Assembly (NCBI GenBank): GCA_013416795.1
Contig: RQSC01000033.1
Location: 49,309-89,787 of the forward strand
From: Prasinococcaceae sp. CCMP 1430
Lineage: Eukaryota > Plantae > Prasinodermophyta
DNA: 40,479 nt
Reading direction: 5' to 3'
Positions 1 through 40,479 of this stretch are shown in pieces. Position numbers and translations under genes: made by a program. The notes below the pieces were generated by a model. That model was not told the origin of the DNA. It saw nothing but the letters and a program-made list of their open reading frames with translations, and did no database searches. Position 1 is the first letter of the stretch, and every line of letters begins with the position of its first letter.

Positions 1-362
1 GCGCTCGCTGCCGCGACCCACCCACCCGGGTGCGTCGCCGCGCTCGCGCTCGCCCGCTCGCGCTCTCGCCTCGGGCTCAATCGAGCCGGCACACCCTGAG
101 CGAGCGCGCGCGCCCGGGAGCGCGCAAGGGCGCGGTCAGACACCCTCGCGGTCGACACATTTCCCCACGGGAGCCTTACGTATGTACCATCAGTCAGATG
201 GTGCTCGTCGTACGTGCGGTGCGCGCGCATGCACGCGCCCCATCCATCCACCACCACCACCACGTAAATCTCGTCGCGGCCGCGCGCCTGCCTGCCGGTG
301 CCTGCCCGCGTATGCTCCTGCTGCCCTCCACACTCCCAGCGTCTGTCTGTGGTCTCTCATCG

Positions 363-393
<31 letters not shown>
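363..393. repeat. Poly-C tract (31 nt)
   Basis: Read directly. Confidence 0.9.
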
Positions 394-394
<1 letters not shown>

Positions 395-805
395 CCCGCC
401 CGCCAGCGCCACCATCGATCGAGGCCGGCCACGGTTGGTCGGGTGGGACCTACGCACGTATGGCTGGCTGTGTGCTGTGATCCCGCCGCCCGCCCTGATT
501 TCGCGCGGTCGCGGAGAGTGGATAAGCCCGCCACACCCCGCGCCAAAGGTCCGAACCCGAACCCCGACGCATCCAAAATCACGTCAAAACGAATCTACCA
601 ACGCGCAAATCACAGGCCCTGAAAATTCAGACCCCAACATCGCGCGCGCGGCGCGCGCGGGCACCACAAAAAATCGGGGCGCGGCGCGTTGCGGTCGACC
701 TGAAAGGGTTTACAGTTTTCGCGTTTGCGAAGGCATTGTGACGTGCATACGGCGTGCGATGGGGTTGGGGTTGGGGCGGGCGCGAGGGGAGAGAGGAAGA
801 CAGGA

Positions 806-850
806 AGGCAGGCAGGCAGGCAGGCAGGGAGGGAGGGAGGGAGGGGGGGG
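806..850 (+). repeat. (GCAG)n/(GGGA)n microsatellite
   Basis: aggcaggcaggcaggcaggcagggagggagggagggagggggggg, read directly. Confidence 0.85.
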
Positions 851-1166
851 AAGGAGCGCGCCCGAAGCCTCCCTCGCTCCCGGCCCACCTGGGGAGCACG
901 CGCGCCGCGCGCGCCGTGCCGCGCGCCAGCAGTTCGGGCAGCGCGTGGCCCTGCCTCTTTGGCGCTGCGGTGTGTCGTCCGGCGGGCACCCGGGGACTGC
1001 GAGGAGAACCCCGAGGGGAGGTAGTTGCGGGTCGTGCGCATCGCAGTGCTGCGCGCGCCTTGCCCGGCACGCGCGCAGTGGTGCCGGGGGCTCGGCGGCA
1101 GCGGCGGCGGCGTGCCTGACGCAGCCGCAGCTTGCCGCAGACCGCCCGCAACGCACCCGCGCCGCG

Positions 1167-2693
1167 ATGGTACGAGGGGAGTTCTCGCAGGTGCTGTGGC
1201 GATGGAAGGGGCTGTTGGCTGCATTCATGTACGGTGCGTGGCGCGACGCGGGCGAATTGCAAGACGAAGCTCTGGCCGCCGCCGCACCGGGGGCGCAGCC
1301 GGCACTGCTGCGCTCCGGGGCGTGGCGCAAATCGCGCGCGCGCACCTGCTGACGCCGCGTCCTCTCGCAGGCATGATGTCAATCAGCTGCGTGTTTCTCA
1401 ACAAGGCGCTCTTCCGCCTGTGGCACTTTAAGTTCCCGGCGACCTTGGTAATGGGACAGACAGCATTCTCGCTGGGGACGATGGTGCTGCTACGGCAGGT
1501 GGGCGCAGTGAAGGGCGAGCCGTTTTCATTCCGCACGCTGCGCAAGATCTTCCCGCTGTCGTTCATGTTCCTGCTGAAGATCGTTCTGGACATGAGCGCG
1601 CTCGCTCTCATCAACATTCCGATGTATGGCGTGCTCAAGACCACAACGACACCATTTACCATGCTTGTCGACTACGTCCTCACGGGGCGCGTGTCTCCGA
1701 TGACTGTGCAGCTGCCCGTGTACGCCACGACGATCGGCGGCGTGATCGCCGGATTCGGCGACCTGACGTACGACCCGCTGGGCTACCTTATGGCCCTCAG
1801 CTCCGCGCTGGCGACGGCGGGGCACGTGGTGGTGGTTGGCAAGCTGGGCGAAGAGCTCAAGATGGACTCGTTCTCACTCCTCATGTACAACTGCATGTGG
1901 TCGCTGCCTTTCTCCCTTGTGCTCATGGTGGCGGTGGGCGAGCACGAGCGCCTGCTGAGCTTCGAGCATCTCTCGGAGGCGGGTTTCGTGGGGCTCTTCG
2001 GCATGGCGTGCGCGTCAGCGTTCCTGCTGAACCTTGCTACGTACACGTGCACCATGCTGAACGACAGCCTCACCACCAGCGTGGTCGGGCGCGCCAAGTC
2101 GATCCTACAGGGGCTGGCGGGGCTGTTCGCATTCGGGGACGTGCAGTACTCGCTGCAGAACACCCTGGGCGTGATCATCAACTGCGCCGGTGTGGCGTGG
2201 TATACGGCGGTCAAGTACAGGCTATCGGTGGAGAAGGAGCGCGCCGTCAAGCGGGGGAAGGAGGGGCTACTCGGTCACCAAGGCTCGAACGGACACAACC
2301 GCGCCCACACTCCGCACGTGGCGAGGGACGGGAGCCAAGTGGTGCTCAAGGTGAGTGCGCCGTTGCTGGCCTGCGCGAGGGCTACTCTCTCGAGGTCACG
2401 CGCGCCTCTTCCCTGCCTCGCCGGGCGTCCTCTGCGCACGCAATCTCTCTCGCGAGCCTGCGCTGATCAGCTCGCGCGCGCCGCCCAACCACCTCGCGCC
2501 CCCCCCCACACACACGGACACGATGGCCCCTCGCCTTACCTCCCGCGGCTTCTGTTAGATTGATTCGGACTACGGCGGCTCGGAGGGCGGAGACGTGGCG
2601 GACATCGAGGCGGGCGTCGAGGTCGGCGGGCGCGCTGGGGACGCGTTCCACCGCAGCGGCACGGCCGTCGGCGAGAACGGCCACCGGCGATGA
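1167..2693 (+). CDS. Nucleotide-sugar transporter (SLC35D/UTR7-like, DMT/TPT family), 3 exons
   Basis: Exons 1167-1233, 1371-2350 and 2559-2693 join in frame through GT-AG introns. Spliced protein reads LLAAFMYGMMSISCVFLNKAL...INIPMYGVLK...LNLATYTCTMLNDSLTTSVVG with about 10 hydrophobic segments. Confidence 0.88.
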
Positions 2694-3389
2694 CTGCTGC
2701 TGCGCGTACAGTACGTAAAGTAATAATTCCAGGGAGTGGTTGGCATTGCGCTGGATTTGATGGGCGCGGACCACAGCTCCCCCAGCCAGCCAGCCAGCCA
2801 GGCAGCCAGCCAGGGGGTGTTTGCTGCCCCAGTTTTTTTTCTCTCTCTCCTGATGACCGCCGCGGGAGCCGTACGTCGATGCGATGCGCAGGGTAGCAAA
2901 GTTTGGGGTTTTTGTCATCAAGCGTTGAGGTTCGGCGTTGCGCCACGAATGAAAGTGAAAGTACTATCCCTCTGTTCCGTAAAAAAAAGTAACTTGTTCG
3001 TTTTGATATAAGTATAGGGTCTTACCTCAATGGTGCATAAATTTTTGTGCGATACGTCACTTCTAATCTGTGTCGGTTAGGGTTATGACCATCGTACCGT
3101 CATTTCCCCCTGGAGAGGCGCCGCGGCCGCGCAATATCTCCTCGCCTCGCCTCGCGGGAGGGGAGGGGGGGGCGCGCGCGCGCGCGCGAAATCGCGGCCC
3201 GCGCGCCTGTTTCGGCGTTTTGGTGCGCGCGCGCGAGGGGGGGCGTCCGACGCGGGCGCGGGCGCGGCGCGGCGCGTGCGCGATATTTTTTGGTGGGAAG
3301 GGGACGACGCGGGGCGCGAGGCGAGGGCGCGAGCGCGCTGGGGGCGGGGGCCAGCGGGAGAAGAGGCGGGGCCGCGTGAGTCCGCCGCC

Positions 3390-3971
3390 ATGGCGTCGGC
3401 ACTCCTTCCTCATGCGGGAGCGGTGAGCGCGGGGGCGGGGGGAGCGGGCGGCGCGGGCGGCCCGTCGTTCCTCGGCGGCGACGGCGGCGCCATGGAGCTG
3501 TACGCGGGCTCGCGCGGGCGGCGCAAGACAGCGCCCATGGCGATTCCGCAGCGGGCCAGGGGCGAGGCGGTGAGCCCGCCTGCCTCGATGGGGTCCTCCC
3601 GCTCGCCAGTGACGGCGCTCTCGTGCACTCCTCCGCGCACGGTCGTCAGGCCCGAGATCCGGTACGAGCTGCTGACCGTGCCCGCCATCACGCGTGCCAA
3701 GCGCAAGCGCCGCGGCCGCGGAGGCGGAGGCGAAGGCGGTGATGGCGGCGGCGACGACTCCGGAGACAGTGGCGGCGGCTGGCGGGGCGGCGACGACGGT
3801 AACAACGACGGAGGTAGCGACGACGGCGACTACGGGTTCGGCGCCGGTGGCGATGGCGGCCTCTCGGCGTGGCTGTGGGGTGGCGCCGCGTTCATGGCAG
3901 CCAGAGATGTGTACGCCAAGGCGTCCACGCCCGTAGCGCCTGGCCGGACGCAGGAGGGACTGGCCGTGTGA
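3390..3971 (+). CDS. Hypothetical Gly/Asp-rich protein (193 aa)
   Basis: ATG in GCCGCCATGG context, high GC3, basic KRKRRGR patch, TGTAA at 3998. No recognisable domain. Confidence 0.6.
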   Translation: MASALLPHAGAVSAGAGGAGGAGGPSFLGGDGGAMELYAGSRGRRKTAPMAIPQRARGEAVSPPASMGSSRSPVTALSCTPPRTVVRPEIRYELLTVPAITRAKRKRRGRGGGGEGGDGGGDDSGDSGGGWRGGDDGNNDGGSDDGDYGFGAGGDGGLSAWLWGGAAFMAARDVYAKASTPVAPGRTQEGLAV

Positions 3972-4136
3972 CGCGAGCGTCCACGGTCGTGTCGCAGTGT
4001 AAATTTTTTGTATTGGTAGCAGGCACGCGCGCCCCACGCGTAGCACACGCGCGCCGGGCGCACGCAGTTGTATTATTTTATTATGGAGGTGGCGCGCGAG
4101 AGGCGCCAAGCCGTGCCGTTTCTTGGGAGCGCCGGC

Positions 4137-5420
4137 TCACGCAGGAGAGAGCAACGGCACGCGCTCCGGCGCGCGCGCCCCACCGTCGCTTGTGCCTGCC
4201 TCGACGCTGCGAACCTCCTGCTGCGCCTCCTTCCGGGAGTACGTCATCGCCTGCCCCAGGATGGTCAAGTCGAGGCACACCGTGCCGAGAGAGCCAAGTA
4301 GCCACGGCATCTTTGAGAGCACGTCGTCCCATCCCGTGGCGCGCAGCAGGATTGACAGCCCGTACGTGACGTTGCCGCCGATGGCGAAGCTGAAGAGCAA
4401 GCCGCTAAGCCCCTCGGCGGATTTGCGGCGATGGTTCTTGATAATCTGGGAGCAGCGGCTGAAGAGGTACATGATGGCGCTCACGTAGCCCAGCACCGTT
4501 CCGAGCATTTTCACGCCCGGGCTGCGCGGCGCCGGGGCGAGGCACTCGCGCGGCCCCGGCGGTGGCGAGGTCACTCCGAGGAGGACGTCACCGGCGTCCT
4601 GCAGAACCCTCATGGGCGACCCCACGCCGCCGCCGCCACCAGCCCAGCCCCCCGGGGTCGCCCACACCGTCATCCCAGCAGCGACGCACACGACGCACGC
4701 CACAGCCGTCACTGCCCCGGCCGCAGCCCCGCTCCACCCACCCTTCGCCCATCGTGCGTCGTTTCTGCCACCCGCCGCACCCCGCTGGCCCAGCCTGCCA
4801 CCTGCGCCATGCTGCCCTGCGCCGCCTGCGCTCGTCACCCCAGGCCCAGCCTCGAGCGCGTCGAACGCCTCCGAGCACGTGTCCGAGCTGTCGTCGCTGT
4901 AGTCGTCGTCCTCCGAATCCTCGTCGCCCGAAATCGCGACCTTGTAGAACAGCGTGTAGTACGTGTGCTGGCTGATTATGATGATATCCTGCAAGATGAA
5001 GTATGCCGCCGTGTACGTCTCCGTCGGCAGCTGGTCGCCGCTGAAGACTGCCCCTAAAAGGTTGGACAGGTCGCCCATGAACCACTCGAGGAGGAACGCG
5101 AAGGAGAGCGCTTCGCTGGTCTTGCGCCTGTAGTTCTCGATGAGCTGCGGGAAGAGCACAACGAGCCAACAGCTGGTGGATGCCACCCAGAACATGAACC
5201 CTGCCACGTCGGACGTGTCATACACGCAGTCGTGGAAGGTCTTGTGCACCCAGCCTACGGCGCGCTCGCCCGAGCCAGTCGGCGGGCAGAAGCACGCCCC
5301 TCTCGCCCCCGCGCCGAAGGCGCCCGCGCCGAGCAGCGCGCGCGCCGCGCCGGCAGCACCGCCGTCCCCTTCGCCCCCGCCACGCCCATGCTCACCGCCA
5401 TCGCCGCTGCCGTCCCTCCC
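4137..5420 (-). CDS. PQLC2: PQ-loop repeat vacuolar/lysosomal cationic amino-acid transporter (PQLC2/LAAT-1/Ypq-like); 5' end unresolved
   Basis: Two PQ-type loops (LFPQLIENYRRKTSEALS; SRCSQIIKNHRRKSAEGLS), N-terminal FHDCVYD motif, C-terminal ERVPLL dileucine-type sorting signal. No in-frame ATG upstream of the conserved region. Confidence 0.85.
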   Translation of the reverse strand, partial: GRDGSGDGGEHGRGGGEGDGGAAGAARALLGAGAFGAGARGACFCPPTGSGERAVGWVHKTFHDCVYDTSDVAGFMFWVASTSCWLVVLFPQLIENYRRKTSEALSFAFLLEWFMGDLSNLLGAVFSGDQLPTETYTAAYFILQDIIIISQHTYYTLFYKVAISGDEDSEDDDYSDDSSDTCSEAFDALEAGPGVTSAGGAGQHGAGGRLGQRGAAGGRNDARWAKGGWSGAAAGAVTAVACVVCVAAGMTVWATPGGWAGGGGGVGSPMRVLQDAGDVLLGVTSPPPGPRECLAPAPRSPGVKMLGTVLGYVSAIMYLFSRCSQIIKNHRRKSAEGLSGLLFSFAIGGNVTYGLSILLRATGWDDVLSKMPWLLGSLGTVCLDLTILGQAMTYSRKEAQQEVRSVEAGTSDGGARAPERVPLLSPA

Positions 5421-6620
5421 CGCGAGCCGCGCGCGCGTGACGCTGTGGCACCCCCTTCCGCCGCACCGCACCCTCACCCCCGAGCAGGACCTGGTCCAGC
5501 GGCGCAGGTAGGCCGAGCGGGTCAGGCGGGGGGCAGCGCGGCGCCGAACAAGTGGCCCACGTCGCGCCACGGGAGCGCCCGCCGGCAGCGCGCGCGCGCG
5601 CCGACCGAGGGGGCGGCGCGAACCTCAAAAAAACGCAGGTCAAAACGCACCCGGCCGACGCGCGCGCGCGCGCGGACGGGCCTAAACCCTAACTGATGAC
5701 GCGCGCGATGAGCGAAGGGGGCACCCTTTTGAGGTTCGCGACCTCGCACGGCGGCATTAAATACGGCGTTGTGACTGCAGGACGGTGAAATGCAGCACAG
5801 CACAGAGTACGCCTGGCGACTACTACGGCGAAGCTCTCCCCGTCGATCGTCGATCGATGCTCGGTCGGCATCGGCGTGAGGAAGGCGCGACGGAAGGCGG
5901 CCAAGTGGCAGCCTCTCGCTCGCTCTGTCTGTCCTCTCTCGCAGCCCTCCCGATCGATCGATAGAGAGCGCTGTAACCCTCTTTTGTGCGTGTTCGGTTC
6001 CCCTCCCGCGCTCCGAGCCAGTTCCCCGAGCCCAGCTTGGTGCCAGCCGGTGGGTGCTGTCGTGCCGGGAGGCGGGGCGGGTACGCGCATGCCGCCGGCC
6101 GCAGAGTGAAGGCCGTTTTGGGAAATTGGCCTCGAAAGTGCGAGCGCACGAGCGCGAGCGCGCGCGAAGGGGCGCGCCAAACGGGGCGCCGGACGCGCGG
6201 CGCGCGCCGGGGCTGGGGTAGGGGTGGAAGAACATGCGCGCGGGAGGGAAGGGTGGGGGGTGGGGGGGCGCGGTGCGTGCTCATGCGTCGCCGAGCGCGG
6301 TGGAGCAGGGTCGGGATGGGCAAGGCTGCTGCGGCTGGCATTGGGAGGGGAGCGCGCGCGACGGCGCGCCAGAGCACGCGCGGCGTGCCCTGAGGTTGCC
6401 GGGCGCGCCCGTGCGCCGCTGAGGTGCGGGGTCTGCCTGTGCCCGAAATAGGTGAGCTTATACGGTCAATGTGAACCATGTCGCCCCTCAGGCTCTTTCG
6501 GCGGGCGTGTACTACGAAGACGTGCTTCGAAGCACACTCTGACAGTCATGATACAGTACACAACAGCACTGGGATCTGCAACGACTTGCGATGTGCTTGG
6601 CGATTCGCGCGCCGCCCGGC

Positions 6621-7460
6621 CTACTGCCAGAACTTGTTGCCCTTCAGCACGCTGAGGCGACCAGGCCCAGCGAGCGTGAAGTACAGGAAGATGGCGGCGT
6701 ACAGATAGCTCGTCTCGTAGCTGTACGAGTGCGCCTCGACGACCGCCAGGGGAAAGCCCTCGAGGCCGGTGTCATTCAGGTGGAACTCGACCGCCAGCGC
6801 CATGGTCCCGAAGAGCGCCAGCGCCGAGGGCCGCGCAAGGATACCCAGCGCGAGGCCAGCAGGGCACAGGATCTGCGCCGCGATGGCGGCGTACGTCCAA
6901 AGCAGCGGCTGCGGCAGGAAGCCAAGGTGCTCGGCCACGACGAACTTGGCGAAACCCTCAGGATCCGTCAGCTTGTCCAGCCCATGGTGCACCATGATCA
7001 CAGACACGCCCACGCGGAGGGCGAGCGTGCCAATCTCGGCCGGCAGGTTGAGCTCCTCCGTCGCCTCGATCTTGGCGTCAGGGGTGCGAGAGAGCGAGGC
7101 GCGCCGGGGAGCGAGAAAGCAACAAGCACCGTCGGACGTTGCGACGCGCGGCGGTCAGCACACGGTGTACGGTCGCCAGTGATCATTGTTCAGCGTGGGA
7201 GCGTCGCGCAAATGGGGAAGGTGCCATCGCCTGAGCAGCTACAGACGCGCGGCCTGTGTCTGCAGTGCACGCATGGCTCCATACTGCGCGCTCGCACGTT
7301 ACGCAGGGTCGCGTCATCGCACCTTGGCGTCGGCCGCGCGGGCCGCGACACGCCGCACGCCTCGGCCAGACATTCCGTGGCGGTGCGCGCGCGCCGCGGG
7401 GCGCGCCGAGGGGCGCGACGCGAGCGCGGCGCGGCTCGAGACGAGCGCGGTCGTGGCCAT
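6621..7460 (-). CDS. DoxX-family membrane protein with plastid-type transit peptide, 2 exons
   Basis: Exon 1 7460-7323 (MATTALVSSRAALASRPSARP...), exon 2 7070-6621. MVHHGLDKL...GPGRLSV matches the DoxX pattern. Confidence 0.85.
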
Positions 7461-8153
7461 CTTGAGCGGCCGGAGATGCGCGGGGGGAGTGCGGACTGGC
7501 AGCGGCTGCAGCGCACGCGCACCCACGAGCTCGCGCAGCCGCATGTGCGCGCGCGCGCACGGGACCGCACCCCATGCACCCAATTTCAACAACCGCCGTT
7601 CGGTATGCTAATCGTCCATTTCCACTACAAAGTTTACTTTCGTATACCAATTCAACCGCATCATCCGTAATTTGAACGCTCGGGGCGGTCCGGCCGGGGG
7701 GTGGGCGTGTGGGGGGCACGCGGGCGACCGCCGTCGCTCCGCCCCTTCGCGACGCATTGGAATCCATGCCGTCACGATGCATTATATTTGATCATTGATC
7801 CCAGTTTGGATACTGCATATTCGAAGGGTCATTTGGACTCCGTGTGTGACCCTTCGCGAAGGATCGCAGGGGGCATACGTGTCCTCGTACCGTACGGCGA
7901 GGTGCACTTGTAGGAACCTGGTTACAGCATAGTGTGTACAGTACTTTCCAGGGCACGGCCGGAGCGTTTGCAGGGTCGATTGGATTCCACCCGGGCGGGT
8001 GCCCCTTCAAACGGAGGACCTGTCGATGCATACGTGTCCGCACCTGCGTCGCGCGCGCGATTCCCTCTCGTTTTGACCTCCCTCCCTCTCACCGCATTTT
8101 TTTTTTTGGTGTTGGTTGGTTGGAGGGGGTGGTGCGCCGCGCGCAAATCCGAG

Positions 8154-8180
8154 TCTAAATCTAAATCTAAATCTAAATCT
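8154..8180 (+). repeat. (TCTAAA)4 short tandem repeat
   Basis: Read directly. Confidence 0.85.
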
Positions 8181-8319
8181 GAGAGCTCCTCCGTCCGTCC
8201 GTCGATCCGCTCGGGCGGGGCGAGCGTGGAGCCTCGGCGGGGCCACACGCGGCGCGAGTGGCGCGCGGGCGAGCGGACCCCCCGGGGTGGCGGTGGCCCC
8301 TCCGCGCCCTCCGTCTCAG

Positions 8320-9228
8320 CATGGCTCGCTCGCGCATTGGGAACGCCCCGGCAGCAATCCAACTACCACGCGGCGGCGGCGCGCGCGGCCGCTGGCGCGC
8401 GACGCGCCCGAGGCGCGGACGGAGAAGGAGACAGCGGCTGTTGAGGACGCGGCCGAGCAAGGCCGGCCCGAGCCGGGCAGCGCAGGCTTCAACCAGTTCG
8501 ACCCCGCAGCGTACGTAGTGACAGCGCGCCGGATGGGTCGCGGCGTTTCGCGGCGTTTCGCGGCGCTTCGCGTGGTGTCGTGTGGCGCGCACGTGCAGTC
8601 GCGCAGGGCATGGAGGCGCTCTAGCACGCCCGTGCGCCCGTGAGCGCGTGATTGCGCGGCGAAAGGGCATCGCTGACACAAGCTCGCGCGCGCTCACCCC
8701 CACAGCACGCTCAGCCGCGCCATTACCAAGCGATGGGGCTTCGCCGGCGGCCTCGCGTTCGTTACCGCGCTCGCGCTCGGAGACGCCGTCGAGATAGGCG
8801 AGGCGCTGCTGCGCGGCGGCAACGCGAGTGAGGGCACGGGGGAGACCGTGACGACGTCGTCGGGCCTGCAGTACGTCGACACCAACGTGGTCAAGGGCGG
8901 CACCGCACCTGAGGCGGGTCCCGGACTGCTGGTCGGCCTTCACTTGAAAGTGACCGTGGAGGACAGCGGCGAGCTGCTGCTGGACACGAGGAAGACCGGC
9001 AGGCCGGTCGCGTGGGTCTACGGGAAGAAGTTCGCCACGCCCATCTGCGATGGCGTGGTCGAGGGCGTGGCCGGCCTCAAGCCAGGCGCGCGGCGCACGC
9101 TCGTCGTGCCACCGTCGCTCGGCTTTGGCTCGGTGGGCGCGATCTTCCCCAACGAGAACGTCGTCCCGCGGGACGCGTCGCTCGTCTACGAGATGGAGGT
9201 GCTCACGGTGTCGCCGAACTGGCAGTGA
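8320..9228 (+). CDS. Thylakoid FKBP-type peptidyl-prolyl isomerase (FKBP17-2/17-3-like); start unresolved
   Basis: Intron 8511-8705 gives FNQFDPAATLSRAITKRWGFAGGLAFV (hydrophobic lumen signal), then an FKBP domain (TTSSGLQYVD...EGVAGLKPGARRTLVVPPSLGFG...LVYEMEV). Confidence 0.8.
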
Positions 9229-9531
9229 TGGCCCGGGCGCCGGACGCGAGCTCGCGCATCGTCACTGCACTAGCTAGGTAACCAAACTTTGCGGCTGAGG
9301 TGGCGCGCGAGGCGAGCCCGTTGCGCTTGTGTTCGAGGGTTGGTGAAGGAAAGTGTGTTCAGGTCAGTGCCACCGCCCTCCCTCGCCTACGAGGGGAAGG
9401 CGGCACACCTGCGCGTCCGGGAAGCATGCATGGGCGCGCGCTCGCGAGCGCGGCCCGTTGCGGACGCCGATGCGGTACTTGCTGCTTGTTTCTTGCTGGA
9501 AGGTGCTTCGCAGAGTTGTGCGTGGCCATCA

Positions 9532-9591
9532 ATCCATCCATCCATCCATCCATCCATCCATCCATCCATCCATCCATCCATCCATCCATCC
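9532..9591 (+). repeat. (ATCC)~15 microsatellite between convergent FKBP and GH1 genes
   Basis: Read directly. Confidence 0.95.
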
Positions 9592-9633
9592 TACAATATC
9601 TACCGTGCATCGCCAAGCACATGTGAACCACCT

Positions 9634-10413
9634 TCACACGACCATGCTGCGCTGCTTGAGCGGTGGACGCCCGAGGTCGTCCGACTCGAGCGCCGAGGCG
9701 CTGGCGACCGTGTTGGGACGCGACATGGCCTCAGCGGCCGCCTCCGCGACAATGGCGGCGGAGCGTGCGGCCAGCTCCGCCTCCTCGGCGCTGCGCGCCG
9801 CGCGCTGTGCCTCCTCGAAGGCCGCCGCCGCAAGCTCGTGCTTGCGGCCCGCCGCCTCGGTGAGCTGCACCGCGCGGCGCTTCGCCTTGCCGTTCAGCTC
9901 GAAGAGGTCGCCAAGCGGGAAGACTCCCTGCGCGTCGGGGGGTACGGCGCCAACAGCCGCAGCGCCGCGCCCGCGCTTCATCCCGACGGTGGCGGCGGCG
10001 GCATTGCCCGCCACCCCGATGCCGTTGGCCGCGGACGCAGCTGCGGCGGCCGCCGCCTTCGAGCGCGCGTTGGCCGCAGCCACACCGGGAAGCAGACTGT
10101 ACGAGGTGCCCGAACGCGCGATGGCGCCCTCCTCTACCATGCGCTTCAGGTGCTTGGCGAGTTGCGACTTGAAGGTCGAGGGCACCTCGTGCACAAGCAT
10201 GATCTCCTTGCCCATCGCGGCCGCGGTGAGCGGTGTGCCACGCAGGCTGAGCGCGGCGACGATCGCGCGGTCGTACTTGCGCGGAATGGCCGTGCGTACG
10301 ACGGTGGCGGCACCCCCCGCGCGCTCGCCTCCGTTCGCCGCGTCGCCCTTGCTGCCCGCACCACCACGCCCCCGCGCGCGCGCGCGCGCCGCCGTGCCGC
10401 GACCGCGCCCCCG
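9634..10413 (-). CDS. Linker-histone globular (GH1/H15) domain plus C-terminal coiled coil, SMH/TRB-like; 5' part cut by N at 10414
   Basis: [62 protein letters not shown] fits the GH1 winged helix. It is followed by an Ala/Glu heptad region ([36 protein letters not shown]). The frame is open up to the N. Confidence 0.65.
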
Positions 10414-10414
10414 N
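10414..10414. other. Ambiguous base, probable scaffold gap (second N at 11081)
   Basis: The N interrupts an open frame; the second N abuts a 22-C run. Confidence 0.7.
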
Positions 10415-10987
10415 TAGGGTCTTGGTCTTTACCCTAAACACCACACCACACGAACCCAATCCTATCGCGCGGCACCGTGGAGGCTGCAGACCTGCGCTCC
10501 TGCGCGCGCATGCCCGGGGGCCGGGGTCGCGGCACGCGAGCAGGCGACCGCCCGAGCGCGCGCGCGTGGCGCCCTTCGCCTTGGCCGACGGCGGCGGCAC
10601 GGTGATAACCGCCGGCGCGCCCACGAGGCCGCCATCCACCAGGTCGGGCATCTCCAGAACCTGCAGCATGTCCGACGCGTCCGAAAAGCCCAGGACGCCT
10701 TCGAGCCCCATCGGCACGGGACCGAGCGGATCGGCCATGGAGAAGCGCATCTGCCCGAGCAGCGGCGCATCGGCGGTCGCTGCTTGCAGCGCGGCGGCCG
10801 CGGGCGACAGCGACACCGCGGGCGGCATCGCGCCAGGAAGTGGGCCGTCCGCCTGCGCCTGCTTCTTAGCCTGCAGCCGGGCGCTCTCCTCGGCCTCGTG
10901 CGCCGCCTGCTGCCGCGCCGCCGCCTCCTCGATGCGCCTGCTGCTGCTCCTCCGCGCGGCCACCGTGCTCATGCGACCGCCGCCCAT
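10415..10987 (-). CDS. Hypothetical protein or fragment between two N positions
   Basis: ATG at 10987/10972. Coding-like codon usage from RIEEAAARQQAAHEAEE to PPPSAKAKG, then non-coding-like with no stop before the N. May be part of the GH1 gene. Confidence 0.4.
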
Positions 10988-11289
10988 CCGAGGCCGGCGG
11001 CCGGCGCCGGCGCGTGGGTCCGGCGGGGGGAGCGCCGGCGCCCCTCCCGCCCGCTCCTCCCCCCCCCCCCCCCCCCCCCCNTCGACCGTGCGCGCTGCTG
11101 ACGACAATTATGCGCCAATCATGCGCTCTTGAGTACAGTATACTATCAATTTTTCGCACGCAGCCTTGTGGCGGACGCCCAGCGCTGCGTGGGACGCGTG
11201 GGTCGGGCGTGTTGCCCACGCGCACGAGCACGTGCAAGCGCGTGCGCGCGCGCGTGCTGATGCGGCGCGTGTGCGGAAGCGGCGCGCGG

Positions 11290-11600
11290 TTACACGCGCT
11301 GCACGGCCGCGAGCGCGGCGCCGCGCCCGGCCTTGAAGCCGCTGGCGAAGGCGCCGTTCTTGAGCGCCTGCAGCCGCCACTCGGCGCGCGCCGCCAGCTC
11401 GGCCGCGGCGCGCGCGTCCAGCCCCGCCTCGGCCGCCAGCGACTCGACGAACGAGAGCACGTCCGACAAGTCGGCCGCCGTCGAGCGCTCCGCGCCGCCC
11501 TTGGAGGCCTGCGAGTCCTTCTTGCCCTTCTTGGCGCGCGCGCCCGGCGGGGGCGGCTGACGGCGGCTGCCGGCGGCTGCCGGCGATGCAGAGCGGAACC
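11290..11600 (-). CDS. Terminal exon of a small unknown protein (not in the ORF track)
   Basis: Frame ...QPPPPGARAKKGKKDSQASKGGAERSTAADLSDVLSFVESLAAEAGLDARAAAELAARAEWRLQALKNGAFASGFKAG...VQRV* has near-total GC3. Start or upstream exon not identified. Confidence 0.45.
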
Positions 11601-12593
11601 CATCAACCTACCCCATTTGTGGAATCCACTCGAGACGAAGTACAATTCAATATCACATCACAAAGTGGAATCCACGGAGGTCAGAGCGCGAGTCAGGGGC
11701 GCATCCAATATCTCGCACCCGCCGCCGCGCCCGCGCGCAGCGCGCGCGCGCGCGGCGCCGGCCCGCGCCTGCGTTCTCATGCGTTTCGCGGAGGGGCGTT
11801 TCGGCGGCGCGCGAACGCGCTCAATTGCGACGTCGAATGAACTGAACGACGGAAATGACGCGCGCGCGGCCGCGCGCGCCGGAAGATGCGCGGGGGGGCG
11901 GGTGTTGGTCGGTTGGTTGGCGCTGCCCGACCGGGCGCCGATGCGCAGTTTTTTATTCTTTTTTATTCTTTTTTTCCTTCCCGGCGGTTGCGAATGGGAC
12001 GCGCTCCTCCGTCCTTTTCGCCCCGCCGTCGGCCGGGCGCGCGCGCGCTCGCGCCGCGGGCGTTTTTTTTTTTTTTTTTTTTTTCGGCGTTCGCGTTCGC
12101 GTTCGCCTCGCGCCTGCCGCGGTTGGCTGGTCGGTCGGGCCGCGGCCGGTTCGTTTGCGGGGGTGCGGGAGCCGTAGCGGTCGCGGTCGTCGCTCGCCAG
12201 GAGCGCGCGAAGACCCAATGCGTTTTTGTTCGTGCGCGCGCGTGTTTTTTTTAAATGGCTCTGGCACATGCGTCTATTCGCCTGTCTGTGCGCGTCTGAT
12301 CGCCTGCGATCAGATCAGATCAGTCCGTGGCACCCCTCACGCATCACCAGTCATTCAGCGCTGCTCGGATCATTTCCATTTTCCCTGTGCCGAGTTTTTT
12401 TTTTTCCATCTCCCTCCGTCCGTCGATCGACAAAAAAAAACGAGTTTTCGCTTCGATCGGTCGGTCGGGCACGCGCGCGGGCACAACGAAAATCAAAATC
12501 AAAATCAAAAGAGGAACAAAAAAAAAGCCGCATGGCGGTTGATGGGGCGCAAAGGCGTCGTCGGATGGATGCGGGCGGCGGTGATGGTTGTGA

Positions 12594-13181
12594 ATGGGCG
12601 CCTCTGCTCTGCCTCCCGCCTCTGCGGCGCGCCACAGCGCGCGCGCGCGCGCGGGGCGTGTGGGGCGTGTGGGGCGGGCGGAGGGCGGCGGCGAGGGCGG
12701 ACCGGGCGGCAGCGCCGGGGGGGGAGACGATGACGTGGCCGCGGGCCGCGACGCCGTCGACGACGCCTTCGCTGCGGAGCTGCGCAGGCGCGGCGTCGCG
12801 TCGAGCGACCCGAGCGCGCGGCGCGACTTCATCGAGCGCCCCACGGAGGAGGACCCCGCCGAGTACGACGAGCGGGTGAACGGCCAGCTGGAGCGCACGC
12901 GCGCGATGCAGTCGGAGGGGCTCGAGGGCCTTCCGGGGCGCGCCAAGGAGCTGCTCACGCTGGGCCTGTTCTCGTCGCTCAACCCGCAGCTCTTGCTCCT
13001 CGGCGCCATCCTCACCGCCGCGACCATCGCCCTGCAGCTCGGGCTGGGCCCGGAGTTCATCCACGGCGGAGACCCGGAGATTTACGACATCCCGGACGCG
13101 GAGGAGACGCTCAACAAGTACACCAACCCGTACACCCTCCTCAACGAGCCCACGGTCGACCCAATGGTCCCTCTGTCGTGA
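12594..13181 (+). CDS. Green-lineage plastid membrane protein of unknown function
   Basis: Ala/Arg/Ser-rich transit-like N-terminus, motif GQLERTRAMQSEGLEGLPGRAKELLTLG, then a hydrophobic helix. TGTAA at 13232. Confidence 0.7.
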   Translation: MGASALPPASAARHSARARAGRVGRVGRAEGGGEGGPGGSAGGGDDDVAAGRDAVDDAFAAELRRRGVASSDPSARRDFIERPTEEDPAEYDERVNGQLERTRAMQSEGLEGLPGRAKELLTLGLFSSLNPQLLLLGAILTAATIALQLGLGPEFIHGGDPEIYDIPDAEETLNKYTNPYTLLNEPTVDPMVPLS

Positions 13182-13388
13182 GCCTCCGGGCGCGCGAGCG
13201 AGTTGGCAGGTAGACCCTCCAACGGTGTGTTTGTAAGATTGCCTGTGTCATACCGCGAGCCGCGGGCGCGCCGCGGGCGCCCCACTCTGTCTGGCACGCC
13301 CGGGCGCGGGGCGCGGAGTCCAAAATTGTTTCGTAACGAGGGGAGGCTGCCTCGCAAGGTGGCGCGCACGGCGCGCGCGCCGCCTGCC

Positions 13389-15767
13389 TCACTTGGCGCC
13401 GCCCGTGTGCGCCGTGGCGACGGCCTCGCGCACGCTCGGATGGTCCTTGAGCATGCGCTCGGCCTCCTTCGGCGTGCCCACCACGCCGATGGCCAGCAGC
13501 GCGGCCGTGGGCACAACGCGCTCTTTCTTGACGGCGACAGAGATGTGCTCCTCGGCGGGCCGCGCCAGCAGCTCGGCGTCCGCGTGCCCCTCAAGCCCGT
13601 GAATGGCGCGCAACACTGCGTCCATGGCGAGATCCGTGTCGCACGCTGCGAGTTCCGACACGATGGCCGCCGCGCGGTGCAGCAGCTTGTCGTTGGACAC
13701 GCGGACGTCGATCATGCGATTGCCGTACACCTTGCCTATCAGCACGTGGGCGCCCGTGCTCACGACGTTGAGCGCCATCTTGAGCGCAACCTCCGCGAGC
13801 GAATCCACGCCCGGCAGCAGCGGCGCGGCAGCTGTGGAAGGCAGCGTGAGCGGGAGCACCAACTCGGCGGCCGCGCAAACGCCGGCAAGCGCCTCTGCCA
13901 CGAGCGGTGGCGTGACGACTTCGTCGTCGTCGTGCTGCGGGTCGCTAGCGCTGTCCGATGCCACGCACAGCATGCGGTCGTGCTGCGCCACCTCGGGCGT
14001 CACGACCGCCATTTTGAACTTTTGCTTTGCCTTGGCAGCCAACACCGCCTGCGAGCGAGCGCACGCGCAGGGCATTCAATGGCACGCGCGTCAGACACTG
14101 GAGCAAGAGATGAGCGAGATCGCTCACCCGCGCGCTCGCGCGTCACGAACCTTGAGCACGCCGGGTGCCACGTCGTCACTCGCAGGTAGGCGGCCGTTGC
14201 CGCCGCCAAGCACGACCAGGAGGTCGTCCTTGCCAAGCTTGGCAAGCCCGCTTGCGGCGACGACGAACGCCTCTGCCGCTACAACTGGCAGCGGCGACAG
14301 GGAGGCGGTGCGCGCGACCTCCAGACGGGGCTGCGCTCCTGGCTCCGCATCATCGTCCGTCGCCGCCCGACCGCCCACTTTCCCTGCGTCCCCCGCTGCC
14401 TCAGCCGCAGCGCTCGCGCTGGCGCCGTCGCCGCCGCCGAGCGATGCGCGGCGCTGCGGCATGCAACCGTCGATATCGCCCGCGACGCGTTCGCTGCCGT
14501 CCTCACTGCTGCGACCATCGTCTGCGCTGGCGCGCCCGCCCGCGCGCGCTGGCCGCCTGTGCGTGGCCGGGTGCCTGCGGATGGCGTCCCAGCCTCCGTC
14601 GAAGCTCGCGCGGAAGTCGCGCTCGTCCGCGCCGAAGGTGGGCACCTGCTCTGAAGCGTCGACCATTCCCACGAGCCCTGCACCGCCACCACCGAGGTAT
14701 ACCACGCTTCCACCGCCCGCACGTGCGGCGCCTGCGAGCGATACCAATTCTCCTAGCCGGTCTACATGCGAATACGCGGCAGCGGCGGCCCCATCGAAGG
14801 CAGCGAGGCACGCGCGCACGCCGCGCTCACAGGTGGCGAGCGCGGGCGTGGCATGCGCGCCAGCACCATCGCCACCTTCGCGTTCGCCGGGCGCGGAGCC
14901 CACCGGCGGCGAACCACAAAGCGGCGAGAACGCGGCCGCGCTGACTGCCGTGCCGAAGATGGCGTCAAGCAATATCTTCGTCGCCGTGCCGCCCTTGAGG
15001 CGCGTGGATCCCTGCACGGCTTCAGGGCCGACGACCGGCGTGAGCACGTGCGCGGGGGCCACCCTGCTACCCGCGGTCTCTGAGGCGCGCGCCTGCATCT
15101 CGAGGGCCAGGTCGTGGAAGCTGCGCCCCCACGTGGCAAGGCGCGCGCGTCGGGCGCGCTCGACCGGGTTGAAGCCGACGAGCACAGCCGCGTAGTTCGG
15201 CGCACGCAGCGCGTACTCGAGCTGCGCCCCCACGTATGTGGCTGACAGGCCACAGGTTATACCCACGTACAGCACGCGCCCGCCGCGCGTGCGCGCGAAC
15301 ACCGCCTTCTCGAGCGCCTGCAGGTCGGCGCGCGCGAGGGTGGCGTCGTCCTCGGCGAGCTCGCGCGCGCTGAAGAGCGCCTGCTCGCCGCCGGCGATCA
15401 GATAGTGGAAGCACGGAGCGAGGCGCGCACGCTCGAGCGCGCGATTGTAGGCGCGCGCGAGCGTCATTGCCAGCCGCCCAGACGTGCCAGCGCCTGCCAG
15501 CACCACGGCCGACTCCCGCCCCGAGCGCACCGCCTCAGCGGCGAGCTGCGCGACGCGCGCGGCCGCGGGCGCGCAGTCGGTGAGCGACGCGTGCTCGGCG
15601 TGGCCGCGGAAGAGCGCCGCGTCGTTTGCACGCATGCAGCGCACGATGCCCGCTGCGCCCACCGAGTCCAGGTTTGACGTCAGCGGGCTCGGCAGCTCCG
15701 TGAACGGACGCAGCACGTCCGCCGCGGCAGCCGCTGCCGCCGTCGCCGCGGCCTTCTCCACCGCCAT
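13389..15767 (-). CDS. GCKR: Glucokinase regulatory protein-like / MurQ-related tandem SIS-domain protein (758 aa, 2 exons)
   Basis: Exons 15767-14151 and 14048-13389. Motifs colinear with recalled vertebrate GKRP: TELPSPLTSNLD, LAGAGTSGRLA, YLIAGG, AEDD, GITCGLSATYV, LVGFNPV, GPEAVQGSTRLKGGTATKILL, DASEQVPTFGADERD, KMALNVVSTGAHVLIGKVYGNRMIDVRVSNDKL, PSVREAV. Confidence 0.88.
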
Positions 15768-16210
15768 GACCGCGCGCGAGCGCGCGGGCGGCCGCCCGCG
15801 CGCTGTGGCACGCGGCACGCGCGTCGCCGCGCGTCGCCGCGCGAGGCTCGGGTCCGCGCCTGGGCCAAAAAGATCTCGCGCCGCGCCGCGCCGCGCGAGC
15901 GAGCGCGCCGTACATTCAGTCGGAGCAAACACAAGCGAGAGGGGCCAAATATCCGACTGAGTCATTCGAGGTCCGCCCGGTGCCTGTCGCCGCGGAGAGC
16001 GAAAGCGCTCGTCAAAGCCAAAGCGCTTTTGATCGACGGTCACTCGGACAGGGTCCTCTCTCCGTCGGTTGCAGGAGAGGAGACTTGTTTCGTTCCTTCT
16101 CCCGCCATCCCATCCAACCTGCGGGCGGGGCGGGTGGAGCTCGGTCGGGCCCGGCCCGCGGGCGCCGCACGCGCTGGCCCGCCCCAACCGGTTGCAACCC
16201 CAACCCACCC

Positions 16211-16249
16211 AAACCCTAACCTAAACCCCAAACACGCTGTAACCCTAAC
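16211..16249. promoter_or_regulatory. Telo-box-like cluster (AAACCCTAA / AACCCTAA) in the divergent GCKR/SET promoter
   Basis: aaaccctaacctaaaccccaaa...taaccctaa. Related motifs at 3077, 5681, 10431, 34812 and 38106, all intergenic. Confidence 0.55.
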
Positions 16250-16459
16250 GGCGCCCCACGGCCGCGGCCACACCCAGCCACCAGCACGCCGCGGTTTTTT
16301 TTTTGCTTATTTATTTATTTATTTATTTTTACGCCGTGGGTCGCGCCCATCGTGTTGTGTGGGCCGGGCGAGCGCTGTCGGCCGCCGCCGCCGCAGGAAA
16401 GATGAAGATTCTCGGGCGGCGGCGGCGGCGGACGGCCACGTGCGGCTGCTCCATCGTTC

Positions 16460-17656
16460 ATGGAGGCGCCGCTCGCGCTCGCGACGCTGCTCGGTGGCTA
16501 CCCGGTTAAAAGCGTGGACGTCGCGGGCGCTGGCCGCTCGCTCGTGGCGGGGCGCGATCTGAGGCGGGGAGAAGTCGTTCTGGTGTCCCGCGCGGCGGGC
16601 GTGTCGCTGCGGGGCCCGAGGCGGGCGCATTGGTGCGCGCACTGCCTCGGCTGCTGCGGCAGCGAGAAGCTCCGGCTCGCGTGCGGCGGCTGTGGCGCTC
16701 GCTTTTGCAGCGCGGCCTGCGCGAGGGCAGCTGGAGTGCGCGGGGGGTCACACTGGCGAGGCGCTTGCGAGGCCAGGCAAGCAGCAGCCGCCGCCGCACC
16801 GCCGGGCGCGGGTGACACGCTCGCGGCGTTGCTCGTCGACCTGCTCGCGCGTCGCATGCGCGAGCTCGAGCCGGACGAGGTCGAAGACAGCGACGCGAGC
16901 GACAGCAGCAGCTCGGAGGGCGAGTCCGAGGGTGCGGGGGCAACTGGCGCGGATGGATGCGACAGCCAGGGTTTCGACGCACTCGCGCTGGCTGCGCCGC
17001 TCCCGAGCTCTCGCCACGTCGCCGACCTCGTCGTCCCCCCCACCGCCGACGCGGCCGATTTTGGCCAGGCAGAGCGCTTCGAAGTGGCGACGCATGTGGC
17101 GGCAACTACCGTGTGCGCACTACGCGACGCGGGAGGAGGTGCGGCTGCACTGCTGTCCGGCGGCGTCGACGCCCCCTCCGCGGCAGTACTGCTGCGTGGC
17201 GAGCTCTGCAACGCCTTCGGGCTGTGGGAACCGCGCCTGCCGTCCGAGTTCGAGGCCGACACCGCGGGGAAGGGGGTCTTCCCAGCGGCTGCGCTGCTCA
17301 ATCACAGCTGCGAGCCCAACACCTACCACGACGTGGTGCGCGCGCCCTTCGGCGGCGCCCTCGTCGTGCGCGCACTAGTCGATGTCGGGGCCGGGGAGCC
17401 GCTCACGCACGCCTACGGAGCGCTTCGCAGCGCGCGTGCGTCGGCCAGGCGACGCGCGCTCCGGCCGTGGTGCTTTTCCTGCAGCTGCGCGCGGTGCGAG
17501 CGCGATGACCCACGCGCGGACGCGCCCATGCTGGCCGCGCGCGTGTGCGTGTGCGGCAACGCGTGCCCGCAGCAGGCCAGCGCGGCGACGGACAAAGATG
17601 GCGGTGGCAATGGGGTGTGCGCGTGCGATCTCACCAACGCGTTGCCCATGGAGTAG
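16460..17656 (+). CDS. SET and MYND domain (SMYD-like) lysine methyltransferase
   Basis: Split SET (GRSLVAGRDLRRGEVV; GVFPAAALLNHSCEPN; GEPLTHAY), MYND zinc finger (CAHC...CGGC...FCSAAC...HWRGAC), post-SET FSCSCARC. Confidence 0.9.
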   Translation: MEAPLALATLLGGYPVKSVDVAGAGRSLVAGRDLRRGEVVLVSRAAGVSLRGPRRAHWCAHCLGCCGSEKLRLACGGCGARFCSAACARAAGVRGGSHWRGACEARQAAAAAAPPGAGDTLAALLVDLLARRMRELEPDEVEDSDASDSSSSEGESEGAGATGADGCDSQGFDALALAAPLPSSRHVADLVVPPTADAADFGQAERFEVATHVAATTVCALRDAGGGAAALLSGGVDAPSAAVLLRGELCNAFGLWEPRLPSEFEADTAGKGVFPAAALLNHSCEPNTYHDVVRAPFGGALVVRALVDVGAGEPLTHAYGALRSARASARRRALRPWCFSCSCARCERDDPRADAPMLAARVCVCGNACPQQASAATDKDGGGNGVCACDLTNALPME

Positions 17657-17830
17657 TGGGCGCGCGCGCAGGCGCGCTCACCCTCGCTCGTGCGCCCGTG
17701 CATAGGCTCAACTGTGGCTTGTACAGGTACAGGTTGTACTGTATTGTATGAATTATTTTTGCGATCGCGTGGGTTTCGGTGATAGACGGAGTAGACCGCA
17801 CGTGCAGTGCGCCCCGGCGCCAAGGGCGTC

Positions 17831-19879
17831 TCATTCCTCGACGTCATCGTCACTGTCGAGGAGCAAGTCCGGGTCGTCAGCCAACAACTCCTCGCCAAAC
17901 TCGGCCAGTGAGGCGAGCGCGTCGCGCACGCCGGCCGCGGCGAGGGGTCGGGTCCCTGCGGCGTTGATGCCCTCCACGGCCGATGCACTTTCGTCGGTGT
18001 CCCGACGGATGGCCTTCGGCCGCTCCCCTTGCCGCACGGCCGCGAGCAGTGCAGAGCGCTCTCGCCTCAGAGCGCGGAGCTGGACCTCGCGTGCGGCCAG
18101 GCGTTCCTCGAGCGCACCACAGCGCGCGCGTTCGCGCTCGCTGCGCTGCTCGTGTTCCCGCGCCAGAGCGCGCTCGGCGGCGCGTTGCGCTAGCGCCGCG
18201 CGCGCCGCCTCTCGTGTGGTGGTCGCGTGCTCACGCCTCAGCGCCGCCAGCGCCGTCTCGAGCTCGTCCACTTTTGCAAGCGCCGCATCGCGCTCGCGCT
18301 CGGCCGCTGCGCACCGAAGCTCCGTAGAGGCCACGTCGCGTTCGTAGCGCTTCTCGCACTGCGCAACACGTGCCTGCGCCTCGGCAGCGCGGGCGGTCGC
18401 TTCCGTCGCCTCGGCGCGCGCCGCGTCTGCCGCCGCAGTCGCCTCGGCGCCCTCTGCGGCCGCACGCCCACGCGCGGCCGCGTGCGCCTCAGCCGCGCGC
18501 GCCTCACACTCCGCAGCGGTGGCCTCGGCTTCAGACGCGCGGTGCTCTGCAGCAGCCGCGCGCTCCTCAGCCGCCTGTGCGCGACGGTCAGAGTCCGCGG
18601 CGGCGTCTCGTGCGGCCGCCACCTGCGCCTCGAGCGCAGCGGCACCCGTCGCTGCGAGGCCCTGCGCTCGCACTGGCGCTGCCCCGCCAGCACGCCCCCC
18701 AGCGCCCACGCCGCACGCCTGCAGTTGCTGCTGCGCGCGAGAGAGCTTGGCCGCGAGCGCGGCACGCTCGTTCGAGAGCCGGTCCACTTCAGTGGCCAGC
18801 TCGGTCGCGGGCAGCCGCGCAAGCCTTTGCTGTGTGCCAGTCGACGCGGCACCCGCGCTTGCGCTCGCATTGGTGCTCAGGCTCGTGCTCAGGCGCCCGG
18901 AGCCGCCAAGAGATTGCGACACGGCAAGCCTGTCGCCGGCGAAAGCCAGCCTCGCCTCGAAGCCCGCAAGCCTCTCCGACACTGCGCGTTCGAGCGCGTC
19001 GGCAGACGCCAGCACGCTGCCGCCGTCGCGTTCGAAGGCGTCACGAGCCTCCGCGAGCGCGCTCGTGGCGTTCGTGGCGGCGCGCATGGCCTCCTCGGCA
19101 TCGCGAGTGCAGCGCGCCGACTCGGCGTCCGCGGCACGCGCGCGCGCGTCAGCCGCGTCCGCGCGGGCGCCCTCAGCCTCGAGCCGCGCGCCGAGAATTG
19201 TCTTCGAGCGCTCGGCTTCTGCACGCGCGGCCGCTGCCGCGGCCTCGGCATCCGCAAGCCGGTCCGCGTCGACCTCGGAGGCCACGATGAGCTTCAGGCA
19301 CTCCTGACGCCACCGCGCGAGCAAGGTCTCCTGACCAGGCACCGCGCCGTCCCCGCTGTCGCCGCCGTCGCTGCCGGTTCCACTGCCGCTACCGCTGACG
19401 CCGCGAGCTTGCTCCTCGTAGATGCCTACAACGCGCCGAAGGGCGCTCAGCTCGCGTTTCAGCGCCGGCTGCTCGTCGTCGGGAGGCGAGGACTGCGGTA
19501 GCTCACCGGCGGCCGCCGCGCCTTGCGCGGAGACGACACTCTCGCGCGGGGCATCTGCGGTAGCCACGGCGGTGTTGCGATCGACGGGCGCGCCATCAAG
19601 TACCACGAGGTGGGGCGCGTAGCGCAGCACGTGCGCCTCGTACTCAGCGCGGCTGTGCGCGTGCCGGCGCGCGACTGCCGTTCCGCCGAGGGCAAGGCGT
19701 CGCAGTGCGGGCAGCGCGGCGAGCTCGTCGAGCGCGCCCTCGTCGTCGAGCGGATTGTCGTCCGCCAGCAGTTCCTCGAGAGCCGAGAGCGCACCAATCC
19801 CCGCCAGCGAGCGCAGCGCATTGGCGCGCACGTCGAGCGCGCGCAGGGCGCCCGCGCCAGGCTCGGGCCGCGGGGCCAT
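17831..19879 (-). CDS. N-terminal LRR/LRRcap plus long coiled-coil protein, CCHCR1-like
   Basis: LRRs LRALDVRANALRSLAGIGALSALEELLADDNPL and LRRcap YEAHVLRYAPHLVVLDG. CCHCR1-like segments LLARWRQECLKLIV, RLAFAGDRL and RREH...LRRERSALLAAVRQ. Confidence 0.75.
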   Translation of the reverse strand: MAPRPEPGAGALRALDVRANALRSLAGIGALSALEELLADDNPLDDEGALDELAALPALRRLALGGTAVARRHAHSRAEYEAHVLRYAPHLVVLDGAPVDRNTAVATADAPRESVVSAQGAAAAGELPQSSPPDDEQPALKRELSALRRVVGIYEEQARGVSGSGSGTGSDGGDSGDGAVPGQETLLARWRQECLKLIVASEVDADRLADAEAAAAAARAEAERSKTILGARLEAEGARADAADARARAADAESARCTRDAEEAMRAATNATSALAEARDAFERDGGSVLASADALERAVSERLAGFEARLAFAGDRLAVSQSLGGSGRLSTSLSTNASASAGAASTGTQQRLARLPATELATEVDRLSNERAALAAKLSRAQQQLQACGVGAGGRAGGAAPVRAQGLAATGAAALEAQVAAARDAAADSDRRAQAAEERAAAAEHRASEAEATAAECEARAAEAHAAARGRAAAEGAEATAAADAARAEATEATARAAEAQARVAQCEKRYERDVASTELRCAAAERERDAALAKVDELETALAALRREHATTTREAARAALAQRAAERALAREHEQRSERERARCGALEERLAAREVQLRALRRERSALLAAVRQGERPKAIRRDTDESASAVEGINAAGTRPLAAAGVRDALASLAEFGEELLADDPDLLLDSDDDVEE

Positions 19880-22463
19880 GTCCGGGATGATGCTCGCGGT
19901 GCACTCGAAGAAGCCCAGCGGCGACCCGCCCGAGCTGGCTGCCGTCCTGCGGACGTACGCCGAGCGAGTGTACGGCGAGCCCGCCGCCGAGGCGTGCGGG
20001 GGGGACTTCTCCGCGGTCGCAGCGCTGCGCGCGGCCGCGGCGTCGAGCGAGGGCGGCGCAGAGGAGCGGCGCGACGCCATCCTCGCCTACGTGCGCGCGC
20101 TGGGCACCATAGAGCAGCGCTTCCCCATCGGGGACGACCCCGAGCACTGCAACCTGCAGTTCGGGTGGGCCGACAGCTTCCGCCCCAAGAAGGCCGCGCG
20201 CGCCGCGAGCCTGCCCCTCGAGCTCGCGTCGATGGTGTTCAACCTCGGTGCAGCGTACTCGCAGATTGGCCTATCGGCGGACAGGAGTGGGGCGGAGGGC
20301 GTCAAGGTGGCGTGCGCGGCCTTCCAGGCCGCTGCGGGCTGCTTTGCTGTTCTGCGCCAGGACGTGCTGCCGCGCGCGGGCGGCGTGAGGGGCGGCCTCA
20401 CGCCCGACCTGTCGCCGGAATGCTGCGCGCTGCTGGAGAGGCTCATGCTGGCGCAGGCGCAGGAGTGCTTCTTCGAGAAGGCCAGCCGCGACGGCAAGAG
20501 CGCAGGCGTCGTGGCAAAACTGGCGATGCAGGTCGCGGTCTTCTGCGAGGAGGCCGCCGCTGCGATCACGCACCCATCGCTCAAGGACCACTTCGACCGC
20601 GCCTGGGTCGCGCACGTCACCTCGAAGGCGGCGACCTTCAGGGCGCACGCGCTCCTGAGGGTGGCGCAGCAGCTCCGCGCCGACGAAGAGACCGACTCGA
20701 GCTGCGGCAAGCGGATTGTTGAGGAGGTGGCCCGGCTCACGCAGGCGAGGAACGTGCTCAGGGATGCGAAGAAGCAGCTGGGCACCACGTCCGGGGCGTC
20801 GGCATCGGCCGAGGCGCTGCGCGAGCTGGAGGCGACCGTCACGCGCGCGCTCGACGTCGCCAACAAGGAGAACGAGCAAATCTACTTGCTGCGCGTGCCA
20901 CACTCGGACTCTCTGCCGGCGATTTCTCCAGCCTCACTGGTGAAAGGGCCTGTGGCGGCGGCCGCCATCCGTGGCAAGATTGAGCCCGGGGACGACGAGA
21001 CCGCCCTCTTCGCGGGCATCATGCCCGAGTCGTCGACCAAAGCACTGTCAAAGTACACTGTGGAAGCCGACCACGCCGTGCGCGAGGCGCTATCTAAGCT
21101 CAATGCCGCGACGGACGATGCGCGCACTTTACTCGCGACGCTCGACCTTCCCGCTACGCTCAACGCCACCTGTGAGGCGCCGCCTTTGGAGGACGAGCTT
21201 GCTCAGAAGGTGCAGCTCGCGCGCTCCAATGGCGGCGCCGCGGGCCTGCTGGACCTGCAGCAGACAGCCAGTGCCGCGCGTAAGGAGTGCGAGCGCATGC
21301 TGGGCGTTGCCGTCAAGGCCCTCGAGCGCGAACGTGCGGAGGATGACGCGCAGCGCGCGAGGCTCGGTGACAAGTGGATGCGCGCCCCGTCGGACGAGGT
21401 GGCTCGCCCCCTGTTCGAGAAGAATGACAGCTTCTCGGCCAACCTGCTCGCTGCGGGCGACGCCGACGCGAACAATGAGGAGCGCGTGGAGAGCGCCATC
21501 TCGGCCGCCGGCCCTTTCCTCTCGCTTGAGCCAGGCGCGCCGTCGTCGCTGCCCTTGCTAGAGCCCAACATGGTGTCGCTGGGCGAGTCGCCTGCGCAGG
21601 TGGCTGGCCGGCTGCGGGAGGTGATGGAATCGCTGGAGGATCACGCCGCAGGCCGCAGTTCGCTCGAAGAGGAGATCCGCAGGGTGAAGGACGGCGACAA
21701 CGTCGCGCCCAAGCTCATGGCAGTGCGCTCCAGCGGCGTGCAGGCGCTCTTTGATCAGGAGCTCCAGAAGTACGAGCCGCTCAAGGCGCGCGCGGATGAG
21801 GCGGCGCAGCAGGCTACGGCGTCGCTCGACGCGTTGCGGGCGGCGCACGCCGCCTTCGTAGAGAGCTTTGACATCGAGGGCTGGCGCAAGGCTGTGGCCG
21901 CAAAGCAGGGAGCGCTACGCAACGCGCTCGTGGATTTTGACACGGCGCGAGACGCAATGGTCGAGGGCGTCACCTTCTACACTACGCTTCAAGAGGCACT
22001 GCGCGAGCACGTGCAGCGCTGCTCAGATTGGGAGCTGGCTCGCAACGCGCAGAAGCAAGACATGCTCAACCAGATCACCACGTCGCTTGCGAGTGCCAGC
22101 CTGGCGGACCAGCTTCCGTCGCCGCCTTCCGCAGCGCCTGTAGCGCCGCCATCCCCCGCGAGTGAGCCGCCGCCGGTGGCCCAGCCGCCCGCCAGCGTGC
22201 CGGCACCGACCAAGCTCGAGCCGGTGGCTCCATCTGCACCGCCGATGGCTGACCTCCTCAACCTTGGCGACACTCCGCCTGCACCGCCAGTCGCGCCTGC
22301 TGCACCCGCCCCGGAGCCTCCAGCTCCCGCACCGGCAGTGCAGCAGCCGGCGGCGCCTGTCGCCCAACCGCCTCGACCACCAGCGGCCGCATCACCCCCC
22401 CCGCAGCCTTCTTCCCCGCCGCCGCAGCAACAGCAGCATCTGCTTCCACCACCGCCGCCACCT

Positions 22464-22507
<44 letters not shown>

Positions 22508-22748
22508 GCAACAGCACGCACACTACGGGCACTACGCCCCTCATCCGGGCTACCCGCAGGCTCCGCCGCCGCCGCAGCAGTACTATCAGCAGTACGCCGG
22601 ACCGCCGCCGCAGCAGCACGCCGGGTACCAGCAGCCAGTGCAGTATGCCCCGCCGCCGCAGCAGCAACAGTACTACAAGCAGATGACGCAGCAGCAGTAC
22701 CCGTACCAGCAGCCGCCGTACCCATACCAGCCCCCGCCACAGCGGTAA
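19878..22748 (+). CDS. ALIX: ALIX / Bro1-domain ESCRT accessory protein (Bro1 + V domain + proline-rich tail)
   Basis: MLAVHSKK N-terminus, QFGWADSF, ELASMVFNLGAAYSQIG, LMLAQAQECFFEKA, ANKENEQIYL, EGVTFYTTLQ, Pro/Gln/Tyr-rich tail. Single exon, 956 aa. Confidence 0.95.
22463..22505 (+). repeat. (CAG)n polyglutamine tract in ALIX
   Basis: About 14 CAG units in frame. Confidence 0.9.
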
Positions 22749-22936
22749 AAGAAATAACTCGCGAATGTGACGCACACACATTTTTAAAGACGAGCAGGGA
22801 AGCGCGCGGCATGAGCGCCGGCGGCATGGCCGAGCGCGGAGGTTGCACACGCGCGCTTCTGCGACAAATTCTCGACCAGTGCGTGTGTGAGGCGTGCACC
22901 GCGATGTGCGCGAGATACATTTATCAAATTTGGGGC

Positions 22937-23977
22937 TCACTCAGCCTCGGCATCGGCAGCTTTGGCCTCCTCGACGTCCGCATCCTTGTCGGCTGCGGGC
23001 GCCTCCGCCGCCGCGGGCTCCGCCGCCGCGGGTTCCGCCGCCGCGGGCTCCGCCGCCGCGCCTTCCTGCGCCGCGGCGTCTGCAGCGATCTCCGCATTTC
23101 TCGCTTTGGTCGCCGCGCGCTGCTCCGCGCGTTGCTCCTCGAGCACGTCGAGGGGCGTGCCGAGTGTCTGCAGGTTGTACTTCTCCCGCGCCCTGTACTT
23201 GGGCACGATGGTCAGCAGCGCCGTGTTCTTGAGCACCTGCACCACGATGGCCACGTCCGGCTTGTCGAGGTCTACCGTGTGGCAGTCTGGCACCATTTTC
23301 GCGAGGCCGTCGATGATGTTCATCTTGTCGCGCTTGAGCTCGCCGTTGGAGCGGCACTCGAACACGACGGCATACTTTTTGATCGCATCGCCCTCCGCAC
23401 CCGCGGGCAGCACCGCCTCCACCAGCGGCTGCATCGCCTTCACGATTTCATCGCTCTTGGCGTAGCATGTGTCCACGATGGGGAAGAATCGCAGCAGGAA
23501 GCGCGACACCGGAGAGCGGCTCGTCTCCAGCGAGCTCATCACGCTCTCCGCGACCTCCTGCACGGTCGGCGAATCTCCGGGCATTGGCACCCACAGCACA
23601 CCGTTGCTGATCTTCTGCCAGCGAAAGTTTCGCTCCTTGCCTTTCTCCTTCAGCTCCACGAGCTCGGCCTGGAGTGCGTCGGCGACGCTGCCGCCTGCCG
23701 CCGGCGCGTCTGTACCCGCATCCGCGCCCACATCCCCGCCCGCTGCAGCGCCCGCGCCAGCGCCTGCGGCGAGCTTCTCGTAGTGCTCCTCGAGGATCCT
23801 GTTGAGGTCGCGCCCGCCCTTGCCCTCGTAGCCGCTCATGACCGTGCAGAAGAACCCCTTGGAGTGAAAGCCGATGTCGTGCCCCTTCCCCTTGCCGGCC
23901 GTGTGGTCGACGTACTTGGCCTTCTTGTTGCTCCTCCCGCCCCCGCGGAAGCCGCCGTCACGCTTGTCGCCCCCCAT
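22937..23977 (-). CDS. THUMPD1: THUMP domain protein (THUMPD1/Tan1-like tRNA acetylation adaptor)
   Basis: KGFFCTVMSGYE, SRFLLRFFPIVDTC, KYAVVFECRSN, HTVDLDKPDVAIVVQVLKN, KYNLQ. Confidence 0.88.
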   Translation of the reverse strand: MGGDKRDGGFRGGGRSNKKAKYVDHTAGKGKGHDIGFHSKGFFCTVMSGYEGKGGRDLNRILEEHYEKLAAGAGAGAAAGGDVGADAGTDAPAAGGSVADALQAELVELKEKGKERNFRWQKISNGVLWVPMPGDSPTVQEVAESVMSSLETSRSPVSRFLLRFFPIVDTCYAKSDEIVKAMQPLVEAVLPAGAEGDAIKKYAVVFECRSNGELKRDKMNIIDGLAKMVPDCHTVDLDKPDVAIVVQVLKNTALLTIVPKYRAREKYNLQTLGTPLDVLEEQRAEQRAATKARNAEIAADAAAQEGAAAEPAAAEPAAAEPAAAEAPAADKDADVEEAKAADAEAE

Positions 23978-24455
23978 GGTGCGCGCAGGCGTGGGGGCGT
24001 GGGGGCGGGTCGGGGCCGGATACGTCTGATGTGAGGGACAGCGAGGGCTCACAGCCACGCAAAGGGAGGAGGGGAGCGCGCGCCGCGGGCTGTGGCGCGC
24101 ACAAGCCTGCGGCCGCGTGCACCGCGGCGGGCGGCGGCCGAGCGGCCGCGGCGGCGGCCGGCCGGGTCGCGGCGCGTCGCCCCCTATCAAAATGCGTTGA
24201 GACGGCGCGATTTAGGTCAAAATGCATTCGCACGGCGCGGGCGATCTCTAGCGCTCGAGATCTCAGCCTCTGCCACACCGCGCGCGCGCACTCGCGCGCG
24301 CGCGGGCGGGCGTAGGGACCGAGGAGGGGTGGGGTGGGGGGCGAGGGGGCACCGCGCGGCGTCGAGAGCGCGCGGGAGTGAGTGGGAGGGAGGACTGGGA
24401 GAGGGCTAGGGGGCCGGGGGCTGGAAGGGGAGGTTGGTGGGCAGCTCGCGCGACG

Positions 24456-25244
24456 ATGTGGCCGTTCGCGGCGAAGCCCGTCGTGGCGACCATCGGCCCG
24501 GACAACCCGCCTGTGCCACCGCCGCCCGTCGTGCGGCGCGAGGAGCGCAAGCCGCGGACAATCCGGCCGTTCGTGCCGCCGAGCCCGGAGCAGCTCCTGC
24601 AGGAGGACATCATGAACCACCCGCTCACGCGCTTCCTGCTCTCGGGCGTCATGGGCGGGGGTATGGGCGCGCTCTTCGGCCTGGTCATGGGCGGCACCGA
24701 CCCGATCACGCCGGAGGCCGCCGAAGCCATGAAGAAGACGCCGTGGAAGTCGCAGGTAGGCGCGCGCGCACGGGAGGGCGAGTGTGCAGGCTGCTTTCTC
24801 ATGCGCGGGGCTGGCGAAGGGCGCCGCCGGAGAGCTCTGCCTTGCGCCCCGGCGCTGCGCGGCCGCGTCTGACGGCCCAAGCGCCGCGGGCGCTGTCCGC
24901 CCTACCCGACTCGCACCCGCGCACCCCTGCGCGCGCGCTCCGCCCCCGCTCACTCGCCCCCGCCCACCCTCCTCCCGCAGATGTACCACCACTACAAGAA
25001 GGCGATGCAGCGAAGCTGGAGCTATGCCAAGGGCTTCGCGCTCTTCGGCGCCGTCTTCGCTGGCTCGGAGGCCGTCATCGAGACCGCTCGCGCCAAGCAC
25101 GACCTATACAACTCGGTCAGCGCGGGCTGCTTCACGGGCGCGAGCCTCGCCGTCAAGCAGGGGCCGCAGGCAATGTGCATCGGCTGCGTGGGCATGGGCA
25201 CCTTCTCCTACTTCATCGACCGCTTCTTCGAGGGCCACGAGTAG
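24456..25244 (+). CDS. TIM22: Mitochondrial inner-membrane translocase TIM22 (Tim17/22/23 family), 2 exons
   Basis: Exons 24456-24755 and 24981-25244. SGVMGGGMGALFG, YAKGFALFGAVFAGSEAVIETARAKHDLYNSVSAGCFTG. Confidence 0.9.
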
Positions 25245-25656
25245 CGCGGCGCAAGCGCCCCCCCCCTCTCGCCCATCCAATTCTTGCGTCCTTCCCCTAC
25301 CCCTCCGCCCTCATGATTTTGCCTCTAATACAAACGCAGCTCCGAACCGAACGGCCAGAGATGACGACGCTGTCCGCTATCCCAGACCCGGTCATCTCGG
25401 TCGACCCGGGGCATCGCCAGCCCCCGCGTTCCGTTCCTCCGGGCACGCAGGCACCTTTTTTTCACCTCTTTGTCACCGAGGCAGGCGCCGCCGGGGGCGA
25501 TTTGTGGCGGCTGCCGCCCCGCCCGTGCAAAAACGCGGACCAATGCGAGGCGCTCCGCGACGTGCGTGGTCGAAGCATATTGAAATTGGTTTCCCGCAGC
25601 TGATTTCGAGCGCCGTTGATTGCGCACCCTTTTTTTTTTGCGCGCCGCGGCGGCAA

Positions 25657-25697
25657 TGCGCGCGCTCGCGCGCCGCGCCACAGCGCGAGGGCGGCGC

Positions 25698-25751
<54 letters not shown>

Positions 25752-28700
25752 ACTCGGCCTCGTCGCAGCGGTGGCACGGGCTGCGGCTGCGCCGATCTCT
25801 CCCGGCGAGAGTCGCCGCTGCCAAGTGCGAAAAACGCCCCCCAAAAATGCACAGCGCACACCGCACTCCGCAGGACGCGCGCCCCTGCGCACGTGCTGCG
25901 TGCTGTGCGCGTGCTTCCGACCGCCGGTGACGCCCGAGCCTGTGCTGACGCTGCGAGAACGCGCTTCGCGGCGCCTGGTGCCGCCTCGCTCCGCCTGCAG
26001 CGGCGGCGATCAATGAGGCTGCCGAGGCGCGCGCTCCCGCCGATATCAACGCGGTGCAGGTGCGGTCGCGCGCGTTGCGATGCTCGCCGCGCTGCGCGCG
26101 CTCGCCGGCGGGGGCCAGGCTGACAGCATTGCGTGCTTCTGGCGACGTGCAGCGCACCTTGGATCTGGACGGGCTCGACGCGCGCGCTGCTCCTGCGGCT
26201 GCTGCAGCTGGCCCCTCCACGGCTGCCGGCGGTCCCGCGTCACCGCTGCTTGGCGATGTCGCGACGGCGCTGGCTGGGGGACGGCCCATCACAGAGGGCG
26301 AATTTGACGCATACGTCAAGGCCCTCCGCGAGCAGGTGGTAGACAGGGAGGGCGACAGGGCAAAGGCGCTCGCGGCCAAGTTCCGCGCGCAGGCGGCCGG
26401 CAAGATGCCCATCGAGGGGACGCCCGACTTCGGGAGAAACCCTAGGGGAGCGGCGGCAGCCGCGCAGACCCCCGGCGCTGCCGCGGCCGTGGCGGCGGCT
26501 GGCTCGGCTGGGCCTTCGCGCATCAACAACGGGCCTGCGGCAAAGTCGACTTACGAGCTGGGCATCCGCACGGCCGAGCGCCTCGCAGCTGCGCGTGCGG
26601 CAGTGTCGGTGCCGTACTCGCCGTACTATTCGAAGCCCCGTGCCCGCCACTCGATCGGCGGCGCGATCCTCGGTGGCCGCGGCGCGCTCGGTAGTCCCAG
26701 CGAGGCCGACGATCTGAGCATCCAGCTCGCTGGCGCGAGCGCCAGCGCGCTCGGCAAGCACGCTCGCAGGGTCGAGCAGGCTGAGGCCGCCCCCTCGGCC
26801 AAGCGCCACAAGACCGGTGTGCCGCGCCGCCAGAGCGTCGGCCTGGGTGGGCCCGTGGGGCTCGGGGCATTTGGAGCGGCAAAGAAGGCGCGCGGTACCC
26901 CCGTCGTCACTTCCGACGCGGCCAAGCGCATTCTAGAGACGCTTGACAACCTGGCGTCGCCGTTGGCCGTCGCCGGCTCCCCGACCACCCAGCCACCGCC
27001 GCTGCCGCCCGTGGAGTCGCTCGGCGCGGTCGCGGCTGCGCGCAATGGAAGCGCTGCTGTGACCAGGAAAGTGCTTCCTGAGACGCCACTCCAGCGCCTC
27101 GGGCAGGCGTCGTCAGCCTCCAAGGGCGGCCTTGCGAGGCTTCCGTCGCCCGTCGGCGCGGTGGCGCAGGCATTGCCCGCGACACCGATGTCCGCGGTGA
27201 GTGCTCAGTCTGCTGAGGACATCGCCCGCGCGGCGTCCAAGGCCGCTGCCGAGGCCGTCAAGGCTGCGTCGCAGGTGCCGCTGCCGGCTGACGACCACGA
27301 GGGCGAAGACACGCCGAAGGCGACCAGCCCGCCGGCGGCCACGACCGCACCCGCTGACCAGCCGGCCTTGGGCTCCAGGGAGGCTCCGCCGCTGGCCATC
27401 CAGGGCTTCTCGCCAGTGAAGGCTACCTTTGCTGCCCCTGCTGCCGCAGCGCCGGCGACCCCTGCCAAGGTGTACATCTTCTCAGCGACGGAGCCGTTCG
27501 TAGCGTCCGCTAGCAACGTGCAGGTGGACTTCGTGCCACGCAAGTATACTTTCGGAGAGGGTGCCGTAGATGAGCCCGCCAAGAGCAGAGCGCCCCCCGC
27601 GAAGCCCGAGGCCGCATCTCCTATTGCGCCAGCGCCGAAGGCGTCCTCGCCGGCGGCTGCCCCCTCCGCTGCCCCCGTGACGGGTGGCTGGGGCGCGGCG
27701 TTTTTGCAGAAGAACAAGGCTGATGCCGGTGAGGCTGCAGACGCGGTGCAAAAGGAGATCGAGAAGGCCAAGAAGGCGGACGGCGACGCTCCCGCCAGCA
27801 GCGGCGCGGTCTTCAAGTTTGGCGCGGGTGCGCCCGCTGCTGGTGCGGCCGCGCCAACCACTGGCGGCTTCCTCTTCGGCGCCACTGCCGCCACCAGCGG
27901 CGCCGCGCCCGCCTCCGGTGGCTTGAAGTTCGGCGGCAAGGAGGACGACAAACCGGGCGAGCCAGAGCCCACGAAGAAGGACACCGACACTGCGAAGGCG
28001 GCCGACACAACGCCTGCAGCGAGCGGATGGGGCGATGCGTTCCTTGCCGCCAACAAAAAGAATGCGAGCGAGGCGGCCGATGCAGTTGCCAAGGAGATTG
28101 AGAAAGAGAAGAACAACGCCGGCGGTGCACCCGCGCCCTTCACTTTTGGCAGTGCCGCGACCGCGCCTTCGACCGCTCCGCCCGTGTTTGGCGCTCCAGG
28201 CCCGGCAAAGGAGGAGCCCGCCAGCGACACGGCCGCAAACAAGGCCAGCCTGCCCAAGTTCGGCGAGAGCACCGACGCTCCCGCGGGGGCTGCGCCGAGT
28301 GTGTTCGGCAGCACAGCGCCAGCGTTCGGCGCGCCGATGTTCGGCGCGCCGAAAGGAGACGGCCCGGCGGGTGACGCGGCCAAGGCTGCTGAGCCCGCCG
28401 CGCCTGTTTTCGCCTTCGGTGCGGGCGCTGCGGGCGAGAAGGAGGCCGCGCCTGCGCTCTTTGGCGCCGCGTCGGCCGCTGAGAAGAAGGACGCGCCGCC
28501 CGCGCCGTTCGGGGGAGCACCTGCTGCGGAGAAGAAGGACGTGGCGCCTGCCTCGGCGCCCGCCTTCACGTTCGGTGGCGGCGCTGCGCCGGCAGCTCCC
28601 TCAGCTCCCAAATTCACCTTTGGCTCGGAGTCGGCCAAGGCCGATGCAGCACCTGCAGCACCCTTCGGCGCCGCCCCGTCGGCCGGCGTGTTCGGAAGCG

Positions 28701-29656
28701 CGCCTCCTGTGCCTTCGGGAGACAAGCCCGCCGAGCCAGCCGCTGCTGACAAACCGGCCTTCACCTTTGGCGCGCCGAGCGCGGCCGCGCCATCTGAGGA
28801 GAAGAAGGCGGCGGACACGCAGCCTTCGTTCACCTTCGGTGCGGGCGGGGCAGCCGCGTTCACCCCGGTTGCTGCGCCCTCCCCGGCGCCCGGCGCCGGC
28901 GCGAGCTCTGGCGCCCCTGCCTTCACCTTCGGTGCTTCTGCGCCAGTGGCCGCCGGGGCGGCGCCAGCGGCGCCGACGGCGCCGGCGCCGTTCGGAGCGG
29001 CCGCCGCTACCGACGCGGCGCCGACGGGCTTCGGCACCGCTGCCTCGGCTGCGCCGGCGTTCGGCACAGGCGCTGCGAACCCCTTTGCAAGCGCTGCGTC
29101 CGATGCCGCGCCCGCCTTCGGGTCGGCGGTGGGCACCCCGGCCTTCAACGCGGCCGCGCCTGCAGCGCCCGCGTTTGGCAGCGGTGCGCCCGGCAGTGGC
29201 ATGTTCGGGAACGGCGGCAATGCAGGCAGTGCGGCACCTGCCTTCGGTGGCGGTGCGGCGGCACCGGCGGGCGGATTCGGCGGCGGTGCGCCCGCGGGCG
29301 GGTTCGGCGGCGGTGCGCCTGCAGCTCCGGCTTTCGGCGGCGCGGCGCCTGGGGCACCCGCGTTCGGCAACGCGGCGCCCGCAGCGCCCGCGTTCGGCAA
29401 CGCAGCGCCTGCGGCGCCCGCGTTCGGCAGCGGCGCGCCAGCTGGAGGCATGTTTGGAGCCGGCGCTCAGGCCGGCGCACCCACTGGCGGCTTCGGCGAC
29501 GCTGCCGCGGGCGGCCTCTTCGGCGGGGGTGCGGCGAGCGCCAGCACGGGCAGCCTCGGCGGCATTGGTGGTGAGGGCATGACCATCGGCGCCGGCGGAG
29601 GGGCTGCGCCGAAGCGCAAGGCAATCAGGGGGAAGCGCCCACCCAAGCGCCGGTAG
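25657..29656 (+). CDS. NUP1: FG-repeat nuclear-basket nucleoporin (NUP1/NUP136/Nup153-like); 5' exons tentative
   Basis: Many FTFG/FKFG/PAFG repeats and a basic C-terminal tail KRKAIRGKRPPKRR. Probable introns 25825-26000 and 26060-26152. The first exon crosses a 50-G run, so its frame is uncertain. Confidence 0.8.
25700..25749 (+). repeat. Poly-G tract (50 nt)
   Basis: Read directly; length may be an assembly artefact. Confidence 0.9.
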
Positions 29657-29773
29657 CAGCTCACCCACATGGCCACAGCCGTTGGCAGGTCTCGATCGAA
29701 GCAGCGGCGTCTCTGTAAACCCAAACTTATTGTTACTCTACGTACTCCAATCCGCTGCACGACGGTTGAAGCA

Positions 29774-31102
29774 TCACGCGAGCATGCGCTTGGCGATGAT
29801 CAGGCGCATGACCTCGTTGGTGCCTTCCAGCAGTGTGTGCACGCGCAAGTCGCGCACATAGCGCTCGATCGCGTAGTCCGCCAGAAAGCCATATCCTCCG
29901 TGGAGCTGCAGAGCATCGTTGGCCACCTGATAGCAAGTGTCTGTGGCGAAACGCTTGGCCATGGCGCACGCGGTGGTCTTGCCGGCGTCCTTGCTATCGA
30001 GCGCCTCGGCTGCCGCGCGCACCATGAGGCGGCTCGCCTGCACGCTCGTCTGCATGTCGGCGAGCTTGAACTGTGTGTTCTGGAAGCTCGCTATGGATTT
30101 GCCGAACTGCTTGCGATCGGCCGCGTAATTCTTGGCGGCGCCGACGCAAAAGTCCGCTCCGCCCACCGAGCACGCGGCTATGTTGACGCGCCCGCCGTCG
30201 AGCGCGCTCATGGCAATCCTGAATCCCTCGCCCTCGGCGCCCAGACGCGCGTCCTCGCCTACTCTCACGTCATCCAGCAGCATGGCAGCCGTCGGCTGCG
30301 AATTCCATCCCATTTTCTTTTCATTAGCCCCGAACGACAGCCCGGCGGATCCAGCCTCGACGACAAAGCATGACACGCCCCCGGGGCCATCGCCGCCCGT
30401 GCGTGCCATCACAACGTACAGGTCGGACGCGCCGCCGCCCGATATGAAGGCCTTCGCGCCCGACAGGATGTACCCACCGCCGGCCGCATCGCGCCGCGCG
30501 GACGTCGACAGCGACGCGGCGTCGCTGCCGCTGCCAGGCTCGGTGAGGCAGTACGACGTGAAAGCGTCGAGCTGCGTGACCGCGGGCAGGTAGCGCTCTC
30601 TTTGCTCCGCGCTGCCGTACGTGTCGATGATCCACGCGCACATATTATGAATAGTCAGGTAGGCGGTCGTGCTAACGTCATGCGACGCGAGCTCCTCGAA
30701 CACCACCGCGGCGTCCGCCCGCGACGCACCGAGACCGCCAACATCCTCAGACACGTACATGCCCGCGAAGCCGAGCTCAGCGGCCTTCTTGAGCTGGCCT
30801 TTGGGAAAGTGCTTCTTGGCGTCCCACTCCGCAGCATTGGGGAAGAATTCGGCCGCGCCGAAATGCGCGGCTGCCTCCTTGAATTCGGCCTGCATCTCGG
30901 TGAGGCCGCCCTCGACGCGGTCCGCGCCCGCGCCGGCGCACATGTCGCGCGTCGCCGGCGCGACGCTCGACCCCCGTCGCCCGCCCGCCCTCGCCTTCGG
31001 ACCCGAACCCCGCCTCGGGCCGCCGGTCTGCCCCCCCGTTCCCTCCCCTCTTCCTCCCTCGCGCACGCCGGCGCGCTCGACCGCGGGCATCGCAGGGTGC
31101 AC
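29774..31102 (-). CDS. ACAD8: Isobutyryl-CoA dehydrogenase-like acyl-CoA dehydrogenase; exact start uncertain
   Basis: CLTEPGSGSDAA, KAFISGGG, EKKMGWNSQPT, LDGGRVNIAACSVG, QLHGGYG...ERYVRDLRVHTLLEGTNEVMR. Confidence 0.92.
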   Translation of the reverse strand: MHPAMPAVERAGVREGGRGEGTGGQTGGPRRGSGPKARAGGRRGSSVAPATRDMCAGAGADRVEGGLTEMQAEFKEAAAHFGAAEFFPNAAEWDAKKHFPKGQLKKAAELGFAGMYVSEDVGGLGASRADAAVVFEELASHDVSTTAYLTIHNMCAWIIDTYGSAEQRERYLPAVTQLDAFTSYCLTEPGSGSDAASLSTSARRDAAGGGYILSGAKAFISGGGASDLYVVMARTGGDGPGGVSCFVVEAGSAGLSFGANEKKMGWNSQPTAAMLLDDVRVGEDARLGAEGEGFRIAMSALDGGRVNIAACSVGGADFCVGAAKNYAADRKQFGKSIASFQNTQFKLADMQTSVQASRLMVRAAAEALDSKDAGKTTACAMAKRFATDTCYQVANDALQLHGGYGFLADYAIERYVRDLRVHTLLEGTNEVMRLIIAKRMLA

Positions 31103-31523
31103 GGGGGGGACGCAGAGCCGTTACTCGCCGCAAATTGAGCGGGAGCAGCAGCAGCAGCGCGCTGCAACATCCCGTCACATCCACGCCGCTCCGCATTGGA
31201 CGTTGCCAATGCAGCGCACGCATCGGATGCGGATGCAGCGGGTGCAATCAGTGCTGTGCACTTGCATTGCAGTGGGTGGACAATCAGTCCTCGACCGCAG
31301 CGCACATCCAACGGAGCTGCCGAGTTGGTTAGAAAGCGTTTCTTTGAACTTCGTTATCGTTATTGCGCGCGTAGGTTCGTTCCCCCGATCGGTCTCACGC
31401 CATCGATTCGAACGCATGTGTGCGCGCGCCGCGTGAGGTTTTGGTTTTGCGACAAAAAAAAATGTGTCACACCGCAGCGCGCGCGCAGCATGACGGCAGC
31501 GCCCCTGAGCAGAGGCGACGTCG

Positions 31524-32685
31524 ATGGTGGGTGCGCGTCCGAGCTTCGACGGCGCGGCGGAGCTACAGCCGCTCGCGCTCGGCGGTGGCCGTGGCGCGGC
31601 GCCGTTCGGGCGGCGCGTTCCGCCCGGCGCATGCCGCCTCGCCGGTCTCGCGCGCGAGCCGTTACCCACCGAAGACGCCCACGCGCTGGTCGAGTCCGTG
31701 TACGAGCACGGCCTTCTTGTGATCCCCAGCCAGGGAGGCATAAGCCCCGAGGATGAAGTGGCGCTCGCGCACCTGTTTCCCCACGATCCTGCGGAGGATC
31801 ATGTTGTGGGCTCGTACACGGGCGGCGCCAGCAAGCAGCACAAGCTCCCGGGCTCGCCCGAAGTGGCGTTGGTGGGGAGCTTCCGGCTACACAAGTACCA
31901 CGGCTTCACGGGCGAGTCGCCCGGCGTGTATAGCGGTTGGGCGCACGGTGACCACGCCTGGCACAACGACGGCTTTGCCGACACGATGCCACCGCCGGAC
32001 ATCACCATCATGCGATGCGTACTCACGCCGCGGCAGGGCGGCGAGACACTCTTTGCGAGCAGGTAGGTGAGCGCGCGCAGCGCGGGTGCCTCCCGCCACG
32101 GCGCGCCCCTTGAACCATCGCTGACTCTCGCCTGAATTCGCCATGCACGATGCCGCCAGTGTCGAAGCCGCCGCTGCAATGCCCGTGAGCGTGCACGGCA
32201 TTGACCCCGAGCGCGTGCGGCTGCGCTACCGCCTCTTCAAAAACAGCAAACGCAAGTCCAACGGCCTCCGCCTGGAGCAGGCGGAGGGCAAGAGGGACAA
32301 CGACGTGAACATGGCGGCCGCCGCGGCGGATGTGTGCCACCCGTTGGTCGTGCGCGAGCCGCGCACTTGCAAGCGCACTCTGGTGGGCACATATCACGTG
32401 GCGTCAGGTTATGTTGTCAAGGCGGATGGCTCGGGGAGCGTCGAGCGTGAGCTAGGCTTCGAGGAGGCCTCCTCGCTCTCCGAGGCGTGCTGGGCGCCGG
32501 GAGTGGCGCCCGACAAGGTCTACGCGCACCTCTGGTCACCCGGCGAGCTGGTGGTGTGGTCCAACCGCCTGATCATACACACAGCAACACCTACAAGCAG
32601 GTACGAGCCCGGCGCACAGCGGCTCATGCACAGGGTCCGACTCCGTGCGCCACTGGCCGAGGCCCCAAGGGCCTGGCGCGAGTGA
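31524..32685 (+). CDS. TauD/TfdA-family Fe(II)/2-oxoglutarate dioxygenase, 2 exons
   Basis: Exons 31524-32062 and 32160-32685. HxD motif WHNDG, GGETLFAS, HLWSPGELVVWSNRLIIH (distal His), LMHRV (2OG-binding Arg). Confidence 0.88.
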
Positions 32686-32811
32686 CGCAGGCCTGCGCGT
32701 CGGCAGCGCACACGGCGGGATGGCACGCCGCAACGTGAGGCATTCGGCTTTGCCTCTCGCGAGGTGTCGAGCTCCTGCGCAGCGAGGGCGAGGCGATCCG
32801 TCCGCAGGATT

Positions 32812-34586
32812 TTACAGCTTCGCGACGGGCTTGTTGTGCGTGTGGTACCAGTCCCACTTCTGCTTGGACGTATATTCGGTGATCTGTTTCGCGGATCGAT
32901 ACTTCTTCAGTGGCTCTGGTCCGAGGTCGCGTCCGTAGCCCGATGCCTTCACGCCTCCCCAAGCCGCCTGGAGACCCGGGTTGCGGGGTCAGCAATCACA
33001 GCGGAAAGCAGAAGCGTCGTCAAGCGTACGGCGCGCCTGTGTGTGAGCACACGTACCTGGCAGAAGCATGGCTGGCTGCAGTTGACCCACGTGATGCCAC
33101 ACCGCATGGCCTGGACGACGCGCCGTGCGCGAGCGGCATCCTCCGTGATGACCGCGCCTGCCAGGCCATACACTGTGTTGTTGGCCGCGCGCACCGCCTC
33201 CTCCTCGCTGCGAAAGGTGCGCACCGATAGCACTGGGCCAAAGATCTCTTCGTTCCATATCTTCGAGGACTCCGGCACGTTCACGAATATGGTTGGCTGC
33301 AACCAGTACCCCGTGGCCGGCATTCCCGCCGGCACGCCGCCTCCACAGAGCAGGCAGATGCCCTCGCGCTTCGCCTCCTCGATGAATCCGAGCACCTTCG
33401 CATACTGCGCTGCGCTCACGATGGGTCCAAGGCGCGACGCGCGCTCGAGCGGGTGCGCGATGTGGATCGCCTCCGCTTCGCGCTTGAGCGCAGCAAGGAA
33501 GGCGGGCGCGATGCGCTCGTGCAGCAGCAGCCGCGACGTTGCTGAGCAGATTTGCCCATTGGTCCACATGCTGCCGAAGAGGGCCCATTGCACCGCGCGT
33601 TCGACGTCCGCGTCGTCGAAGACGATGAGCGATGACTTTCCGCCAAGCTCAAGTGACACCGGCACGACATTTTGTGCAGCGGCCGCAGCGACCATCGCGC
33701 CCGTCCGCCGGCTTCCAGTGAACGCCACGCAGTCCACGTCGGGCGACGCCGCGAGCGCGGCGCCTGCGACGCTGCCGAGGCCGGTCAGTACCGAGAATGC
33801 GCCAGCCGGCAAGCCCGCCTCGGCGAGCAGCGGACCGAGCTCTAGGCACGTCAGTGACGCCACCTCGCTCGGCTTGAGCACCACGCAGCAGCCTGCGGCA
33901 AGCGCGGGCGCGACCTTCCACGTTGCCATTAACAACGGATAATTCCAGGGAGTGACTGAGCCAATCACGGGAAGGAGCATGGCGCGCGGCGAGCAGCCGT
34001 CGTCAGCGCGCGGGCCACAGACAACCGCCAGCACAATGGGATATGAGAGCGCGAGAGGACCGACCGCCGCGCAGGCACAAGCGCACTCACTCGCCGCGAC
34101 GACACCCAGCGGCTCGGAGACCATCTCGGAGGAGAAGTCGCCCCCGTCGTCGCCGAGGTCAAGCTTGATGGTCGCGCTCTCGCTGTCGAGGCGCTCGGCG
34201 TGGTCGGCCATTACGGAGAATACGCCAGCGACGTCGTCAATGTCCCACTCCGCTTCCTCGATGGGCTTGCCCGCATCGACTGCCTCGAGGGCCGCGAGGC
34301 GTGGCTTGTCGCGCGCGACGAGCTCTGCAGCACGGCGCAGCACGGCCGCGCGCCGCGCGCCCGTCGACGCTGGCCATATCCCGTTGCCATTGCCAAACGC
34401 CACACGCGCGGCGGCTACGCACGCCGCCGCGTCGGCCGCGCTGCCAGCCGGCACCGATCCTGCGTGCGCGCCATCGCTCGGGTCGAGCACAGGTAGCCGC
34501 GCCGCGCATGGCCGCCACGCGCCGCCCACCCACAGGCCGCGTTCCGGCACGACGGCGCGCTCGGCACGCCCCGCCGCCGCCGCCAT
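32812..34586 (-). CDS. ALDH10: Betaine-/amino-aldehyde dehydrogenase (ALDH10), peroxisomal PTS1, 3 exons
   Basis: Exons 34586-34091, 33955-33057 and 32967-32812. EPLGVVAAITPWNYPLLM, LELGGKS, WTNGQICSATSRL, EEIFGPV, WVNCSQPCFCQAAWGGVK. Ends KWDWY...AKL. Confidence 0.93.
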
Positions 34587-35120
34587 CTCCCGGGCGGCGG
34601 GTTCGGCGCCCTCCCTCAGCCAGCGCGAGGCCGAGGCCGCCTCCTCCGCCCGCTGCGCGCACACAGTGGCGCCGTCCCCCACTTGCTGCTGCCCTGCCAC
34701 GCTGGCTGGTTGCCGCCGCGCCGAGGTTACGGTTTTCCCCGATTTTTTGGGGGTGCTGTGATCAGATGGATGGCGCCTGTGGTGTGCACAGAGCGCCGCG
34801 CAGAATGCGGTTTTAGGGTTTCATGGGGTGCACCCTCATTGTGATGGTAGGAGTTTGCCTCCACGTGGGAGGAGGGTTCGCTCCAGAAAAATCGCATGCT
34901 GCGGGCCTGCTTAGGTTAGGGGGGCGCCCGCGTGCATGCGGAACGCACATCAAATGGCATCTGGGGCGCGCGCGCGTGCGCGTGCGCACGCTCGAGAGGG
35001 GCGGGAGGGGGGGCCGGGGGGGGGGGGGGATGGGGTGCTGGCGGCGTCGCCGAGCGCGCGCGCGCGGCGGACGCAGCAGCAAAGGCGGCGGCGGCAAACG
35101 GTGGCGGCGCGGCGGGCGCC

Positions 35121-37026
35121 ATGGAGGAGCGGATGACCTACTTGCTCACCAATATGGTCGGCGAGACCGTCGAGGTCACGGTGCGTGCGCGTGCGCACCC
35201 ACGCGAGCGAGCGAGCGAGGGACGAGCGAGCGAGGGCGCGCGCGCCGGCCCTGTGCCGGTCCGCCACTTCCGCGCCCCCCAAAAATCCTCGGAAATTGGA
35301 TCAAAATTCGCGCGCGCGCGGTGGCGGGGGCGAGGGCAGGGGGCGTCGCGAGCTCTGCGGGCGGCCACCCCGCAGCCGCGCGCGTCGTCCCACTCGTTCT
35401 GAGCTTATGCTGTGACGCAGGCCGAGCGCCCGCGAGTGCGATCCTGCGCGGGCGCAGCGCGGGCGCGAGTGATCGAGCGCACTGCCGGTGCGCGCTGCGC
35501 GCGATTTTTCCACTTTTTTTTTTTGTTGTGGGCCCTGCTGTTGCGTGTGCGCAACTCAACGCAACAGCAGGCCTTTCTGCGAGGCGTGGCGGGCTGCTGT
35601 GTGCTGACCCCGTGATCCTTGCGCTGGCCTCTCTACTGTCGGCCACCGTCTCTCCGGTGCGGTACGGCGCTGCTGCCCTGCTCTGCAGACCGCGGACGGC
35701 AGCAAGTACAGCGGCGTTGTCAGCGCGGCCAATCTCAACAGCAGCACGGCCGACGCGCTGGGCGTGGCGATGCGCATTGTGACGTGCACCTGGGACGGCA
35801 AGAAAGGGGCCGCGCCAGCGCCGCACCGCCCGAAGGAGAGCATGACGGTTGCGGGCGACGATCTCGTCAGGCTCGAGGCGAAGGGGGTGCGCCTGCGCGA
35901 CGACAGCGTTGTCGAGGCCAGCGAGGACGACCTGGGCCTCGGCACAGACGCAGGCATCGCTCGCCGCTCCAAGGCGGGCGAGTACGGCCGTCAGCTCCGG
36001 GCGTGGGACGGCGGCGAGGTCCCAGAGGATCTAACGCTCGAGGCGACGTTCGGTGCTGACAACGGCAAGGCTAAGGGCAAGGGCAAGCGCGGGGGGGCGG
36101 GCGCCGCTGGCTGGGACCAATTCAATGCCAACGCCACCCAGTTTGGTGTGCACACGACCTTCGACGAGAAGCTCTACACCACGGAGCTGCAAACGCCCAT
36201 GACTGAGGAAGATCGTGCGAGGGCGCGCGAGGCGGAGCGACTCGCGCGCGAGATCGAAGGCACCGCCGCCACCAACGTGCACCAACGCGAGGAGCGCGGC
36301 CAGGCGCAGGAGAAGGACTACGAGAACATGGACGAGGAGGATCGCTTCTCGAGCGTCATGGCGGGGCGTACTGGAGGCAAGGCTGCGGGGTTCGACCGCA
36401 CGGCAGCGCCTGCCGGCGGCGCGGCGCAGGGTGGGCAGGCGGCGCCCCCTGCAGCGTCCGCTACTAGCGGCAAGAAGCTCAGCGCGAGCGCGACGGAGTT
36501 CAAGATGAGCGCCGGCGCATCGAGCTTCAAGCCAGGAAATGCGTCAGGCATGTCTGTGACGGCCAAGCTCGCCGTCGCCGCGGCGGTGGCAAAGGCAAAG
36601 GGGCAGGGCAGCGCCGGAGGGCAGCCGGCCGGGCAGGCGCCGCCTGCGTTCCTGCCGGGGGGGGGCTTTGCCGGACCGGGCGCGATCGGTGGCTCAGCAC
36701 CAGGGGGCGTGCCGGGCGTGCCGCCGCATCCGATGATGCCTGGCGCCGTTCCGGGCTTTCAGCCGGGGATGGTCATGCCGGGGATGATTCCGGGGGGTAG
36801 GCCGGCGCCGCTGCCGGGCATGGGGATGCCGGGCGCGCCTGGCATGCCAGGCGGCAGCGTGCCCGGCATGCCTGGCATGCCGCCCCCGCCTATTATGCCT
36901 GGCGTCGTGCCTGGCATGATGCCGGGAATGATGCCGTATGGGATGATGGCACCGGGCGGTGTGCCAATGCCGCAGCAGGCGATGGGGGCGGGCAGGGGAC
37001 GAGGAGCACCGCCGCCGCCAAAATAA
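35121..37026 (+). CDS. ATXN2: Ataxin-2 / CID3-CID4-like RNA-binding protein (Lsm + LsmAD + PAM2), 2 exons
   Basis: Exons 35121-35180 and 35689-37026. LLTNMVGETVEVT/TADGSKYSG (Lsm); WDQFNANATQFGVHTTFDEKLYTT...AERLAREIEG...HQREERG...DEEDRFSSV (LsmAD); PAM2-like KLSASATEF. Confidence 0.9.
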
Positions 37027-37050
37027 AGCGTGGCTGGTCAGTGGGCCGCG

Positions 37051-37055
37051 TGTAA
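37051..37055 (+). terminator. TGTAA chlorophyte-type polyadenylation signal (also at 3998, 13232, 29714)
   Basis: Each copy lies 25-60 nt after a + strand stop codon. UGUAA is the established chlorophyte signal. Confidence 0.5.
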
Positions 37056-37146
37056 TCAACTGGCTTTGTACCACCCTGTGTGCGTCCGATTCTCCCACGA
37101 GGAGAGCGCTGCTTGCCAGCGCGCAAAAGATATACGGCATGGGACT

Positions 37147-37836
37147 TTATACATAGAGCGCCATCTGCCGTTCCTTAGCGACGAAGCCGCACTTCTCATA
37201 GAATGGGACGTTGCCGTCGTTGCAGTCGAGAATCACTGCGATTGAGCGAGGCGGTGCCGGTGTGAGTGCGCCCGGTGGGGGAAAAAAGGACGCGGTCAGG
37301 ACCCAAGCGCGCAACGCACGCAAGTGCGGCGGTGGTGGGATCGCGAAGATCGCTCCGAGGGCGATCGCGCGCGCAGACAGGCATCGCACCTTTGTAGCAG
37401 CCCGCCTCCTTGGCAACCTTCACGCACTCGTCGACTACGCGCTTACCCAGCCTCTTCCCTCGCACGCTCGAGTCGACAACCACATCCTCGATGTGGCCAC
37501 ACTAAGGTGAGGCGCACAGCTGTCAGCCATGCCGCCACACGGCGCACGCGGCAGCGCCCAGCGCCGCAAAAGTGAGGGAGCGCGTACCATCCCGCACCGC
37601 CTGGTGAACTTAAGCTCGACGAGCAACTTTGCGGTGCCCACGATGCGCCCTGTGGCGGTGTCTTCAGCGACGACCATCGTCGTGCGCGGGTCGGCCGCGA
37701 GCTCGGCGGCGCGCGCAGCGAACATCGCCGCGTCCACACCCGACGCATCTGTCAGCTGGCCGAGCAACTCCATCATGCCCTTGGCGTGGTCGCCCACCTC
37801 CAGGCGCCGCAGCACGATGCCGTCGCCGTCGACCAT
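37147..37836 (-). CDS. GNA1: Glucosamine-6-phosphate N-acetyltransferase (GNAT), 3 exons, 149 aa
   Basis: Exons 37836-37588, 37501-37390 and 37235-37147. VELKFTR...CGHIEDVVVD...RGKRLGK...GCYKVILDC...FYEKCGF. Confidence 0.95.
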
Positions 37837-38560
37837 CGCCGCGCCGCCGCGCCCCCGCCGACAGCAGGGGCGGCAGCAGAGGCGAAGCGCGGGGGCAGCG
37901 GCGGGGTTCGGGACGACCAGCGTCGGGGGCGGCCGGGCAGGCCGGGGGTCGCGCGCCTCCGCACGCGTTGTGGGCGCCCACGCCCGCGCGGGGCGCCTGC
38001 GTCTGCTCCTCAGGAGCTGGAGCTGACGACACACGCGCGTTCGCGAACGCCACAAAAGACATATTCGATACGTAGAAGTGTTGTCAGTACCTGGTTGGGG
38101 TTGTGTTTAGGGTAGGGTTATGATATGACATCCTGATCTGATTCTGGCATCTGCCTGACCCGCGGGTCGAACCCGGTATGAGCTAGGGTTCGATCGATTA
38201 AACGGGGTCTTCCGATCGCTTTCGCCGGTCAGACGCGGTTCGCGCGCTGTCGAAGCGGGGTCATTCGTTGATGATCGACCGCGCGCGCGGCCGCGCCGCC
38301 GCACGCGGGCAGCCGCCGCAAACCTCAGCCGCCGGGTCCGGCGGAGTTCCCCCCGCAGGTTGGCAAGTGCGGAACGAATTGCGGTGACGCGGGCGATGCG
38401 CGCGAAATCTCTGCAGGCGGATGGGGCGCGTGCCTGCGGCGGGCGCGCGCGCCCGCAGGCGGGGGCGTCCGCGGCATGGCGGAGGGGTGAGCAGTGCAGC
38501 TCCGGCTGTGTCCGCGGCCACACGCCGCGCGCGCGACGAGCCCGCCCCCCGCCGACGAAC

Positions 38561-39865
38561 ATGCCGAGCCTCAAGGTGGAGATCGTCATGTGCAACGTGA
38601 AGAAGATCGACACCAAGGCGTACGGCATCGAGAAGCCCGACTGCACGTGCACCGTGGGCATCGAGGGCACCGAGCAGTCGTTCACGACGCGCACCGAGCG
38701 CGGCCTCGACCCGCAGTGGGAGCAGACGGCGACCTTCGAGGTGGCCAACCCCAGCAAGGACCGCCTGTGGGGCAAGTTCTTCATGAACAACAACACGCTG
38801 CAGATCGGCGACCAGCAGTTCTTTAACCTCGACAAGGTGCGCTCGCGCGGCGAGAGGCAGCTGGCGTCGCGGCGAGGCTCCCGCGTAGGAGAGCAGCGAG
38901 CGCGCTCGGCAGTGCGCGCGAGGGTCGCGATCGTGCCCCGGGCTGCCGCGCGGCACGCGCGTGAAGCGCAGGGCTTCTGTGCAGCGCGCGGCGCCAGTGC
39001 ATGCTGCGGCGACAGTCGGAGCAGCGCCGGACGAGCTTCCGCATCCGTGCTGACTCGCCCGCGTCCGAACTCGTGCTCTGCCGCTCCGCGCGTCCCTCGC
39101 ACTGCTACACCACAGCTGGTGACAGGCAAGCCCACTTTCAAGGGCATCATTGTGCCGGGTGGCAAGGTCGATCTCATGGTGACTGCCGTCGACTTCGGCA
39201 CGGAGGACAAGGAGACGACGCTCGATGACATGAACTTCATGAACCTGAGCGACGGTGAGGAGGGGGGCATGATGATGAGTGACAGCGACGACGACGAGGA
39301 GGAGGAGGCCGCCCCGGAGGAGGCCGCCGCGCCGGCCGCCGCCACCGACGACGCGTCTACCGTGAAGCTCCCCGAGGGTGCCGAGGATCTGTCCGGCGAC
39401 AAGCCCTACAAGCTCCAGGTTGAGCTCGCCATGTGCAACGTGAAGAAGATCGACACCAAGGCGTACGGCATCGAGAAGCCTGACTGCACGGCCACGGTGA
39501 CCATCGGCGACCAGTCGTTCACCACGCGCACCGAGCGCGGCCTGGACCCCCAGTGGGATCAGACCGTGATCCTCGGCGTGACCGACCCGTCCAAGGACCG
39601 CCTTTCGGGCAAGTTCTTCATGAACCAGGGCACCAAGCAGATCGGCGACGAGCAGTTCTTCAACCTGGACAAGCTCGTCAACGGCAAGTCCACTTTCAAG
39701 GGCATCATCGTGCCCGGCGGCAAGGTCGACATGTTCGTGACTGCACTCGGCTGGGGCGCGGAGGAGAAGGAGGAGAACCTCGAGGACATGGGCTTCATGA
39801 ACACGCTCGACGGCGACGACGAGGGTGGCATGATGATGAGTGACAGCGAGGAGGACGAGGACTGA
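38561..39865 (+). CDS. Tandem C2-like domain protein with acidic linker and tail, 2 exons, 341 aa
   Basis: Exons 38561-38836 and 39116-39865. Two ~150-aa repeats with C2-like beta pattern (KPDCTCTV...FTTRTERGLDPQWEQTATFEV). Confidence 0.8.
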   Translation: MPSLKVEIVMCNVKKIDTKAYGIEKPDCTCTVGIEGTEQSFTTRTERGLDPQWEQTATFEVANPSKDRLWGKFFMNNNTLQIGDQQFFNLDKVRSRGERQLASRRGSRVGEQRARSAVRARVAIVPRAAARHAREAQGFCAARGASACCGDSRSSAGRASASVLTRPRPNSCSAAPRVPRTATPQLVTGKPTFKGIIVPGGKVDLMVTAVDFGTEDKETTLDDMNFMNLSDGEEGGMMMSDSDDDEEEEAAPEEAAAPAAATDDASTVKLPEGAEDLSGDKPYKLQVELAMCNVKKIDTKAYGIEKPDCTATVTIGDQSFTTRTERGLDPQWDQTVILGVTDPSKDRLSGKFFMNQGTKQIGDEQFFNLDKLVNGKSTFKGIIVPGGKVDMFVTALGWGAEEKEENLEDMGFMNTLDGDDEGGMMMSDSEEDED

Positions 39866-40413
39866 GCGCCAGCAGCGCGATCGGCGCGCCGCCTAATTAA
39901 TTGACACACATCATTGCCTGGGCTCCCCCGCCGGCCGCGCTCTCACTCTCGCTCTCGCTCTCGCGCGCGCGACGGCGCGACGAGCCTCCGAAGACCCTGC
40001 CCCTCCACTGCCAGCTTGCTGTGCCCCCCCCCCCCTGCGACCCCCCCCCTGAGCTCGCCTTGCGCGCGTCGAACACTTTTTTTGGGTGGCGTCTGTCTGT
40101 TTCGCATGGCCACACATCTCGCCCCGGCCGCCAAAAAGCCACGAGAGGCAAATGCCGCCGCCAGGCATCTGCCAGGTTCGCCAGGGGCCACGTGGGACGT
40201 AGACCGTATTCAACCCACGAATCGGCAGATTTACCCCGGTATGATCCAACGAGACCGGGGACTTCCCCCGGATCGCCCGGATCTGCGCGTGCGCGAGTTT
40301 CAAGTTCGAGCGCGCGCTCTCTAGGGGACGGCGGCGGCAGCGGCGGCTCGCGCCACACGTCGCTCGGGTGGCGAGGTGTGCTGGGGTCGGGATCAGCAGT
40401 CCCCCGCAGCACG

Positions 40414-40479
40414 ATGGCCTCGATCGCGCAGCCTGGCGCGGCGCGCGCCGCGGCGACGACGCGCGCCCCCGCGGCGGCG
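40414..40479 (+). CDS. 5' end of next gene, transit-peptide-like (partial)
   Basis: ATG then MASIAQPGAARAAATTRAPAAA, running off the window edge. Confidence 0.5.
   Translation, partial: MASIAQPGAARAAATTRAPAAA

Follow-up and report, generated by a model that had tools for sequence, protein, structure and literature searches.

What would an alga do with a homologue of the vertebrate glucokinase regulatory protein (GKRP)? The stretch of DNA analysed here, a 40,479-nt window from Prasinococcaceae sp. CCMP 1430, carries on its minus strand a gene for a GKRP-like protein: two SIS domains (SIS1 and SIS2) are followed by a C-terminal lid, in the same linear order as in vertebrate GKRP. The products of its exons matched the EukProt protein PRCOL_00004961-RA of Prasinoderma coloniale (758 aa) at 100% in both parts; the annotation of this species already includes a model of the gene (PRCOL_00004961). 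The coding region spans 13389–15767 (ATG, 15765–15767; stop codon, 13389–13391), and we refer to its initiator as Met67, counted from an in-frame ATG upstream. The initial annotation had treated 13389–15965 as a single open frame, but this frame is interrupted by a 102-nt GT..AG intron (14049–14150; donor AAG/GTTCGT, acceptor CGCAG/GCG) with three in-frame stops, at 14124–14126, 14091–14093 and 14076–14078. Read from the sequence, the intron boundary agrees exactly with the published gene model, and the splice junction is gaplessly colinear with a relative (P0002) that is itself intronless at that site. Exon 1 (14151–15767; 539 codons from Met67) encodes the N-terminal core, SIS1, a linker and the beginning of SIS2, disordered insert included, and its conserved parts have a GC3 of about 0.87; exon 2 (13392–14048; 219 codons) encodes the remainder of SIS2 and the lid. 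For the intron, for where the transcript starts and for translation of the insert, the support is comparative throughout. Full-length analyses used the database record P0131, in which exon 1, translated from Met67, accounts exactly for residues 1–539 and exon 2 for residues 540–758; otherwise, the exons were searched separately. The pattern of substitution indicates that the gene is under purifying selection, because 22 of the 32 exon differences from a closely related Tara strain affect the third position of a codon. Its neighbourhood in the window consists of ordinary eukaryotic genes only, with no functional clustering found.

The best sequence matches of the algal protein were GKRP structures. 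Exon 1 matched Xenopus GKRP (3w0l_B) in the PDB with an E value of 2e-52 and human or rat GKRP with about 1e-42, and exon 2 matched human GKRP with 2e-19. Pfam searches identified an N-terminal GKRP-type SIS domain (GKRP_SIS_N, PF22645; 15210–15554, P0131 residues 72–186) at 106.6 bits against a cutoff of 27 (E values 5e-31 and 7.5e-31) and the C-terminal lid (GKRP-like_C, PF20741; 13419–13721, residues 649–749) at 86.7 bits against a cutoff of 27.7 (2.9e-25 and 1.6e-24). The start of the second domain (GKRP_SIS_2, PF22198; 14586–14774, residues 332–394) scored 28.6 bits in the full protein, barely above the cutoff of 27, with only profile positions 1–63 of 191 aligned and the remainder interrupted by the insert; the SIS2 phosphate loop is degenerate (GGGGAGLVG). 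The AF2 model of a 63–69% identical relative has a complete predicted SIS2 fold; it matched full-length GKRP with a TM score of 0.80, and its match to MurQ covered just one half. The double-SIS-plus-lid arrangement colinear with GKRP, which had been proposed from the sequence, thus stands far beyond chance, and architecture and predicted fold together support membership of the eukaryotic GKRP-like family.

The SIS2 insert, which had been put at about 60 aa of low complexity, measures 97 aa (14289–14579), is rich in Ala, Gly, Arg and Asp and exceeds compact homologues by about 75 aa. It is probably a disordered surface loop, as the equivalent region (350–477) of the relative's AF2 model has a pLDDT below 50, and the Mesostigma and Mesotaenium homologues have inserts at the same SIS2 loop. 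Compared with the Tara strain, it shows eight substitutions in 291 nt and no indel. A hidden intron at this position is unlikely: the insert is in frame and indel-free between strains, and its flanks are conserved with the relative.

All four motifs named in the initial annotation were found in place. The SIS1 phosphate loop GAGTSGR (15474–15494) corresponds to G106–R112 of human GKRP, with T109 and S110 kept and G107 replaced by a MurQ-like Ala. The Glu of AEDD (15345–15356; Glu codon 15351–15353) is P0131 Glu139, equivalent to human Glu153 and E. coli MurQ Glu114, and is invariant across 45 double-SIS proteins; that of DASEQVPTFG (14631–14660; Glu codon 14649–14651) is Glu373, equivalent to human Glu348 and MurQ Glu83. 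The corresponding motifs of E. coli MurQ are DASECPPTYG for Glu83 and EGAEDS for Glu114; Hadi and colleagues reportedly described a catalytic role for both Glu residues in 2008. As had been noticed, the SIS2 motif is nearer to that of MurQ than to the DGVECIHTFG of human GKRP: it has Pro, as in MurQ, at the position of mammalian His351, while Gln in place of the usual Cys after the Glu is a green-lineage signature. In the lid, SNDKL (13683–13697) followed by LHR supplies the equivalents of human Asn512, Lys514, Leu515 and Arg518, the Lys being P0131 Lys660 (codon 13686–13688); the human ligand residues, including those of the lid, His351 and Gly107, are as listed in PMC4109836. The equivalents of MurQ Glu83 and Glu114 and of human T109/S110, N512, K514 and R518 are therefore all present, and they are invariant in 45 family members. 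Each SIS domain lacks the Glu that the other keeps, Glu114 having its equivalent in SIS1 and Glu83 in SIS2. Judged from these residues, one composite MurQ-type site survives, as across the whole GKRP-like family, made up of the phosphate loop and one Glu from SIS1, the other Glu from SIS2 and Asn, Lys and Arg from the lid.

Phylogenetic analysis with GKRP and MurQ placed the protein in the double-SIS GKRP-like family. In both trees, one of 70 rows under a mixture model and a reduced one of 39 rows under LG+G4, the double-SIS proteins formed one group against single-SIS MurQ (SH-aLRT 100), and the window protein clustered with homologues from Mesotaenium, Mesostigma, Spirogloea, Cymbomonas and Chloropicon (support 82–91), those of Chloropicon being already annotated as 'glucokinase regulatory protein'. 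Bacteria also carry double-SIS GKRP-like homologues; these occur in gene clusters for peptidoglycan recycling, alongside NamZ, SpoIID and an M14 peptidase. A basal position of the bacterial double-SIS clade was not rejected by an AU test on the 39-row LG+G4 data (p 0.61), and the existence of such bacterial proteins means that the duplication and fusion leading to GKRP could be bacterial or eukaryotic in origin.

The analysis shows how the gene is built, that it matches the published model exactly, the architecture, site residues and phylogenetic placement of its protein and the fold of a relative; from these we infer catalysis, location and a physiological source of the substrate. The best explanation, to which we assign a probability of roughly 0.65, is that the protein is a cytosolic pseudo-dimeric N-acetylmuramate 6-phosphate (MurNAc-6-P) etherase, perhaps recycling plastid peptidoglycan. 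It would be a covalently fused MurQ-type pseudo-dimer that has kept one of its two ancestral active sites and lost the other, with GAGTSGR and the Glu114 equivalent contributed by SIS1, the Glu83 equivalent by SIS2 and the Asn, Lys and Arg of SNDKL..R by the lid. The GKRP-like proteins of Naegleria and lancelet are measured MurNAc-6-P etherases with no effect on glucokinase (GK; bioRxiv 10.64898/2026.05.08.723886), and by analogy the algal enzyme would convert MurNAc-6-P into N-acetylglucosamine 6-phosphate (GlcNAc-6-P) and D-lactate. Of the alternatives raised in the initial annotation, the fused pseudo-dimeric etherase is thus favoured by the intact composite site and by the DASE..P sequence, which is of the non-vertebrate type. 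Conservation of the Glu and Lys residues is not proof of activity, because human and rat GKRP retain both Glu and the Lys yet are nearly inactive as etherases. The Cys-to-Gln change that the green lineage shows after the catalytic Glu and the long disordered insert in SIS2 also count against an etherase. The further suggestion of an ancestral state of GKRP is not a novel one: the same preprint (bioRxiv 10.64898/2026.05.08.723886) credits Veiga-da-Cunha et al. (2009, Biochem J 423:323) with describing GKRP-like proteins of eukaryotes that act as etherases. This is not a new type of protein; its family, its MurQ origin and the ancestral etherase function are already published.

The most likely role of such an etherase would be salvage of MurNAc freed from plastid peptidoglycan, downstream of anhydro-MurNAc kinase, with its product entering the hexosamine pool. 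P. coloniale has all ten core enzymes of peptidoglycan synthesis (PMC7455551), and the gene may bear on recycling of the chloroplast wall by this alga. A wider and more tentative proposal, which we would put at somewhat below even odds, is that the etherase forms the committed step of a full plastid-wall turnover and salvage route in early-diverging green algae and glaucophytes, in which a lytic transglycosylase, NamZ and an amidase would free anhydro-MurNAc for phosphorylation by AnmK, and the cytosolic etherase would then yield GlcNAc-6-P. If so, archaeplastids would retain the gene only where the plastid wall is retained, plastid-wall recycling would be a real and genetically testable process, and the GKRP family would have a third physiological setting beside bacterivory and liver glucose sensing. 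Except for Cymbomonas, the named archaeplastid carriers belong to lineages in which retention of plastid peptidoglycan has been reported or inferred, and no peptidoglycan-less green or red alga is among the named family matches. The link to the plastid wall is only correlative, because the distributions of the family and of plastid peptidoglycan do not fully coincide: some eukaryotes that lack plastid peptidoglycan have a member of the family, and the matches include none from some peptidoglycan-bearing plants and algae. In the searchable literature, recycling of plastid peptidoglycan or salvage of its sugars is not addressed; our literature search found no paper linking GKRP or the etherase to algae, and the supplements of the P. 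coloniale publication do not mention the gene. Its value in this context is that of an intact, selected candidate etherase gene in an alga with a full wall-synthesis set, a target for assay or knockout.

The same chemistry could instead let the alga take up bacterial wall sugars, dissolved or from prey, and use them as a source of carbon and nitrogen, a reading that we regard as unlikely. Use of bacterial sugars has been proposed for bacterivorous protists, and the carriers of the family include the plastid-less bacterivores Naegleria, Thecamonas, Paratrimastix and Gefionella; Cymbomonas, a phagotrophic green alga, also carries the gene, and the algal protein has no evident plastid presequence. 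P. coloniale, however, is a walled coccoid picoalga for which, to our knowledge, phagotrophy has not been reported, no MurNAc transporter was identified, and the restriction of the other named archaeplastid carriers to lineages with reported or inferred plastid peptidoglycan speaks against this reading.

Less probable still, and improbable in absolute terms, is a non-catalytic sugar-phosphate binder that, by analogy with vertebrate GKRP, would act as a sensor or would regulate an algal hexokinase or glucokinase, an option that the initial annotation had also considered. The GKRP sugar-phosphate site is almost wholly conserved in the algal protein, vertebrate GKRPs demonstrate that the fold can turn regulatory, and the Cys-to-Gln change and the long insert can be cited in its favour. 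We nevertheless disfavour it, because GK inhibition has been reported only from jawed vertebrates (gnathostomes), lancelet and ancestral chordate proteins being non-inhibiting (bioRxiv 10.64898/2026.05.08.723886), and because the GK interface cannot be aligned: HMMER aligned human GKRP residues 283–366 and 479–607 only, leaving residues 367–478, which hold the GK-contact residues Asp413 and Gln443 (PMC4109836), without a counterpart, and it gave no alignable equivalent in the algal protein of the contact region around Asp413, Gln443 and Pro446. Allosteric modulation of GK inhibition by the fructose phosphates F6P and F1P is, in the literature, limited to some mammals. Moreover, at the positions of His351 and Gly107 the algal protein resembles MurQ and not mammalian GKRP.

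We place the start of translation at Met67 (15767) because the upstream extension is not conserved: in five 98.5%-identical Tara/ENA ocean-metagenome contigs, an in-frame TGA precedes the Met67 equivalent by 27 codons, and no ATG separates the two. The upstream ATG (15963–15965) does exist in this strain, in frame and with no stop before Met67, but the 66 codons that it would add (15768–15965) do not behave as conserved coding sequence. Homology to the 98.5%-identical strains ends at 15838, upstream of which 577 nt are replaced, and the shared 71 nt upstream of Met67 contain ten substitutions and a frameshifting 1-nt indel. GC3 in the first half of the extension is 0.60–0.63, compared with 0.87 in the gene, and the upstream ATG has a poor context (C at −3, A at +4), whereas Met67 has G at both −3 and +4. 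The extension is most likely non-coding, being 5′ UTR or promoter. The organelle targeting suggested earlier, by which an Arg/Ala-rich plastid or mitochondrial transit peptide would make this an organellar etherase, is accordingly very improbable, even though the composition is transit-peptide-like (13 Arg, 13 Ala and four acidic residues) and the only in-frame Met of a more distant relative (L001) lies 76 residues before the conserved core, for the published model PRCOL_00004961 also begins at Met67 and the Mesotaenium and Mesostigma homologues have no N-terminal extension. With a start at Met67 and no evident transit peptide, the protein is probably cytosolic.

Comparison with known systems sets the algal protein apart from each in different respects. 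Its annotated green-algal counterparts, from Chloropicon primus, C. roscoffensis, Mesostigma, Mesotaenium, Spirogloea and Cymbomonas, belong to the same clade and share DASEQ(V/L)PTFG and variable SIS2-loop inserts; they are only 31–42% identical to the window protein, and insert lengths and N-termini vary. With vertebrate GCKR (PDB 4bb9 and 3w0l), it has in common end-to-end colinearity, the fold, as modelled for the close relative, and nearly all residues that contact fructose phosphates (F1P/F6P), but the mammalian-type ligand residues His351 and Gly107 are not present, being replaced by Pro and Ala, DGVECIH reads DASEQVP, and the algal protein would not be expected to inhibit glucokinase.

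Bacterial MurQ (E. coli b2428; PDB 4lzj, 4s12 and 1nri) shares with it the phosphate loop, both Glu motifs and the lid Lys, and catalyses the reaction that we propose for the algal protein. MurQ, however, is a single-SIS homodimer of about 300 aa with two equivalent sites, whereas the algal protein consists of two fused, diverged copies with half of the catalytic set each. All NCBIfam MurQ models scored below cutoff (best, 110 bits against 168; equivalog, 74 against 302), and with two SIS domains and 758 aa the protein falls outside the single-SIS MurQ family (TIGR00274/PRK05441). A close parallel is provided by the Naegleria and lancelet GKRP-like proteins, which share the double-SIS-plus-lid core of about 600 residues, the single composite site and the DASE..P motif. 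The algal protein differs from them in its length of 758 aa, with the 97-aa SIS2 insert and smaller ones, and in the Cys-to-Gln change after the Glu; and whereas their hosts are a bacterivore and an animal, its own is a phototroph with plastid peptidoglycan.

The GKRP-like gene occupies the minus strand of the window at 13389-15767. The initial annotation had given the span as 13389-15965, but the frame begun at the ATG at 15965 is interrupted by three in-frame stops (14126-14076) lying in a 102-nt GT..AG intron (14049-14150, minus strand; donor AAG / GTTCGT, acceptor CGCAG / GCG). Removal of this intron joins ..APGVLK to AVLAAKAKQKF.., and the exon junction is colinear and gapless with the closest relative, P0002, a protein 63-69% identical that is encoded on ENA contig L001 by one uninterrupted 755-aa ORF without an intron at the P. 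coloniale site. Translations of exon 1 from Met67 (numbered from the upstream ATG) and of exon 2 equal residues 1-539 and 540-758, respectively, of the 758-aa EukProt protein P0131 (Prasinoderma coloniale PRCOL_00004961-RA), so the intron is the published one and the published model begins at Met67 (15767). The gene is already in the published P. coloniale annotation and encodes an uncharacterised new member of a known family. The protein identity assigns the window to P. coloniale, and its GC content of 70% fits the 69.8% given for that genome (PMC7455551). In the relative, the N-terminal core has an intron after ..LDAGGAEG (L001:1280-1480, corresponding to window 15620-15700), where P. coloniale has none; these differing positions indicate intron turnover between close relatives.

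The two exons were searched separately and unjoined. Exon 1 matched Xenopus GKRP (3w0l_B) with E 2e-52 and the human or rat protein with about 1e-42, MurQ chains aligned to its SIS2 segment only (5e-13 or weaker), and exon 2 matched residues 479-607 of human GKRP with E 2e-19; matches of both exons to NCBIfam MurQ models were well under the model cutoffs. Pfam assigned GKRP_SIS_N (P0131 residues 72-186), GKRP_SIS_2 (332-394; 28.6 bits, where the cutoff is 27) and GKRP-like_C (649-749). These three domains and the GKRP structure matches confirmed the double-SIS protein with a C-terminal lid that had been proposed from sequence. An AlphaFold2 model of P0002, built on a 45-sequence alignment (pLDDT 79.9, pTM 0.81), likewise agreed with the proposed fold, the predicted structure matching full-length GKRP at TM 0.80 (target-normalised) and MurQ over one half only.

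Two word searches retrieved double-SIS homologues from green algae (Mesotaenium, Mesostigma, Spirogloea, Cymbomonas, Chloropicon primus and C. roscoffensis), the glaucophyte Cyanophora, animals, the protists Thecamonas, Paratrimastix and Gefionella and, unexpectedly, bacteria. A 70-row tree placed the window protein among the double-SIS proteins, all of which were separated from MurQ with a support of 100. The protein paired with P0002 (100) within a green-algal group of modest support (82; 85-91 in a reduced tree), which grouped with Cyanophora (83). Bacterial double-SIS proteins formed a clade of 16 rows (98). The view of the alga as an ancestral state of GKRP is an idea already published and is unsupported for the alga by these data, since the bacterial clade may be either basal or nested among eukaryotes (AU test of the basal position, p 0.61). 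Two bacterial members, P0067 (L003:7002-8714 and L004:8001-9713) and P0078 (L005:8001-9725), are full double-SIS proteins of 570-574 aa with all three GKRP Pfam domains. P0067, from a Planctomycetota MAG, has as neighbours two NamZ genes, one of them fused to a beta-lactamase domain, and SpoIID, M14 peptidase and solute symporter (SSF) genes; P0078, on a 611-kb bacterial contig, neighbours an M23 peptidase, an MraY-type transferase and an alanine racemase.

The upstream ATG at 15965 does exist and opens an Arg/Ala-rich stretch of 66 residues, as initially described, but several findings weigh against its being translated. GC3 in the first half of the extension is 0.60-0.63; conserved coding sequence of the gene has about 0.87. 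Five near-identical ocean-metagenome contigs (L006 and L008-L011; 98.4-99.1% identical to window 15838-13200) lose all similarity upstream of 15838 and carry an in-frame TGA 27 codons ahead of the Met67 equivalent with no intervening ATG. The 71 nt shared just upstream of Met67 hold 10 substitutions and a 1-nt indel between strains; of the 32 exon substitutions, 22 fall at third codon positions. Around Met67 the bases at -3 and +4 are both G; around the ATG at 15965 they are C and A. For these reasons the extension is most likely untranslated, and organelle targeting by it was rejected. From Met67, 21 residues precede the conserved TELPSPLT motif, leaving no space for a transit peptide, so that the protein is probably cytosolic. 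In the more distant L001 species the sole in-frame Met lies 76 residues upstream, and a longer N-terminus is possible there. All five metagenome contigs, which are independent, begin 90-126 nt upstream of Met67. Window 15839-16415 is a strain-specific divergent promoter region between a SET-domain gene (16460-17656, plus strand) and the GKRP-like gene; in the Tara strain L008 (98.5% identical) about 217 unrelated nt replace its 577 nt. It contains a degenerate telomere-like run of TTAGGG / TTTAGGG-type units and, adjoining it, an (AAAT)n / poly-A tract (16195-16250 and 16295-16335, minus strand).

The low-complexity insert in SIS2, put at about 60 aa initially, comprises 97 Ala/Gly/Arg/Asp-rich residues (14289-14579, minus strand). 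Inserts of differing length occupy the same loop in Mesostigma, Mesotaenium and P0002, the equivalent stretch of the P0002 model has a pLDDT below 50, and the Tara strain differs by 8 substitutions in 291 nt with 0 indels; the insert is read as a putative disordered, weakly constrained surface loop. At its start (14540-14579) a basic motif is conserved with the relative (RRHPATHRRPAR versus RQHPPTHKKPRRRQRR), which could be a localisation or binding signal.

The other genes in the window are ordinary eukaryotic ones (TPT, PQ-loop, SET, BRO1/ALIX, THUMP, ACAD, ALDH, LsmAD and C2), so there is no local functional clustering around the GKRP-like gene within it. The convergent downstream neighbour (12594-13181, plus strand) is an ORF of 195 aa whose N-terminal half is acidic; it contains one hydrophobic stretch and has no Pfam match.

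E. coli MurQ (strain MG1655) has Glu83 within LDASECPPTYG and Glu114 within EGAEDS; Hadi et al. in 2008 reportedly identified both as catalytic. The motifs noted initially are present, with equivalents of both residues, and the catalytic set is divided between the two SIS domains: GAGTSGR and AEDD (Glu114) remain in SIS1, where the DASE position is empty, and DASEQVPTFG (Glu83) remains in SIS2, where the loop is degenerate (GGGGAGLVG) and the AED position is lost to the insert. G.GTSGR, ED, DA.E...T.G and N.KL are essentially invariant among 45 double-SIS proteins; DASEQ(V/L)PTFG, with Gln in place of the usual Cys, is common to Viridiplantae members, and DASECPPT(F/Y)G occurs in Cyanophora, bacterial forms and most protists. 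Mapping the human F1P/F6P site (residues listed in PMC4109836) through HMMER alignments of the exons showed that T109, S110, E153, G181, L182, S183, G256, R259 and E348 and, in the lid, N512, K514, L515 and R518 are kept, with conservative changes at S179 (Thr), V180 (Cys) and S258 (Thr). Because rat and human GKRP have little or no etherase activity despite keeping both Glu and the Lys (bioRxiv 10.64898/2026.05.08.723886), the site residues look necessary for activity but are not sufficient evidence of it.

GKRP derived from MurQ duplication, and lancelet GKRP is an active etherase (bioRxiv 10.64898/2026.05.08.723886); a Naegleria GKRP-like protein is reported to have etherase activity on a par with bacterial enzymes. 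We regard MurNAc-6-P etherase as the probable function of the algal protein (probability roughly 0.65-0.7). Such an enzyme could salvage MurNAc from a plastid wall. P. coloniale encodes ten of ten core peptidoglycan synthesis enzymes, and streptophyte algae and Cyanophora encode them all (PMC7455551); in Chloropicon a plastid wall is considered present. Among the homologues named by the word-limited searches, with Cymbomonas set aside, no green or red alga lacking peptidoglycan was represented. On this basis, plastid-wall salvage is the most economical role for the predicted etherase, the main rival being that it scavenges exogenous bacterial wall fragments.

Among the functions first offered, a fused pseudo-dimeric etherase is favoured and a hexokinase regulator disfavoured. 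The positions equivalent to mammalian G107 and H351 are Ala and Pro in the alga, both MurQ-type, and the sequence as a whole belongs with the MurQ-like, non-vertebrate type, which points to the etherase.
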